A stretch of 64,000 nucleotides of DNA from Escherichia phage vB_EcoM_PTE-Eco05, in the sequence record PQ306573.1. One strand, 5' to 3'. The notes below the pieces were generated by a model. The model was not told where the DNA came from and ran no database searches. It was given only the letters and a program-made list of their open reading frames with translations. Position numbers and translations under genes: made by a program. Shown piece after piece: positions 1 to 64,000 of this stretch. Positions within the stretch are counted from its first letter, which is position 1; each line of letters starts with the position of its first letter.

Positions 1-2314
<2,314 letters not shown>

Positions 2315-2323
2315 ATTTACCTC

Positions 2324-3145
2324 TTATTGTTTTCTAGGACCAGGAGGGGTTGGTGGAGTCGGGATTGGAATATCGTGAGTATAAGTTTGTTCAACTTCAC
2401 CATTCCAATCTTGTGCTTCAACGTCTCTCGGTTTAATTTCTGTATCAACTGATTCAAAAACGCTGGCGGCTGTTTGAAGGTCTCGTTCATTAGCATGAAA
2501 ATCAAGATAAGTCGTTTTAATAAGGCCTTCTGCTGCGCCTACCGGAGGATACATCCATCCATTTACTTCAAATGTTAATGACCACTCTAAACGTCGACGG
2601 GATAAATTATCACCGTCTATTTGTTCATCCATTGCTGCTGCCATCCATACGACTTTAATATCCCTTTCAAATGGAATATCCTGCCCATATTGCTCAATCA
2701 TAGTCGTATTAAAATGCGGCTGAAAATACGGAATAATTTGCTCAACGATTTGGAACATATCATCTTCATAACGAGTAAAGATGCTCAGTTCAAAAATCAT
2801 TTTAATTGGTGATGGGTTGTATTGGTCTACAATATCCTTAGTCGATTTACTCAAAAGAGAGTTATTCAATATATTCGTTTTAAACGTTGGGTTATAAACG
2901 AAATCTACCATTTGGAGATTTATACGTGGTAGAATAGTTTCGACTTTAGCCACATCTTCTTGTGAGTTTATAGAGGTCCATTTATTAAGTTTCATCATAA
3001 AGTGCTCTTTAGATGCATACGTAATAGGAACTCTAATTAATTTATTGCCTGTAGACAATTGACGGTTAACTTGGATATTTGAAAACAAATCGCCCATCAT
3101 TGTGATATATCGCCTGAACGACGAGTTGTAAAAATAACCAAACAT
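2324..3145 (-). CDS. 15: tail sheath stabilizer / tail completion protein (gp15-like)
   Basis: ORF begins MMFGYFYNSSFRRY, matching recalled T4 gp15 N-terminus from the second Met; AGGAG spacing favours the second ATG. Confidence 0.92.
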   Translation of the reverse strand: MFGYFYNSSFRRYITMMGDLFSNIQVNRQLSTGNKLIRVPITYASKEHFMMKLNKWTSINSQEDVAKVETILPRINLQMVDFVYNPTFKTNILNNSLLSKSTKDIVDQYNPSPIKMIFELSIFTRYEDDMFQIVEQIIPYFQPHFNTTMIEQYGQDIPFERDIKVVWMAAAMDEQIDGDNLSRRRLEWSLTFEVNGWMYPPVGAAEGLIKTTYLDFHANERDLQTAASVFESVDTEIKPRDVEAQDWNGEVEQTYTHDIPIPTPPTPPGPRKQ

Positions 3146-3158
3146 CATTTCTCCTAAC

Positions 3159-3172
3159 CGGCCTTTCGACCG
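3159..3172 (-). promoter_or_regulatory. intercistronic RNA hairpin upstream of gene 15 Shine-Dalgarno
   Basis: CGGUC-GAAA-GGCCG on the minus-strand transcript, immediately 5-prime of the AGGAG for gene 15. Confidence 0.45.
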
Positions 3173-3197
3173 GTGTTTGCTTTATCTTATCTATTTA

Positions 3198-3962
3198 TTA
3201 ATTCATAAACCCATCGTCAAATGGTGAATTTTGTCTACCACGGTTGTTAACTACTACATACGGCTCAACGTATTCACTTGCCTCTGAATTGATTTGCTCA
3301 ACTTCAGAATATTCATCGATATTAATGTCATGGATACCGTCAAGATTTCTAACAGGGTTAAGTTCCAAGTCACTAAATTCAGGTATATTGATACCTTCAT
3401 TTTTCTGAAGCATCGGATTGATTTCTTCGCCAGAGTAAATAAACTTGCCTGCAGTAATTTTACGAATCGCATTTTTACCTACTTGATAGAATGGGTCATA
3501 TGGTTCAACCCAGTTAATCTCAAATAAACTGTTGTCCATTGGGAAGTATATTAAATCACCTTCCTTGGGCTCCTGATTGTTGACCTGGTGTTTGAAAAGA
3601 CCCGGGTTAATAGATAATGTAACTTCGTCTTGAACTTGCATTCCGAAGTTGCTGAAGAACGATTTCGCTCCTTCATAACCTTCAAAAGAGTTCAGATATG
3701 CAGCAAATTTCCATGCTTTAGTAAATTTATTTTTAAGGTCCTCACCAAAGATAAGGTCCACAGCAACATATTCACGTGGAACATAAAAACATTCAATACC
3801 GCGCATCTGTATGCTTTCTGCCACTAGAACATCGGCTAATGTCTGACTATTCTCATAATTATTAAAATTGACAAATTGATTGAGGATTTCGGTCTCATTT
3901 GTCTGAGAATACCCACCACGATTTTCTAGCTTGGCGAAAAGATTTTTATCATAAGTTGCCAT
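3198..3962 (-). CDS. 14: neck protein (gp14-like)
   Basis: 254-aa ORF in T4 gene-14 position and size. Confidence 0.88.
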
Positions 3963-3963
3963 A

Positions 3964-4890
3964 TTAACCTACCAAAATACCTGCAGGAGGGTCCAGTAAA
4001 TATAACTCTTCTCGTAAAGCTTCTTTCTCTAAACGAGCTTCTTCGATTAATCGAACACCATCAACAGTGACGCCACCCGGTAACATCATACCTTGATGTT
4101 TAGCAAGAATTTGCCCATTAAGCTCTTTAGCTAACGCAGTTGCATAATCTTTAACCCAGCGGTTGTTATATGCGCCTTGTTTAGTTGCAGGATCTTCACC
4201 AACTCGTCGTCCGGCCAAATTATGGTCTGGGTTGTCATACCGCTCAGAAATAGACCATGAATCACGAGGACCGACCTGTCCGTACCCTACTGTATTTCCT
4301 ACCATCTTATGGGTCTCAATATAAGAACGAACGTACGATTCAACAATAATGACATCTTTCTGTCTAAAGTTACCCATTACTTTTAATTGCTCGTTTGCGG
4401 AGTTAAACCAAAAATCTGGAAGAGGAGCAATCATATCTTGAAGCATACCCATATAAGATACTAATTGAGAATAATACCCAAGGTCAGCGCCAAAAGCGTT
4501 CGGTCCATAGAACTTACCACAATTACTACCCATGCCACCAGAAACACCTGCCATTCCTAAAAGGAAATCAGTGAACCATGGATAAGTTGCATTACCATCC
4601 ATTGAAGTAATAGAGCCAACATTTGTTCTTATAATTCTTGTTACAGCAAATACGTTAGAACCACGCATATCAAATACGCCGTGACGGTATTTTTCTTCAT
4701 CATCAACAAAAAATACATGGAAACCTTTATTCAACCCATCAAAATGGTATTCGCCATAAAGTTCTAACGCTCGTGAAATACAATCATAAATTTGGTCTGT
4801 AGTTAATTCAACATTTACAATAGGAGCGCCTAAACGACGTAATATTACGTCCTTTAATTCTTTAGGGTTTTGTGCATTATAACCTGACAT
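3964..4890 (-). CDS. 13: neck protein (gp13-like)
   Basis: 308-aa ORF in T4 gene-13 position and size. Confidence 0.88.
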
Positions 4891-4903
4891 ATAAATCCTT
4901 TAG

Positions 4904-4917
4904 GGCCCGAAGGCCCC
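4904..4917 (-). promoter_or_regulatory. intercistronic RNA hairpin between wac and gene 13
   Basis: GGGCC-UUCG-GGCCC on the minus-strand transcript, no U-run; likely stability or processing element. Confidence 0.5.
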
Positions 4918-4922
4918 TTTCA

Positions 4923-6365
4923 TTAAGCTGTAGGAAGTTCAACCCATGCACCATCTTTGCGAACATAGAATTTACCGTCTGAAGGAGCATCTTCGATATA
5001 TCCAGCCTCTTTAAGGGCCTGAATTTCTGCTTCTGCTGCAGCAAGGTCTGTTTCTAAAGTGGTAACACGCGTAGTTAAAGCCATAATTGTTGTGTCATGG
5101 TTTTTAACTGTTGGCAATATACCACGTTCTTCTATGGTTTGACCGTTTGGGTTAGTGCCGCTTATAAGTTTATTTAAACTAGTCACTTGTCCTTTAATAC
5201 CGGACGAATTAGTTCCTAATTCGGTTTGAACGTTTTGAATGTTATTGCCTAGGTCAGTAACACCAGTTTCAAGAATACGAGTCCTATATAAAAGCGAACC
5301 AGCCGGTTCAGGTTGTCCACCATTTGAATCAACGCCAACCACCTGATTAAGCCATGCTACGTTAAAACGTAAACCACTAGAAGAATCAACACCTAAAACT
5401 GTGTTAATACCTGAAATGGAATCGGTATTTAATTTGATCTTACCCTGAAGAGTAGTCGGTAAATCTGGAGAGCCTATAGTAGTTTCTAACGTTGTCAAAC
5501 GTGGTTTAATACCACCAGGCGAGTTAATGTCTGAATTTATTGTTGATATAGAAAGAAGATTGGTCTCGACTTGAGTTTTAATAGCGGTTGAATTAGGATA
5601 TCCAACAAAATCTTTTAATGCCGCAATATCTCTGGTTTGGATAGAAATGGATGAATCAATACCAGATAAACGAGTGTAAACCGGTACTGTTAACGATGGT
5701 CTAGGACCCATTTCTTGGCGGAGGTTTTCAACTTCAGTTGTCAGAGCCCCAACATCAGAATCGGCAAATTTATTTTCCAACTCGGTTAAACGAACGCCTT
5801 GGTCAACCAACACTGAGCTGTTAGTAATAATACGTCGTTTCATCCCGGTGCTTTCATTACCTTCGGTCGGGACGCCATTAATATCTTGTCCAGTATATTG
5901 CCCTAATTCGGTTTTAATCCAAAGAAGGTCGTTACGCACCGTACGATACACTGAATCTGTTTCCGGATTAACTACTCCGATATTAGCAATAGTATCATCT
6001 AGTTTTTCTTCAGTGTTTAAAATATCAACACCGTGTGAATTTACAGTATGTTTTAATACTTCAATATCATCAGTGTTATGTCCAATTTGTGCTAAAGCAT
6101 CTACGTCACCAGAAACATCCAAGATACCTTTAATTGTGGCAATATCGGCATTAGCGGTATCTAAAGATTCTGCGATAGTCTTAACGTTATCGTTAATTGT
6201 TTCCACATTTCGTTGAACTTCTGTTATTGGACGGTTCATTACTCCTTCAGAACCATATAACGTGTCAGCACCAGTTATTTCTTCTGAATTTTTAATCCAG
6301 TTTAAACGTTTTTGACCCTCGTCAGGAGGGCCATCAACATATGGTAGACTTTTTAATTCGATCAT
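4923..6365 (-). CDS. wac: fibritin (whisker antigen control)
   Basis: 480-aa ORF; repeated coiled-coil segments and C-terminal foldon-like GYIEDAPSDGKFYVRKDGAWVELPTA, close to recalled T4 fibritin. Confidence 0.94.
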   Translation of the reverse strand: MIELKSLPYVDGPPDEGQKRLNWIKNSEEITGADTLYGSEGVMNRPITEVQRNVETINDNVKTIAESLDTANADIATIKGILDVSGDVDALAQIGHNTDDIEVLKHTVNSHGVDILNTEEKLDDTIANIGVVNPETDSVYRTVRNDLLWIKTELGQYTGQDINGVPTEGNESTGMKRRIITNSSVLVDQGVRLTELENKFADSDVGALTTEVENLRQEMGPRPSLTVPVYTRLSGIDSSISIQTRDIAALKDFVGYPNSTAIKTQVETNLLSISTINSDINSPGGIKPRLTTLETTIGSPDLPTTLQGKIKLNTDSISGINTVLGVDSSSGLRFNVAWLNQVVGVDSNGGQPEPAGSLLYRTRILETGVTDLGNNIQNVQTELGTNSSGIKGQVTSLNKLISGTNPNGQTIEERGILPTVKNHDTTIMALTTRVTTLETDLAAAEAEIQALKEAGYIEDAPSDGKFYVRKDGAWVELPTA

Positions 6366-6374
6366 TTTTTACCC

Positions 6375-7925
6375 TTAGTAATGGACTTTAATAATATAAT
6401 TTAATGATATATTCCATGGTCTAGTTTCATAACCAATTAATCCTTCGCGATTTAACGTGCCGAACGAGTCACGACCACCACCTAATTCAAATCCGTCATT
6501 TGTGAAATACGAGGCATTGTCCCAGTCTGCATATTTTCTGGTACCAAGATAACCCTGATAAACTGACGCACCAAATGGAGCTTCATTGCGTTGATATTCA
6601 CCCCAGCCACCAGCGTGTTTATGGTATGACATTTGTTGTGCCTGAACACCGCCAACATGCATTCCATCACAACCAACACCCAAACGGTCTTTACCATAAC
6701 CATCTTGACCACGATTATTTAAAATATGACTGCCAGTACCAGCTCCTCTAACAAAAAGGCCGCGCATATCCGGAATCCCTGGATTATTCCAATCCCCACC
6801 AAATCTTGTTCCAACCACATTTCGATAGTCCGGAAATTGGTCTCCAGAAATGGTCCCACCATGACATAAAACCCAACCTGGAGGAGCGCTATCACCTGCG
6901 AACATTTGAATTGTTCCAACAGGAACACGTTCAGATGCATATCTCTCTGTTGCAACTGGCTGGTCACCGTTTTTCCACATTCCGCCACGCGACCAAATTC
7001 CATTTGCTGTGAGGTGATCTAAATTTAAAGAACCATTAATAGTTTGTCCACCGCGTGTATTAATTACATCTGCGTTCCATGCTAATGCTCCGGAGCTATC
7101 GCCTTCAGGGGCAATACCAGCCTGCGTCGTTAATTTAACGACTCCACGTATAGAACCGGTAGCTCCTCTACCATTTAGCGTTTCACCTGTTACTGCAACA
7201 TCCCCTAAATTACTATTAATTTCCGCTTGTGTTCCTAGACGTATAACACCTTTATATTCTTGTGTTGCAACAGAATTCATAAAGGTATACGGGGAAATTG
7301 CATATCCTTCGCGAAGAGTTCCTTGACGTGTTTGAGCCACCGTAGCTAAACGCACAACACCGGTAATAGATTCTGAAGCCGGGTCGTTATTAGGAGCTAT
7401 TTGAGAAATTAATTTTATTGCTAATTGTTGCGTTTTAAGCGGAGTCATTGCCGTGGTGTCATCAGACCCGGCAAGTGCAGCGGTTTGAGATGCAATTTTA
7501 ATAACACCGTTAGTTGTTTCTGTTGAATAACGAGTAGAGAACGCGTTATCAATAGTTTGGTTTAATTTAAGCGGAGTAATAGAAACAGTGTCTAAAGTGC
7601 CAGCAATGGCCTCCTCTTGTGTTGCATATTTAGTTACGCCGTATTGTGTTTCTGATGCATTCGGATACTGAAGTCTTGCATTTAATGTGGCAGGTGTAAC
7701 GGCCTTAGTACTATTAAAACCATCAAGAACTTCTTGTTCTGTCGCTAATTGAATTACACCTTTTTCTGCTTCGCTTGCGTCCGGAACACCTTTAACACCA
7801 TATGCGCTAATTGAGGCTAAGGCTGCCTGGACATTGGTTATTGAACTATCAAAATTTGACCCTACCGGGTCAAATTCAACATATACCGATTCGTTCGAAA
7901 CGTGTTGATATGTATTGTTACTCAT
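6375..7925 (-). CDS. 12: short tail fiber (gp12-like)
   Basis: 516-aa ORF between wac and gene 11; size and position as in T4. Confidence 0.88.
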
Positions 7926-8581
7926 GCGGTTCTCACAAAATAATAAAAGGTTGTAGGTGAATTATGGTTGTCAAGAGTAAGGGTTTGCGCACCTAGTAAA
8001 TTCCAAGTGCCGTACCCGGACTTAGCCTGAGACACTATTTCTTGAGAAACCGTGATACCATAAGAGGAATACGTTGGGAGTACGTGTCTTTGGTTATCTA
8101 AATATGTTATTTGTAATTTAGTCCCAACAGTAGGGTCATCTTTATACTCTGCAATAGCCAATTGGTCAGAAATCGCATTCCGGAGAGTAGTACGTAATTG
8201 TACAACAAATTCGTCGGCTGTCATACCTACAGTAGCATTAACAGGAAGCCCGTAAACTTTTACAATAACAGGGCTTCCATCGGGTAAACTAGGGTCAGTT
8301 ACACTTCCACTAAAGGACCAATAATCTACCTGTGAAGTTCCTTCAGGAGATACACCTGAGGTGTTAATTGTAACTGTTCCTACATCTGCTCTAGCAATAT
8401 TATGAACATCGTTTATTGCAGATTCTACGTTATCATCGTAGAATCCTTTTGCCAATTGAGAAATGGTTACAGAACCTACGCTTTGGTTGTTTAAAATATC
8501 AATTTGAGTAGGATTTTTTCTAAATCCTAAAAAATCTGCTTCGCGGGATATTACTCCCGCTTTAGTATTAAGTATGGCCAT
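7922..8581 (-). CDS. 11: baseplate wedge / tail pin (gp11-like)
   Basis: ORF track extends to 8599, but T4 gp11 (219 aa) begins at the internal Met ([13 protein letters not shown]...), giving an ATG that overlaps the gene-10 stop. Confidence 0.88.
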
Positions 8582-10395
8582 TATGCAATCCTTACCCAAC
8601 GGTATACGGTAATTGACGGTTGAATATTATTTACGGCTTGAGGCGGTACGTGTGTACTATTCGTTGTGGCGTGGCCTTCACGGTATTTGGTGTATATAGG
8701 ACCTTCTGCATCAGGGTCGTATTGACAGCCACCAATAATAATTGTACCGTTCTCATCGGAAATAAGAACTTTCTCGTCAGTTTGAGTAGGAGGTAAATCA
8801 GAATTAGTTAGTGTGTTAGACGTTGTTCCGACTGTTCCACCGGCGGTATGTGTAGGATTCCCGCTAGAATCAAGGTCGTTATTATTTAATGCAAAATTAG
8901 GATCGCTAATATCGTCGTTCCATCCAACTAATACTTTTCCTTGTCCCCATAATTTCCAAGAGCCAAATCCTAAATACGTGGCTGGGTTATTAGGGTTCAC
9001 TGCATTTTCGTAAATAGTACCGACAGGGTAAATGGTGTTAAAAATATTTGCAATAGACGAGAATTCCCTGCTATATGCAGGAACAGATTCTACATTAGGC
9101 CATCCGATATTATTGAAATCGGTCAAAGCCACATCGCCGGTCACATTTACGGTTGCACCTTGTGCGACATACCTTTCATCAGTTGTATCTAAAATGTCAT
9201 CGATACTTAATAAAGTGCCTAAATCGTTATTAAACCATGTAATATCAATAATGTCTTGGTCTTCAAACTTACGGTCAAAGACTAAAGCACGTGCAATAGT
9301 TGCATCATTATCGTCATATTCAATAGAATAATCGGTGTTAGATGTAACCCAAGTCCCACCTAAAGCTGAACACTCGGTAGAAGTTTCTGCATCAGCACCT
9401 TCACATCTGAACATAGGTAAACCAACAGTACCAGCTAATTCTTGAAGAATACCGTTAAAACGAACTTCTAAAGAATTGGTATTGACCGGTTCTGAAGGAT
9501 TAACTCCAAATGCCGAAAAAGGAATAGATTTCAAAGTTGACAAATCCGCGACATATACACTTCCTTCTAAGGAAGGACGGGTTGTTAATTTCGAATCTAA
9601 AATACGTATTTGGCGGCGAGAATAAGAACTACGTAATTGTGTAATCCCATCTAAAAAGGTTTCAATTTGTACGGTGTCGCCGATATTACATGGTTGTCTT
9701 AAACGGATGTTTTTACCATCTAATGCAACGATTTCACCAGGATTAGCTCCTGGAGAACCAAAGTCACTATTGTCACTGAACACGTCACCGTAGTATAATT
9801 CGTTACCACGATGTTTTACACGGATATTATTCACATTATAAGAAACAGACCCAAATACATCAAGAAAATCAGTTTGACCTTGAACTTCGACTAAAAATTC
9901 TTTACGAGCTACACTACTAATATCAGAACTAGTAATTTTGTCTATTTGTTTATTTTTAACGTATTCCCAACGCCCAGGAGAACAGTAAACTAATTCTAAG
10001 TCTGAAAACTGCACATTTATTTCTACTGGGCTAGAAGAACCTTTAATAGTATCACCGCTGGCAGCAATTAATGTTACAGGGTTAATATTCCATGTGGCGA
10101 ATACATCACGGGCTCTAATTACTTTATTATAATCTTCCACTGTTCCTTTAGGTAAATTTATAGAAACACGCCCTGTTGAAGTATCAATTGCGTATGATTT
10201 ACCCCATTCAGCAGCTAAATTAAGTCCATCTGAAGAATGGTATGTTTTCCAGGCACCGGCGGAATATGGAACTTCACCATCGCCTAATTCATAATACAAC
10301 TCATCAAAGTTTTCATTAATTTTTGCACCACCACGACGAAGGTAATCGCCTTGTCCGTCATCAACGACGTTCCCAATTTTAATATTTTGTTTCAT
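8581..10395 (-). CDS. 10: baseplate wedge protein (gp10-like)
   Basis: 604-aa ORF, T4 gp10 size and position. Confidence 0.9.
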
Positions 10396-11258
10396 TATTG
10401 AGCGACCCTAATTTTCTGAGCTGAAATAACTTTAGCTGCCACTCGAAGACCATTTATATGTGAAGAAACTGTCATAGTGGCAAAATTGTTAATTATCGAA
10501 AAACTAATATTAGCAATTTCGTCTTCTTCGTTATCATTACCAACGCGCATCACTGCGTATTCGGTTGAAATAACTCTTGAATTAATTGTATCTATTAGAA
10601 TATTTATTTCGCATGATTTAATTTTTCTGCCGTTGGCAGATTGGCATGTAACCAAAAGTTTAGCAGCATTATATTCAGTTTTATAAAATAGAGGAATATT
10701 GACATAGTCTGAAATAATATTCCATGTCCCGTCTACAGGAATTTCGGTATGACTAAACATACTTTCTGTAGAATAATCCCATATTGAACCGCCTGCACCA
10801 GAAGAAATACAACGAAGAGTAACTTTAGTATAAGGTGTAGTTATAACTAAATTACCTGCAACACCTTTAATAGAATCTAATGCTTGGATACTTAATGGGT
10901 TGTTTACAGAAATTGACCCGTTTGAATTTATAAATTCCACGGAATCGCCGAGTTCACCTCTAGCAACAGTAACAATAACACCACCGGTAGAAGCATCTAT
11001 GTCATGTCTACTTCCTACTGGAACAGGGGTGAAATAATCAGTAGGACCTCCTTTTTGGTAGTATCCAGTGGCATGGATTATTTGTCCATTTGGTCCTGTC
11101 CCATTAGCAGTTGCCATTTTTCGTTGGTCACCAAACGCATTGTAAATAGCATTTATATCATTGTTTATTTTAACACCGCCGTCAAAAAGGATATCGCCTG
11201 TAGAAGCGTTACCAATTTCGCCAACGTCAATCAATTGTTTTGGAGTTTGAATATACAT
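10395..11258 (-). CDS. 9: baseplate wedge, long tail fiber attachment (gp9-like)
   Basis: 287-aa ORF, T4 gp9 size and position; own late promoter upstream. Confidence 0.9.
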   Translation of the reverse strand: MYIQTPKQLIDVGEIGNASTGDILFDGGVKINNDINAIYNAFGDQRKMATANGTGPNGQIIHATGYYQKGGPTDYFTPVPVGSRHDIDASTGGVIVTVARGELGDSVEFINSNGSISVNNPLSIQALDSIKGVAGNLVITTPYTKVTLRCISSGAGGSIWDYSTESMFSHTEIPVDGTWNIISDYVNIPLFYKTEYNAAKLLVTCQSANGRKIKSCEINILIDTINSRVISTEYAVMRVGNDNEEDEIANISFSIINNFATMTVSSHINGLRVAAKVISAQKIRVAQ

Positions 11259-11283
11259 GTGGCTAATCCTTAATAGTTTATAC

Positions 11284-11291
11284 TATTTATA
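11284..11291 (-). promoter_or_regulatory. T4-type late promoter TATAAATA (minus strand) for gene 9
   Basis: Plus-strand TATTTATA about 26 bp upstream of the gene 9 ATG. Confidence 0.7.
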
Positions 11292-11298
11292 CACGAAA

Positions 11299-11316
11299 GG
11301 GAGACCGAAGTCTCCC
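11299..11316 (-). terminator. stem-loop after gene 8 (GGGAGAC-UUCG-GUCUCCC on transcript)
   Basis: Perfect 7-bp stem with UUCG tetraloop followed by UUUCGUGU on the minus strand, directly after the gene 8 stop. Confidence 0.6.
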
Positions 11317-11320
11317 TAAA

Positions 11321-12325
11321 TTAGAACATAAACAAAATATTGATCTCTTCGGTTTGGTCCATTGCCATAATAATAGGTGGACGGTTTTCCATATAAATCA
11401 TTTCACCAGAATGACGCTGTAAATCTCTGGGGTCATAATAATCCTTTTCAGCTTTTATATTAGGGTCATTAGGACGGAGTTTAGCTTCCAACGGGTTTGT
11501 GATAATAGAAATTTGTCTAAATCCTTTATTACCAGGCAGTGCTGCATTAGGGAAATAAACTGAGTCTAAATAGGCTTTAAAACGAATTATGTTTGCTTTA
11601 ACTCTATACACAAGGCCAAAATCATCTTGTTGCCAGGTTAGATTGTTTTCATATCCCCAACGAGCAGGGTCTTCTTTAACTTCTTCCGGCCATGGAACGA
11701 CTATATATTCATTAGTACACCGGTTTATAGACACATCAGGTGGAATCTCATAAAGATACTCCCATATATATCCATCACCAACTTCGATAATCCCTTCAGC
11801 ATCTCCACGGCCTTCAGGAGGGGTTAAAGACCTAACAGATGGAGTCCATTTACCGCCTAATTTAAGACATTCTTCTTTGTTGTCGAGAGACTCAATAGAA
11901 CACATCCCAACATCAGGAACATCTACGCAACGATATACTAACCATCCAGCCCCGACTTCAGTAGCATTATAAGGGGCTGTATTACATACGACTATATCAT
12001 TTATTTTGAATGTATAAGGGTCTGGATAACGAATATCTCCCCAGTCACGTCTAGGAATAACCGAGTCTAACATAGATGGGATAACTTTAACTAAACCCAT
12101 CATGTTAGTCCACATATCTGTTACACCTAAAACCGAGTCTGTTGGATACGGTGGGGCGAAGCCCACCTCATTTTCATTAGCAGCCCATGGTTCAGACCGA
12201 CCAAACGTTATAAAGATGGTGTTTTTATTATCACCATCACCTATTGAATTGTAGAAATTCAACATTTTTTCAGTTCTAAATTTTGAAGTAACTATCGCAC
12301 GATAGACAACACTTGAATCATTCAT
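11321..12325 (-). CDS. 8: baseplate wedge protein (gp8-like)
   Basis: 334-aa ORF, identical length to T4 gp8; followed by terminator hairpin. Confidence 0.9.
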   Translation of the reverse strand: MNDSSVVYRAIVTSKFRTEKMLNFYNSIGDGDNKNTIFITFGRSEPWAANENEVGFAPPYPTDSVLGVTDMWTNMMGLVKVIPSMLDSVIPRRDWGDIRYPDPYTFKINDIVVCNTAPYNATEVGAGWLVYRCVDVPDVGMCSIESLDNKEECLKLGGKWTPSVRSLTPPEGRGDAEGIIEVGDGYIWEYLYEIPPDVSINRCTNEYIVVPWPEEVKEDPARWGYENNLTWQQDDFGLVYRVKANIIRFKAYLDSVYFPNAALPGNKGFRQISIITNPLEAKLRPNDPNIKAEKDYYDPRDLQRHSGEMIYMENRPPIIMAMDQTEEINILFMF

Positions 12326-15300
12326 CTAATTTAACCTGTGGTGGATTAATCGGGTCTCTAGGATTTCCCACGTTATCTAACAATCTTTCATTAACAAGCT
12401 CTCTAAATCTAGAGAACGTTGTACCTGATGCATCAAATAATGGGCTCATTGGCTTGCGTCGTTCGGACGGTAATTGTCCTTGGAAAATAGAGTTATCATT
12501 TTCTTCGTTATAATTTGCAGGTAAAGGGTATTCGATACCGGCATAAGGACTAGCATCATAAATTACTTCACCTGTAACAGGATTGAATTCTACATTACCT
12601 TGAGGGTCTAAACGAGCGACGCGGTCTGCATATTCCGTAGGCAGTCCGGAATCCCACTTATAATTTTTATATTTATTAATAATAGTTTCAACATGTTTAA
12701 GCGTTAATCCTGTATTAATAAACATTGTTAATAAGGTTATTGCAATAAATCCAAATCCTACCGGATGTACAAAACGTAGTACGTCAGATTTCCAACGAGA
12801 GGATGGAAGATTTGACTTTATTTTCATGACGTAATAAGCTCTACCACGATTAAAATAATCAATAGTGTTTTGGGCAAGTTCTTTACCTTTAATACCGCGA
12901 ACTATTTCACCTTCAAAATCTGCTAGTCTTTCGGCTTTTACTTCTTGACCGACTAAAAGCCTACCTAAAAGGTTATGAATAGTCACAGTCCATTGTAATT
13001 TACCTTTAGAATAGCTTCTTTCTAAATATGTAACATTACATCTACCTGTAGCGGTGTATATAGTTTGTCCAACCAAATCTTCACTTATAGAATCAGATTG
13101 AATTATGATATCGTACTCTGTTCCAGCAGATGACTCAATTTCCACTTCAACGTCTTCGTTATAAAGAACTTTAAACAAAAACTTATACGACGCTTCAGTT
13201 CCTTTAGTAGAATAAAAATCGTAACTTCTGGACTCAAAGAACCTAGAAACTAAATCACGTTTCTCAGCATTCAAATAAATGTTCCGTTTATAAATTTCAG
13301 ACCAAAGATATTCCCATGCGTGTTCTTCTCGTGGGTATTTATTTTTAATCAAATTCAATAAGTTATTATAATGAGTCCCGTATCCATCAGAAAGATATTG
13401 AATATACGCTTCACAAAATGCTTCAAAGTTTGTATTATCCAACAGATAAGACTCTGGCATCATTGTAGTGAGTAATGGGCGTAAATCCGGGTCAGCTAGA
13501 CCTGTCTCTTCAACAGGAACCCAAGAAGTTTCTTTTTCTTGGTTTTGTAATGAGGAGGTCAAAAATACGTTAGTGGGCTTCCAAATTATAGAAACGTTAT
13601 CTCTAACACGATAACTAAAATCGTAATATGAAATTATTTCACCTGATGATTTATAAAACAACATACCAGATGCGTATTTTTTAAATCCAGTGAATTCTAT
13701 ATTCGGCATAACAATCTTACAATCGCCATCATTCCAGTATTCATGAACTTTACGATCAGGTGAAGTGCTAGGGTGGCTTTCCACTACCTTTGTGTAAAGC
13801 AAATCAGAATAAATCACTACCGCTCTATCAGAGTTATTAATCCAAGAACGTGTGCCTGATTTTCTAGAATAACTAAAGAAAGGTTCTGCATAATACTGCA
13901 TAGGAGTTGGTGAAAAAGTTTCCCAATTACTTTCTTCGTTTGATGCGAAAATCATCATATGGTAATGTTTATCTGCGAGCCATTCTCTAGGATATTCATA
14001 CTTAACTGCTCCTAAAAGTCCATACTTAGATTGCGTTTCTGGGTCGTCAACAATATCAGATTCTAAAAATTTAAAATTACTAGAAGAGATATAAAGCTCA
14101 ACACCATCAGTAGACATATTGGTGAAAGCCGGTTCTATACGACGGCGTTCTTCTTCGGTATTACCAAATATCCTTTTAAATGTTCCAGCGTCATGGTCTA
14201 AAACGTATACACCTTTATCAACGGAATCCAAAATAGGCTTTGTTCTTGGGTCGTCATTAACATTTTCGACTTCACCAATAATAAGAGCGAATATTCTTCC
14301 ACCAACAGAATCCATTTTATAACAAACTGCTTTAGGGTTGCCTGTTATTGTAAACGTCTCAGGTTCAAACAACCGTTCGGAATAGGTCGGAGATAATGGA
14401 TCTGAATCAATAGGAGCGTTACTGGTTTTAACGAAGCGAACTTTATCTCTGGCCGCAATATAAACATAGTCATCATTACAAGTAATAGCTTCTGCAATAC
14501 GTGATACGTTTCCTGGTAATGACGCGTATGTACCGAAAATCTCTACATCAAAACCTAAATTTAATCGGTCCCCGATTTTAGCAAATGTTACATCTTGTGA
14601 ACTGAAACGAACATCATCAGCAGACCAACGAATATCGGATGATTTACGCCCGTAAAAAATCTTATCATAGCCGAGCAAATACGTCGTATATTCTGATTGG
14701 TAATATACAGTTCGTGAAAGTGGATATCCTACACGGTCATTAAGCAATTTAACCGCTTTCCATGTTTGGCCTTTATCATTAGACACTTTTACAATAGGTT
14801 GGAATCTTTCAAAAAGGTAAAGAATTCCTTCAGATTCCATTAGATATACTCGATTTATATCTTTACATACGTCCTGGATATGCCCCTGGATTTCATGATA
14901 CTGATTTTCACCAATTATAAAATTTCTAATCGATGACACATCGGTGTATGCAGGACTAAATTGGAACGACTCGCTCATCAGTGCTGCCATGATCGTGTCA
15001 TTATTAAAATCAACGTAGTTTGTATTATTTTTTGTAAATTTTTCAGAAATAAACTCGTTAGCTAATTGCATTTCAATCATATGTTGGAATGTGTAAGCGT
15101 TTATTTCAAATGTTTCAAACTCTTCGGTGTATCTCCAATCAGACTGCTCAAATCCCTCCGCTGCTGTAGCCACACGCATCATATATGTTGTTAATGAATT
15201 TAAACCAGACTCAAAGAAATTGTTATCAGCGGTATATCCTAAATTAGTCCATCTATAACTATTACGGGGAATTGCTTCCCCATTAGCTGTTTTGGTCTCA

Positions 15301-15416
15301 GCTATTTCCACAAAATAGTAGAAATTAGCGCCAACCTCATCCCAGCGAATTTGAACTTGGTTTGCGGACAATTTAGATAATCTGAGACTCGTGACTGCTG
15401 GCGCTTTTACTGTCAT
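12318..15416 (-). CDS. 7: baseplate wedge initiator (gp7-like)
   Basis: 1032-aa ORF, identical length to T4 gp7, correct synteny. Confidence 0.92.
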   Translation of the reverse strand: MTVKAPAVTSLRLSKLSANQVQIRWDEVGANFYYFVEIAETKTANGEAIPRNSYRWTNLGYTADNNFFESGLNSLTTYMMRVATAAEGFEQSDWRYTEEFETFEINAYTFQHMIEMQLANEFISEKFTKNNTNYVDFNNDTIMAALMSESFQFSPAYTDVSSIRNFIIGENQYHEIQGHIQDVCKDINRVYLMESEGILYLFERFQPIVKVSNDKGQTWKAVKLLNDRVGYPLSRTVYYQSEYTTYLLGYDKIFYGRKSSDIRWSADDVRFSSQDVTFAKIGDRLNLGFDVEIFGTYASLPGNVSRIAEAITCNDDYVYIAARDKVRFVKTSNAPIDSDPLSPTYSERLFEPETFTITGNPKAVCYKMDSVGGRIFALIIGEVENVNDDPRTKPILDSVDKGVYVLDHDAGTFKRIFGNTEEERRRIEPAFTNMSTDGVELYISSSNFKFLESDIVDDPETQSKYGLLGAVKYEYPREWLADKHYHMMIFASNEESNWETFSPTPMQYYAEPFFSYSRKSGTRSWINNSDRAVVIYSDLLYTKVVESHPSTSPDRKVHEYWNDGDCKIVMPNIEFTGFKKYASGMLFYKSSGEIISYYDFSYRVRDNVSIIWKPTNVFLTSSLQNQEKETSWVPVEETGLADPDLRPLLTTMMPESYLLDNTNFEAFCEAYIQYLSDGYGTHYNNLLNLIKNKYPREEHAWEYLWSEIYKRNIYLNAEKRDLVSRFFESRSYDFYSTKGTEASYKFLFKVLYNEDVEVEIESSAGTEYDIIIQSDSISEDLVGQTIYTATGRCNVTYLERSYSKGKLQWTVTIHNLLGRLLVGQEVKAERLADFEGEIVRGIKGKELAQNTIDYFNRGRAYYVMKIKSNLPSSRWKSDVLRFVHPVGFGFIAITLLTMFINTGLTLKHVETIINKYKNYKWDSGLPTEYADRVARLDPQGNVEFNPVTGEVIYDASPYAGIEYPLPANYNEENDNSIFQGQLPSERRKPMSPLFDASGTTFSRFRELVNERLLDNVGNPRDPINPPQVKLDE

Positions 15417-17383
15417 TGTGAAATAGGCTCCAAATCTATGGTTAAATATTGCGGACGTAAGTCATTTTCAAATACAATTAATGACCCGTCTTTAGTAAAG
15501 ATAACATCATCAGCTGGGTCTGAATAGAGTTCAATAGTTTGAACTTCAAACCTATCAGAAGTTAAATCAATTTTAGCTATATTCCAATAAATTGAATCAG
15601 CCGGATAATTTACTTCACCTATAGAGTAATATTTGTTTCTTCCGTCCGTAACATGAAGTTTATTAAAATCGTCACCAGTATATGGTTGAATATAAGCATT
15701 TTCTATAACGTCGCCATCTGCAAACGGGCCAATGATAACTTGTCCAATGCCACGGTCATTTCTATCTGAACCTACAATGCGAACGTCATATTTAATAGTA
15801 GCTTCCGTTTCAGGGTCAACGCGTAAACTATCAAATGAAAACACGTTAGATTCTAATGTTCTATCTTTAATCTGGTTATTGTATTTAATACCTGTTTCAG
15901 GTGTTTTGTAGAAGTTCTGTACCTCGCGAACCATTTGAATAGTCGCAGACGAACCAATGATAGAAATATCTGCGTCATCGACATACGTTAGCATTTTAGA
16001 TTTTGCGAATGACGAGTTAAAAATTTCCACGTCTTCAATATAATACCGGTCGATTTTATTAATAATTTGGCCTTCTAACCATTGTTCAGATTCCTGTAAT
16101 TTGTTCAATGCATACGTAACGCGAATATTCATTTTAATAAACAAATAATCAGGAGAAATAACAACAGGAGTTATCGTCCCTAAGTTATACTCATTAAGAT
16201 AATTTTTAATATCATCTCGTTGGACGGAAGTCAAATATAACCCAGACTTAGGTTTAGCAGCAATAAATGCGTACCCAGGCTTAGATGAATCCGTAAATGT
16301 CTGAACCGCTTGAATAATAGAACCAAATCGTTCAGAGACGAATGTGTCGTAATCAGTCGCAGTCACACATCGTTGTTGAGTTTCACGTTTAATTGTACCT
16401 AATTCACGGATACGTTCAATATCTTCAGGGTCGCCACCGCCATCCGCACCAACGAAGTCAGGGTTATTACTTGGGTTTTCATTAATTCCAATAACTGTGA
16501 TATTAGCTAATGTATCAGCATAAGAGAATCCTACTGCACCATTTGCTTCAGCACCATTAGTAGAAATATATTCAATTACGATTTTAGAACCCTGGACAGG
16601 TTTAAGGCCACCAATGTAGTTGGATGTTAAAGCACCTTCTGATGTGCTAATAGAGATTTCACCTTCACCAAAATAAAATTCAGTGTTCCCGTCAACAGTT
16701 TCTCGCATATAATAAATGGTTGAAGTAGAACCAGCATGAACCATCGATTTGCGAGTCCAGTTAATCCATTCTGCTCCGTCAACATACAATTTAACCAAAT
16801 TACGGTCGATGTTCTTATCACGAATAATGATAGGTTTTAATTTATCAAATGTTAATTCAGTGCGAACAATACGTCCCTGAGCTAACCTAAGACGTGGGAA
16901 ATATTGATTATTTTTATCTTTAACTACAATGACGTCTTCGGTAGAGACAAAGTTATATGGATTTACAGAAGTACCTTTAGCATATGCCAGGAAACGAGTG
17001 CCACGTGGAATAGTGATATAGTTTCTATTTAATGCATCCGTACATGTGAGCATAATTTCTGTTTGTGCTGCTGATTTAGATGCAGGCAAATATCCATTAT
17101 CCTGAGCCGCTTGTACAACGGAACTGCGCAAGTTAGCAGTACGCATAAAGCTTTCATACACTGCACTATTACTGAACTGTTGGATGTAAAGAGTGTTATA
17201 TGCTAAAAGGTCACACAATACGTTTAAGCGTGAACCTTCAAAATCATAATCAAGAAATTCATTCTGCCCATTAAGCCATTCGATAATGTTCTGTTTGATT
17301 TCGGCAAATGTGCCCCCGATAAAAATTTCGGGAATAGCATTTGCCGTTCTGACTAACTGATAATTTACAGGAGTGTTTGCCAT
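15413..17383 (-). CDS. 6: baseplate wedge protein (gp6-like)
   Basis: From internal Met MANTPVNYQLVRTANAIPEIF..., which matches recalled T4 gp6 nearly residue for residue; ORF track start 17440 is probably an upstream extension. Confidence 0.94.
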   Translation of the reverse strand: MANTPVNYQLVRTANAIPEIFIGGTFAEIKQNIIEWLNGQNEFLDYDFEGSRLNVLCDLLAYNTLYIQQFSNSAVYESFMRTANLRSSVVQAAQDNGYLPASKSAAQTEIMLTCTDALNRNYITIPRGTRFLAYAKGTSVNPYNFVSTEDVIVVKDKNNQYFPRLRLAQGRIVRTELTFDKLKPIIIRDKNIDRNLVKLYVDGAEWINWTRKSMVHAGSTSTIYYMRETVDGNTEFYFGEGEISISTSEGALTSNYIGGLKPVQGSKIVIEYISTNGAEANGAVGFSYADTLANITVIGINENPSNNPDFVGADGGGDPEDIERIRELGTIKRETQQRCVTATDYDTFVSERFGSIIQAVQTFTDSSKPGYAFIAAKPKSGLYLTSVQRDDIKNYLNEYNLGTITPVVISPDYLFIKMNIRVTYALNKLQESEQWLEGQIINKIDRYYIEDVEIFNSSFAKSKMLTYVDDADISIIGSSATIQMVREVQNFYKTPETGIKYNNQIKDRTLESNVFSFDSLRVDPETEATIKYDVRIVGSDRNDRGIGQVIIGPFADGDVIENAYIQPYTGDDFNKLHVTDGRNKYYSIGEVNYPADSIYWNIAKIDLTSDRFEVQTIELYSDPADDVIFTKDGSLIVFENDLRPQYLTIDLEPISQ

Positions 17384-17391
17384 TTTAATTC

Positions 17392-17685
17392 CTATTTTAT
17401 AAAGACTTTTGACGAGGCCTGAGAAACAGTATCCCCGCATGAAATTGGGTCAGCCATTTGAACGGCCTTTTTACCGGTGACATATACTTTAGATGTACGA
17501 GGTTCAGTAACACCACCATGAGTCTCGTACGGTTTTTTAATTTCTGTATGAGGTATTATTTGGTCTCCTGCTACAAGAACAGGAATACCGCCGGTGAATA
17601 CTTTAGATTGAGAAGCATTAATTACTGTAGGAGGCCATGCTTCATGACCTGTTGTAACGCACTGGTCGTAACTTAATCCAGACAT
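17392..17685 (-). CDS. 5.4: PAAR-repeat spike tip protein (gp5.4-like)
   Basis: 97 aa from [30 protein letters not shown]..., matches recalled T4 gp5.4 PAAR protein. Confidence 0.92.
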
Positions 17686-17687
17686 TT

Positions 17688-18203
17688 TTATGGCCTCGCA
17701 TAAACATAGTTTCGTAATTGTTGAGCCCATTTGCTCCAATTTCCTACTATAGTTTTTGTATAAACCTTAGTAAGAGTTTTTTGTATCGGAGCTGGCGGAG
17801 GTTCTGTACTAGAGTCACTTCTTGAGCCGCCTGATGAACTTTCTTCTTGGTAGTTATAAATCATTTCAACCGTATAACTAAACACTTTACGAAGATTCTG
17901 AGGAGCTCTCCACAAATATAGTTGAGTGCTTTGGTCTTGCGGTAAATCTTCCCATGAAGATGCAGTTTTAAAATCATCGTTTAATCGATATTTCAATGCA
18001 TCTGAAGAAAAGCTAAATACACTTTCATATGTTCCATATAAGTGATTACCGTCCACCGTAATGCCTTGTGCTGGTTCATAATCTATTATATTTATTGACA
18101 CCAAAGTTTCGGTTGTTTCTAACTGTGGAGTAAAAAGGACGTCAATAGACGCCCCTTCCATGTCTTCTCCTAAGTCGGTATTTAAAGGAAGTATTTGTGC
18201 CAT
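17688..18203 (-). CDS. hypothetical protein in gp5.1 position
   Basis: 171-aa ORF between gene 5 and 5.4; no motif recognised. Confidence 0.6.
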
Positions 18204-18206
18204 ATA

Positions 18207-19940
18207 TTACCCAATATCAATACGAGATCCGTCAACAGTGTATTGTCCTGAAGCTATTGAGCTCATTGTAGTCATTGTCTCCGACCAATTGCCAGCAACA
18301 GTCATATCAACATTACCATTGACAGTCCATTTAACATTACCATTGACAGTATAGTCATGATTCCCTTCAACTTGAGTCTTAGCATCACCTTTAACAAGAA
18401 TATCTGCATTCCCGTCAACGACTATTTTGATATTGCCCTTAACGTAAAGAGTTCCATCACCTTCAACAGTTTTAACTTGGTTGCCACGAATAAAGATTGT
18501 GTCGTTGCCGTCTATTTGATGGAGGCGGTCTGCCATGTTATAATATATTTCGTTAGCACCAACGTTAACAAGTTTATCACCAGAAACCAGGAAATTCCCA
18601 TCACCATTAGTGATGTCAAAAAGGTCTTCTACAGTTTTACGAGTACGACGCCCGGATGGAGAAACTTCCTCATATGACCCTGTTGGATGAACTAAGCGAT
18701 AACGTTCATTACCTGGAGTATCGTCAAATTCTTGGATATGACCACTTTCTGTTTCCATAGCATGAACGTATGGATACTCACCACGATAACTTGATTCTGG
18801 TTCTTTAAAAAGGATGCGTGAATCTAATGGAACAGGAGGACCAGCCGGGTCTTCTGGATCGGTATTTCTAGTAACTAAATCGGCACCAACTCCTGGTGAA
18901 GGCGGTGTTTTAACAGGAACACCGTATGATTCCATGTTACCTGTTAAAATAATTGTTGTTACACGTGAAGCGCGTCCTTTAGTCTGTTGGAACCATAATG
19001 AATCGCGTCCGGATTTGTATGCGGTTTTCCAATCGCCTGCGGCCATTGCTTTAAGCATAGTATTGAATTTTGCTACACCACCAACGCCCATTTGGAAGCA
19101 CATGTTTTCTAATGCCATTTGACGAGATCTGTTCATTTTAGCATAAACAGGACCTACTTTAGAATTAGAACGAATATCTTTCTGCATCTTAGCAAGGTCC
19201 TTCTCAAATAGAGCTGTTGCTTCTTCTAATGTAATAGTTCCCGGATTTCCTGTTACTTCACGCCCTACTTGATCAGATAACAATTTATTAATTCGAGACA
19301 TATCTCGGGTCTTTTCCATTACGATAAGGTGTCCAATACCTACTGTAGGATACCCTAGATGGTCCCAATACACTTTATCACGAAGACCTTCATCACGACG
19401 TAACATTTCTGTTATTGTAAAATTAGGGTCATCATCTTCTGGAATATTTGCTAAATCTGTATCGTCTGGGTTTATACCATAATCCAAGTTGTTATCTTGA
19501 ATTACGTTAGAGTTCGAATAATAACCAGCTTCACCACCTTGGTTTAATACGTTCGTATCATTACCTAAACGTCGTGGATATTGACCTGTAGGGTCGGAAA
19601 AACCTTCGAGTCTATTAGGTTTTTCACGTACAATTCCGCCATACGTACCGAGTACAATACCGTTTGTTTTCCATTTGTCTAAGAAATGACCATATACTCG
19701 AGTTCCTTCAACAGGGCCTGTAACAGATCCGCCAATACCCGACATTGATGCAGACGTAATAGGTTGAATAACAGTCATCCATGGAAGTTTTTCTGTAGGA
19801 ATACCTTGTACATCACCTTGTGCTCTCTGTGCTGGATGCAGGCCTACGACTCGTACTCGAACACGCCCTTGTTTCAATGGGTCCATTCTGTCTTCAACAA
19901 CACCCACAAACCAATTAAGGCTACTGCTAATCATTTCCAT
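18207..19940 (-). CDS. 5: baseplate central spike with lysozyme domain (gp5-like)
   Basis: 577-aa ORF; internal lysozyme-like segment (DEGLRDKVYWDHLGYPTVGIGHL) resembling gene e product; C-terminal beta-helix repeats (VxGNxxxxV). Confidence 0.93.
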   Translation of the reverse strand: MEMISSSLNWFVGVVEDRMDPLKQGRVRVRVVGLHPAQRAQGDVQGIPTEKLPWMTVIQPITSASMSGIGGSVTGPVEGTRVYGHFLDKWKTNGIVLGTYGGIVREKPNRLEGFSDPTGQYPRRLGNDTNVLNQGGEAGYYSNSNVIQDNNLDYGINPDDTDLANIPEDDDPNFTITEMLRRDEGLRDKVYWDHLGYPTVGIGHLIVMEKTRDMSRINKLLSDQVGREVTGNPGTITLEEATALFEKDLAKMQKDIRSNSKVGPVYAKMNRSRQMALENMCFQMGVGGVAKFNTMLKAMAAGDWKTAYKSGRDSLWFQQTKGRASRVTTIILTGNMESYGVPVKTPPSPGVGADLVTRNTDPEDPAGPPVPLDSRILFKEPESSYRGEYPYVHAMETESGHIQEFDDTPGNERYRLVHPTGSYEEVSPSGRRTRKTVEDLFDITNGDGNFLVSGDKLVNVGANEIYYNMADRLHQIDGNDTIFIRGNQVKTVEGDGTLYVKGNIKIVVDGNADILVKGDAKTQVEGNHDYTVNGNVKWTVNGNVDMTVAGNWSETMTTMSSIASGQYTVDGSRIDIG

Positions 19941-20515
19941 TATGCAATCTCCATCTCACGAATCAAATCAGTGATAAATGAGTTTATATCTTCCTTTGCA
20001 ACAATTTTTATTTTACGAAGTTTTTCGTTATCTAGTACAGCCGCTTCATAAGTATCTACTGCAGCTAAAGGTCCTTTATATTGCGGATACTTACGAGCTT
20101 TGTCGCCTTTATCATACCATACTAATGGCTCATCTGGATATGAAACTAAGTTGTAAAATTTCTCGCGTTTTTCGTTAATATGATAAAGAATTTGGTCGCC
20201 ACCAGCATTAGCATATTTCTGAATAGAAGCTTGATACGCTGCTTCCTGAGATGTAATCCAACCATAATACGGGTCGTAGTTGTCATTACACATCAAAAGG
20301 ACCCAGTATAATTGAGGGTTGCCATAAATGATATTCGCTAGTTCTTCAGGACGCGGAGAGCCTTTAATATAATAAGAACGTAATCTATAATTGGCGGCAA
20401 CACGCTTAAAGTACTCTTTATAGTTACGAAATATGTCTGTCATAGGAATAGTAGGTGCATTCTTATCAACTGTTTTAGCACTATATCCTATTGGGTCGAA
20501 GAATGTAAATAACAA
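19940..20515 (-). CDS. 53: baseplate wedge protein (gp53-like)
   Basis: 191-aa ORF starting MLFTFFDPIGYSAK as in recalled T4 gp53; divergent from gene 4. Confidence 0.92.
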   Translation of the reverse strand: MLFTFFDPIGYSAKTVDKNAPTIPMTDIFRNYKEYFKRVAANYRLRSYYIKGSPRPEELANIIYGNPQLYWVLLMCNDNYDPYYGWITSQEAAYQASIQKYANAGGDQILYHINEKREKFYNLVSYPDEPLVWYDKGDKARKYPQYKGPLAAVDTYEAAVLDNEKLRKIKIVAKEDINSFITDLIREMEIA

Positions 20516-20542
20516 GATAGTCTCCTTCCAATATGAAATTGG

Positions 20543-20550
20543 TATAAATA
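20543..20550 (+). promoter_or_regulatory. T4-type late promoter TATAAATA for gene 4
   Basis: Exact TATAAATA 27 bp upstream of ATG 20577, with AGGAGG Shine-Dalgarno between. Confidence 0.75.
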
Positions 20551-20557
20551 ATAATAC

Positions 20558-20565
20558 TATTTATA
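20558..20565 (-). promoter_or_regulatory. T4-type late promoter TATAAATA (minus strand) for gene 53
   Basis: Plus-strand TATTTATA about 43 bp upstream of the gene 53 start codon; divergent with the gene 4 promoter. Confidence 0.7.
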
Positions 20566-20576
20566 AGGAGGACAAC

Positions 20577-21026
20577 ATGGCCTACTCTGGTAAATGGGTC
20601 CCAAAAAATTTAAAAAAATACCGTGGAGACCATACCAAAATAACGTATCGTTCAAACTGGGAAAAATTCTTTTTCGAATGGTTGGATAAAAATCCAGAAA
20701 TTATTGCATGGGGTAGTGAAACAGCAGTAATTCCATATTTTTGTAATGCCGAAGGTAAGAAACGTCGATACTATATGGACATATGGATGAAAGATGCATC
20801 AGGTCAAGAGTTTTTTGTAGAAATAAAACCAAAGAAAGAAACTCAGCCACCTATTAAGCCTGCAAATCTTACGACTGCAGCAAAGAAACGTTATATGAAC
20901 GAGATCTACGTGTGGTCTGTGAACTGTGACAAATGGAAAGCTGCGTCAGCTGTTGCTGAAAAGAGAAATATAAAATTTCGAGTTCTAACCGAAGATGGTC
21001 TTAGAAAACTCGGATACAAGGGGTAA
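20577..21026 (+). CDS. 4: head completion protein (gp4-like)
   Basis: 149 aa from [11 protein letters not shown]... after AGGAGG; ORF track start 20433 lies upstream of the late promoter and is unlikely. Confidence 0.88.
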
Positions 21027-21028
21027 TT

Positions 21029-21850
21029 ATGAGCATATTCCAAATTATATCTGAAGGCGTACAAGCCCCTAAGATTGCTCAGTCTATGAATGAAAGAAAA
21101 TGGATTGAGATAGGATTAGAATACAAGAAAGCTAAAGAGAAAGGAATCACTGCAAAAGCATTTGCAGAATCAAAAGGAATAAAATACTCGTCGTTTACAT
21201 CTGCAATGTCTAGATATGCATCATCTATTAAGACTGCACAGAAAATTGAAACGCTTGAATCTAAACCTAAAAATAAACTCAATAAGCAAGAACGTCAACT
21301 TCTGATGATAAACTCGTTTCGCAGTTCAATACGAGAAAAGATTAGAAATGAAGGCGCAGCAGTAAACAACAAATCATCTAAGTGGTTTGTTGAAACAATT
21401 AAAAAAAGTGTAAAAGGTCATAAAGTAGTCAAGCCTACACCAGGCAAAATTTATACTTACGTGTATGATGCTAAACATAAAGATACTCTGCCGTATTGGG
21501 ACAGATATCCTTTGATTATTTATTTAGGATTAGGTAAACATAATTTGATGTATGGGTTAAACTTGCACTATATCCCACCTAAAGCACGTCAACAGTTTCT
21601 TGAAGAATTGCTGAAGCAATATGCTAGCACAACTACTATTACTAATAACACAAAGTTGAAGATAGACTGGAGCAAGGTGAAAGGATTTCAAGGTGCTGAC
21701 AAAATGATTAAAGCATACCTGCCAGGCCACATTAGAGGAACAATAACAGAAATAGCTCCTAAAGACTGGGCTAACATAATCATGTTACCTACTCAGCAGT
21801 TTATGTCAAAAGGAAAACGTTTCTCTGCGAATACTGTTTGGAAATCTTAA
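21029..21850 (+). CDS. 2: DNA end protector protein (gp2-like)
   Basis: 273-aa ORF, T4 gp2 size, synteny 4-2-3-1. Confidence 0.85.
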
Positions 21851-21952
21851 TTCTATTCTCTTCCGTTCTTCTGATATTCTGTTGAACCGGATTAATGGAA
21901 GAGACCTAAAACCATTATACTGCATTTTTATTAAAGCGTTTTTGAGGTGCTT

Positions 21953-22537
21953 ATGACTCGTCCAACGAGACAGATTTTTAACCAAACAAATATAACAAAC
22001 TTTGTTGTGGATATCCCAGATAGTACACGAACTTCAGGTTTTGTGCTCAATGCCCAAACGGCACCGTTGCCAGGTGTGAGAATTCCTGTTGTTGAAACTG
22101 TGACAGGCACAATGGGGTTAGGACGTGCAATGCGTGCAGGCACCACATTTGAATATGACCCTTTTGTTGTACGATTTATAGTTGATGAAGACATGACGTC
22201 CTGGATGAACATGTATAAATGGATGCTCAGCACTAATAACTATATAACCGGACATAATACGGCACACTCTGATGGTCCTGAGTTTGTTACTTTGCACATT
22301 TTAAACAACAATAAGACTGAAGTAGTTTTGACGGCGAATTTCTATAAACCATGGATTTCTGATTTGAGTGAAATTGAATTTAGTTACACTGAAGATTCTG
22401 ACCCTGCCGTTACGTGCGTAGCAACTATTCACTATGCGTATATGACGATAGAAAAGGATGGTGAAGTCATTGTATCTCAACAACCACGTCAAGCAGTCGA
22501 ATCTAAATCCATTTCTAGACACCCTTCCTTGCGTTAA
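21953..22537 (+). CDS. 3: tail completion / sheath stabilizer (gp3-like)
   Basis: ORF between gene 2 and gene 1; ATG at 21953 preceded by GAGGTG; assignment by synteny only. Confidence 0.7.
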   Translation: MTRPTRQIFNQTNITNFVVDIPDSTRTSGFVLNAQTAPLPGVRIPVVETVTGTMGLGRAMRAGTTFEYDPFVVRFIVDEDMTSWMNMYKWMLSTNNYITGHNTAHSDGPEFVTLHILNNNKTEVVLTANFYKPWISDLSEIEFSYTEDSDPAVTCVATIHYAYMTIEKDGEVIVSQQPRQAVESKSISRHPSLR

Positions 22538-22591
22538 TCGCTTCTAGCTCCATATGTTATAATCGTTCATAAATTATATGAGGAAAAACCT

Positions 22592-23326
22592 ATGGAGCTA
22601 ATCTTTTTAAGCGGCATCAAACGTAGTGGTAAAGACACTACTGCTGATTACATCAATTCAAACTTTAAATCCATAAAATATCAATTAGCATATCCAATTA
22701 AAGACGCTCTAGCAATAGCTTGGGAGCGTAAACATGCCGAAAACCCGGATGTATTCACCGAGTTGAAATATGAATACTTTGAAGGCATTGGATACGACCG
22801 TGAAACACCATTAAATCTCAATAAATTGGATGTTATTGAATTAATGGAAGAAACGCTAATTTATTTACAACGACAATACCTGCCAATTAATGGTGTTAAC
22901 ATATTATCATCATTAGAAGGTGGGTATTCATATCTAGATATTAAACCATATGAAGCCCTGCGTGAAGCTATAAATAATATCAACGACACATGGTCAATCC
23001 GCCGTCTTATGCAAGCCCTCGGTACGGATGTTGTCGTTAATTTATTTGACCGTATGTATTGGGTTAAGCTTTTTGCATTAAACTATATGGATTATATTGG
23101 AAGTGATTTCGATTACTACGTTGTGACCGATACACGCCAAGTCCATGAAATGGAAACCGCTAGAGCGATGGGTGCTACAGTTATTCATGTGGTTCGCTCT
23201 GGTACGGAATCCACTGATAAACATATTACAGAAGCTGGGTTGCCTATTGAAGAAGGCGACTTAGTTATTACAAACGACGGCTCGTTAGAAGAGCTTTATT
23301 CTAAAATTGAAAAAATCTTAAGGTAA
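22592..23326 (+). CDS. 1: deoxynucleoside monophosphate kinase
   Basis: 244 aa, MELIFLSGIKRSGKDTTADY... P-loop; matches recalled T4 gp1. Confidence 0.93.
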   Translation: MELIFLSGIKRSGKDTTADYINSNFKSIKYQLAYPIKDALAIAWERKHAENPDVFTELKYEYFEGIGYDRETPLNLNKLDVIELMEETLIYLQRQYLPINGVNILSSLEGGYSYLDIKPYEALREAINNINDTWSIRRLMQALGTDVVVNLFDRMYWVKLFALNYMDYIGSDFDYYVVTDTRQVHEMETARAMGATVIHVVRSGTESTDKHITEAGLPIEEGDLVITNDGSLEELYSKIEKILR

Positions 23327-23330
23327 TAAA

Positions 23331-24016
<686 letters not shown>

Positions 24017-24029
24017 TTTTCACAAAACA

Positions 24030-24065
24030 GTTTACATAAGGATGATGGTGTGTTACTATCATCCT
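24030..24065 (+). promoter_or_regulatory. early promoter (GTTTAC-N18-TACTAT) with inverted repeat
   Basis: -35 GTTTAC 24030-24035, -10 TACTAT 24054-24059; inverted repeat AGGATGAT/ATCATCCT flanks the -10. Confidence 0.65.
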
Positions 24066-24093
24066 ATCAAATAAACAACCTCAAGGAAATAAA

Positions 24094-24405
24094 ATGAAAA
24101 CCTATCAAGAATTCATCGCGGAAGCTACTAAAGCAGATAAAAATTTTGTTATTAACACTAACGGCCCGTTAGATGATGAATACGCTAATGCTATTATTAA
24201 GTCAATTTCTAATCAAGGCGTTGAAGTATCAAATTTCGAATATAAGAAAAATGATACTTATATGGTAATTAGTATCAAAAAAGGTTCAAAGGCTAAAATT
24301 AAATCTGCATTTGGTGTTATGCGAGTCGACCAAATCGATAACCACGATTTTTCACAAACAGGGGTTAAACGCCAAAATACCATTTCTTCTAAAGGCATAA
24401 AATAA
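24094..24405 (+). CDS. internal protein with capsid-targeting N-terminus (IP family)
   Basis: N-terminus MKTYQEFIAEA matches the T4 internal-protein capsid-targeting/prohead-protease motif; 103 aa; position of ipI. Confidence 0.8.
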   Translation: MKTYQEFIAEATKADKNFVINTNGPLDDEYANAIIKSISNQGVEVSNFEYKKNDTYMVISIKKGSKAKIKSAFGVMRVDQIDNHDFSQTGVKRQNTISSKGIK

Positions 24406-24440
24406 TTTACAACACGATAGGACTATGTTATAGTAGTCCT
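24406..24440 (+). promoter_or_regulatory. early promoter cassette (TTTACA-N17-TATAGT with stem-loop)
   Basis: -35 24406-24411, -10 24429-24434; inverted repeat AGGACTA/TAGTCCT 24419-24440. Confidence 0.65.
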
Positions 24441-24466
24441 ATCAAAACAACCAAATGGAACCTAAA

Positions 24467-24730
24467 ATGAAAACTTTCAACGAATTCATCTCAGAATCAT
24501 CTGGTGTGAAAATTAACAAAGCGGTCAATCAGGTTATTGCTGTTATTCTTAATTTGTATAACATTGACTTAACTCCGCATATCACGCTTGGTAACAAACG
24601 AAACTTTTTCGTATTTGACACATCCGAACTTGATGAAAATCAGTTCAATAACATTCAACGTTTTGCGAATGATAAAGGTCTTCGACACGAGCCTGGTGGC
24701 TATAAAAAATACGCAATATATTTGAAATAA
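24467..24730 (+). CDS. internal protein-like (capsid-targeting N-terminus)
   Basis: Begins MKTFNEFISES; 87 aa. Confidence 0.7.
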   Translation: MKTFNEFISESSGVKINKAVNQVIAVILNLYNIDLTPHITLGNKRNFFVFDTSELDENQFNNIQRFANDKGLRHEPGGYKKYAIYLK

Positions 24731-24732
24731 AG

Positions 24733-24762
24733 GTATACAAGCCTATAGGGTTATGTTATAGT
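24733..24762 (+). promoter_or_regulatory. early promoter cassette (GTATAC-N18-TATAGT)
   Basis: Same TATGTTATAGTAGTCCTATCAAAACAA core as the 24406 cassette. Confidence 0.55.
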
Positions 24763-24799
24763 AGTCCTATCAAAACAAATGAGTAAATGGAGAAATAAA

Positions 24800-24985
24800 A
24801 TGAAACGCGCTGAACTGATTCGTAATGTTGCTGTAGTAATTGCTTCAATGGCTTTTAGTTTTTCGATGTTTGTAGGATTCATTTGTGGACTACTGACAAC
24901 AACTGAAAACTCTATCTCGTTGGTAGTAGCATTTCTAATCGGCTTAATCGCTATCGTTATGGATAAAATTGCAAAAGGTGAGTAA
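24800..24985 (+). CDS. small membrane protein
   Basis: 61 aa from MKRAEL after GGAG; two hydrophobic helices. Confidence 0.6.
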   Translation: MKRAELIRNVAVVIASMAFSFSMFVGFICGLLTTTENSISLVVAFLIGLIAIVMDKIAKGE

Positions 24986-25348
24986 ATGAAATATCATGTA
25001 TATGCAGATTTTGAAGCAAATCCTTCTAAAGACCCTGATTGTCGTTTGATACGCAGACCATTTGATTCAGCAGCTCAAGCCTGGGCCTGGATTAAAACTT
25101 GTACTCCTTCTTACACTTTCTTTGAAGTGGTAGACGATAACGGAGTTCTGCATCCAGAACCTACAGAAACTATTAATTTCCTTCTGTTTGCTGGTTATGA
25201 CTGTTATCCTCTTGGTGGTATTGACGACCTTGTTGCTACAGGAAAAACTGTTGAGGCTCTTCGCGAAATTTATAAAAATGCAGAAGAAAAATTTGACTGG
25301 TATCATATTGTTGATGCTCATACCTTTGAAGTGGTGGAACATTCATGA
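24986..25348 (+). CDS. hypothetical protein
   Basis: 120-aa ORF, tightly packed with neighbours. Confidence 0.6.
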   Translation: MKYHVYADFEANPSKDPDCRLIRRPFDSAAQAWAWIKTCTPSYTFFEVVDDNGVLHPEPTETINFLLFAGYDCYPLGGIDDLVATGKTVEALREIYKNAEEKFDWYHIVDAHTFEVVEHS

Positions 25349-25635
25349 TTCTTTATGCTAAGGTAAAATCCGTTGAGAATGGATATGAAAGTGACCAACG
25401 TGCAGCTAAAGCACTAGTCGATGACTACGGTATTCTGACTAACTTTGAGGTTGAAAAGGTTTACGTCGACCGTTCATCTTCACAGGTTAAATTACTTTGG
25501 GAAGACCGCAAATTTAATAGTGTGAACTTTGATTTCTTTATTGAAACTGAATCAGGCCCTCTTGAATATGATATTTTCAAGAACCCTTTGAAATTACGTT
25601 GCATTGAATATAACTACATTAATATGGTACGGTAA
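25345..25635 (+). CDS. hypothetical protein
   Basis: 96-aa ORF overlapping previous stop (ATGA). Confidence 0.6.
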   Translation: MILYAKVKSVENGYESDQRAAKALVDDYGILTNFEVEKVYVDRSSSQVKLLWEDRKFNSVNFDFFIETESGPLEYDIFKNPLKLRCIEYNYINMVR

Positions 25636-25731
25636 AACGTAATTTGCTTTAAGAATTATGTGTTATTATTAATCTACCCTCTATTACCAAAGGTGCTCCC
25701 TCAAGTGCCTTTCATAATAGAAAGTTATTTA

Positions 25732-25806
25732 GGCCCTGTAGCTCAATGGGAGAGCTGTCAGCTCATAACTGATAGGTAGCTGGATCGAAACCAGCCAGGG
25801 CCACCA
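25732..25806 (+). tRNA. tRNA with CAU anticodon (Met, or Ile if lysidine-modified)
   Basis: Hand fold: 7-bp acceptor GGCCCTG/CAGGGCC, D-arm GCTC..GAGC, anticodon loop CTCATAA, T-arm GCTGG-ATCGAAA-CCAGC, encoded CCA. Confidence 0.8.
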
Positions 25807-25812
25807 AACAAA

Positions 25813-25884
25813 CGGTGCATCGTATAAAGGTTATTACGGGGAGCTGTTAACTCCTTTATCTTGGTTCGAGTCCAAGTGCGCCAG
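25813..25884 (+). tRNA. tRNA-Asn (GUU) candidate
   Basis: Anticodon stem GGGAG/CTCCT with loop CTGTTAA; T-arm CTTGG-TTCGAGT-CCAAG; acceptor has one 1-72 mismatch; no encoded CCA. Confidence 0.55.
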
Positions 25885-25929
25885 TAATTTAAACGAAGTA
25901 AATTAAGTGCTCTATCCAAATAATAAATA

Positions 25930-25948
25930 CTCCTATATTTTATAGGAG
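25930..25948 (+). promoter_or_regulatory. hairpin sequestering the Shine-Dalgarno of the endonuclease gene
   Basis: CTCCTATA-TTT-TATAGGAG inverted repeat includes AGGAG 10 nt before ATG 25959. Confidence 0.5.
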
Positions 25949-25958
25949 ATAATTGGTA

Positions 25959-26625
25959 ATGAGCATTTGTAAACATTGTAATATGGAATTTGATATTTCT
26001 AATAAACCTAAAGGATGGATGGCTAACCACACTAGATGGTGTAAATCCAACCCTAAATTGGAATTGTATAAAGAAAGTTCTAAATCAGCCATTGCAGCAA
26101 TGAATAAAGCACGTATAGCTTCAGGTAATTTAAACCAGTATGTTGTATCTAAAAAAGACTGGTGTTCCTGTAGTAATTTCGGAAGAGACTAGACAAAAAT
26201 TGTCAGCCGCTTCATTAGGTAGAGAACACTCTGAGGAATCTAGAATAAAAATATCTAATGCTCTGAAAAAATGGTTGAATGAAAACCCCGATAAACATCC
26301 TTGGAAGAAAAATACAAAATTTAAATCTGTGCCTTGTGAATTTTTGAAATCTAAATTAATAGAAAACGGAATTTCATTTATTGAAGAATACCAACCGGTT
26401 AAAAACCGAGCGTATTGCACGGATATTGCTTTAATAGATAAAAAGATTATTATTGAAGTTAATGGAAACCAACATTACTCCAATCCTAAGAAAAAGATTT
26501 TGGCCCCTTATTATAAAGAACGCCATGATATTATAAAATCATTAGGATGGGAAATATATGAACTTCATTATGCTGAAGTTTATAAAGAAGATATTGTAAA
26601 TAATTTAATTGCCTCTATAGTGTAA
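25959..26625 (+). pseudogene. frameshifted homing-endonuclease-like gene (Zn-finger + NUMOD3-like + DUF559/Vsr-like nuclease domain)
   Basis: Two overlapping frames (25953..26192 and 26140..26625) join at an A6 run near 26151-26156; NUMOD3-like SEETRQKLSAASLG and SEESRIKISNALK; C-terminal IIEVNGNQHY...ERHDIIKSLGWEIYEL resembles DUF559. Confidence 0.6.
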
Positions 26626-26686
26626 TGGATAGCATATAATCATTCTAAGGTTAATGGTGAGAGTTCAAATCTTTCTAGAGGCACCA
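26611..26686 (+). tRNA. tRNA-Arg (UCU)
   Basis: Acceptor GCCTCTA/TAGAGGC, anticodon loop ATTCTAA, T-arm GAGAG-TTCAAAT-CTTTC, encoded CCA; overlaps last 15 nt of the upstream ORF. Confidence 0.75.
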
Positions 26687-26704
26687 ACTTTAAGTGAGGA
26701 AAAT

Positions 26705-27049
26705 ATGAAAGGCAATATTTATCTGGTAGTTCATGACTTAACGTTTTATTTTAACGAACGTGAAACAGTTATTTCTCATCGATTGATTAATTCGTTATAT
26801 CAACACGCTGATTACGTTTATTTCCAAAATGAATTTGGCCATTGGAAGTTCATTAAAAATCGTTCTGGGTTAACTAGTTTTGAATACTTTGACCGTAAAG
26901 ACCTTTTAAACGAAATCCCATTGCAACATCGGTTCCAGAAACGCGAATCATTATATTATTGCCGTCATATACCAAACGCCGAATGTGTTAATGAAGCGAT
27001 TAATCTATGGCGTCGGCGTCGAGAGCAAATTGATGGTATGCCAAAATAA
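26705..27049 (+). CDS. hypothetical protein
   Basis: 114 aa from MKGNIYLVVHD after GAGGA; ORF track start 26654 would lie inside the tRNA. Confidence 0.6.
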   Translation: MKGNIYLVVHDLTFYFNERETVISHRLINSLYQHADYVYFQNEFGHWKFIKNRSGLTSFEYFDRKDLLNEIPLQHRFQKRESLYYCRHIPNAECVNEAINLWRRRREQIDGMPK

Positions 27050-27217
27050 GAAGCCGGGTCGCTACCGGTAAGTCGTCGGACTGATGTTCCCTGAGTAAGG
27101 ACTGGTCTTAATAAATCTTTACGATTTGTTATTATCCCCTTATATCACAGCAGAAACGGCGCACCGAATTATCGATTCGAGGAAATATCTTTGCCGTAAG
27201 CCGAGTAGCGTTTTTGA

Positions 27218-27309
27218 CGGAACGTTCGGATATGGTCGAGATATGGCCTTTTAAAAATATTGAGTAGCGTCAACTGCTTAATAACCGGGTTCGAATCCCG
27301 GCGTTTCGT
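27218..27309 (+). ncRNA. tRNA-like structured RNA (long-arm tRNA or T4 stable-RNA-like species)
   Basis: Canonical T-arm CCGGG-TTCGAAT-CCCGG with acceptor pairing CGGAACG/CGTTTCG about 92 nt apart; internal arms could not be folded cleanly by hand. Confidence 0.3.
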
Positions 27310-27360
27310 ACAAACACTTGCCTTAGCAGGTGGAACCCCGACAAGGTTGCCGCAAGGCTT

Positions 27361-27388
27361 AGCCCCTTCCGAAAGGTCGGGGCTTTTT
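27361..27388 (+). terminator. rho-independent terminator (family copy 1, GAAA loop)
   Basis: AGCCCCTTCC-GAAA-GGTCGGGGCT followed by TTTTT. Confidence 0.7.
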
Positions 27389-27433
27389 GGCATAATAATA
27401 AATAGATAAGTTAATTAACTTAGGAAAAGCAAC

Positions 27434-27898
27434 ATGAAATCATACGCTGAATTTTTGACTGAACAATCTAGTTCAGATGTAAAAGCCGCTGCGATTGCAG
27501 CAATTCAAGCAGGTAAATATTCTTACAAAGACGCCTCTGATGAAGAACGTTTCCGTTTTATTAGAGATTTTAAAGCCGAAGGTTTTACTAATGCTAATAC
27601 TGTTAGCCGAGTTTTTAAAAGCCTAGCTGCATCAGGTGAATTGTTCCAGAAAGCTACAGGTAAAGCACCTGCGCCAAAAACAGACCCTAAAGCAGCTCAA
27701 GAAAAAAATATCGCCAAAGGAATTATTTCTAAGTATGAAGCAATTCTTAAAGAGCTTTTAGTAATCAAAACAGAAGGCCAGAAACTGGCACGAGCACATA
27801 GCTTCAAAGATAATCCTCACGCTCATAGCCTTGAGTATGTTGAAGATATCCAAAAACTTATTAAAGACCGTATCTGGTCTGCTAAACAAATTAAATAA
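27434..27898 (+). CDS. internal protein-like (capsid-targeting N-terminus)
   Basis: Begins MKSYAEFLTEQ; 154 aa; Ala/Lys-rich. Confidence 0.65.
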   Translation: MKSYAEFLTEQSSSDVKAAAIAAIQAGKYSYKDASDEERFRFIRDFKAEGFTNANTVSRVFKSLAASGELFQKATGKAPAPKTDPKAAQEKNIAKGIISKYEAILKELLVIKTEGQKLARAHSFKDNPHAHSLEYVEDIQKLIKDRIWSAKQIK

Positions 27899-27904
27899 TA
27901 GAAT

Positions 27905-27931
27905 GCCCCTTCCTTATGGTTGGGGCCTTTT
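27905..27931 (+). terminator. rho-independent terminator (family copy 2)
   Basis: GCCCCTTCCTTATGGTTGGGGC then CTTTT, directly after the stop at 27898. Confidence 0.7.
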
Positions 27932-27964
27932 GGTATCTAGGGCATAAAAATATTTCATAAAGAT

Positions 27965-27993
27965 GTTTACTTCTTCTAAGGACATGATACTAT
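27965..27993 (+). promoter_or_regulatory. early promoter (GTTTAC-N17-TACTAT)
   Basis: Upstream of ATG 28022. Confidence 0.6.
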
Positions 27994-28021
27994 AGACTTA
28001 TCAACCATAGAGGAAAATGTT

Positions 28022-28525
28022 ATGAGTCTTTACACTGAACTGAATAAAAAATCTGAAGAATCTGCTGAAACTATTTTTAAAAACGTGCAAAAGCGTATTT
28101 TGGAAAAGATGTACGATGCAGCATCTAAAGGTGAAAAATCTTGCCGGTTTCCGATGAGGTGTTCTTCTGATTTATGCGCAAATACTATTGAATGGCTGGA
28201 AAGTGAAGGTCTTACGGTAGAGAAAAACCCGGCGACTTCTATTGACGGCGAATCATATATTAGTATTTCTTGGGATAAATCAAGGGTAGAAGAGAAAGAT
28301 GGTGATTGGGTTGTAGATGTTAAAACTTCTGATGGTGGACGTTCTGTTGAAGTTTCAGCTGTAGTTAAAGGTACCCACGAACAAAGGACTTGGGGTTGGG
28401 GTGGTGAAGAAAAAGAAATTGTTCTTAGTGTGATTGCCAGGTCAACTAGTAATAAAATTGCACAAAGCATCATTGACGCTGCAATTGCTGAAGCAGAAAA
28501 AATTTGCAAAATTAAAAATAAATGA
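28022..28525 (+). CDS. hypothetical protein
   Basis: 167-aa ORF behind an early promoter. Confidence 0.65.
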   Translation: MSLYTELNKKSEESAETIFKNVQKRILEKMYDAASKGEKSCRFPMRCSSDLCANTIEWLESEGLTVEKNPATSIDGESYISISWDKSRVEEKDGDWVVDVKTSDGGRSVEVSAVVKGTHEQRTWGWGGEEKEIVLSVIARSTSNKIAQSIIDAAIAEAEKICKIKNK

Positions 28526-28554
28526 TGTACAAACGCCAAGGATGGTGGTACTAT
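28525..28554 (+). promoter_or_regulatory. early promoter (ATGTAC-N18-TACTAT)
   Basis: Upstream of ATG 28585; shares the GGTACTATAGACTTATCAAC core with the 27965 promoter. Confidence 0.5.
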
Positions 28555-28584
28555 AGACTTATCAACTACAGAGGAGTAAACAAA

Positions 28585-28749
28585 ATGACTACTTTAATTA
28601 TTTGGTTCGATGAAAATGAAGAAACATACTGTGTGAATATTGGTGAAAGTCCAATGCCTGAATTTGAATCCTCGGATAAAAACTCTGTTGTATCTTGGGC
28701 TGAAGGTTATAAAGCAGCTAAAGGTGACGTTGAAATAATTTACATCTAA
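28585..28749 (+). CDS. small hypothetical protein
   Basis: 54 aa from MTTLIIWFDENEE after AGAGGAG. Confidence 0.55.
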   Translation: MTTLIIWFDENEETYCVNIGESPMPEFESSDKNSVVSWAEGYKAAKGDVEIIYI

Positions 28750-28767
28750 GTAAGTTTATGTTATAGT
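28739..28767 (+). promoter_or_regulatory. early promoter cassette (TTTACA-N17-TATAGT)
   Basis: TATGTTATAGTAGTCCTATCAAA core again; precedes ATG 28796. Confidence 0.6.
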
Positions 28768-28795
28768 AGTCCTATCAAATCAAGAGGAAAACAAA

Positions 28796-29023
28796 ATGGC
28801 TAAAGTTAGTATTGATGTCGTTGATTATGAATACACAGAAGAAGTTATTCGCAACCGCCACCCTGAAGTTCGTATCGATTCAGTCCAAGATTCCAAGTTC
28901 TGGACAACTGAGCTTAATCTGAGTGGTCCTTATGAAGCTGTTAAGAAGTTCATGGTTGAAGAATACTGCGAAGGCATGCACCCCGAAGACGCCAAGTTTT
29001 ATGTCAATTTGATTAAAAAATAA
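28796..29023 (+). CDS. small hypothetical protein
   Basis: 75-aa ORF. Confidence 0.6.
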   Translation: MAKVSIDVVDYEYTEEVIRNRHPEVRIDSVQDSKFWTTELNLSGPYEAVKKFMVEEYCEGMHPEDAKFYVNLIKK

Positions 29024-29070
29024 TTTACAAACTCTTGAGAGCAGAGTATAATGCTCTCATTGGATAATAA
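29023..29070 (+). repeat. 48-bp exact repeat copy 1 (promoter cassette)
   Basis: ATTTACAAACTCTTGAGAGCAGAGTATAATGCTCTCATTGGATAATAAA, identical to 57616..57663. Confidence 0.85.
29024..29059 (+). promoter_or_regulatory. early promoter (TTTACA-N17-TATAAT) with palindrome around -10
   Basis: -35 29024-29029, -10 29047-29052; TGAGAGCA/TGCTCTCA inverted repeat; part of a 48-bp exact repeat. Confidence 0.7.
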
Positions 29071-29093
29071 ACCACCAATTGAAAGGTAATAAT

Positions 29094-29687
29094 ATGAACA
29101 CACTGAAGAAACTTGTCGAATTCATCCGCACTAAACTGGGTACTGCTATGGCTAAAAATCTGACTGTCGAAGAACAGTATAACGCAGCTGCAGATAAGTT
29201 GATTACCCAAATCAAAGAACTAAAAACGGCTTCTGTTAAATCTATTAATGAAGAAAAACGTATTCGCGAACTTGTTAATGAAAAGAACAAGCAAGCCGCT
29301 TCTAAGGAACGTGAAATTCGTAAGCTCCTGGCTGAAGGACAAGATGTTACCATGCATGCTAAGCTTGGTCTTCTGTATCGTCGAACTGCCGAACAACTTA
29401 ATACAAAAGCTGACGGGTATGCCGCTATGCGAATTGAAATTGCTCGTAAGGTGGTTGAACTTGATGATGCTCGTCAGAATCTGGCAATCAAACTCGAATA
29501 CATTCGTGAAACTCGAGCAGCTAATGCCCTTGGTATCTCTACGGCTGACGATGTAATTGAAATCGCTGCACTGACTAAGGTTGATATCGAAGACACTCTG
29601 ACTCGTGTTGAAACGTTCAATGGCACTCAGCCCGGCGTTGAAACCACTTCTGCTGATGTACAAGAATATATTAACTCTTTGAAATAA
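29094..29687 (+). CDS. coiled-coil protein (possible PspA/IM30-like architecture)
   Basis: 197 aa from [10 protein letters not shown]; long heptad-rich helical sequence; codon usage richer in CTG/CGT than neighbours. Confidence 0.6.
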
Positions 29688-29736
29688 AATAATACGGAGG
29701 ACTCCGGTCCTCCTTTTGGATAATAAAGGAGTTAAC

Positions 29737-30333
29737 ATGCGAAACCAAAATAATGATATTGACTCAATGTTCGAAGAGTTCCGAAATAAGGTAAATCCAC
29801 CTACGTCTTTAGTTGATTCATTACGATATGTCGCAACTGGGCGTAAATGGTACTGGTCGTCTTCTTATGAGACAACTGAATATGCAAATAACCGAAAATC
29901 TTTATTAGCCCCAGGTATTATGATTCATGATATCGGAGCTATTGCTAAACTAGTTGCAGACCATGATATTAGATTTACTGATTTCGTTGCTCCTACGTGG
30001 TCTGTTTGTTGTTTAAACACTGAATGGGAATACATCAGTGAACGTTCAGATGATTACGTAGGCTTTAGAGACAAACTTTTAAGGTCTAACATGTTTTATA
30101 TCGATACTGAAGTTCTAGTCAATAATAAAAAATACTACTTCACTTTAATCGTCGATTCTGAAACTATGTATGAAGGCAAGCCTTTGCTTAAAAGAGTTGA
30201 TGCTTTAAGTGCTATTGATGCTCTTTATGAAACTATGGTTGTTAGTCCTAATTTCACTAACAATTTAATCCTTGAGCAATTTATTATGGAATGTAGAGAA
30301 TATGTCAAAGCCAACCCTGTACATGCCAATTAA
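29737..30333 (+). CDS. hypothetical protein
   Basis: 198 aa from MRNQNNDID after AAGGAG. Confidence 0.6.
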   Translation: MRNQNNDIDSMFEEFRNKVNPPTSLVDSLRYVATGRKWYWSSSYETTEYANNRKSLLAPGIMIHDIGAIAKLVADHDIRFTDFVAPTWSVCCLNTEWEYISERSDDYVGFRDKLLRSNMFYIDTEVLVNNKKYYFTLIVDSETMYEGKPLLKRVDALSAIDALYETMVVSPNFTNNLILEQFIMECREYVKANPVHAN

Positions 30334-30535
30334 GCCATGGGCATACGAATACAAACGTAAATTAATCCCAAACGAAGTACTATTTGGCCCTATTTTAGCT
30401 TTAGCATTTTTAATCTTTATGATTATAGGAGCTGTTTTAGATTCTAGTGAAGTTATATCGTCTGATGCAGTGTTTTTACTTATAGCCGGGTCGTTTATTG
30501 TGCCATTTTTATTAATGCCTATTAATTGGGTGTGA
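30302..30535 (+). CDS. small membrane protein
   Basis: 77 aa; two transmembrane-like segments; start region duplicates that of the 30784 gene. Confidence 0.5.
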   Translation: MSKPTLYMPIKPWAYEYKRKLIPNEVLFGPILALAFLIFMIIGAVLDSSEVISSDAVFLLIAGSFIVPFLLMPINWV

Positions 30536-30694
30536 TATTGGTACCAAGGCCGTCATCACAGAGCCCGATTAAGAGAATGGAAAGTTCAGTGCGCAAAAGC
30601 CCAGTATGATGAAGCTGTTAAAAAGTATGAATATGACGAAGCCATGGAATTCGTTAAGGAGATAAGATGCAAAAGCCTGAACTGAATTTATGCT

Positions 30695-30724
30695 GTTTAC
30701 GCTTCTCAAATGATTAGTTATAAT
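30695..30724 (+). promoter_or_regulatory. early promoter (GTTTAC-N18-TATAAT)
   Basis: In the 250-bp intergenic region upstream of 30784. Confidence 0.6.
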
Positions 30725-30783
30725 GAACTCCTAACTAGACGTGAAAATGAAACAATCGAAAACTTTATTAAGGAATGTAGAAA

Positions 30784-31089
30784 ATGAGTAAGATTATCGA
30801 AATTAAAGTACCAGAGTTTAATGATGCCAAATCCGCTTCAGATGCAATTTATAAACTTCTGAATCAAGCTGAACGTATCGAAGAAGAAGCAACAAAGATC
30901 GCAGACCAATATGCCGTACCATTTTCTGTAGGTGATTATGGTAGCGGTCGTACTTATTATCCTAAGGGTGAAATCGTATCCCAGTGGATGAAAAATGAAA
31001 TTGAAAATAATGGTGGTGATGTTAAGCGTGAAGGTAATGGTTACGTTATTACTGAAGGTGCTTGGGTTTCGTCTTCTGCGTTGTGCTAA
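30784..31089 (+). CDS. small protein, paralog 1 (C-terminal GAWVSSSALC)
   Basis: 101 aa; shares a C-terminal G-W-V-[SA]-S-S-x-x-C motif with the next two ORFs. Confidence 0.65.
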   Translation: MSKIIEIKVPEFNDAKSASDAIYKLLNQAERIEEEATKIADQYAVPFSVGDYGSGRTYYPKGEIVSQWMKNEIENNGGDVKREGNGYVITEGAWVSSSALC

Positions 31090-31098
31090 GGAATCATT

Positions 31099-31371
31099 AT
31101 GTCTAAAGAACAAACCGAACTGGCTGAAGCTGTAGCAAAAATCTATGCAGCTATTGAGGCTGCCAAAGAAATTGCTGATAAACAAAACACAACATTCGAC
31201 TTGTATCCGGCTTATGGTATGGGTGGAACCTATCATTCACCAGGACATCTTAAAGCCGATCTTGAACGTTGTACAAAAAACGGCTATGCTGAATGGGCTG
31301 ACGTTTACCAATACGACTACAACCTGAGCCTTGAAGATGGCGGTTGGGTTGCATCTTCTCACACTTGCTAA
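31099..31371 (+). CDS. small protein, paralog 2 (C-terminal GGWVASSHTC)
   Basis: 90 aa; same C-terminal motif. Confidence 0.65.
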   Translation: MSKEQTELAEAVAKIYAAIEAAKEIADKQNTTFDLYPAYGMGGTYHSPGHLKADLERCTKNGYAEWADVYQYDYNLSLEDGGWVASSHTC

Positions 31372-31380
31372 GGAAACAAT

Positions 31381-31578
31381 ATGTCTCGTGAATTAGATTG
31401 TGCTGTACGTACGGCAGTAGCTGCCCTGGAAAACCTGTTCCAAATTGCAACAGAAGAACGCGAAGAAGTTACATTATGGATTGAAGATAACGCAGGTCTG
31501 AATCTCCAGGACGCGATCTCATTATCCCACAATAGTATCACTATTCAAGGCTGGGTATCATCTAGTTATTCTTGCTAA
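31381..31578 (+). CDS. small protein, paralog 3 (C-terminal QGWVSSSYSC)
   Basis: 65 aa; same C-terminal motif. Confidence 0.65.
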   Translation: MSRELDCAVRTAVAALENLFQIATEEREEVTLWIEDNAGLNLQDAISLSHNSITIQGWVSSSYSC

Positions 31579-31582
31579 AACA

Positions 31583-31612
31583 GTTTACAACAAGATAGGG
31601 CTATGTTATAGT
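31583..31612 (+). promoter_or_regulatory. early promoter cassette (GTTTAC-N18-TATAGT)
   Basis: GGGCTATGTTATAGTAGTCCTATCAAA core. Confidence 0.6.
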
Positions 31613-31640
31613 AGTCCTATCAAATTAAATGGAGTCCACA

Positions 31641-31880
31641 ATGATTTATTACGAAAGTATCGGAACCAAAGTGGTTGTTAAAACCATTACTCGTGAAAAG
31701 TTTGCAAAGATATTCGATATGCGTTATAAAAAATCTGAACACAAAGGCATCCGATTCGAAGATGCGCACTGTACAATTTGCCCTTATAATGAAGACATAA
31801 ACGGTACAATCGTTCCATTGGTAGAGGCTTCACACGATGACCTCTGGGATGAATATGATATCGCATGTCGTGAAATTTAA
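31641..31880 (+). CDS. small Cys-containing hypothetical protein
   Basis: 79 aa from MIYYESIG after GGAG; HCTICP motif. Confidence 0.55.
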   Translation: MIYYESIGTKVVVKTITREKFAKIFDMRYKKSEHKGIRFEDAHCTICPYNEDINGTIVPLVEASHDDLWDEYDIACREI

Positions 31881-31908
31881 GTTAATGAATTAATCCGAGG
31901 AAAATATT

Positions 31909-32865
31909 ATGATGTTAGTTATTGGTTCTCGTGCACTTCACTATCATGGTCTTATTGATTCTAGCGCTATCAAAAATAGCGATTGGGACTTTATTGCGGA
32001 CCAAGGTTCTTGGAATGCATTCAAAAATCAAATGATGGGTGTATATGTCCACCAAGATAACCCTGATGTCCAAATTTTCAAATGCTTCCATAATGGACGC
32101 GAAACTCATTTTGAAGCATATATTGTTCCGGCAATCACTAATGTCCGTGAATTAGTCGGTGAACTCACTCCTGAAGATTTCACGTCTTCTTATGACCTTT
32201 TAAAATACGCCAAGAAAAATTTGACTAAAGACCGTTTGAACGGGTTTTACTGGGCAACTCCTGAGATATGTCTTGCAATTAAGATGTCTCATCGTTTCAA
32301 GAAAAATAATCCATTCTTTTTAAAGACTATGAACCATATTCAGTATCTTCGTGGTAAAGGTGTTACACTGAACGATGAACTTACTGAAATTATGCTGAAA
32401 CGCCAGAAAGAAACCTTGAACTATGCTCACCCAGTTCTTGACACTTCTAAAAGTGCGTTCTTTAAAGATGACATCTATACATATGACCATGATACTATTC
32501 ATGAAGCCATTGCACTAACAGACCGTCCAGCGTATACATTTTATATGAAAGATGGTTCTGAAGTCATGACCTCACGCGAGAAGTTCGAATCGTTACCGGA
32601 AATGATTAAACTGGCCGGTGTATACGAAGAATCATGTGTACTAGCATTAGAACGTTCTCAGATTCCTAATGACTTTAAAATTAACCCTGAAGCCAGTTTC
32701 ATGATGGCATTGGAAAAAGTCTGTACAAGCATCACCTCCGGTTGGTTCCGTGAGTATGCCTGGGAAAACTACAGCAAAGTAGTAAGTATGTACCAAAGCT
32801 TAGGACATGATGATTACGTCAAACGTTTCAAACAAAATTTCCATATTGTAAAACCTTTCAAATAA
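31909..32865 (+). CDS. hypothetical protein with N-terminal nucleotidyltransferase-like G-S...D-x-D motif
   Basis: 318 aa; VIGSRALHYHGLIDSSAIKNSDWDF near N-terminus; spacing is longer than the canonical Pol-beta NTase motif, so tentative. Confidence 0.55.
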   Translation: MMLVIGSRALHYHGLIDSSAIKNSDWDFIADQGSWNAFKNQMMGVYVHQDNPDVQIFKCFHNGRETHFEAYIVPAITNVRELVGELTPEDFTSSYDLLKYAKKNLTKDRLNGFYWATPEICLAIKMSHRFKKNNPFFLKTMNHIQYLRGKGVTLNDELTEIMLKRQKETLNYAHPVLDTSKSAFFKDDIYTYDHDTIHEAIALTDRPAYTFYMKDGSEVMTSREKFESLPEMIKLAGVYEESCVLALERSQIPNDFKINPEASFMMALEKVCTSITSGWFREYAWENYSKVVSMYQSLGHDDYVKRFKQNFHIVKPFK

Positions 32866-32877
32866 TTTCGCAAAACT

Positions 32878-32907
32878 GTTTACACAATTATAGGATTATG
32901 TTATAGT
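32878..32907 (+). promoter_or_regulatory. early promoter cassette (GTTTAC-N18-TATAGT)
   Basis: GGATTATGTTATAGTAAGTCCTATTAAAACA core. Confidence 0.6.
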
Positions 32908-32936
32908 AAGTCCTATTAAAACATGAGGAGAATATT

Positions 32937-33242
32937 ATGAAATTAGGCGAAACCAACCGAATTGGTCTTTTAACAATATTTGCATCACCATTTTACGCAG
33001 CTCTTTCTGTTGCAGTATTACAAAAGGCTTACAGTATGGATGGTGTTCCTGGTTTTGTATTCTTATCACCGTTTTTATTATTCGTCGGAGCTTTGTTATT
33101 ATATGCCACGACTAGTTTCGACCATAATGTCTGGGTCAATTATAAATGTAAATTGACCGAAGAAGAACACGCAGAAGCTCGTAAAAAAGCTATTGAATCT
33201 ACCAATCTAGAAAATTTCATTAAAGAATGTCGAGGAAAATAA
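32937..33242 (+). CDS. small membrane protein
   Basis: 101 aa, two hydrophobic helices. Confidence 0.6.
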   Translation: MKLGETNRIGLLTIFASPFYAALSVAVLQKAYSMDGVPGFVFLSPFLLFVGALLLYATTSFDHNVWVNYKCKLTEEEHAEARKKAIESTNLENFIKECRGK

Positions 33243-33243
33243 T

Positions 33244-33930
33244 ATGAATAGTTCTAAAGTGTTTAATAGTCAAGCTCGTGCAGTAGGTGGTTTTGCTCAT
33301 GCGATTAAAAACGACCAGATTAAAAACGAGCCTATGTTCTTTAACTGCGATTTAAATTTTGCTTTTGATAATGGCGGCCCAATTACTCGTAGCTTTATCC
33401 AAAATCTTCCTGACGATTGGAAAGACTCGGATGTAGTATTTGATTCACGAGTCCACATGCTGATGCCTGGTTGGTACCCTGCTATTCCTGGATATCACCA
33501 TGATGATATTCCTCGCCCTGATATTCCAGTTGGTCAACACTTTATTACTGCAGGACAACCTGACTATGACAATCCTCGCTATTTGTCTGAACATATTCTT
33601 GGTCTTGTTAACGCTGATGTGTGTCCTACTCATTTTGCAACAGGAACTGCAGAGTTCAGTCAGATTCCTGATGGCGAACTTATCTATCGTCAGTGGCACA
33701 AAGAAGTCCTCGAAAAAATTGAAAAAGGTGAACTAGAGAAATGGGAAGCTCCAGATCGTACTCTTCTTCAGTTTGATTGGCAAACATGGCACACTGGTTC
33801 TCGTGCAATTAGTAACGGATGGCGTTGGTTCGGACGTGTATCTCGTAGTACAGACCGAGTTAAAAAGATTACCAATGAAATTCGTGTCAACGCCCAAGTT
33901 TATCTGGAATTCCCTATGGAAGGCTGGTAA
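33244..33930 (+). CDS. hypothetical protein (His/Asp-rich)
   Basis: 228 aa; GYHHDD...CPTHF could be metal-binding; family unknown. Confidence 0.55.
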   Translation: MNSSKVFNSQARAVGGFAHAIKNDQIKNEPMFFNCDLNFAFDNGGPITRSFIQNLPDDWKDSDVVFDSRVHMLMPGWYPAIPGYHHDDIPRPDIPVGQHFITAGQPDYDNPRYLSEHILGLVNADVCPTHFATGTAEFSQIPDGELIYRQWHKEVLEKIEKGELEKWEAPDRTLLQFDWQTWHTGSRAISNGWRWFGRVSRSTDRVKKITNEIRVNAQVYLEFPMEGW

Positions 33931-34421
33931 TGATACAGAAAATTCACTGGTCAAACATGGACGATGGCGACGAAGGTATTTCATACTATTCAGTAGGATG
34001 GACAGGATGTCCATCCTACTTAGTGAAACACCATTGTCAAGCATTTAAAATCGACAAACCAGCAGGTATTATCGTGAACAGATACATTAATGGATATCAA
34101 CCTATCGATGAAGTAATACGAACAACTCAAGCTGAGCTTGAAAAGTTTTTCAATAAGTGCCAATGGATAACAGGATGGATTATATTTGTACCGTCGGTAT
34201 GGTTTTTCGGTACTAAGGTGAGTTCTTTCGGTTTTGTTGATATTATCGCTATCTTATTAGCATCTACTATCGTAAGTATTATTGGTGGTATTATTGGTGG
34301 AGGTACTGTAGGCATCATTATTAATCTTGTTAAAAGTAGTTTACAGGAACGTAAAGACAAGATAAAGGCCAAGAATAATGAAGTTGAACGTTTTATTACC
34401 GAATGCAGGAATTTGAGATGA
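33930..34421 (+). CDS. membrane protein with N-terminal soluble domain
   Basis: 163 aa; Gly-rich C-terminal transmembrane region (IIGGIIGGGTVGIIINL). Confidence 0.6.
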   Translation: MIQKIHWSNMDDGDEGISYYSVGWTGCPSYLVKHHCQAFKIDKPAGIIVNRYINGYQPIDEVIRTTQAELEKFFNKCQWITGWIIFVPSVWFFGTKVSSFGFVDIIAILLASTIVSIIGGIIGGGTVGIIINLVKSSLQERKDKIKAKNNEVERFITECRNLR

Positions 34422-34654
34422 GTATAGCAATTTACATTAAATCAGAATCATGTGATAGTTACCTGTACACATACGATAAAGATGTGTCAGAAGAAAAAAT
34501 CAAAGACGACCTTAATATGGACCTTGATATGTTCTGTCCTATTGCAGATTACAAACTTGCGGTCTCTAATAGTGAAAGTCCATCTAAAGAAACGCGCATT
34601 GAAGAATTTATGTCCGAATTAATGGCCAAATCATGGGACCGAGATGATGAGTAA
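34418..34654 (+). CDS. small acidic protein
   Basis: 78 aa from MSIAIYIKSES after AGGA. Confidence 0.5.
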   Translation: MSIAIYIKSESCDSYLYTYDKDVSEEKIKDDLNMDLDMFCPIADYKLAVSNSESPSKETRIEEFMSELMAKSWDRDDE

Positions 34655-35102
34655 GAAAAATAAAGCGAAAGAACTATCAGCCGGTATTATTTTCCTTACC
34701 GAAGATAAAGAATTATTCATGGGGCGTGTAACTGGTTCTCGTCCTAAAGGTGCATTAGCTCATCGGTGGGATATTCCTAAAGGACGTGTCGAGCCCGGTG
34801 AATCTCCTATTGAAGCCGCTATTCGCGAATGCGAAGAAGAAACTGGGTTTACACAATATGACCCTGCCTTCCTGAAAGACCTAGGTGAACATCATTACTC
34901 AGACAATAAGAATATACATCTGTTCCTATATACCATCCCTGTAGAGCACGAGCAATTCAGAAACAGTATTTGTAATTCATATCATACATTCCCAGACGGA
35001 CGTCAGATTCCTGAATTTGATGCATTCGCTTTAATTAAACCTTCTCAATGGGAATATGTGATGGGCAAATCATTATATAAGGTGCTCACTACCCTACTAT
35101 AA
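34644..35102 (+). CDS. nudE: Nudix hydrolase (NudE / e.1-like)
   Basis: Nudix box GRVEPGESPIEAAIRECEEETG; 152 aa; immediately upstream of e. Confidence 0.88.
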   Translation: MMSKKNKAKELSAGIIFLTEDKELFMGRVTGSRPKGALAHRWDIPKGRVEPGESPIEAAIRECEEETGFTQYDPAFLKDLGEHHYSDNKNIHLFLYTIPVEHEQFRNSICNSYHTFPDGRQIPEFDAFALIKPSQWEYVMGKSLYKVLTTLL

Positions 35103-35136
35103 GTAATAAATACCTCCTATAAACATGGGAGGTATT

Positions 35137-35625
35137 ATGAATATATTTGAAATGCTTCGTAATGACGAAGGTCTTAGACTGACTTTATACAAAGACACTG
35201 AAGGCTTTTGGACGATTGGCATAGGCCATTTGGTAACAAAGAACCCGTCTTTAGCCGTAGCTAAAGCTGAACTTGACAGAATGATCGGTCGTAAATGCAA
35301 CGGTACAATTACCCTTGATGAGGCTGAAAAGCTATTTAACGAAGACGTTGATAAAGCCGTTCGCGGAATCTTGGGTAATGCTAAACTTAAACCGGTATAT
35401 GATTCTTTAGATGCGGTTCGTCGATGTGCATTGGTCAATATGGTCTTCCAAATGGGTGTAGCAGGCGTCGCTGGTTTTACTAATTCTCTTCGTATGCTTC
35501 AACAGAAACGTTGGGATGAAGCGGCAGTAAATCTAGCCCAATCTAAATGGTATCGTCAGACACCTAATCGCGCGAAACGCGTAATCTCAACATTTAAAAC
35601 AGGAACTTGGAAAGCGTATATATGA
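35137..35625 (+). CDS. e: endolysin (T4 lysozyme)
   Basis: 162 aa, [32 protein letters not shown]..., close to recalled T4 lysozyme. Confidence 0.96.
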
Positions 35626-35903
35626 AAACATATAGTGAATTTTTATCAGAATCTATTCTTAGCGAAGCTACCGACACATTTGCAACTAAGCTAGGTGCAG
35701 CTTTGGTTGAAGCCGAAAGTCTATTAGCACGTATTTCTGAACTTGCTAGTAAGATAGATACTCGCAAATTTGAACGTACCAGCGATATCGCTAAGCTTGA
35801 AGCCTTGTTACGTATGTGCGATAAACCGGAAGAAATCGCTAAGAACGGCTCGCTGATGAAACAACGTCTTGAAAAATATATTTCAGGCGCTTCAGAAAAA
35901 TAG
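35622..35903 (+). CDS. internal protein-like (capsid-targeting N-terminus)
   Basis: [14 protein letters not shown] overlaps the e stop (ATGA); 93 aa. Confidence 0.7.
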
Positions 35904-35904
35904 T

Positions 35905-35957
35905 GTTTACTTCCTCCAAGGACTTTGATACTATACATTCATCAACTACTTGGAGGA
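35905..35957 (+). promoter_or_regulatory. early promoter with anti-Shine-Dalgarno spacer (TCCTCCAAG ... CTTGGAGGA)
   Basis: -35 GTTTAC 35905-35910, -10 TACTAT 35929-35934; 9-bp inverted repeat whose 3-prime arm is the denV ribosome-binding site. Confidence 0.6.
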
Positions 35958-35961
35958 AATT

Positions 35962-36375
35962 ATGACTCGTATCAATTTAACACTTGTTTCTGAACTGACC
36001 GACCAACATCTTATGGCTGAGTATCGTGAATTACCACGCGTATTTGGTGCAGTCCGTAAACATGTTCAAAACGGTAAACGTGTAAAGGATTTTAAAATCT
36101 CTCCAACATTTATCTTAGGCGCAGGTCATGTAACATTCTTTTACGACAAACTCGAATTTTTACGTTTACGTCAAATCGAGCTAATCGCCGAATGTTTGAA
36201 ACGTGGTTTCAAAATCAAGGACACGACTGTCCAGGATATTTCCGACATCCCTGCCGAATTTCGTAATAATTATGTCCCGTCCGAAGCGTCCATTGCGATA
36301 AGTCAAGCACGCTTAGATGAAAAAATTGCTCAACGTCCGACTTGGTACAAATACTATGGTAAATCAATTTACTAA
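35962..36375 (+). CDS. denV: endonuclease V (pyrimidine dimer DNA glycosylase)
   Basis: 137 aa, [31 protein letters not shown]..., close to recalled T4 DenV. Confidence 0.95.
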
Positions 36376-36381
36376 GGAAAA

Positions 36382-36642
36382 ATGAAAATGTATCAAGAAT
36401 TTATCATTGAAGCAGATGCCAAAGGTCCTAAATTTAAAGTTAAAGCTTTCATTGGTGATGCGGAAGATTTTGGCTCATTAAAACGTAATGGGTACTTTTT
36501 CTTAGGTGGCGATGGTAAAGAAATCAACACCTATGCAAAACGTAGTGAAATTGCTTATGTTGTAGCAAGTCCTAAAGTAGATGTTGACGATATTGGATAC
36601 GATTTTAACAACTTCGGAATTATTTCTGGCGGTAAAGCTTAA
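36382..36642 (+). CDS. internal protein-like (capsid-targeting N-terminus)
   Basis: MKMYQEFIIEA; 86 aa. Confidence 0.65.
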   Translation: MKMYQEFIIEADAKGPKFKVKAFIGDAEDFGSLKRNGYFFLGGDGKEINTYAKRSEIAYVVASPKVDVDDIGYDFNNFGIISGGKA

Positions 36643-36645
36643 ATT

Positions 36646-36675
36646 GTTTACGCTTAAGTATTAATATGGTATAAT
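36646..36675 (+). promoter_or_regulatory. early promoter (GTTTAC-N18-TATAAT)
   Basis: Upstream of ATG 36706. Confidence 0.6.
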
Positions 36676-36705
36676 TACTCTATCAAAACAAACAAGGAAA
36701 CAAAA

Positions 36706-37284
36706 ATGAAAACATATAAAGAATTTATCGCCGAGGCCTTTGCAGGAAAAGCTCAAGGCATTAATAAGGACGAGTGGACTTATCGTGGCGGAAACGGCTT
36801 TGACCCTAAAACAGCTCCTATTGAACGGTACTTAGCTACAAAGGCTTCCGACTTTAAAGCCTTCGCTTGGGAAGGACTTCGCTGGCGTAACGATCTAAAT
36901 ATTGAAGTTGACGGTCTTAAATTTGCTCATATTGAAGATGTTGTTGCTAGTAACTTAGACGCAGCTTTTGTTAAAGCCGACAGTGACCTTCGTCGTTGGA
37001 ATTTAAAACTGTTCTCTAAACAAAAAGGCCCGAAGTTTGTGCCTAAAGCCGGTAAATGGGTTATTGATAATAAATTAGCTAAGGCTGTCAACTACGCTGG
37101 TCTTGAATTCGCCAAACACAAATCATCATGGAGAAGTCTTGATGCAATGGCTTTCCGTAAAGAATTTGCCGATGTTATGACTAAAGGCGGCTTTAAGGCA
37201 GAAATAGATACCTCTAAAGGTACGTTTAAAGACGCTAATGTTCAGTACGCTTACGCCGTTGCCAATGCAGCCCGTAATTCCTAA
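36706..37284 (+). CDS. internal protein, IPIII-like by size
   Basis: MKTYKEFIAEA; 192 aa (T4 IPIII is about 194 aa). Confidence 0.75.
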   Translation: MKTYKEFIAEAFAGKAQGINKDEWTYRGGNGFDPKTAPIERYLATKASDFKAFAWEGLRWRNDLNIEVDGLKFAHIEDVVASNLDAAFVKADSDLRRWNLKLFSKQKGPKFVPKAGKWVIDNKLAKAVNYAGLEFAKHKSSWRSLDAMAFRKEFADVMTKGGFKAEIDTSKGTFKDANVQYAYAVANAARNS

Positions 37285-37325
37285 TAAAGCTAATACTCAG
37301 ACCTATTTACATTTAAAGGAAACAT

Positions 37326-37628
37326 ATGAAAACATATCAAGAATTTATTACTGAAGCGCGAGTGAGTGCAGGTAAATTAGAAGCCGCTATAAATAAAAAG
37401 GCCCATTCATTTCATGATTTGTCCGATAAAGACCGTAAGAAACTTGTAAGCCTTTATATTGACAAAGAGCGTATTCTCGCTCTTCCTGGCGCTAATGAAG
37501 GTAAACAGGCCAAGCCTTTGAATGCTGTCGAAAAGAAAATTGATAACTTTGCTTCTAAATTCGGTATGTCTATGGATGACCTTCAGCAAGCGGCTATCGA
37601 AGCAGCTAAAGTAATTAAAGGTAAATAA
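37326..37628 (+). CDS. internal protein, IPII-like by size
   Basis: MKTYQEFITEA; 100 aa; resembles recalled T4 IPII. Confidence 0.75.
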   Translation: MKTYQEFITEARVSAGKLEAAINKKAHSFHDLSDKDRKKLVSLYIDKERILALPGANEGKQAKPLNAVEKKIDNFASKFGMSMDDLQQAAIEAAKVIKGK

Positions 37629-37741
37629 CAGTTTACTTTCTCCTAGAATTGTGATAGTATATTCATAATTACTTGGAGTGGTAAATACAGAAATGGACAA
37701 TTCATGCGCCACGGAATGGCCCAACCTAAAAGAGAAACTAA

Positions 37742-38281
37742 ATGAGAACATTTTTAACTGGACCTTATCTATCCCTGATGAATGCTTTTACACACCATTC
37801 TGATGCTAGAGTAGAAGAAATTTGTAAGAACGGTTATGTCCCACCATTTGAAGACGTACTCAAGCAGTACTGTACACTTCGACTAGACGGTGGACGTCAA
37901 TCAGGTAAATCGACCGCAGTAACTAATTTTGCTGTTAATTGGCTATATGATGGTGGAACAGTTATTGTTCTTTCTAATACTTCAGCTTATGCTAAAATTT
38001 CTGCTGGCAACATTAAAAAAGAATTTTCTCGTTATTCTAGCGATGATATTCGATTCCGTTTATTTACTGATTCTGTTCGTAGTTTTATTGGCAATGAAGG
38101 TTCTAAATTCCGTGGATTAACGCTTTCTCGTATTCTGTACATAATTGACGAGCCTATTAAAGCTCCTGATATGGATAAGATTTACAATGTCCATATTAAA
38201 ACAGTCCAACACTGTTGCAAAAGCAAATATTGCATCGGCGGTATTGCTCGTCCTCAATTTTTTGTGATTGGAATGCAATGA
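37742..38281 (+). CDS. P-loop NTPase / kinase-like protein
   Basis: Walker A GGRQSGKST and Walker B-like ILYIIDEP; 179 aa. Confidence 0.6.
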   Translation: MRTFLTGPYLSLMNAFTHHSDARVEEICKNGYVPPFEDVLKQYCTLRLDGGRQSGKSTAVTNFAVNWLYDGGTVIVLSNTSAYAKISAGNIKKEFSRYSSDDIRFRLFTDSVRSFIGNEGSKFRGLTLSRILYIIDEPIKAPDMDKIYNVHIKTVQHCCKSKYCIGGIARPQFFVIGMQ

Positions 38282-38586
38282 TGACCACTATTGAAGTTTT
38301 TGAGTATTGTTATAACAGCCCAGTATGCAATAAAAGGGCTCTTGTAGAAAATTATGAGATTTACCATTTTAAACCTAAACGATATCGTTTGACTAAAGGT
38401 CCGTTCGCAGGGCAGCAGGTTCTTTGTACTGCTCCTAATGCACGGTTGATGACTAGTATTCCGCATTTCAAAATGGAATTTATTGATGGGCCATTTAAGG
38501 GATTAATCACTCAAAGTTTAATGGCGTTTAATTCCGTCCCATTTTTGATTAAAGAAAAAACTTGGATAAATTTATTTTCTAATTGA
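38275..38586 (+). CDS. hypothetical protein
   Basis: About 103 aa from MMTTIEVFEY; start overlaps previous stop. Confidence 0.5.
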   Translation, partial: AMMTTIEVFEYCYNSPVCNKRALVENYEIYHFKPKRYRLTKGPFAGQQVLCTAPNARLMTSIPHFKMEFIDGPFKGLITQSLMAFNSVPFLIKEKTWINLFSN

Positions 38587-38592
38587 GGTTAT

Positions 38593-38955
38593 ATGAAAGC
38601 ATATCAAATTCTTGAAGGTGCACATAAAGGCACTATTTATTTTGAAGACGGTACTCAAGCCCGGATTATTGTCTCTAAGACTTTTAAAGAAGACGCTATT
38701 GTAGACCCGGAAATTTTCTACGGTTTGCATGCCCGTGAAATTGAAATTGAACATCAACCTAAAGTTAAAATTGAAGGTGGTCAACATCTGAACGTTAACG
38801 TTCTGCGTCGTGAAACTCTGGAAGATGCAGTTAAGCATCCGGAAAAATATCCGCAGCTGACCATTCGTGTATCCGGTTATGCAGTTCGCTTTAACTCTCT
38901 GACTCCGGAACAGCAGCGCGACGTTATCGCTCGTACCTTTACTGAGAGTCTATAA
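38593..38955 (+). CDS. autonomous glycyl radical cofactor (GrcA/YfiD-like; T4 Y06I-like)
   Basis: C-terminal [29 protein letters not shown] glycyl-radical motif; 120 aa. Confidence 0.9.
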
Positions 38956-39179
38956 TGGCTAAATTGATTATAGAAGGGTCTGAAGATGTTTTAAAATGTT
39001 TTGCCGCCTGGTTTAGTTGCTCAGGCGAGCAATCATTCATTGAAGCATTTAGAATGGGTGATATTACTGGAAACTATCCGACAACTGATATCACTGTACG
39101 TGGATATGGTATTAATGAGCCTATCCAATTGGTCGAATATGACCTTGCCACCGATGAGGAAATTCCTTATGTCGATTGA
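38955..39179 (+). CDS. small hypothetical protein
   Basis: 74-aa ORF. Confidence 0.55.
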   Translation: MAKLIIEGSEDVLKCFAAWFSCSGEQSFIEAFRMGDITGNYPTTDITVRGYGINEPIQLVEYDLATDEEIPYVD

Positions 39180-39435
39180 AGACATCAAAGGCTACAAGCC
39201 GCATACCGATGATAAAATCGGTAAAGTGAACGCTATTAAAGATGCCGAAGTCCGTCTTGGATTGATGTTTGATGCTCTGATTGAAGAAGCATATATCTTG
39301 AAAGAAAATGAAACAGAGCAACAAACCAAAGAAGATATGGATGCAGTGCAGGCTCTTAAGTATGCTAAGCAACATCTAAAAGAAGCCAGCATGTGGGCAT
39401 GTCGTGCGGTATTTCGACCTGAGGAAAAATACTAA
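39169..39435 (+). CDS. small protein in vs.4 position (possible Acb2-type cyclic-nucleotide sponge)
   Basis: 88 aa from MSIEDIKGYKPH; three ORFs upstream of regB and one downstream of the grcA-like gene; function inferred from synteny only. Confidence 0.4.
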   Translation: MSIEDIKGYKPHTDDKIGKVNAIKDAEVRLGLMFDALIEEAYILKENETEQQTKEDMDAVQALKYAKQHLKEASMWACRAVFRPEEKY

Positions 39436-39650
39436 TGGCTTCTACTATTACTGGGTTATTGGACTTCCAAGAAAAGGTCAACAAAATTTGTAGTGAATAC
39501 TTAAAGTATCTTGAAGAAGACCTTGAAGACTGTAAGGAAGAAGGCGAAGAAGACTATGCTGACCAGCGTCGTCGCCAAATCGAAGAGATGAGGCATTTCG
39601 CCAATATAGTATCTAAAGAATCCTGGGCTTTAACTCCATTTTATCAATAA
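39435..39650 (+). CDS. small acidic hypothetical protein
   Basis: 71-aa ORF. Confidence 0.55.
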   Translation: MASTITGLLDFQEKVNKICSEYLKYLEEDLEDCKEEGEEDYADQRRRQIEEMRHFANIVSKESWALTPFYQ

Positions 39651-39654
39651 AGTA

Positions 39655-39703
39655 GTTTACTTCTCCTCTAGTTGTGTTACTATAGACCTGTCAACTAGAG
39701 GAG
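39655..39703 (+). promoter_or_regulatory. early promoter with anti-Shine-Dalgarno spacer (CCTCTAGTTG ... CAACTAGAGG)
   Basis: -35 GTTTAC 39655-39660, -10 TACTAT 39678-39683; 10-bp perfect inverted repeat 39665-39674 / 39692-39701, 3-prime arm overlaps GAGGAG of regB. Confidence 0.65.
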
Positions 39704-39711
39704 AAATCAAA

Positions 39712-40170
39712 ATGACTATCAATTCGGATGTTTTTATCCGCCGTAATAAACTCCGTCGAATCTTTGAAACGGAGTTCCGCAAAATAAATGCCGGTATAAA
39801 AGATGCTGCAAAGTCTCTTGGACTACCAGGCTTTCATATCAAGTATTCTCAACATCTCTTAGATCGTGCCATCCAGAGAGAAATAGATGAGAATTACGTT
39901 TTTGAATTATTTCATAAAGTAAAAAATCACGTTAAAGAAGTTGCAGAATTTTTATCAATGCCGGCACGTCCGGATGTTGATGAAGATTTTGTCGAAGGTG
40001 TCGAATATCGCCCAGGCCGTTTAGAAATAACTGACGGAAATCTTTGGTTAGGACTTACAGTTTGTCGCGAAAATCCGGCATTCAAAATGAAGACTCTTCA
40101 ATGTAGAATGGCTATTATTAACAGTAAACGACTACCAGGAAAAGCTTCTAAAGCAGTGATTAAAATCTAG
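39712..40170 (+). CDS. regB: endoribonuclease RegB
   Basis: 152 aa, MTINSDVFIRRNKLRR...YSQHLLDRAIQREIDE..., close to recalled T4 RegB. Confidence 0.93.
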   Translation: MTINSDVFIRRNKLRRIFETEFRKINAGIKDAAKSLGLPGFHIKYSQHLLDRAIQREIDENYVFELFHKVKNHVKEVAEFLSMPARPDVDEDFVEGVEYRPGRLEITDGNLWLGLTVCRENPAFKMKTLQCRMAIINSKRLPGKASKAVIKI

Positions 40171-40178
40171 AGGTAAAC

Positions 40179-40721
40179 ATGAGAAAAGCACTACTCGCTG
40201 GTCTATTTGCTCTTTCGTTATCAGCACATAGCTCCGAGCATACTTTTAGTAATGTCCAACTCGATAACTTGAATTATGCTTATCAGTTTGGGGAACAGTT
40301 TTCTAAGGACGGAAAATTTAAAACGCATGAAAATATGCATAAGAAAGGACTTGGATACATAATGGCCGCAATACTATGGCAGGAATCATCTGCCGGTATT
40401 AATCTTAAAGATAAGAAAGGTCACCATGCGTATGGAATGTTCCAAAATTATCTACCAACAATGAGGGCAAGAATTAACCAGCTTGGTTATAATATGTCTG
40501 ATGCCCAAATTAAGAAAATGCTATCTAAGCGGTCTAATTCAGCCAGATGGGCTTATATCGAATTTTCTTATTGGTTAAATATACATAATGGGGATATAAG
40601 AAAAGCTATATCCTCATATAATGCAGGATGGAAGACAAGTGCTGGAAGTAAATATGCTTCTGAAGTCCTAGAAAAGGCTAATTACCTTAAATCAAATAAA
40701 CTACTGGAAATAAAAGAATGA
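40179..40721 (+). CDS. secreted lytic transglycosylase-like protein (SLT motif)
   Basis: Signal peptide MRKALLAGLFALSLSAHS; SLT-like ILWQESSAG...AYGMFQ; position of T4 vs.1. Confidence 0.7.
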   Translation: MRKALLAGLFALSLSAHSSEHTFSNVQLDNLNYAYQFGEQFSKDGKFKTHENMHKKGLGYIMAAILWQESSAGINLKDKKGHHAYGMFQNYLPTMRARINQLGYNMSDAQIKKMLSKRSNSARWAYIEFSYWLNIHNGDIRKAISSYNAGWKTSAGSKYASEVLEKANYLKSNKLLEIKE

Positions 40722-41065
40722 CCAAAATGTTGGCTTTAATAGTTGGCTTGGTTTCATTTAACGCTCTTGCTAATACTACATATACTGATGTAACGGAGTA
40801 TACAAACAGAACGGCGTCTGATTATTGTGGTAAAAGTCGAGAGTGTAAAGTAGATTTTTCACAAAAATTGTTATATGCGTATAAAGACGGAGAAAAAGAT
40901 GGGGTGTCTAGTAGGTTCAAGGCGTCTACCTTAATTAAAAGATACTATAAAAAATGGCAAATATTAGAATGCTCGGTGGCGGAACCTAAAGATAAGGCAG
41001 CATGCAATTCTATGGTGGACCGTCTAGTTGACTCTTATACTAGAGGACTTGCAGCAAGTGATTAA
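40718..41065 (+). CDS. secreted/periplasmic small protein
   Basis: 115 aa with N-terminal signal peptide, several Cys. Confidence 0.6.
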   Translation: MTKMLALIVGLVSFNALANTTYTDVTEYTNRTASDYCGKSRECKVDFSQKLLYAYKDGEKDGVSSRFKASTLIKRYYKKWQILECSVAEPKDKAACNSMVDRLVDSYTRGLAASD

Positions 41066-41522
41066 AAACTATATCAAGGGCGATATTGTCGCCCTGTTTT
41101 CTAAAGGTAATAATATTGCTCACGGGTGTAATTGTTTTCATACAATGGGCGCTGGTGTGGCAGGACAATTAGCAAAGGCTTATCCAAAAATTCTGGAAGC
41201 CGATAAACTTCAAACCGAATTCGGAGACAAGTCTAAACTCGGGACTTATTCGGTTTATGAAAAATATTTTAAGACCCATAAAGCTTATTGCTTTAATCTT
41301 TATACACAGTTTGAGCCGGGACCTAATTTTGAGTACTCTGCTTTAATGAATTGTATAATAGAATTAAATGAATTCGGAAAGAATAAGATAACAAAGCCTG
41401 TAATTTATATGCCAAGAATTGGTGCAGGTATTGGTGGTGGAAACTGGGATGTCATCGAAGAGATTTTAGATACGTATTCCACTAAACTAGAAATTGTGAT
41501 TGTTGATTGGGAACCTAAATGA
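41058..41522 (+). CDS. macro domain protein (ADP-ribose binding/hydrolase candidate)
   Basis: GDIVALFSKGNNIAHGCNCFHTMGAGVAGQLAKAYP fits macro-domain N-terminal motifs; start uncertain (GTG 41058 or ATG 41028 of the track). Confidence 0.65.
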   Translation: MIKNYIKGDIVALFSKGNNIAHGCNCFHTMGAGVAGQLAKAYPKILEADKLQTEFGDKSKLGTYSVYEKYFKTHKAYCFNLYTQFEPGPNFEYSALMNCIIELNEFGKNKITKPVIYMPRIGAGIGGGNWDVIEEILDTYSTKLEIVIVDWEPK

Positions 41523-41701
41523 AATTAACTAAAGAAGAGAAAGCTAAACTGTTCGAACTTATCCATGACCTATTGGATGAACAAGCAGCCACCAATGCGT
41601 ACGATGAATATGCTCCTTTAACAGATGAAGAATATCACGCATTGATGGAATCATTTGACAGGAAAGAACAAGAACTCATTGACTACGTGAATTCACTATA
41701 A
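41519..41701 (+). CDS. small acidic hypothetical protein
   Basis: 60-aa ORF. Confidence 0.5.
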   Translation: MKLTKEEKAKLFELIHDLLDEQAATNAYDEYAPLTDEEYHALMESFDRKEQELIDYVNSL

Positions 41702-41710
41702 GGGACTCTT

Positions 41711-42292
41711 ATGGCTAGTTTAATTTTTACATATGCCGCTATGAACGCTGGTAAGTCTGCTTCATTACTTACCGCCGCACATAACTATAAAGAACGTGGC
41801 ATGGGTGTATTAGTTCTTAAACCGGCTATTGATACTCGCGATTCAAAAGGTGAAATAGTCTCTCGTATTGGTATTCGTCAGGACGCCAATATAATTACAA
41901 AAGACATGGATATCTTTGAATTCTATAAATGGGCTGCAGCACAAAAGGATATTCACTGCGTATTTGTTGACGAAGCTCAGTTCTTAACTACTGAAAAGGT
42001 GTATCAACTTAGTCGTATTGTTGACGTATACAATGTGCCGGTAATGGCATACGGACTACGAACAGATTTTAAAGGTAATCTATTTGAAGGTTCTCAAGCA
42101 TTAATGGCTATTGCCGATAAGCTTGTTGAACTTAAAGGTGTCTGTCATTGTGGTAAAAAGGCCACAATGGTAGCTAGAGTCACGGAAGACGGACTTCCAA
42201 TTACGGATGGCAGTCAAATTGAAATTGGTGATACCGATAGATATGTGTCATTATGCCGGAAGCATTGGAATGATTTGACAGGGTTGTTATAA
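41711..42292 (+). CDS. tk: thymidine kinase
   Basis: 193 aa, P-loop AAMNAGKS, zinc ribbon CHCGKK...C; T4 Tk length. Confidence 0.94.
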   Translation: MASLIFTYAAMNAGKSASLLTAAHNYKERGMGVLVLKPAIDTRDSKGEIVSRIGIRQDANIITKDMDIFEFYKWAAAQKDIHCVFVDEAQFLTTEKVYQLSRIVDVYNVPVMAYGLRTDFKGNLFEGSQALMAIADKLVELKGVCHCGKKATMVARVTEDGLPITDGSQIEIGDTDRYVSLCRKHWNDLTGLL

Positions 42293-42319
42293 ATACTAAT
42301 ATCTAACCAAGAGGTATAT

Positions 42320-42532
42320 ATGCAGCAATTAAACGAAAGACAACTTCGTAATCTTACTGTAACCCAATTGGATGAAATCCGAAGAGAATTAGGACATTCT
42401 ATTTCTCATTTAAACGAGGATATCCGTCAAACTGGTTCTAAAGCTGATTATACACGCAAGCGCAAGCTGGAAAAATACCTCACAGATGTTAAGGCCGTCC
42501 AAAGGCGAAAAATAAATACTGGCCAAAATTAA
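42320..42532 (+). CDS. small hypothetical protein (rI.1 position)
   Basis: 70-aa ORF. Confidence 0.55.
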
Positions 42533-42544
42533 CAGGAGGCCTAT

Positions 42545-42847
42545 ATGGCCTTAAGAGCGATAGCTGTCATGGCGATGCTGGGGTTTTTTGCAGCAACAAC
42601 TCCTATCGTTGGTACTGCATATATCGACCCATATTTTGATAACTTTATGGAATCAGGGATTAAAAACGTATATACTTTGTTTGAAATTCAAAATGTCGAG
42701 AATTCTGAAAAATTCTATAAGTATATGGCAAAGCATTACAAAAATAGCCCCTGTGATGATGCATTTGAATGTCATGAACAAGGCATAAAAACTGCCAGAC
42801 AATTTGCTGAGTTCATGAAAATAAAATTAGAGCCTACATCTATCTAA
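42545..42847 (+). CDS. rI: lysis inhibition regulator (antiholin) rI
   Basis: 100 aa, N-terminal signal anchor, DPYFDNFMESGIKNVYTLFE...CHEQG resembles recalled T4 RI. Confidence 0.88.
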   Translation: MALRAIAVMAMLGFFAATTPIVGTAYIDPYFDNFMESGIKNVYTLFEIQNVENSEKFYKYMAKHYKNSPCDDAFECHEQGIKTARQFAEFMKIKLEPTSI

Positions 42848-42854
42848 TTTACTA

Positions 42855-42881
42855 GCCCCTTCCTTATGGTTGGGGCTTTTT
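42855..42881 (+). terminator. rho-independent terminator (family copy 3)
   Basis: GCCCCTTCCTTATGGTTGGGGC + TTTTT directly after rI. Confidence 0.7.
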
Positions 42882-42882
42882 G

Positions 42883-42890
42883 TATAAATA
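42883..42890 (+). promoter_or_regulatory. T4-type late promoter TATAAATA
   Basis: Exact TATAAATA 25 bp upstream of ATG 42915. Confidence 0.65.
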
Positions 42891-42914
42891 TCCTTGTAAA
42901 CTAAGAGAGGATAT

Positions 42915-43472
42915 ATGAAATTTTTAAAATATGTAAGTTGGGTTGTTCTTGTTCCTATAGATTGGATCGCAGCGATTTTAGCAATTATTCTAGCACCATT
43001 TGTAGTTCCATTCCATAGTGAAAAAACCGGTAAACTACCTTATGGCTTTGACTGGATGATGACTTACGATAATCCTATCGATGGTGACCGCGGCCATGTT
43101 GAACGTTGGTCTAAAATACGTAAAATTCCTGTTATAGGTAAATATGCTCAACGCGTAGCTTGGCTATGGCGCAACAAAGCATATAATTTTTCGTATCATG
43201 TTTTAGGTCGCGAAGCTTCATCAGAATGGCACTATAAAGGCAACGCCGAAACTAAATCTGGATCTCCTGATCCGGCACATCATGGATATCTTTTAGTTTG
43301 GAACGAGTCGGCATGGGGATTATTCGCTGCTATACCTTATCTTAAGGTTGGTGGTATTACATTTTATCTGCGTGTTTACTGTGGTTGGAAACTTAAGAGT
43401 CTTTTGAGTCGTCCTATTCCACGCGCAATGCTTTCATTCCATATCAACCCTTTACGATATTACAAAAACTAA
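42915..43472 (+). CDS. membrane-anchored protein (rI.-1 position)
   Basis: 185 aa; N-terminal transmembrane helix then soluble domain. Confidence 0.7.
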   Translation: MKFLKYVSWVVLVPIDWIAAILAIILAPFVVPFHSEKTGKLPYGFDWMMTYDNPIDGDRGHVERWSKIRKIPVIGKYAQRVAWLWRNKAYNFSYHVLGREASSEWHYKGNAETKSGSPDPAHHGYLLVWNESAWGLFAAIPYLKVGGITFYLRVYCGWKLKSLLSRPIPRAMLSFHINPLRYYKN

Positions 43473-43477
43473 TCAAA

Positions 43478-43505
43478 GCCCCTTCCGAAAGGTTGGGGCT
43501 TTTTT
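43478..43505 (+). terminator. rho-independent terminator (family copy 4, GAAA loop)
   Basis: GCCCCTTCC-GAAA-GGTTGGGGC + TTTTTT. Confidence 0.7.
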
Positions 43506-43515
43506 GCATTTAGCA

Positions 43516-43566
43516 GTTTACTTCTCCTCAGGTTGTGTTATAGTAGACCTTACTTACTAGAGGAGA
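43516..43566 (+). promoter_or_regulatory. early promoter with anti-Shine-Dalgarno spacer
   Basis: -35 GTTTAC 43516-43521, -10 TATAGT 43539-43544; spacer TCTCCT complementary to AGGAGA 43561-43566. Confidence 0.6.
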
Positions 43567-43571
43567 ACGTT

Positions 43572-43751
43572 ATGTCACGTAAAGAAAAAATTTCTAAGTT
43601 AATGTTTTTGATTGAAGAGTACGCTAACGCTGTATCCGATTGGGAAAATGCTCATGGTTGCGAAGATGGAGACATCGACATTAACAGAGCTATGAAAAAG
43701 ATGGCTGATACGCACACCGAATTACAAATGTATGTTAACGAGATTATGTGA
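43572..43751 (+). CDS. small hypothetical protein
   Basis: 59 aa from MSRKEKISK. Confidence 0.55.
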   Translation: MSRKEKISKLMFLIEEYANAVSDWENAHGCEDGDIDINRAMKKMADTHTELQMYVNEIM

Positions 43752-43758
43752 GGATATT

Positions 43759-43965
43759 ATGCTTTACGATTATACTGGAAAATCCGAAGATGGTGTACTT
43801 GAACTTTTACCTGAAAGCGTTGAAGATGATGATACGGTGGTGATGTTTTGTAAAAATGGTCCTGGGGATAAGGGATGGATTTATCTTCGCCAAGAAAATG
43901 ACCTAATTGTTTTGGACCCTAAACAAGTTGAAGAACTTTATCAACATTTAAAACACAATCGGTAG
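43759..43965 (+). CDS. small acidic hypothetical protein
   Basis: 68 aa from MLYDYTGKSEDG after GAGGA. Confidence 0.55.
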   Translation: MLYDYTGKSEDGVLELLPESVEDDDTVVMFCKNGPGDKGWIYLRQENDLIVLDPKQVEELYQHLKHNR

Positions 43966-43994
43966 TTTACATCTTGATAGGACTATGGTATAGT
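43965..43994 (+). promoter_or_regulatory. early promoter cassette (GTTTAC-N18-TATAGT)
   Basis: TAGGACTATGGTATAGTAGTCCTACCAAAACAA core. Confidence 0.6.
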
Positions 43995-44022
43995 AGTCCT
44001 ACCAAAACAAATGGAGAACAAA

Positions 44023-44133
44023 ATGAAACTTTTGCTTATCGCTTATGTTGTAGTACAATATAATTATCCGATGTTTACTTATAACATGGTAAACGGCATA
44101 GTGAATCTTATTGAAACGAGTATGGTAAAATGA
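44023..44133 (+). CDS. 36-aa hydrophobic peptide (unannotated small ORF)
   Basis: MKLLLIAYVVVQYNYPMFTYNMVNGIVNLIETSMVK; GGAG 7 nt upstream; own promoter cassette; below the 60-aa ORF-track cutoff. Confidence 0.4.
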   Translation: MKLLLIAYVVVQYNYPMFTYNMVNGIVNLIETSMVK

Positions 44134-44244
44134 CCTGTGAACAAGCTAATAAATTGATGGATATTATTTAATTTTATAGAAATCAGGTTGATGCGTGCCA
44201 GAATGCTTTGGTGAATTTTGTTGAAACTTTAATTGGTGAATAAT

Positions 44245-44778
44245 ATGAAAACTGTAATTGAAACAACCGAGTTGTTTGGTGATTTATGTATCGAAAAACG
44301 TGGTTATGTGTATGTTCTGACACAAGAAGATGATGCTGCTACTATTCTTCCTATGGAACTGGATAAGATTTTAAAACTCAATCCGTCTGGACGTCGTCGA
44401 GAGGTAATTAACATTGGTGAAGACCTCCAAGTTCGTTTTTATCCTGGTCTTTACAACGCGGCCAATATCGAAACTGAAGACGAATGTTTTTCTATTAATA
44501 ATTGGAAAACATTCGTCACTAAGGTGAAAGAATTAATGGAATCTGAAACAGCCAAAAAGGCCAAACTTCAATGGGCTAAATGCCGTAATGCTTTTATTAC
44601 AAATCAGGACCGCCCTGACTATACAACAGTCCTGGGAGTTAATCCTTCTTATGAAGACGGTGATGTCGTAGTTATTCGCCAAATTGATGACCTTCGTCAA
44701 CATATCATTACATTAGACAAAGATGAAGCAGTTGCTCTTAAAGCTTATCTCGATTCTATTATCCCAACTTTGAAATAA
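44245..44778 (+). CDS. hypothetical protein
   Basis: 177 aa from MKTVIETTELFG. Confidence 0.6.
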   Translation: MKTVIETTELFGDLCIEKRGYVYVLTQEDDAATILPMELDKILKLNPSGRRREVINIGEDLQVRFYPGLYNAANIETEDECFSINNWKTFVTKVKELMESETAKKAKLQWAKCRNAFITNQDRPDYTTVLGVNPSYEDGDVVVIRQIDDLRQHIITLDKDEAVALKAYLDSIIPTLK

Positions 44779-44787
44779 GGAATTATT

Positions 44788-45261
44788 ATGATTATCAATG
44801 AAAACTCTTGGCATTTTAAAATTTATGCCGCGTTCAATAGTACACGGAATCGCCCGAAAACGTTGTGTGCTTATTTTTGGAAAACGTTAATCCCGGTATT
44901 GTCTGTTTCAATTATTGGATTTGCGATTTTAGCAGCAGTCATAATCATTGGCCAGGAAATTTTAACTAAATTCTTTGTTTTTAGCAGTCTATGGACATTA
45001 GTTCCAGCCTCAATTGGTGTAGGCATTTTAATGGTAGCAGTCATGGCTTTTATTGCTGCTGGGTTGGTAATTGGTCCGTCTTGGTTGTTAGACAAATATA
45101 ACGACAGAAAATATTATAAAGAAATTGAGCTCATTGCACAAAACCAAGAACGAATTAAAAATGGACTGGAGCCTATTGAACGTAAGAAATCATTAATAGG
45201 CGAATACCTTAAAGCTCGTAAAGAAAAAGTCTGTCCTACTCTTGAATATAAGGCTAAATGA
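44788..45261 (+). CDS. membrane protein
   Basis: 157 aa; three predicted transmembrane segments. Confidence 0.6.
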   Translation: MIINENSWHFKIYAAFNSTRNRPKTLCAYFWKTLIPVLSVSIIGFAILAAVIIIGQEILTKFFVFSSLWTLVPASIGVGILMVAVMAFIAAGLVIGPSWLLDKYNDRKYYKEIELIAQNQERIKNGLEPIERKKSLIGEYLKARKEKVCPTLEYKAK

Positions 45262-46247
45262 TGAAAACGATTGTTAAGGCTTACTTTGGTAGCCACCTTT
45301 ATGGAACGTCTACTCCTGAATCTGACATCGATTTTAAAGAAATTTATGTCCCTCATGCTCGTGATATCTTGACCGGTAACGTTAAAGAACACATGAGCAA
45401 GAACACGAATAACACATCTTCTAAGAACACAAAAGACGACGTGGACCATGAGTTGTATAGTCTCAAATATTTCTTTAAACTATCTGCGGATGGTGAAACC
45501 GTCGCATTAGATATGCTTCACACTCCACAAAGTCTAGTAGTTAAATCTGATTTGCCTGATGTATGGAAGTATATTCAAGATAACAGGTCTCGTTTCTATA
45601 CCACTAACATGAAATCTTATTTAGGGTATGTCCGTAAACAAGCTTCTAAATACGGTGTCAAGGGTTCTCGACTGGCTGTTCTTCGTCAAGCCCTTAAACG
45701 TTCTAATGAATGGGGACAATACTTTGATAATGGTGCAGTAATTCGTTTATCACATATGAAGAATGTTCTGCCTGTAGGTGAATTTGCTTCGTGGGTTGAA
45801 ACCGAAAACGAGAAAACAGGTAAGCAAACATTCTATAATCTGTTAGACCGTAAATTCCAAGACACGTTAACCAATAAAGAGTTCAATGCCATCCTGGTTA
45901 AACTGGAAGAGAACTATGGTGAACGTGCTCGTAAGGCGGAAGCCAACGAAGGTATTGACTGGAAAGCATTGAGTCATGCATGTCGTGGTGGACTTCAACT
46001 ATTGGAAATTTACAAAACCGGCGACCTGGTTTACCCACTTCAGGATGCTCCATTTATTCTCGATGTTAAGCTTGGTAAACATACGTTTAAAACTGTACAA
46101 GAATTCCTAGAAGATATCGTTGAACAAGTTGAACAAGCATCAGAACAAGCCGCTAAGAACGGTATGCAACAAAAAGTAGATATGAGTTTCTGGGATGACT
46201 TCCTTGAACAAGTCTACTTAGAAAACCACAATTCGTACTATAAATGA
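45258..46247 (+). CDS. nucleotidyltransferase-fold protein
   Basis: N-terminal YFGSHLYGTSTPESDIDF fits the minimal NTase motif G-S-x10-D-x-D; 329 aa. Confidence 0.7.
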   Translation: MMKTIVKAYFGSHLYGTSTPESDIDFKEIYVPHARDILTGNVKEHMSKNTNNTSSKNTKDDVDHELYSLKYFFKLSADGETVALDMLHTPQSLVVKSDLPDVWKYIQDNRSRFYTTNMKSYLGYVRKQASKYGVKGSRLAVLRQALKRSNEWGQYFDNGAVIRLSHMKNVLPVGEFASWVETENEKTGKQTFYNLLDRKFQDTLTNKEFNAILVKLEENYGERARKAEANEGIDWKALSHACRGGLQLLEIYKTGDLVYPLQDAPFILDVKLGKHTFKTVQEFLEDIVEQVEQASEQAAKNGMQQKVDMSFWDDFLEQVYLENHNSYYK

Positions 46248-46249
46248 TA

Positions 46250-46267
46250 AGGGCCTTCGGGCCCTTT
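46250..46267 (+). terminator. hairpin GGGCC-UUCG-GGCCC + UUU after the NTase gene
   Basis: Perfect 5-bp GC stem, UUCG loop, short U-run. Confidence 0.5.
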
Positions 46268-46294
46268 AGGGGGTGAAAATATTTTTAAAAAGTA

Positions 46295-46323
46295 GTGTAC
46301 ATGCTTTTAGGATATGTTATTAT
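46295..46323 (+). promoter_or_regulatory. early promoter (GTGTAC-N17-TATTAT)
   Basis: ATGTTATTATAGACCTATC core shared with the 46575 and 48052 promoters. Confidence 0.55.
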
Positions 46324-46353
46324 AGACCTATCAAAACAAGAGGAGAAAACAAA

Positions 46354-46572
46354 ATGAAAACCAAAATGTTAGAAATGATTCGTGAAGCTGGTGATAAAGG
46401 TCTTATGGTTAACACTCGTGATGCAGACCAACGTCAAGCATTCGGTGAACTGAAATCTAAAGGTCTTGTTAAAGCATCCTTGGGAATCGGTAATGCATTA
46501 CGAGTCACTTTGACTCCTGCTGGTAAAGCAGTGTTCTTTCAACCTCTTACCAAAAAATCTCGTCGCAAATAA
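46354..46572 (+). CDS. small basic protein
   Basis: 72 aa from MKTKMLEMIREAG after AGGAG; ORF track start 46273 lies upstream of the promoter. Confidence 0.55.
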   Translation: MKTKMLEMIREAGDKGLMVNTRDADQRQAFGELKSKGLVKASLGIGNALRVTLTPAGKAVFFQPLTKKSRRK

Positions 46573-46574
46573 TT

Positions 46575-46603
46575 GTTTACTTTTGCTTTAAACATGTTAT
46601 TAT
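46575..46603 (+). promoter_or_regulatory. early promoter (GTTTAC-N17-TATTAT)
   Basis: Upstream of ATG 46643. Confidence 0.6.
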
Positions 46604-46642
46604 AGACCTATCGAAACGAAATGAGTAAATTTGGAGAATAAA

Positions 46643-47623
46643 ATGTTCAACGTTCAAATCAAAAAAGGTATCTATCGTAATAACGAAATCTCTGGTTCTT
46701 ATGTCGCCACAAAGACATGGTTCCCGGCAAAGCTTAATCCTGAATGTTCCCACTTAGGTGACGGTAAAATTTTCGTTATGATTGATGGTTCTGAACGTGG
46801 AGTATGGGTCTTCAAATCAGACATCATAATGGAAGGAGTTGAGACATCACCAGTTGCAGTTGCTGAAAGCACTGAAGATATGAAAACTCGTATCAACAAA
46901 CGCTTTAAAGTAATGAACATGATGACGAATGGCATTATTGATGGCAAAATTCGTTCACTCATTATTTCAGGTGCAGCCGGTATTGGTAAGACGTATTCTC
47001 TGGATAAAGCACTTAATAGTGCTAATGATAACGGTTTCATCAAATACAAAAGCATTAATGGTAAAATCTCTGGTATTGGCCTTTACGAACAACTTTGGCT
47101 CAACCGTGATGCAGACAGCGTTCTCTTAATCGACGACGTTGATGTATTCTCAGATATGGACATCTTGAACCTTCTTAAAGCAGCATTAGATACCGGAGAT
47201 AAACGCAAAGTTTGTTGGAGCACTGCGTCATCTTATCTCGATGATAAGGGTATTGATAAAGAATTCGAGTTTGAAGGTACTATCGTTTTCATTACAAACG
47301 TTGATATCGATAAAGAGTTAGAACGCGGTTCTAAACTTGCTCCACACCTTCAAGCTTTAGTATCTCGTTCAGTGTATCTCGATCTTGGAGTACACTCTAA
47401 TGAAGAGATTATGGTTCGAGTTGAAGATGTAATATTATCTACTGACATGATGCAGAAACGTGGTCTGACGGATGCAGAAACGTATAAAGCATTGTCCTGG
47501 ATGAAGGCTAACGTATCTCGTCTTCGCAATGTATCATTACGTACGGCTCTTTATGTAGCAGATTTTATTTCAACTGATAAAGATGGTTGGGAGGAAATCT
47601 CTGAAGTAACTTTACTGAAATAA
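46643..47623 (+). CDS. AAA-type ATPase
   Basis: Walker A GAAGIGKT, Walker B LLIDDVD; 326 aa. Confidence 0.75.
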   Translation: MFNVQIKKGIYRNNEISGSYVATKTWFPAKLNPECSHLGDGKIFVMIDGSERGVWVFKSDIIMEGVETSPVAVAESTEDMKTRINKRFKVMNMMTNGIIDGKIRSLIISGAAGIGKTYSLDKALNSANDNGFIKYKSINGKISGIGLYEQLWLNRDADSVLLIDDVDVFSDMDILNLLKAALDTGDKRKVCWSTASSYLDDKGIDKEFEFEGTIVFITNVDIDKELERGSKLAPHLQALVSRSVYLDLGVHSNEEIMVRVEDVILSTDMMQKRGLTDAETYKALSWMKANVSRLRNVSLRTALYVADFISTDKDGWEEISEVTLLK

Positions 47624-47761
47624 GCTTATAGGAAGTTCTGAGGTGACAAAAGCCATAAAGATGAATAATCATACGGCTTACCTCAAAGAAGGACACCAGG
47701 AACCTACTGAGGGCATAGGAATATTTAAAAATAATGATGTACAAATCAAAGAGGATATGTT

Positions 47762-48049
47762 ATGGATTTTATGCAAAAAATTAAAGCCGCAGTCGAACTC
47801 TATGCTCATCGTATGGTTAGTTCTACAATGCAATATAGCGAGGAGGTTCGCCAGGTCTCTTCCTTGAAAGGAAAAACTAAAGCCTTAATTACCTTAGATC
47901 GTTTGCAAAAGAATGCTATAGAGATGCTCCAGTACGACAAGGGTGTATATAAGAAAGAGCAGGAAGAGAAACTTAAATCTGAAAAATTACAAAAAATCCC
48001 GAAGTCTGTTTGGTTCAGTGGAAAAAATACCGAAAAAAGTTTCTTTTAG
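47762..48049 (+). CDS. hypothetical coiled-coil protein
   Basis: 95-aa ORF. Confidence 0.5.
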   Translation: MDFMQKIKAAVELYAHRMVSSTMQYSEEVRQVSSLKGKTKALITLDRLQKNAIEMLQYDKGVYKKEQEEKLKSEKLQKIPKSVWFSGKNTEKSFF

Positions 48050-48051
48050 TT

Positions 48052-48080
48052 GTTTACAAGGTCTATGGTTATGTTATTAT
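48052..48080 (+). promoter_or_regulatory. early promoter (GTTTAC-N17-TATTAT) with AGGTCT/AGACCT inverted repeat
   Basis: Upstream of ATG 48108. Confidence 0.6.
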
Positions 48081-48107
48081 AGACCTATCAACTACTGGAG
48101 GTAAAAC

Positions 48108-48635
48108 ATGAACGCTAAAGATATTTTCAACCTGGTAAATTATAACGACGGTAAATTTAAATCTGAAGCACAAAGCAAGTTCTTTAATGACATTGCTTAT
48201 GGTAACGAGATTACCGTGGACGGAGGTCAGATTTTCAAATCTCGCTGGAATTGGATTGTTATCATCGATTCAGTTGGAATTGTGGAAGTCTACAAAAACA
48301 CTAACAAAAAACGTACATTATTCTGGTCTCGTGAAACTAACGAGCAGTACAAAAAGGATAAAGCATCTCGTTTATCCAAAGTAACCCAGGAAGATATCGA
48401 GTTTATCAAGAAAGATATCGAGATGTACGAAAATTTAATCGCTGAAGACCAGGCAGTACTCGATAAGTTTGATGAAATTAAAGCTTCTCGTGAAATCCCT
48501 GACTTCATGAAAGAAGCAGTAAACGAACGATACGCTCTCACTTCAGAACGTATTGCAAACTATACAAAACAGAAAGCAGAACGTATTAGTACTCTTCGGA
48601 AATTTGAAGAACGTTTAAAGACGGTTCACGCATAA
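48108..48635 (+). CDS. hypothetical protein
   Basis: 175-aa ORF. Confidence 0.65.
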   Translation: MNAKDIFNLVNYNDGKFKSEAQSKFFNDIAYGNEITVDGGQIFKSRWNWIVIIDSVGIVEVYKNTNKKRTLFWSRETNEQYKKDKASRLSKVTQEDIEFIKKDIEMYENLIAEDQAVLDKFDEIKASREIPDFMKEAVNERYALTSERIANYTKQKAERISTLRKFEERLKTVHA

Positions 48636-48697
48636 ACGCTTTACCCAAGGACGGGTTATAATGGTTTTGAGTTCCAATTCAATCTGAGGAAATAGTT

Positions 48698-49693
48698 ATG
48701 AGCATTACATCTGATGCGGTAAAACATGAAATTAACGGTTTATGTGCTTCACAGATTAAAGTATGGTTTAAAGACCATAACGATCGCAGAGCACTTAATT
48801 ATGAGCAAATTGCTATCCAAGTTCATCAATTACTGACTAGTAAATTTGATTTTCATATGCCGTCTGAAATCTATACTAATCTGCCGCGAGCACTTATTAA
48901 AGCGTGTAAAGGTTATGGAAAATCAATGGCTGATGGAATCTTCAGCGCGCTGAATAAACTTAACGTTCTGTCGATGATTAACTCTAACAACATCCTGCGT
49001 AATCTAGGACGTACTGATTTGTTCGGCCGTGAACAGGGTAAAATGCCTTTGAAATGGATTGTTGCTCATCTTAACGAGAACCAAACACGTTTTATGGCCG
49101 TAACAGCACGTTTACAAATGGGCCTAGATCGTCAGATGAACTTTAAAACTCATCAGCGTTATTCAGGTTCAACAGACTTTTATAAATGCGAGCTTCAAAA
49201 GGTTGCAGGTAAAACCGTTTTAGTGGTTCGTGTAACGTTTGAAGGACGACGTCAAGGATATTTTGACCTAATCGGCTCCGGTCTTAAACATTGTGGATTT
49301 ATCGACGAAGTTGATATCAAGCGAGACGGCGTTGGATACCGTATTGGGTATGTTTGTACTCTTAAAGAAGAGATTTCAGGACCAGCTCCAGGACTAAAAG
49401 ACGTTAGATATAAAGACGAGCTCGTTGAAGAAATAAAAGAAGTTGAATATGATATCAACCAAGAAGATGCTCTTAAAGACCTTATTGATGAACTGAACCA
49501 AGACGTTATTCCGGTTCAGAAATTTGAATCAAAACATGCTGAGCAAATCAAATACTTTGAAGCTTTGATTAACGAACTTAATGTAACTATTCAACAGACT
49601 GACGATGAAATCTCACGATTAGCAGGCTTAAACGGTAAAAATAAAACAGAACGAGCTAATCTTATTCAGGTAGTAAAACTTCTTAAGGAATGA
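48698..49693 (+). CDS. hypothetical protein
   Basis: 331-aa ORF; no motif recognised. Confidence 0.65.
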   Translation: MSITSDAVKHEINGLCASQIKVWFKDHNDRRALNYEQIAIQVHQLLTSKFDFHMPSEIYTNLPRALIKACKGYGKSMADGIFSALNKLNVLSMINSNNILRNLGRTDLFGREQGKMPLKWIVAHLNENQTRFMAVTARLQMGLDRQMNFKTHQRYSGSTDFYKCELQKVAGKTVLVVRVTFEGRRQGYFDLIGSGLKHCGFIDEVDIKRDGVGYRIGYVCTLKEEISGPAPGLKDVRYKDELVEEIKEVEYDINQEDALKDLIDELNQDVIPVQKFESKHAEQIKYFEALINELNVTIQQTDDEISRLAGLNGKNKTERANLIQVVKLLKE

Positions 49694-49722
49694 TGTACAA
49701 CCAAGGATGGTTGGAGTATAAT
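49693..49722 (+). promoter_or_regulatory. early promoter (ATGTAC-N18-TATAAT)
   Basis: Upstream of ATG 49751. Confidence 0.5.
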
Positions 49723-49750
49723 GAACCTATCTTAACGAGAGGAAAATATT

Positions 49751-50701
49751 ATGACACGTTCACATTACATTGAATACTTTGCCGGTCTTATCGCTAACGT
49801 TCATGCTCAGCGCGCTTCTGGTGCACTAGGATTTGATGTTCCACACCGAGATGTAGTAAGTGGTATTCTTCGCGATTTTGGTACATACACAGGCCAAGAA
49901 AATCATATCTGTAAAGATACTCAAAATGCATATTCTCATTCATTAGGGACACTGCTTCAATGGTTCAAACGTTCTCGTTTATTATCTTCTACTGTAGCTC
50001 GTGATAACATCAAAAACTTTATGAAGCCGAGCTTTATTAAATCTGTGACATCTAAAACCGATTTGGTTGAATTCACTATTGTTAATGATGTTAAAAAGAC
50101 TCATTTGGCTGATTGGTTATCTACCATTCCTGAAACTAAATTTGCTGATAAATTTGCTTGTGAATTCAATAACCAAGTGAATATGCTTTTTAAACATTCT
50201 CGTAAATTATTCACAGGTGGCGATGGTCGTACAAATAAAGTTCATGTTAAAGATTGGGTTACTGCAGTATTCAAACCAACTGGTAATGGTAACGCATCAT
50301 TGTCAATTGATATCCAGGTTCCTTATTACTACTCACGTAATCTCGGTACCATGAAAGCTGAAGAAATTAATAAGCATAACAAAACCGTTCGTTCGTTGTC
50401 TTATAAACTTATTACATTGTTAGAGACTATGGATGTTGTTGAAACGTTCGACGAATCCGAAGATAACGGTTCAATGTTATACAGTTCTCGTACCCGAATT
50501 AAGCTGAAGTCCCCTAACGAGTATAAGCCTAAGCCTATTAAAGAGCCTAAAGCAGAAAAAGTTGATAACTTAAGAGAAGAACGCGAATATCTCAAATCTC
50601 GTCTGAAAGAAGTCGAAGCCCAGATTGCAGAACAAACTAAATCGTTAAAAGCTCTGAATGCGAAAGCGGATGGTTTACGAAATGCCATTGAGGTTTTATA
50701 A
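49751..50701 (+). CDS. hypothetical protein with C-terminal coiled coil
   Basis: 316-aa ORF. Confidence 0.65.
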   Translation: MTRSHYIEYFAGLIANVHAQRASGALGFDVPHRDVVSGILRDFGTYTGQENHICKDTQNAYSHSLGTLLQWFKRSRLLSSTVARDNIKNFMKPSFIKSVTSKTDLVEFTIVNDVKKTHLADWLSTIPETKFADKFACEFNNQVNMLFKHSRKLFTGGDGRTNKVHVKDWVTAVFKPTGNGNASLSIDIQVPYYYSRNLGTMKAEEINKHNKTVRSLSYKLITLLETMDVVETFDESEDNGSMLYSSRTRIKLKSPNEYKPKPIKEPKAEKVDNLREEREYLKSRLKEVEAQIAEQTKSLKALNAKADGLRNAIEVL

Positions 50702-51006
50702 TGAAACTACGTCTTTTAGAGGATATTGATATGAACACTAATCACAGCTTGGTTAAGTTTATTGACGATAGTTCAAAGATTGAATTTGTTCAGCGAGATA
50801 AAATCCACGGTGAAGAGGAGTTCGTTCCTCCAGCATGGAACGAAATCATGAAAATGGTTGAACGACGTGAAAATGCTGCCAAATCGGCAGCAAAACATCC
50901 ATGTCCGGAATGTGGAACTATCCAAGTCCAACTGGTTAACTGGACCACTGATAACTTGAAATTGAAATGCCGTAAATGCTTCCACAAATTTGAGAGAACA
51001 TTATAA
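50701..51006 (+). CDS. zinc-ribbon protein
   Basis: 101 aa; CPECG...CRKC. Confidence 0.6.
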   Translation: MKLRLLEDIDMNTNHSLVKFIDDSSKIEFVQRDKIHGEEEFVPPAWNEIMKMVERRENAAKSAAKHPCPECGTIQVQLVNWTTDNLKLKCRKCFHKFERTL

Positions 51007-51419
51007 TGAGATATAGCCTTCGTTGTTTTATTGCAGCTTTAGTTTTTGCCATCATTCCATTTATTTGGAACAACCAGAATACTTACATGGAAACTAAAGT
51101 AATTCCTGTGGAGGTAGTGGAATTAATTTCAGGTCAATCTACAGGAAAATATTCTAAATTAGAATTTATTGCCGTCTATAAAGATGAGCAAGGACGAGTT
51201 TTTGACAGGCGTGTATCACCTTCGTTTTATACGCTTCTGAATAAAGGTGATACGATAGCTATAGAAATTCGTGAGATGGATATCAAACAAACTACTAAAG
51301 ATAACCTGATTTGGTTCTTTGGTACGGTGTTGATGTTCTCTATCTGTATCACAGGTTTTATTACATGTATTGTATTTGGTGTTGCATATTTAATCGATGA
51401 AAGGAAAAATAATGTTTAA
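51006..51419 (+). CDS. membrane protein
   Basis: 137 aa; N- and C-terminal hydrophobic segments. Confidence 0.6.
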   Translation: MRYSLRCFIAALVFAIIPFIWNNQNTYMETKVIPVEVVELISGQSTGKYSKLEFIAVYKDEQGRVFDRRVSPSFYTLLNKGDTIAIEIREMDIKQTTKDNLIWFFGTVLMFSICITGFITCIVFGVAYLIDERKNNV

Positions 51420-51675
51420 AGTGTACGGGTATGACTCTACTATTCATAAATGCATTTATTGTGATAATGCGAAACGATTGCTGACTGTTAAGAAACAGCC
51501 ATTCGAATTCATTAATGTTATGCCAGAAAAAGGTGTGTTCGATGATGAGAAAATTGCTGAGCTTCTGGTTAAGCTTGGACGTGAATCACAAGTCGGATTG
51601 ACTATGCCTCAAGTGTTTGCTCCTGACGGAAGTCATATTGGTGGTTTTAATGAATTGCGAGAATATTTTAAATGA
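51412..51675 (+). CDS. nrdC: glutaredoxin/thioredoxin NrdC
   Basis: 87 aa from MFKVYGYDSTIHKCIYCDNAKRLL..., matches recalled T4 NrdC. Confidence 0.93.
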   Translation: MFKVYGYDSTIHKCIYCDNAKRLLTVKKQPFEFINVMPEKGVFDDEKIAELLVKLGRESQVGLTMPQVFAPDGSHIGGFNELREYFK

Positions 51676-52007
51676 ACGATATTGATTTCGCCAAAGCATA
51701 TAAATTTGTAGCAACTCTTCTCGGCCCTGACGCTCCTACTAAGCTTGAAGTTTTAAATTCTATTCCGACTTCATTGGTTCGAGATGCTGAAATATGGACA
51801 TGGGACGACCCGGCTGTTTGTGAAGACCTGTACATTCTGATGAATGACATGATGGTTAAAAAGCCTGAAACAATGGTTACCATTACCGTTGAAGAATATA
51901 ATCGCCTGCAAGCCATTGAAGAGCTTCTGTGGAACATTGAATCGGCTTTGCCATCCGGACTAGAATCCTGGATTGATTATGAAGAGCTCAATAAGCTCCG
52001 CGGTTAA
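51672..52007 (+). CDS. hypothetical protein
   Basis: 111-aa ORF. Confidence 0.6.
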   Translation: MNDIDFAKAYKFVATLLGPDAPTKLEVLNSIPTSLVRDAEIWTWDDPAVCEDLYILMNDMMVKKPETMVTITVEEYNRLQAIEELLWNIESALPSGLESWIDYEELNKLRG

Positions 52008-52056
52008 ACCGTGGTATTCGGCTCGATGGGAGACTGTCGAGCCAGACGTCGAAACG

Positions 52057-52086
52057 GTTTACAACGACGAAGAACCATGTTATGAT
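52057..52086 (+). promoter_or_regulatory. early promoter (GTTTAC-N18-TATGAT)
   Basis: Downstream of a GGCTCGA...TCGAGCC hairpin (52020-52042). Confidence 0.5.
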
Positions 52087-52135
52087 GAACCTTCAATAAA
52101 TGAATTAATTGATATGGAAATGGGAAGAGATTATT

Positions 52136-52306
52136 ATGCAAGTTAAATTACTGTACCGTTTATTAAAAAATGGCAAACATGATTGGTATTTGCTTATTAA
52201 AACCGATCCGAATTTTTTCTCTGGACAACCATTTACAGTTCGTCCTACTAAACGTCAGCTTCGCAAAGCTAAACGTTCTCATCGTAACTTTTATAACGTT
52301 TACTAA
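52136..52306 (+). CDS. small basic protein
   Basis: 56 aa from MQVKLLYRLL. Confidence 0.5.
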   Translation: MQVKLLYRLLKNGKHDWYLLIKTDPNFFSGQPFTVRPTKRQLRKAKRSHRNFYNVY

Positions 52307-52308
52307 AT

Positions 52309-52316
52309 TATAAATA
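52309..52316 (+). promoter_or_regulatory. T4-type late promoter TATAAATA for gene 49
   Basis: Exact TATAAATA 30 bp upstream of ATG 52346; followed by CCCTTA...TAAGGG inverted repeat 52317-52339. Confidence 0.65.
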
Positions 52317-52345
52317 CCCTTATCTATTTAAGGTAAGGGTTTATC

Positions 52346-52819
52346 ATGCTATTATCAGGCGCAAAATATAAAGAAGAAAAACAAAAATTTTATGATGCAC
52401 AGAATGGTAAGTGTCCTATTTGCCGCCGTGAATTAGACCCTGATGTTCAAGGTAACCATCTTGACCACGACCACGAATTAAACGGGCCAAAAGCCGGTAG
52501 AGTTCGTGGATTACTCTGTAATCTGTGCAATGCAGCAGAAGGCCAAATGAAGCATAAGTTTAATCGTTCCGGACTTAAAGGACGTGATGTCGACTACCTC
52601 GAATGGCTTGAAGCTCTTCTTGCTTATTTGAAACAAGATTATTCTGATAATAATATCCATCCTAATTTTGTTCCAGACAAAACTAAAGAGTTCTCAAGAC
52701 TAGGTAAAGAGGAAATGATGGCTGAGATGCTTCAAAGAGGATTTGAATATAATGAATCTGATACTAAAACACAATTAATAGCTTCATTCAAAAAGCAGCT
52801 TAGAAAGAGTTTAAAATGA
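52346..52819 (+). CDS. 49: endonuclease VII (Holliday junction resolvase)
   Basis: 157 aa, MLLSGAKYKEEKQKFYDAQNGKCPICRREL...HLDHDHELNGPKAG..., close to recalled T4 gp49. Confidence 0.95.
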   Translation: MLLSGAKYKEEKQKFYDAQNGKCPICRRELDPDVQGNHLDHDHELNGPKAGRVRGLLCNLCNAAEGQMKHKFNRSGLKGRDVDYLEWLEALLAYLKQDYSDNNIHPNFVPDKTKEFSRLGKEEMMAEMLQRGFEYNESDTKTQLIASFKKQLRKSLK

Positions 52820-54633
52820 AAATTGAAAAAGAAATTGAAGGACTGATTCATAAAACTAATAAAGACCTTTTAAACGAGAATGCTAATAAAGATTCTCGTG
52901 TTTTTCCAACTCAACGGGACCTTATGGCTGGTATTGTGTCTAAGCACATTGCCAAAAATATGGTCCCGTCTTTTATTATGAATGCGCATGAAAGCGGAAT
53001 CATTCACATGCATGATATTGATTATTCTCCTGCTCTTCCATTTACTAATTGTTGTTTAGTAGATTTAAAAGGAATGCTTGAGAATGGATTTAAATTAGGC
53101 AATGCTCAAATTGAAACGCCTAAATCGATTGGTGTTGCTACTGCAATTATGGCACAAATTACTGCACAAGTTGCTTCACACCAGTATGGCGGAACTACAT
53201 TTGCGAATGTAGATAAAGTACTTTCTCCTTATGTTAAACGCACCTATGCAAAACATATTGAGGATGCAGAAAAATGGCAAATCGCTGATGCGTTGAATTA
53301 TGCTCAATCTAAAACAGAAAAAGACGTATACGATGCATTCCAAGCTTACGAATATGAAGTAAATACTCTCTTTAGTTCAAACGGGCAAACACCTTTTGTA
53401 ACAATTACATTTGGTACAGGAACTGACTGGACTGAACGAATGATTCAGAAAGCAATTCTGAAAAATCGTATTAAAGGTCTTGGTCGTGATGGGATAACTC
53501 CTATTTTTCCTAAACTTGTTATGTTTGTTGAAGAAGGTGTTAATCTTTATAAAGATGATCCGAACTATGATATTAAACAACTTGCGTTAGAATGTGCAAG
53601 CAAAAGAATGTATCCTGACATTATTTCGGTTAAGAATAATAAAGCTATTACCGGTTCTTCAGTTCCTGTTTCTCCGATGGGTTGTCGTAGTTTCTTGAGC
53701 GTATGGAAAGATTCGACTGGTAATGAAATTCTTGATGGACGTAATAATCTTGGTGTTGTAACACTGAATCTTCCTCGCATCGCGTTAGATTCTTATATTG
53801 GAACACAGTTCAATGAACAGAAATTTGTTGAGCTATTTAACGAACGAATGGACCTGTGTTTTGAAGCCTTGATGTGTAGAATTAGTTCTTTAAAGGGTGT
53901 TAAAGCTACTGTTGCTCCTATTCTTTACCAAGAAGGTGCATTCGGTGTTCGTCTTAAACCCGATGACGATATAATTGAGTTATTTAAAAACGGTAGAAGT
54001 TCAGTTTCCCTAGGATACATTGGTATTCACGAATTGAATATTCTTGTCGGTCGTGATATTGGACGAGAAATTTTGACTAAAATGAATGCTCATCTTAAAC
54101 AGTGGACTGAAAGAACTGGATTTGCTTTTAGTTTATATTCTACTCCTGCTGAAAACCTTTGTTATCGCTTCTGTAAACTTGATACAGAAAAATATGGAAG
54201 CGTAAAAGATGTTACCGATAAAGGTTGGTACACTAATAGTTTCCATGTTTCAGTAGAAGAAAATATTACTCCGTTTGAAAAGATTTCTCGTGAAGCACCA
54301 TATCATTTCATTGCGACCGGCGGTCACATTTCTTATGTTGAACTTCCTGATATGAAAAATAACTTAAAGGGCCTTGAGGCTGTATGGGATTATGCTGCAC
54401 AACATTTAGATTATTTTGGTGTTAACATGCCGGTAGATAAATGTTTTACATGTGGAAGTACCCATGAAATGTCTCCTACCGAAAACGGATTTGTTTGTTC
54501 AGTTTGTGGAGAAAGTGATCCTAAAAAGATGAACACAATAAGAAGAACATGCGGATATCTTGGAACTCCTAGCGTTGTTCCATGGAATTTAGGTAAAATG
54601 AAAGAAATGGTAAAACGAGTAAAACATGCATAG
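52816..54633 (+). CDS. nrdD: anaerobic ribonucleoside-triphosphate reductase
   Basis: 605-aa uninterrupted ORF; C-terminal zinc-ribbon Cys cluster (CFTCGS...CSVCGE) and glycyl-radical region. Confidence 0.93.
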   Translation: MKIEKEIEGLIHKTNKDLLNENANKDSRVFPTQRDLMAGIVSKHIAKNMVPSFIMNAHESGIIHMHDIDYSPALPFTNCCLVDLKGMLENGFKLGNAQIETPKSIGVATAIMAQITAQVASHQYGGTTFANVDKVLSPYVKRTYAKHIEDAEKWQIADALNYAQSKTEKDVYDAFQAYEYEVNTLFSSNGQTPFVTITFGTGTDWTERMIQKAILKNRIKGLGRDGITPIFPKLVMFVEEGVNLYKDDPNYDIKQLALECASKRMYPDIISVKNNKAITGSSVPVSPMGCRSFLSVWKDSTGNEILDGRNNLGVVTLNLPRIALDSYIGTQFNEQKFVELFNERMDLCFEALMCRISSLKGVKATVAPILYQEGAFGVRLKPDDDIIELFKNGRSSVSLGYIGIHELNILVGRDIGREILTKMNAHLKQWTERTGFAFSLYSTPAENLCYRFCKLDTEKYGSVKDVTDKGWYTNSFHVSVEENITPFEKISREAPYHFIATGGHISYVELPDMKNNLKGLEAVWDYAAQHLDYFGVNMPVDKCFTCGSTHEMSPTENGFVCSVCGESDPKKMNTIRRTCGYLGTPSVVPWNLGKMKEMVKRVKHA

Positions 54634-55456
54634 GTATTATATAATTTATAAAATAACAAATATAATTAATTCAAAGGAATATATCGGTGCTATGCGCACC
54701 GATAACATAAATGATGGTTATATGGGGTCAGGAACATTGATTCGTGCCGCTTTATTAAAATATGGTAGAAAAAATTTTAATAAAGAAATTTTACATGTTT
54801 TTGATAATGAAAAACAAATGTATGATAAAGAAGCTGAACTTGTAACCGAAGAGTATTGTCTAAAAGAAAATACATATAATATTAAACCTGGTGGAAAAGG
54901 TGGAACTGCCTATGAACAGACACTTGAACATCGCCGTAAAAATAGTTTAGCAAATAAAGGTAAAAAGAGAACAGAAGAAACTAAAATAGCTATTTCACGT
55001 GCTTTAAAGAAATATAAACGTACGCCAGAGCATCAAGCAAATTTAAATAAAGCCGTAAGCATAGCTATGAAGCGAAAAGATGTTAGAAGTAAATTAGCTG
55101 GAGAGCGGTCTGAGAAAGATAAATTATCTATATCAAACGGTGTTAAAAAATATTACAATTCTTTGAGTGAAGAAGAACGCGAACTTCATCGCAAGCGAAT
55201 TATTGAAGGTAAAAAGAATTCTCCCATGTCATTGGAATCTAGACAAAAGCTTTCAAAAGCTTTAAAAGGGCTTCAAGTTGGTTCAAAAAATCCAATGTAT
55301 GGAAAAATTTCTCCAACTAGCAAAACCGTTTCAGTTGACGGTATTAAATATGATTCAATTAAAAAGTGCTCAAATGCCATAAAAGTTTCTAGACATCTTA
55401 TACTAAAACGCTGTAATTCTACTGATGAAGCTTGGAAAAATTGGATATTATTATGA
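54626..55456 (+). CDS. free-standing GIY-YIG homing endonuclease (seg-like)
   Basis: N-terminal YIIYKITN...KEYIGAM GIY-YIG motif; repeated NUMOD3-like ETKIAISRALK / RQKLSKALKG; overlaps nrdD end and nrdG start. Confidence 0.85.
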   Translation: MHRYYIIYKITNIINSKEYIGAMRTDNINDGYMGSGTLIRAALLKYGRKNFNKEILHVFDNEKQMYDKEAELVTEEYCLKENTYNIKPGGKGGTAYEQTLEHRRKNSLANKGKKRTEETKIAISRALKKYKRTPEHQANLNKAVSIAMKRKDVRSKLAGERSEKDKLSISNGVKKYYNSLSEEERELHRKRIIEGKKNSPMSLESRQKLSKALKGLQVGSKNPMYGKISPTSKTVSVDGIKYDSIKKCSNAIKVSRHLILKRCNSTDEAWKNWILL

Positions 55457-55923
55457 ATTATGACAGAATATACCCGTGCTGCTTTGTTAATGGTCCTGGA
55501 TGCAGGACAGTTCTTTTCGTTACAGGTTGTTTGCATAAATGCGAAGGGTGTTATAATAAATCAACATGGAATGCTAGAAATGGTGTTCCATTCACTAGTG
55601 AAACACTAGAACAATTGATTGAATGTTTGAATAATGATTATATAGAAGGATTAACTATAACCGGAGGAGACCCTCTCTATCCTGATAACCGAGATGTTAT
55701 TCATCGCATTGCTCAAACAGTAAAAAATCTTTATCCCAATAAAAGCATTTGGATGTGGACAGGATATAAGTTTGAAGATATTAAACAACTAGAAATGCTT
55801 AAATATGTTGATGTTATTATTGATGGGAAGTATGAGAAAAATCTTCCGACTAAAAAGCTGTGGCGAGGATCAGATAATCAGCGACTTTGGTCAAATACCG
55901 ATGGGGTGTGGAAACATGATTAA
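55453..55923 (+). CDS. nrdG: anaerobic RNR activating enzyme
   Basis: 156 aa from MNYDRIYPCCFVNGPGCRTVLFVTGCLHKCEGC..., matches recalled T4 NrdG. Confidence 0.93.
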   Translation: MNYDRIYPCCFVNGPGCRTVLFVTGCLHKCEGCYNKSTWNARNGVPFTSETLEQLIECLNNDYIEGLTITGGDPLYPDNRDVIHRIAQTVKNLYPNKSIWMWTGYKFEDIKQLEMLKYVDVIIDGKYEKNLPTKKLWRGSDNQRLWSNTDGVWKHD

Positions 55924-56033
55924 ATTGAATTACATTATGGATACTATAAATGATATGATTTTTCGTTTTGGTCCAGAATTTTATTCGCAATATAGTTTAG
56001 TGCTTATCAATGCTTAGTTAATTAAGGGCAAAT

Positions 56034-56246
56034 ATGTATAAATTTCGTAAAGGTTTAGCTGATTTTCTTACAACTGTAACGTTCTTTTTGTTTATGGCAG
56101 TTGGAGCTATTTTTCTTATTCCTTTTACTGGTGTATTTTTCGTGATTAGTTTAATTTCTCCGGAAAAGGGTTTATCCTCCAGCGAATTCAATGAACGTTT
56201 GGACAAAATTACTAATAAACTGAATTCTGTTCTTGGCAAGGAATAA
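56034..56246 (+). CDS. small membrane protein
   Basis: 70 aa, two hydrophobic helices. Confidence 0.55.
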   Translation: MYKFRKGLADFLTTVTFFLFMAVGAIFLIPFTGVFFVISLISPEKGLSSSEFNERLDKITNKLNSVLGKE

Positions 56247-56248
56247 TT

Positions 56249-56557
56249 GTGGAACACAACAAGATTGAAATTTATGGCATCCCTGAAGAAGTTGGACGTT
56301 GTCCAGGATGTTATACTGTTACAAAACTTTTAAAGGAGCTCAATGCTCCTTATACATTTTATAAAGTCCTCACTAATAATGGTAAGATTGAATACGACCG
56401 TCCTTTAATCGTATCTCTTGCTAAACGTGCAGGATTCACTTCACTTAATATTCGTTATCCTGTCATATTTTTAAATGATAAGAAACAAAAGAATATTGCA
56501 GAGTTTAAAAAGTCCTTGATTTCATTAGGATATGACTCTGATATCATAGAAGATTGA
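56249..56557 (+). CDS. glutaredoxin/thioredoxin-fold protein (NrdH-like)
   Basis: CPGC active-site motif near N-terminus; 102 aa; next to nrdG. Confidence 0.7.
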   Translation: MEHNKIEIYGIPEEVGRCPGCYTVTKLLKELNAPYTFYKVLTNNGKIEYDRPLIVSLAKRAGFTSLNIRYPVIFLNDKKQKNIAEFKKSLISLGYDSDIIED

Positions 56558-56724
56558 CCAGGTGCCGCCTGGTCTTCTTTATCTCATTTCTAATATAATC
56601 CATTGGAATCTTCACTTCACTATCTCCTTGGGCCCCTCTCAAATAAAAAATATTTTCATAAAACAGTTTTACATCCTCAATAGATGTGTTAAGATTAACA
56701 CCATCTACCGCAGAGGAAAACAAA

Positions 56725-56973
56725 ATGATTAGTCTGAATTCGAAGAAAGTTGTTCTATCTCTTAATGTAAATAACGAACGTCCGATATTCATTACCATTT
56801 CCGATTTGAACGTTGAAATTGCTAATGGCATCCGTACTTATCAAACGTCTAAAACACATTGGGACTATATCCCGATGTTGACGCTTACTCAGCGTTTAGA
56901 AGCAATTGGCCTTAAAGACCTTTCAGTAAGTGAAGTGAATTTTATCAAACGCGTTGTATCAATCAACCTCTGA
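56725..56973 (+). CDS. hypothetical protein
   Basis: 82 aa from MISLNSKKV after AGAGGA. Confidence 0.5.
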   Translation: MISLNSKKVVLSLNVNNERPIFITISDLNVEIANGIRTYQTSKTHWDYIPMLTLTQRLEAIGLKDLSVSEVNFIKRVVSINL

Positions 56974-56980
56974 GGTAGCT

Positions 56981-57274
56981 ATGGGTAAAACATATCGTCG
57001 TAAAGATTTGAAAGTTCGCGATTATGACTATTTTGGTAAGCGTAAAGCTCCTGACGGTGTTAGCCACAAAGACATGGTTGAAAACATTTTCCGCTCAGAT
57101 AAATGGAAACGTATGAAAGGCGTTGATTCTGAAGTCAAGAATGAAATGAATCGACAACTCCGCAAAGAAGTTCGTAAGTTGAAAAAAGATGTTTACAGTA
57201 AAGAAGAGTATGATTATAATACTTCTCATACTGAAGCCAAACGTAAAGCTAACGAATGTTATCGTTACAGTTGA
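56981..57274 (+). CDS. small basic protein
   Basis: 97 aa from MGKTYRRKDLK; Lys/Arg-rich. Confidence 0.5.
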   Translation: MGKTYRRKDLKVRDYDYFGKRKAPDGVSHKDMVENIFRSDKWKRMKGVDSEVKNEMNRQLRKEVRKLKKDVYSKEEYDYNTSHTEAKRKANECYRYS

Positions 57275-57412
57275 GGAAATTATGAATATCAAACGAATGC
57301 TTTTTAAGAAGGGATTATACACTTTAAATGTTAATCCAAAGGGTGATACAACTAAATGGTCTGTAAATGACTGAATTAAGTTCATCGATGAAAATGGGGC
57401 CTGGGACACAAA

Positions 57413-57613
57413 ATGAATCCTGAATCTATGTTATCGCAAAAGCTTCGTGAAGAACGTGCCGAATTCTTTGCCAATATGAAACTCAACGGCGTTGAGGATG
57501 AAGACTTCTTACGCTGGTTCTGGATTTACAAATACAAAGAATGCCAGCACGCTGTACTACTGACTTGTGCAGTTATGTACGAAGGCTGGAAAGGCGCTAA
57601 AAAGTTCGGATAA
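57413..57613 (+). CDS. small hypothetical protein
   Basis: 66-aa ORF. Confidence 0.5.
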   Translation: MNPESMLSQKLREERAEFFANMKLNGVEDEDFLRWFWIYKYKECQHAVLLTCAVMYEGWKGAKKFG

Positions 57614-57615
57614 CG

Positions 57616-57663
57616 ATTTACAAACTCTTGAGAGCAGAGTATAATGCTCTCATTGGATAATAA
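57616..57663 (+). repeat. 48-bp exact repeat copy 2 (promoter cassette)
   Basis: Identical to 29023..29070. Confidence 0.85.
57617..57652 (+). promoter_or_regulatory. early promoter (TTTACA-N17-TATAAT), second copy of the 48-bp repeat
   Basis: -35 57617-57622, -10 57640-57645; sequence identical to 29023-29070. Confidence 0.7.
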
Positions 57664-57682
57664 AATAACCGAGGAAAATAAT

Positions 57683-58015
57683 ATGTCTACTAAAATCAAA
57701 AACGTAGTTAATTCTTTCGCTTTCGATAAAGTTGTTGCTCTTCTGGAATCCGGCAATATTGTTACTCCTCAAGTTCTTGACGCATGGGAATTCCGTCTTT
57801 ATGAAATCATGCAAAAACACGACCAGAAAATTGGACGTAATTCTATTCGCGAAATTCTAGTACAATATATTCTTTCTGAATTTGACGTTGCTGCATTTGG
57901 TGTTGAATCTAAAGCTTATCAGAAACATGAAATCTCTGAAAAGACTATCCGTCGTATGAAAAATCAGCGTAAGAAAAAATTCGTTGACCTGAAAATTGTT
58001 AAGGCGGCAAAATGA
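57683..58015 (+). CDS. hypothetical protein
   Basis: 110 aa from MSTKIKNVVNS after GAGGA. Confidence 0.6.
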   Translation: MSTKIKNVVNSFAFDKVVALLESGNIVTPQVLDAWEFRLYEIMQKHDQKIGRNSIREILVQYILSEFDVAAFGVESKAYQKHEISEKTIRRMKNQRKKKFVDLKIVKAAK

Positions 58016-58239
58016 GCGTATTAACAGAAACTTTGATTAATGACCTGCGTCTAGCTGGTTACGAAGTTGGTACAAATAGCCTAGGTCTTCCTCAGATTGA
58101 AGGTCCTGGATTTATTCTTGAATATGAATTCAAACAATGGTGGTTATATGCTACGGTTGACGATGCGTTAAATATTGATTTTGTTGACCAATTTGATTCG
58201 TTGGATGCTGCCTTATTTGCAGCAAAGGAAATAGAATGA
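58012..58239 (+). CDS. small acidic hypothetical protein
   Basis: 75-aa ORF overlapping previous stop. Confidence 0.55.
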   Translation: MSVLTETLINDLRLAGYEVGTNSLGLPQIEGPGFILEYEFKQWWLYATVDDALNIDFVDQFDSLDAALFAAKEIE

Positions 58240-58394
58240 AACTATCTTGAATCGCTATAACCGAAGAAAAGTTTGGTGAATTTTAAGTCGACAACTTTAT
58301 GAAAGTTACGTATCTTTGATAGTATCTCGTGCTTTAAGATAGGTCTCTAAATATTATGATATAATAGACCTATGAATTGAGCCAAGAGGTACTT

Positions 58395-58952
58395 ATGACT
58401 GAACAAAAACCTAAAAATAACTATGTGAATAATAAAGAGCTTCTCGCCGCTATAATCGAGTGGAAAAAGGAGCTCTTAAATAATAAAGACCCAAACAAAA
58501 TTATTCGTCAGAATGATACCATCGGTTTAGCAATTATGCTTATCGCCGAAGGCCTGTCCAAACGTTTCAACTTTTCAGGATATACCCAGTCTTGGAAGCA
58601 GGAGATGATTGCAGATGGGATTGAAGCCTCTATTAAGGGACTTCATAATTTCGACGAAACTAAGTATAATAACCCACATGCATACATAACTCGAGCTTGT
58701 TTTAATGCTTTTGTCCAACGTATCAAAAAAGAACGTAAGGAAGTTGCAAAGAAATATAGTTACTTCGTTCATAATGTCTACGACAGTCATGACGATGATA
58801 TGGTAGCGTTAGTAGATGAAACGTTTATTCAAGACATCTACGATAAAATGACGCATTATGAAGAATCCGCTTATAAAGCTCCTGGGGCTGAAAAGAAGGA
58901 AGTTGTTAGCGATTCGCCTAGTTTGGATTTTTTATATGAGGATGACAATTGA
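58395..58952 (+). CDS. 55: late-transcription sigma factor gp55
   Basis: 185 aa from [27 protein letters not shown]..., matches recalled T4 gp55. Confidence 0.93.
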
Positions 58953-59151
58953 CATCTCTAACTACTTAGAAGAACCTTTTGACGAAGCAATCCCTTATTT
59001 GGTAAAACTGTTGGGTCGTGAATTTAAAATTAATTTTGACATCGACCCTTTGAACCCACATGACGTGTCATTTTCGATAAATGGGACTCCGGTTGAGTAT
59101 GAGTTCTGTATTGAAGAGGATGGACGTTTTTATTTTAATTTAATGAGATAA
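58936..59151 (+). CDS. small hypothetical protein
   Basis: About 71 aa; start uncertain (58936 or 58942); overlaps end of gene 55. Confidence 0.35.
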
Positions 59152-59152
59152 T

Positions 59153-59476
59153 ATGACTACCGAGATTATTGAAAATAAAGAAGCAGAAGATGCAGTAGCT
59201 AAAATGCTACAAGAAATCCAAAAGAAAAATGAAGCTGAAGCACGTAAAAAATCCGAAAAGATTCTTAAAAAGAATCGTTTTGAACTAAACCGTCTTTATG
59301 CTCATGCTCAAGAAGCAGCAATTCAAAACAACTTCGAAGCTTACGAATATGCTATTAAGAAATCTCGGGATATTCTACGACAACCATACAATGACAAGTT
59401 AATTAAAATCCAATGGGTTACTACTCGTCAGGCTATTGAGGACATCATTAATGGCGCTAGTTCAAACAAAGTTTAA
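59153..59476 (+). CDS. hypothetical coiled-coil protein
   Basis: 107-aa ORF. Confidence 0.55.
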   Translation: MTTEIIENKEAEDAVAKMLQEIQKKNEAEARKKSEKILKKNRFELNRLYAHAQEAAIQNNFEAYEYAIKKSRDILRQPYNDKLIKIQWVTTRQAIEDIINGASSNKV

Positions 59477-59657
59477 ACGTCTGAAGCTGAACGCAGGGTT
59501 CACCCTTAAATTGGGAGGTCCTCTTTGTGTTAAAATTTCTGAAAAGGAATATCACGACGGTTCTATTACAGAAATTTGTCCGCCTATTGTAAAGGCAGAC
59601 CCAAAACAACTCGTGTGGGTCGATTCATTTCAAGTTAAGAAATGGTGGAAACGATGA
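59451..59657 (+). CDS. small hypothetical protein
   Basis: 68 aa from MALVQTKFKR. Confidence 0.45.
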   Translation: MALVQTKFKRLKLNAGFTLKLGGPLCVKISEKEYHDGSITEICPPIVKADPKQLVWVDSFQVKKWWKR

Positions 59658-59696
59658 GAGAAATTGATTTAGGCATTTTCTGAGAGGTGCTTATGC

Positions 59697-59870
59697 ATGA
59701 CGAACATCCCGACTTCTGAAAATTTCGATAAAATCCGTAAAGGCAAAGCAGAAAGAATGAGACGTTTTAAAGAGTCTTATGATAAAGCTAAAGCCGAAGG
59801 AACTATTACATACAAGCCCATTCGATTTAAAAGTTCAAATGAGCCTCTGTACGGTGTACTATGTGGATAG
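59697..59870 (+). CDS. small basic protein (unannotated 57-aa ORF)
   Basis: MTNIPTSENFDKIRKGKAERMRRFKESYDK...; GAGGTG upstream; followed by a terminator. Confidence 0.45.
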   Translation: MTNIPTSENFDKIRKGKAERMRRFKESYDKAKAEGTITYKPIRFKSSNEPLYGVLCG

Positions 59871-59893
59871 GAACTCTTCGGAGTTCCTTTTTT
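59870..59893 (+). terminator. rho-independent terminator
   Basis: GGAACTC-TTCG-GAGTTCC followed by TTTTTT. Confidence 0.8.
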
Positions 59894-59939
59894 GCTTTAT
59901 AAACGGATGATAGAATGAATTAACTAATGAGGAAATAAT

Positions 59940-60959
59940 ATGAAAATTTTGCACTTAGGCGACTTCCATATCGGAGTCAAACAAGACGACCCATGGGTTC
60001 AAGATATTCAACGTGATGGTATTCGTCAAGCAATTGAATACTCTAAGAAACACGGGATTAAAACTTGGATTCAGTATGGTGATTGGTTTGACGTCCGTAA
60101 AGCAATAACACATCGTACAATGGAATTCAATCGTGAAATCGTTGATATGATTTCTAAAGCAGGCATTCACGTTCATGTCACGATAGGAAACCATGACATG
60201 GCGTTTAAGAATACAATAACACCTAACACTGTTTCTGAATTGTTAACTCAATTTGAAAACTTTACTATTTACGAGCATCCGACTACTGTAGATTTTGACG
60301 GATGTCTGATTGATATCGTTCCATGGATGTGTGAAGAAAATACAGGTGAAATCTTAGAGCACATCAAGACTTCTTCCGCAGCGTATTGTGTTGGGCACTG
60401 GGAACTGAATGGCTTTTATTTCTATAAAGGAATGAAGTCTCATGGGCTTGAACCTGATTTCTTAAAGACCTATAAACAAGTCTGGTCCGGCCACTTCCAC
60501 ACAATCTCTGAAGCTGCTAACGTCAAATATATTGGGACACCATGGACCCTTACTGCAGGCGATGAGAACGACCCGCGCGGATTCTGGGTATTTGACACTG
60601 ATGTTGAACGTATGGAATTTATTCCTAATGAAACAACATGGCATCGACGAATCACTTATCCGTTTAAAGGCAAAATCAATTATTCTGATTATACTAATCT
60701 AGCCGTACGTGTTATAGTATCAGAAATTGATTCAGAGTTGACTAAGTTTGAATCTGAACTTGAAAAAGTAGTTCACTCTCTTCGTATGGTTTCTAAAGTT
60801 GATAACAGTGTTGAATCTGATGATGACCAGGAAATCGAGATTAAATCACTTAAAGATATCATTAAAGAATATATTGACGCGATTCCAGATATCTCAGACG
60901 AAGACAGAGAAGCGCTGGTCAAATATTCCAACGAACTTTATATTGAGGCAACACAATGA
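59940..60959 (+). CDS. 47: recombination nuclease subunit gp47 (Mre11-like)
   Basis: 339 aa; phosphoesterase motifs LHLGDFH, GDWFD, GNHD. Confidence 0.93.
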   Translation: MKILHLGDFHIGVKQDDPWVQDIQRDGIRQAIEYSKKHGIKTWIQYGDWFDVRKAITHRTMEFNREIVDMISKAGIHVHVTIGNHDMAFKNTITPNTVSELLTQFENFTIYEHPTTVDFDGCLIDIVPWMCEENTGEILEHIKTSSAAYCVGHWELNGFYFYKGMKSHGLEPDFLKTYKQVWSGHFHTISEAANVKYIGTPWTLTAGDENDPRGFWVFDTDVERMEFIPNETTWHRRITYPFKGKINYSDYTNLAVRVIVSEIDSELTKFESELEKVVHSLRMVSKVDNSVESDDDQEIEIKSLKDIIKEYIDAIPDISDEDREALVKYSNELYIEATQ

Positions 60960-61213
60960 CTTTAGATGAATTTAACAATGCTGGGCTCGGGCTTGAAGTT
61001 GAAATAGACGTTAAAGATGATGATGGATTCGAGAACACCATCAAGTATTGGATTGAGCCATTACGCGTTGAAGGCAATGAAGTTAAAGCAGTTCATGTCT
61101 GCACCGACTGGGCTATTGAATTTAGCTTTAATATAATGGACAACGATACTCCCGGCTCTATTCTTAAAATGGCTGAAGCGTGTATTGAGGATGCGTATAA
61201 TGACGAAGACTGA
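60956..61213 (+). CDS. small acidic protein (46.1 position)
   Basis: 85-aa ORF between 47 and 46. Confidence 0.55.
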   Translation: MTLDEFNNAGLGLEVEIDVKDDDGFENTIKYWIEPLRVEGNEVKAVHVCTDWAIEFSFNIMDNDTPGSILKMAEACIEDAYNDED

Positions 61214-61439
61214 TTATGAAATCCATCGTCATGAATTTAGTATTGGTGACGGTTATATTGGTATCGTTGAATGGACTGAGAATTACGAGGAGACAACTCC
61301 TCGTTTCTTTGGAACAATGTATGTTACCTGTGAGTATGCACCAGGTGTTGTTATGTATGCAGAACTAGATGAATATTTTGCTGATAGAGATGACATGTTA
61401 AAATATGTAGAGGACTTCATTCGAAGAGAATACATATGA
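61185..61439 (+). CDS. small hypothetical protein (46.2 position)
   Basis: 84-aa ORF; true start may be at 61200. Confidence 0.5.
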   Translation: MRMRIMTKTDYEIHRHEFSIGDGYIGIVEWTENYEETTPRFFGTMYVTCEYAPGVVMYAELDEYFADRDDMLKYVEDFIRREYI

Positions 61440-63124
61440 AATCATTTAAATTAAATCGTGTTCGTTATAAAAATATAATGTCTGTTGGGCAAAATTTTAT
61501 CGATATCCAATTAGATAAAGTCCAAAAGACCTTAATCACAGGTAAAAATGGCGGTGGTAAATCTACGATGTTAGAAGCCATTACTTTCGGACTTTTCGGT
61601 AAACCATTTCGTGATGTTAAGAAAGGACAAATCATTAATAGCACGAACAAGAAAGAGCTCTTAGTTGAGCTTTGGATGGAATTCGATGATAAAAAATACT
61701 TCATTAGACGTGGCCAAAAGCCCAATATTTTCGAAATCTCCGTTGACGGTGTTCGTCTCGATGAATCTGCCAGCAGTCGTGACTTCCAAGAAGAATTTGA
61801 ACGTAGCATCGGAATGTCATATGCGTCTTTTAAACAAATCGTTGTGCTTGGGACGGCAGGGTATACCCCTTTCATGGCTCTTAGCACCCCTGCTCGTAGA
61901 AAACTTGTCGAAGACCTTTTAGAAGTCGGCACACTCGCTGAAATGGATAAAATCAATAAGTCTCAAGTTCGCGAACTTAATTCTCAGGGACAAGTTCTTG
62001 ATGCCAAGAAAGATGGTATTATCCAACAAATTAAGATTTATAACGAGAATATCGAACGTCAAAAGAAATTATCTGGTGATAATGTAGCGCGTCTACAGAA
62101 TATGTATGACGACCTAGCCAAAGAAGCTCGTTCATTAAAAGCAGAAATCGAAGAAGCTAATGAGCGACTACTTAATATCGTTCTTGATGAAGACCCTACT
62201 GAGGCATTCAACAAGATAGGACAAGAAGCATTCTTGATTAAATCTAAAATTGACTCATATAACAAAGTTATTAAGATGTATCATGATGGCGGTACATGTC
62301 CTACTTGTGCATCACAGTTGCACCAGGGTGATCCTATTGTCTCTAAGATTACCGATAAGCTTCATGAATGTAATCACTCATTCGAGCAACTTACATGTCA
62401 CAGAGATAATCTGAGTGTCCTAGTGGACGAATATAGAGCTAATGTTAAGACTAAACAGGACCTTGCATCTGATATTCGTACCAAGAAACAAGCAATGATT
62501 GCCACTATTGATAAAGCTAAGAAAGTTAAAGCTGCAATAGAACAAGCCTCGGCGGAATTTATCGACCATGCCGATGAGATAGCTTTGCTTCAAAAAGAAC
62601 TTGATAAAATCATTAAAACAAAATCGGATATCGTTCTTGAAAAATACCATCGTGGTATTATCACAGATATGTTAAAAGATTCTGGTATTAAAGGTGCTAT
62701 CATTAAAAAATATGTGCCTCTGTTCAACAAGCAGATTAACCATTATCTTAAAATCATGGAAGCTGATTACGTGTTTTCTATTGACGAAGAATTCAATGAA
62801 TCTATAAAATCACGTGGTCGTGAAGAGTTCAGTTATGCTTCATTTAGTCAAGGCGAAAAAGCACGCATTGATATCGCGTTGTTGTTTACATGGCGAGATA
62901 TTGCTGAAAAGGTCTCTGGTGTTAAAATCAACACTCTGATTCTTGATGAGGTTTTTGATGGGGCAGTTGATTCTGAAGCTGTTAAGGCTATAGATACCAT
63001 TCTTGGAAGTTTACAAAATACTAACGTGTTCATTATTTCTCATAGGGACCATGACCCTCAACGTTATGGACAACATTTGCAAATGAGCAAAGTTGGACGA
63101 TTTACTGTAATGACTGTTTCATAA
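61436..63124 (+). CDS. 46: recombination ATPase subunit gp46 (Rad50-like)
   Basis: 562 aa; Walker A GKNGGGKST, central coiled coil with CPTC zinc hook, C-terminal signature/Walker B region LILDEVFD. Confidence 0.93.
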   Translation: MKSFKLNRVRYKNIMSVGQNFIDIQLDKVQKTLITGKNGGGKSTMLEAITFGLFGKPFRDVKKGQIINSTNKKELLVELWMEFDDKKYFIRRGQKPNIFEISVDGVRLDESASSRDFQEEFERSIGMSYASFKQIVVLGTAGYTPFMALSTPARRKLVEDLLEVGTLAEMDKINKSQVRELNSQGQVLDAKKDGIIQQIKIYNENIERQKKLSGDNVARLQNMYDDLAKEARSLKAEIEEANERLLNIVLDEDPTEAFNKIGQEAFLIKSKIDSYNKVIKMYHDGGTCPTCASQLHQGDPIVSKITDKLHECNHSFEQLTCHRDNLSVLVDEYRANVKTKQDLASDIRTKKQAMIATIDKAKKVKAAIEQASAEFIDHADEIALLQKELDKIIKTKSDIVLEKYHRGIITDMLKDSGIKGAIIKKYVPLFNKQINHYLKIMEADYVFSIDEEFNESIKSRGREEFSYASFSQGEKARIDIALLFTWRDIAEKVSGVKINTLILDEVFDGAVDSEAVKAIDTILGSLQNTNVFIISHRDHDPQRYGQHLQMSKVGRFTVMTVS

Positions 63125-63178
63125 ACGCTTTAACACGATGTGGTTATAATGACCACATCAAATTAAATGGAGAACAAC

Positions 63179-63367
63179 ATGGAGTATTCAACTGGACAAC
63201 ATCTTCTCGTTGTCCCTGAAATTAAAAAATATGTTTTGACCAATACGTTTTCAGGTGAAGAACATATTGTCACTGAACAAATGCTCAAATCTGCTTTTAA
63301 AGATGAGTATAATAAAATAATGTCTAATCGCAATTCCGCATGGACAGTTACCGACTTCTACGAATAA
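63179..63367 (+). CDS. small hypothetical protein (45.2 position)
   Basis: 62 aa from MEYSTGQHLL after GGAG. Confidence 0.55.
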   Translation: MEYSTGQHLLVVPEIKKYVLTNTFSGEEHIVTEQMLKSAFKDEYNKIMSNRNSAWTVTDFYE

Positions 63368-63379
63368 GAGAGAAATAAT

Positions 63380-63796
63380 ATGTTTACTACTGCTAAAGGT
63401 TTTACCGCTGCTGATCTGAAAGTTACTTCTATCCGTACTGACGCTAACCCGCATAACCATAATCGTGTTCGTAAAGCATGGGTCCTGCATTGTGATGACG
63501 CAAGTGCTAAAAAACTCCAATCTTTGCCACAAGAAACTCGTTTTATGATTTATGGTTTTATTGATAACGATGTGTCGGATATGTGGATTCATTTGATGCG
63601 TAAGCACTATAAAGATTCTATTGAAGCTGGCGGAAAAATCGTTCTTGATAAAGACGGTTCTGAACGCCTTGAAGATTTTTACTGTGTTGATGCCGACGAA
63701 CAACTAATTGCAGCTGGCGAAATTGTTGCTTCTAAAATTCCAGAATATATTGAATCACTGCCTGAAGCTATTAAAAAGCAGATGGTTGCTGCATAA
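63380..63796 (+). CDS. rpbA: RNA polymerase binding protein RpbA-like
   Basis: 138-aa ORF immediately upstream of gene 45; assigned by synteny and size. Confidence 0.7.
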   Translation: MFTTAKGFTAADLKVTSIRTDANPHNHNRVRKAWVLHCDDASAKKLQSLPQETRFMIYGFIDNDVSDMWIHLMRKHYKDSIEAGGKIVLDKDGSERLEDFYCVDADEQLIAAGEIVASKIPEYIESLPEAIKKQMVAA

Positions 63797-63838
63797 TAAA
63801 TTTGTTATAAACTTTGAATTGTCTTGAAAGGAAATAAA

Positions 63839-64000
63839 ATGAAACTGTCTAAAGATACTATCGCTATTCTGAAAAACTTCGCTTCTATTAACTCTGGCAT
63901 TCTGCTGAGTCAAGGTAAATTTATTATGACTCGTGCAGTTAATGGCACCACTTATGCGGAAGCAAATATCTCTGATGAAATTGATTTTGACGTAGCACTT
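63839..64000 (+). CDS. 45: sliding clamp gp45 (5-prime part; continues beyond window)
   Basis: MKLSKDTIAILKNFASINSGILLSQGKFIMTRAVNGTTYAEANISDEIDFDVAL matches recalled T4 gp45 N-terminus. Confidence 0.93.
   Translation, partial: MKLSKDTIAILKNFASINSGILLSQGKFIMTRAVNGTTYAEANISDEIDFDVAL

What the first reader, a model, noticed from the sequence alone, without database searches (positions are those of the whole stretch)
54626..55456. Free-standing GIY-YIG homing endonuclease wedged between nrdD and nrdG
A 276-aa GIY-YIG/NUMOD3 ORF overlaps the last 8 nt of nrdD and the first 4 nt of nrdG. T4 carries its nrdD-associated endonuclease inside a group I intron; here nrdD is uninterrupted and the endonuclease is intergenic, a different mobile-element solution at the same locus.
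Basis: partly seen in the sequence, partly recalled or inferred. Interest (0 to 1): 0.45.

Follow-up and report, generated by a model that had tools for sequence, protein, structure and literature searches.

The report
Known phage homing endonuclease gene segH
The ORF between nrdD and nrdG is segH, a selfish GIY-YIG homing endonuclease gene described in T-even phages in 2005, so the finding is real but ordinary; the one unusual point is that a 5-base flip in this copy replaces a histidine that 119 of 120 relatives keep.

Summary
A 276-aa ORF at 54626-55456 (+) overlaps the nrdD stop by 8 nt and the nrdG start by 4 nt. It has a GIY-YIG N-terminal domain and a NUMOD3/helix-turn-helix DNA-binding tail.

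It is not new. It is segH: 97% aa identity to T6 SegH and 99.0% nt identity to the RB3 segH reference record. Sandegren et al. (2005) described segH as replacing mobC in several T4 relatives.

T4 carries I-TevII in the nrdD intron, but it also has a free-standing HNH gene, mobC, at this same nrdD/nrdG junction.

Comparative data fit a homing cassette:
- Most relatives have a precise empty site.
- All six segH-bearing loci inspected share a recoded last ~75 nt of nrdD.
- That tail and segH stay ~95% and 91% identical in a phage genus whose nrdD body is only 74% identical.

One point is new at allele level. A 5-nt hairpin-loop inversion (54691-54695) turns His23-Ser24 into Met-Arg. His23 is present in 119 of 120 homologues, so this copy may be crippled. 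That is untested.

Novelty: already known. Interest: low.

The parts
52816..54633 (+). nrdD, anaerobic ribonucleotide reductase large subunit, 605 aa, uninterrupted (no intron)
   Evidence: Pfam NRDD E=2.6e-171 and Gly_radical. Same length as nrdD in T6, RB18 and PhAPEC2. No Rfam intron hit.
54561..54633 (+). segH-linked recoded 3' tail of nrdD (~73 nt), starting just after the codons for the glycyl-radical motif RRTCGYLG; it is the left part of the mobile cassette and the inferred region of the SegH target or immunity polymorphism
   Evidence: Identity to the empty-site phages RB18 and PhAPEC2 falls from 92-95% to 76-77%, then to 50-56%, in the last bins of nrdD, while identity to the segH+ phages T6, moha and PD112 stays at 96-100%. 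The tail is ~95% identical in Moonvirus KM16, whose nrdD body is 74% identical. This NrdD C-terminus occurs at >=95% identity in 80 of 2361 phage records, and the next best is 74%.
54626..55456 (+). segH ORF, 276 aa, free-standing GIY-YIG homing endonuclease
   Evidence: 97% aa identity to T6 SegH. 99.0% nt identity to RB3 segH AY262138 and 99.4% to phage moha. PHROG 314 E=8e-58.
54626..54904 (+). GIY-YIG catalytic domain (aa 1-93): IIY8, Y19-I-G21, E69/E71, Y84-N85
   Evidence: A profile of the homologues hits the I-TevI catalytic domain 1MK0 over residues 4-92, E=0.008. hhalign probability 93%. The AF2 model (pLDDT 93-98 over this domain) matches 1MK0 with Foldseek probability 1.00 and TM 0.65.
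54682..54704 (.). perfect 9-bp inverted repeat TATCGGTGC/GCACCGATA with a 5-nt loop at 54691-54695. The loop reads TATGC here and GCATA in the five other copies inspected (T6, RB3, moha, KM16, PD112), an exact reverse complement. The result is His23-Ser24 to Met23-Arg24.
   Evidence: The best full-length match in the phage collection is 99.4% and a 57-nt probe across the site found no exact match. His23 is present in 119 of 120 homologues.
55223..55309 (+). NUMOD3 DNA-binding motif (aa 200-228), the best-scoring unit of a long helical, NUMOD3-like linker (aa ~98-228)
   Evidence: PF07460, 33.8 bits against a cut-off of 20.4. The AF2 model is helical over 100-213.
55301..55444 (+). C-terminal helix-turn-helix DNA-binding domain of the I-TevI type (aa 226-273)
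   Evidence: PF20987 I-TevI_DNA-bd E=3e-4, below Pfam's cut-off. Foldseek hit to 1I3J, the I-TevI DNA-binding domain on DNA, probability 0.99.
55453..55923 (+). nrdG, class III RNR activase, 156 aa, start coupled to the segH stop by ATGA
   Evidence: Pfam Fer4_12 E=5.6e-49. The same ATGA coupling joins nrdD to nrdG directly in empty-site phages.
55464..55509 (+). segH-linked variant tract in the 5' end of nrdG, the variable right edge of the cassette
   Evidence: The first 50 nt are 100% identical to T6 but 78-80% identical to moha (segH+, empty-type nrdG 5' end) and to RB18 and PhAPEC2 (empty site). The tract is partly shared with KM16.

Best explanation
This is segH, a free-standing GIY-YIG homing endonuclease gene of T-even-type phages.

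The mobile unit is a cassette of about 0.9 kb. It consists of a recoded last ~73 nt of nrdD, then segH, and in most copies the first ~35-57 nt of nrdG. It sits in what is otherwise a tight nrdD-ATGA-nrdG junction.

Inferred mechanism, by analogy with characterised Seg enzymes and I-TevI: the gene has no promoter of its own and is transcribed with nrdD and nrdG. It is translated at a low level by re-initiation at the 8-nt overlap with the nrdD stop. In a mixed infection the protein binds DNA of a phage lacking segH through its NUMOD3/helix-turn-helix tail. Its GIY-YIG domain cuts near the nrdD 3' end / nrdG 5' end. Recombinational repair from the segH+ genome then copies segH and the adjoining recoded flanks into the recipient. 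The recoded nrdD tail keeps NrdD at 605 aa and changes the DNA that an empty site presents, which probably reduces self-cleavage.

This particular copy differs from every other copy examined. A 5-nt hairpin-loop inversion replaces the subfamily-invariant His23 (and Ser24) with Met-Arg. I consider it more likely than not, about 55%, that this weakens or abolishes nuclease activity. If so, this is a homing gene at the start of its decay phase. The intact reading frame is still useful, because nrdG translation is coupled to the segH stop codon.

Shown: identity with segH, position, domain content, presence/absence polymorphism, cassette boundaries, horizontal spread, and the inversion. Inferred: cleavage site, expression mode, and the effect of His23Met.
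For: - Identity: 269/276 aa identical to T6 SegH; 6-16 nt differences from moha, RB3 and T6 segH; GenBank AY262137/8/9 annotate this gene as segH in T6, RB3 and LZ2; the homologue in phage KM16 is named SegH.
[quoted passage not shown] - Fold and domains.
- Mobile-element behaviour: 72 of 828 records matching the locus carry segH, and most of the others show a contiguous nrdD-nrdG. The empty site is precise in RB18 and PhAPEC2. There is a sharp segH-linked divergent tract. In KM16 segH is 91% and the nrdD tail ~95% identical, against 74% for the nrdD body and 71.5% for nrdG.
- The gene occurs in Tequatrovirus, Mosigvirus and Moonvirus.
- dN/dS is 0.18 between KM16 and the other alleles, so the protein has been under purifying selection.
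- A 47%-identical homologue also sits directly after an nrdD gene.
- Decay stages elsewhere: an in-frame 588-nt deletion in phage PD112.
- No late promoter (TATAAATA) and no sigma-70-like match upstream of segH; the nearest late-promoter match is before gene 49.
- Inversion and His23. The AF2 model puts residue 23 in strand beta2 (residues 18-25), in register with Tyr19 and Gly21.
Against: - No cleavage or homing data exist for this allele, and the primary SegH paper could not be read here. The cleavage site is therefore my inference.
- The I-TevI Arg27/His31 helix has no aligned counterpart in any SegH-subfamily member. Which residues complete the active site is unknown, and the role of His23 is argued only from conservation and strand register.
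- Phage moha carries segH together with an empty-type nrdG 5' end. The right flank therefore cannot be essential for immunity.
- The Met-Arg allele is seen in only one other assembly, and that contig is identical to the window over 7950 nt. It is not an independent observation.
Confidence: 0.9

Rival explanations
1. The gene is segH and this allele is fully active. His23 is conserved for a reason that Met tolerates, or the new Arg24 compensates.
For: The ORF is intact, and every canonical GIY-YIG residue that aligns with I-TevI is retained: Tyr8, Tyr19, Gly21, Glu69/71 and Asn85. Apart from the inversion, only 1 nt differs from the moha allele, so the change is recent and there are no further signs of decay.
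Against: His23 is present in 119 of 120 homologues that are only 33-63% identical overall, the same level of conservation as the catalytic tyrosines. It lies in strand beta2 in register with Tyr19. It sits exactly where the subfamily lacks the Arg27 helix of I-TevI.
Confidence: 0.35
2. The 5-nt inversion is not biological. It is an artefact of sequencing or assembly at a 9-bp inverted repeat, and the real phage carries the ordinary segH.
For: The change is confined to the loop of a perfect hairpin. It is found only in this window and in one Logan contig that is 100% identical to it, which is probably the same data.
Against: The whole 23-nt palindrome is shorter than the k-mers assemblers normally use, so an assembly graph would not be ambiguous there (my reasoning, not tested). 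An exact reverse complement of 5 nt is the expected product of template switching in a hairpin and is not a typical base-calling error.
Confidence: 0.1
3. The ORF is retained for a host-phage function rather than as a selfish nuclease, for example as the translational coupler for nrdG or as a DNA-binding regulator, as I-TevI is an autorepressor.
For: The nrdG ATG overlaps the segH stop, as it overlaps the nrdD stop in empty sites. The PD112 deletion derivative keeps the frame and the ATGA overlap. The DNA-binding tail is intact.
Against: Most relatives manage without the gene. Its patchy distribution and cross-genus transfer with flanks are the signature of a selfish element. The purifying selection also acts on the nuclease domain.
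Confidence: 0.08
4. It is an intron-encoded or intein-type endonuclease, or the remnant of a group I intron like the T4 nrdD intron.
For: Distant similarity to I-TevII, 30% over 128 aa, E=4e-6.
Against: nrdD is one continuous 605-aa ORF. There is no group I intron hit in 52000-57000 even at E<=1. The ORF lies between two genes and overlaps both.
Confidence: 0.01

Closest known systems
SegH of phages T6, RB3 and LZ2 (Sandegren, Nord & Sjoberg 2005, Nucleic Acids Res 33:6203; GenBank AY262137-AY262139)
   Same: Same gene: 276 aa, 97% aa and 98-99% nt identity. Same position, with the same 8-nt and 4-nt overlaps with nrdD and nrdG, and the same recoded nrdD tail.
   Different: The genomic background is Mosigvirus-like rather than Tequatrovirus. 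A 5-nt loop inversion gives Met23-Arg24 in place of His23-Ser24.
T4 MobC, the free-standing HNH endonuclease gene between nrdD and nrdG
   Same: Occupies the same junction, is promoterless, and overlaps its neighbours.
   Different: Unrelated catalytic family (HNH, PF01844). T4 keeps the empty-type nrdD tail, and mobC starts with a copy of the first codons of nrdG. No activity has been shown for it (Table 1 of PMC2988022).
I-TevI, the T4 td intron endonuclease (PDB 1MK0, 1LN0, 1I3J)
   Same: Two-part architecture: an N-terminal GIY-YIG domain, a linker, and a C-terminal helix-turn-helix. Both ends of the AF2 model hit the I-TevI structures.
   Different: SegH is free-standing, not intron-encoded. 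The nine residues of I-TevI that carry Arg27 and His31 are absent from the SegH subfamily. The linker is longer and built of NUMOD3-like repeats.
I-TevII, the T4 nrdD intron endonuclease
   Same: GIY-YIG family and associated with nrdD.
   Different: Only 30% identity over 128 aa. It is intron-encoded and lies in the middle of nrdD, and nrdD here has no intron.
Characterised T4 Seg enzymes (SegA, B, C, E, F, G): intronless homing with co-conversion of flanks
   Same: Free-standing GIY-YIG genes between conserved genes, with flanking marker co-conversion, promoterless or overlapping arrangements, and a target in an adjacent essential or conserved gene (PMC2988022).
   Different: Different loci and target genes. 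The SegH cleavage site was not available to me.

Membership tests
GIY-YIG nuclease superfamily (homing endonuclease branch) | GIY...YIG pair of beta-strands with both tyrosines and the glycine | tested here: met
   I-I-Y8 ... Y19-I-G21, with 10 residues between the triplets. Tyr8, Tyr19 and Gly21 are present in 120 of 120 homologues and in this copy. They align to I-TevI Y6, Y17 and G19. AF2 strands are at 4-12 and 18-25.
GIY-YIG nuclease superfamily (homing endonuclease branch) | Metal-binding Glu on the helix after strand 3 (I-TevI Glu75) and the C-terminal Asn (Asn90) | tested here: met
   Glu69 (120/120) and Glu71 (116/120) flank the column aligned to Glu75. Tyr84-Asn85 (120/120) aligns to Tyr89-Asn90.
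GIY-YIG nuclease superfamily (homing endonuclease branch) | Catalytic Arg on helix alpha1 (I-TevI Arg27) | tested here: inconclusive
   HMMER and hhalign both leave I-TevI residues 24-32 (FEKRWKRHF) unaligned against the SegH subfamily. AF2 predicts one helix (37-46) between strands 2 and 3, not two. Possible substitutes are His23, Lys/Thr37, Arg/Lys40 and Lys45. This is a property of the whole subfamily, including the published SegH.
GIY-YIG nuclease superfamily (homing endonuclease branch) | Fold of the catalytic domain | tested here: met
   Foldseek against the PDB: 1MK0 probability 1.00, TM (target) 0.65; 1LN0 probability 1.00. Query pLDDT is 93-98 in residues 1-90.
GIY-YIG nuclease superfamily (homing endonuclease branch) | C-terminal NUMOD / helix-turn-helix DNA-binding module | tested here: met
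   NUMOD3 is above Pfam's cut-off. I-TevI_DNA-bd has E=3e-4, below the cut-off. 1I3J is hit with probability 0.99.
SegH subfamily (SegH/SegD-like short GIY-YIG domain) | Subfamily-invariant loop motif G-x-H-x-T ... D-x-Y-x-G-S-G after YIG | tested here: not met
   Thr25, Asp30, Tyr32 and Gly34-Ser35-Gly36 are present. His23 (119/120 homologues; present in the five other segH copies inspected) is Met here.
segH orthologue (Sandegren et al. 2005) | Sequence identity to the reference segH genes | tested here: met
   99.0% nt to AY262138 (RB3), 98.1% nt to AY262137 (T6), 97% aa to T6 SegH.
segH orthologue (Sandegren et al. 2005) | Location between nrdD and nrdG, in place of T4 mobC | tested here: met
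segH orthologue (Sandegren et al. 2005) | Site-specific DNA cleavage and homing in mixed infection | not testable with these tools
   This needs enzyme assays and phage crosses. The primary paper was not available.
Free-standing homing endonuclease gene (behavioural definition) | Presence/absence polymorphism with a precise empty site in close relatives | tested here: met
   RB18 and PhAPEC2 have nrdD TGA overlapping the nrdG ATG. 72 of 828 records that match the locus carry segH.
Free-standing homing endonuclease gene (behavioural definition) | Co-transfer of flanking sequence and phylogenetic incongruence with the host genome | tested here: met
   segH 91% and the nrdD tail ~95% identical, against 74% for the nrdD body in KM16.
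Group I intron-encoded endonuclease (as T4 I-TevII) | ORF lies within a self-splicing intron that interrupts the host gene | tested here: not met
   nrdD is a continuous 605-aa ORF. No intron family matches at E<=1 in 52000-57000.

The most novel reading that the evidence does not exclude
The Met23-Arg24 allele is a natural knock-out, or conceivably a reversible off-state, of SegH. A single template-switch inversion of the 5-nt loop of a 9-bp hairpin would have created it, and that hairpin exists only because the codons for the conserved I-G-A and S-T-D residues are mutually complementary. If so, His23 would be an essential active-site residue standing in for the missing Arg27/His31 helix in the short SegH/SegD-type GIY-YIG domain. 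Hairpin-loop inversion would also be a documented first step in the decay of a phage homing endonuclease gene.
Probability: 0.4. Interest if true: 0.3.

Novelty: already known. Interest (0 to 1): 0.15.

Why it matters
As a gene, it matters little. segH at the nrdD/nrdG junction has been in the literature since 2005, is annotated in dozens of phage genomes, and is a textbook case of intronless homing.

The comparative picture assembled here is a tidy illustration of how such cassettes travel:
- a precise empty site in most relatives;
- a recoded nrdD tail that travels only with segH;
- spread across three genera;
- at least three unrelated endonuclease genes using the same junction;
- decayed copies.

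The only point that could teach something new is the allele-specific loss of His23 by a hairpin-loop inversion. If that residue is catalytic, it would say how the short Seg-type GIY-YIG domain works without the canonical arginine helix.

Tried and rejected
- The primary SegH paper could not be read by DOI or by PMC id. Six other papers that mention SegH do so only in their reference lists. The published cleavage site is therefore not cited, and anything I say about it is inference or marked as memory.
- A single-sequence search of the PDB gave only chance hits. A profile of homologues was needed to reach I-TevI.
- The canonical Pfam GIY-YIG model (PF01541) does not hit this protein directly. 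Only the SegE-type model hits, and below threshold. Many homologues do carry PF01541.
- I looked for an endonuclease-specific late promoter (TATAAATA) or a sigma-70-like promoter upstream of segH and found none.
- I looked for a group I intron and found none.
- I looked for further SegH-type GIY-YIG genes in the window, using a profile against all six-frame ORFs. Only this one was found.
- I considered that the hairpin might be a functional RNA or terminator element, as in mobE. The stem is much weaker in the 47%-identical homologue, and no T-run follows it on the coding strand. It looks like a by-product of the conserved codons.
- I considered the Logan contig as independent support for the Met-Arg allele and rejected it. 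It is identical to the window over all 7950 nt.
- I did not fetch the T4 SegA-G sequences to check the His23 column in enzymes with demonstrated activity.
Full report
**1. Observation.**
The sequence shows ...AAA CAT GCA TAG for the end of nrdD, with the new ORF's ATG inside it. That gives the 8-nt overlap, ATGCATAG. At the other end the sequence reads ...TTA TTA TGA, with the nrdG ATG one base before the TGA, giving the 4-nt ATGA overlap. The ORF lister starts nrdG at an upstream TTG. The annotated start in T6, RB3 and RB18 is the ATG at 55453. The neighbours are NrdD (605 aa, PF13597 E=2.6e-171, with the glycyl-radical domain) and NrdG (PF13353 E=5.6e-49). Upstream lies endonuclease VII (gene 49) and downstream an NrdH-like glutaredoxin. 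The window is therefore a T-even-type phage.

**2. What the ORF is.**
- Pfam finds NUMOD3 above threshold. It also finds sub-threshold matches to the I-TevI DNA-binding domain and to the SegE-type GIY-YIG domain.
- PHROGs gives 'homing endonuclease', E=8e-58.
- megablast against 50,697 phage records finds the same gene in 72 records at 91-99.4% identity. Among them are three short GenBank entries, AY262137 (T6), AY262138 (RB3) and AY262139 (LZ2), annotated 'segH: SegH', with nrdD and nrdG on either side.
- The protein is 269/276 identical to T6 SegH.
- Some genome records label the gene segD or mobC by similarity, or 'hypothetical'.
- In the literature, the review of T4 mobile elements lists mobC as a free-standing HNH gene at nrdG/nrdD. 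[quoted passage not shown] A 2022 preprint says the same in plain words (10.1101/2022.08.31.505936).
- The primary paper is not held in the library. From memory only: it reported that SegH cleaves DNA and homes in mixed infections.

The finding is therefore an already described gene.

**3. The comparison with T4.**
The T4 record shows nrdD split by the intron that carries I-TevII. It also shows mobC (210 aa, HNH) between nrdD and nrdG.

The junction is a hot spot with at least three unrelated occupants:
- segH (GIY-YIG);
- T4 mobC (HNH);
- a 279-aa HNH protein in Yersinia phage PST, which is only 38% identical to MobC over 60 aa.

SegH is only distantly related to I-TevII, at 30% over 128 aa. 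No intron RNA family is detectable in 52000-57000.

**4. Insertion site and cassette boundaries.**
A 1000-nt query made of the two flanks joined together matches 828 records. In most of them the flanks are contiguous: 1008 nt in the record for 1000 nt of query. In segH phages they are 1831 nt apart, and in T4-type phages 1630 nt apart.

In the empty-site phages RB18 (Tequatrovirus) and PhAPEC2 (Mosigvirus, the genus nearest to this window), nrdD ends ...ATC ATG CAT AGG GTT AAG CAC CAA TGA and its TGA overlaps the nrdG ATG.

In all six segH-bearing loci inspected, nrdD is still 605 aa but its last ~73 nt are different DNA. The C-terminus reads GTPSVVPWNLGKMKEMVKRVKHA instead of GNPNERGFNLGKNKEIMHRVKHQ. 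The shared residues R-V-K-H are written in different codons. The break in similarity is sharp and falls just after the codons for the glycyl-radical motif RRTCGYLG. Identity of the window to RB18 and PhAPEC2 is 92-95% in the bin before it, then 76-77%, then 50-56%. Identity to T6, moha and PD112 stays at 96-100%.

This NrdD tail is found at >=95% identity in 80 phage records, about the number that carry segH. The next best match is 74%.

On the right side, the first ~57 nt of nrdG are also of a segH-linked type in the window, T6 and RB3, and partly in KM16. In phage moha they are of the empty type. The minimal cassette is therefore about 54561-55452.

One curiosity: the first nine bases of segH, ATGCATAGG (M-H-R), are the same nine bases that encode M-H-R near the end of nrdD in the empty site. 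This may mark the original junction. I did not pursue it.

**5. Evidence that it behaves as a mobile element.**
- segH occurs in three genera: Tequatrovirus (T6, RB3), Mosigvirus (moha, this window) and Moonvirus (KM16).
- Against KM16, the nrdD body is 74% and nrdG 71.5% identical to the window, while segH is 91% and the last 75 nt of nrdD about 95%. That is horizontal transfer of the cassette together with its left flank.
- dN/dS for segH is 0.18 between KM16 and the other alleles, so the protein has been under selection. It is about 0.3 among the close alleles.
- A 47%-identical homologue in a 175-kb contig lies directly after an nrdD gene, although nrdG there is 2 kb away. This fits a target in the nrdD 3' end.
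- Decayed copies exist. PD112 has an in-frame 588-nt deletion, leaving an 80-aa ORF that still ends in the ATGA overlap with nrdG. Two other records annotate two ORFs at the locus (not examined).

**6. Protein anatomy.**
An AF2 model built on 31 homologues has mean pLDDT 84.8, with 93-98 in residues 1-90. Its secondary structure is beta(4-12), beta(18-25), helix(37-46), beta(51-59), helix(62-72), then a long helical region (100-213) and a small beta/helix-turn-helix end (235-273). Foldseek against the PDB returns only four meaningful hits. Three are the I-TevI catalytic domain (1MK0 and the two chains of 1LN0; probability 1.00, TM 0.61-0.65). One is the I-TevI DNA-binding domain on DNA (1I3J; probability 0.99).

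A profile of the homologues aligns to I-TevI residues 4-92, and hhalign agrees. Conserved in 120 of 120 homologues are Tyr8, Tyr19, Gly21, Tyr32, Gly34-Ser35-Gly36, Phe51, Glu69 and Tyr84-Asn85. His23, Thr25 and Asp30 are conserved in 119 of 120. The counterparts of I-TevI Tyr6, Tyr17, Gly19, Glu75 (Glu69 or Glu71) and Asn90 are present.

The nine I-TevI residues FEKRWKRHF, which carry Arg27 and His31, have no counterpart in any member of this subfamily. The model has one helix where I-TevI has two. How this short Seg-type domain completes its active site is not known to me. The candidates are His23 and the conserved basic residues at positions 37, 40 and 45.

**7. The allele-specific change.**
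Compared with moha, RB3 and T6, the window has five consecutive differences at segH nt 66-70 (window 54691-54695): TATGC instead of GCATA. These are exact reverse complements. They form the loop of a perfect 9-bp inverted repeat, TATCGGTGC/GCACCGATA, at 54682-54704. This is a hairpin-loop inversion, the expected product of a template switch within a palindrome. KM16 and PD112 also have GCATA.

The effect is His23-Ser24 to Met23-Arg24, with no frameshift. No record in the phage collection has it. The exact protein exists once in the 15-billion-protein collection, on a Logan contig from run SRR12795745. That contig is identical to the window at all 7950 positions, so it is the same phage and not independent support.

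His23 lies in strand beta2, two residues after Gly21. By strand alternation it is on the same face as Tyr19, and the invariant residues 19, 21, 23 and 25 alternate with variable or core residues. It sits at the point where the subfamily lacks the Arg27 helix.

I therefore judge loss or reduction of nuclease activity somewhat more likely than not, at about 55%. This rests on conservation and geometry, not on a test. The stem is weaker in the 47%-identical homologue. I read the hairpin as a by-product of conserved codons rather than a functional element.

**8. Expression (inferred).**
There is no TATAAATA late promoter and no sigma-70-like match upstream of segH. The nearest late-promoter match is at 52309-52316, before gene 49. 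Only a weak GAG lies 6-7 nt before the segH ATG. segH is therefore most likely read from the nrdD transcript and translated by re-initiation at the overlap. The review describes this for several T4 free-standing endonuclease genes. nrdG is coupled to the segH stop in the same way it is coupled to the nrdD stop in empty sites. This gives a reason for the frame to stay open even in a dead copy, and PD112 shows this.

**9. Verdict.**
The ORF is a free-standing GIY-YIG homing endonuclease gene, but it is the published segH, and T4 has its own free-standing gene at the same junction.
- Novelty: already known.
- Interest: low (0.15).
- The only item worth a bench test is whether the hairpin-loop inversion that removed His23 has inactivated this copy.

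Noticed in passing
window 54682-54704 (loop 54691-54695): Perfect 9-bp inverted repeat inside segH. Its 5-nt loop is inverted relative to the five other segH copies inspected, changing the near-invariant His23-Ser24 to Met-Arg. The same allele occurs only on Logan contig SRR12795745_598, which is identical to the window over 7950 nt.
   Followed up: yes
L007 (Escherichia phage vB_vPM_PD112) 2001-2243; corresponds to window 54626-54757 joined to 55346-55456: Decayed segH: an in-frame 588-nt internal deletion leaves an 80-aa ORF that keeps the start overlap with nrdD and the ATGA overlap with nrdG. Phages FL18 and sutha annotate two 'homing endonuclease' ORFs at this locus, possibly frameshifted copies.
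   Followed up: partly
L004 (Yersinia phage PST) 2005-2844; L002 (T4) 4907-5539 minus strand: A third, different endonuclease gene uses the same nrdD/nrdG junction: a 279-aa HNH protein only 38% identical to T4 MobC over 60 aa, in a phage that also has the I-TevII intron. Both it and T4 mobC begin with a duplicated copy of the first codons of nrdG (MNYDR).
   Followed up: partly
window 54626-54634 versus L003 (RB18) about 1987-1995: The first nine bases of segH (ATGCATAGG, M-H-R) are identical to nine bases encoding M-H-R near the end of nrdD in empty-site phages, in a different reading frame relative to nrdD. This may be a relic of the original insertion junction.
   Followed up: no
L010 (ENA ERZ28812121 NODE_69, 175-kb contig) 1831-4828: A SegH homologue (47% identity) lies directly downstream of a 705-aa nrdD with an ATP-cone, while nrdG is 2 kb further on. 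A second SegE-type GIY-YIG gene (359 aa) lies just upstream of that nrdD.
   Followed up: no
L013 (Salmonella phage KM16, Moonvirus) 188-3322: segH (91% nt) and the last 75 nt of nrdD (~95%) are far more similar to the window than the rest of nrdD (74%) or nrdG (71.5%). The cassette has crossed genus boundaries.
   Followed up: yes
window 52007-52346: There is no homologue of pin (inhibitor of the host Lon protease) anywhere in the window by tblastn, although T4, T6 and PhAPEC2 have it just upstream of gene 49. A 56-aa DUF7279 ORF (52136-52306) occupies that position here.
   Followed up: partly
window 52309-52316: T4-type late promoter consensus TATAAATA lies 30 nt upstream of gene 49 (endonuclease VII). 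It is the only such match within several kb of segH.
   Followed up: no
window 56556-56574: GC-rich palindromic hairpin (GACCAGGTGCCGCCTGGTC) right after the nrdH-like gene, scoring as terminator-like on both strands. PhAPEC2 has an annotated putative terminator adjoining the 3' end of its nrdH-like gene.
   Followed up: no
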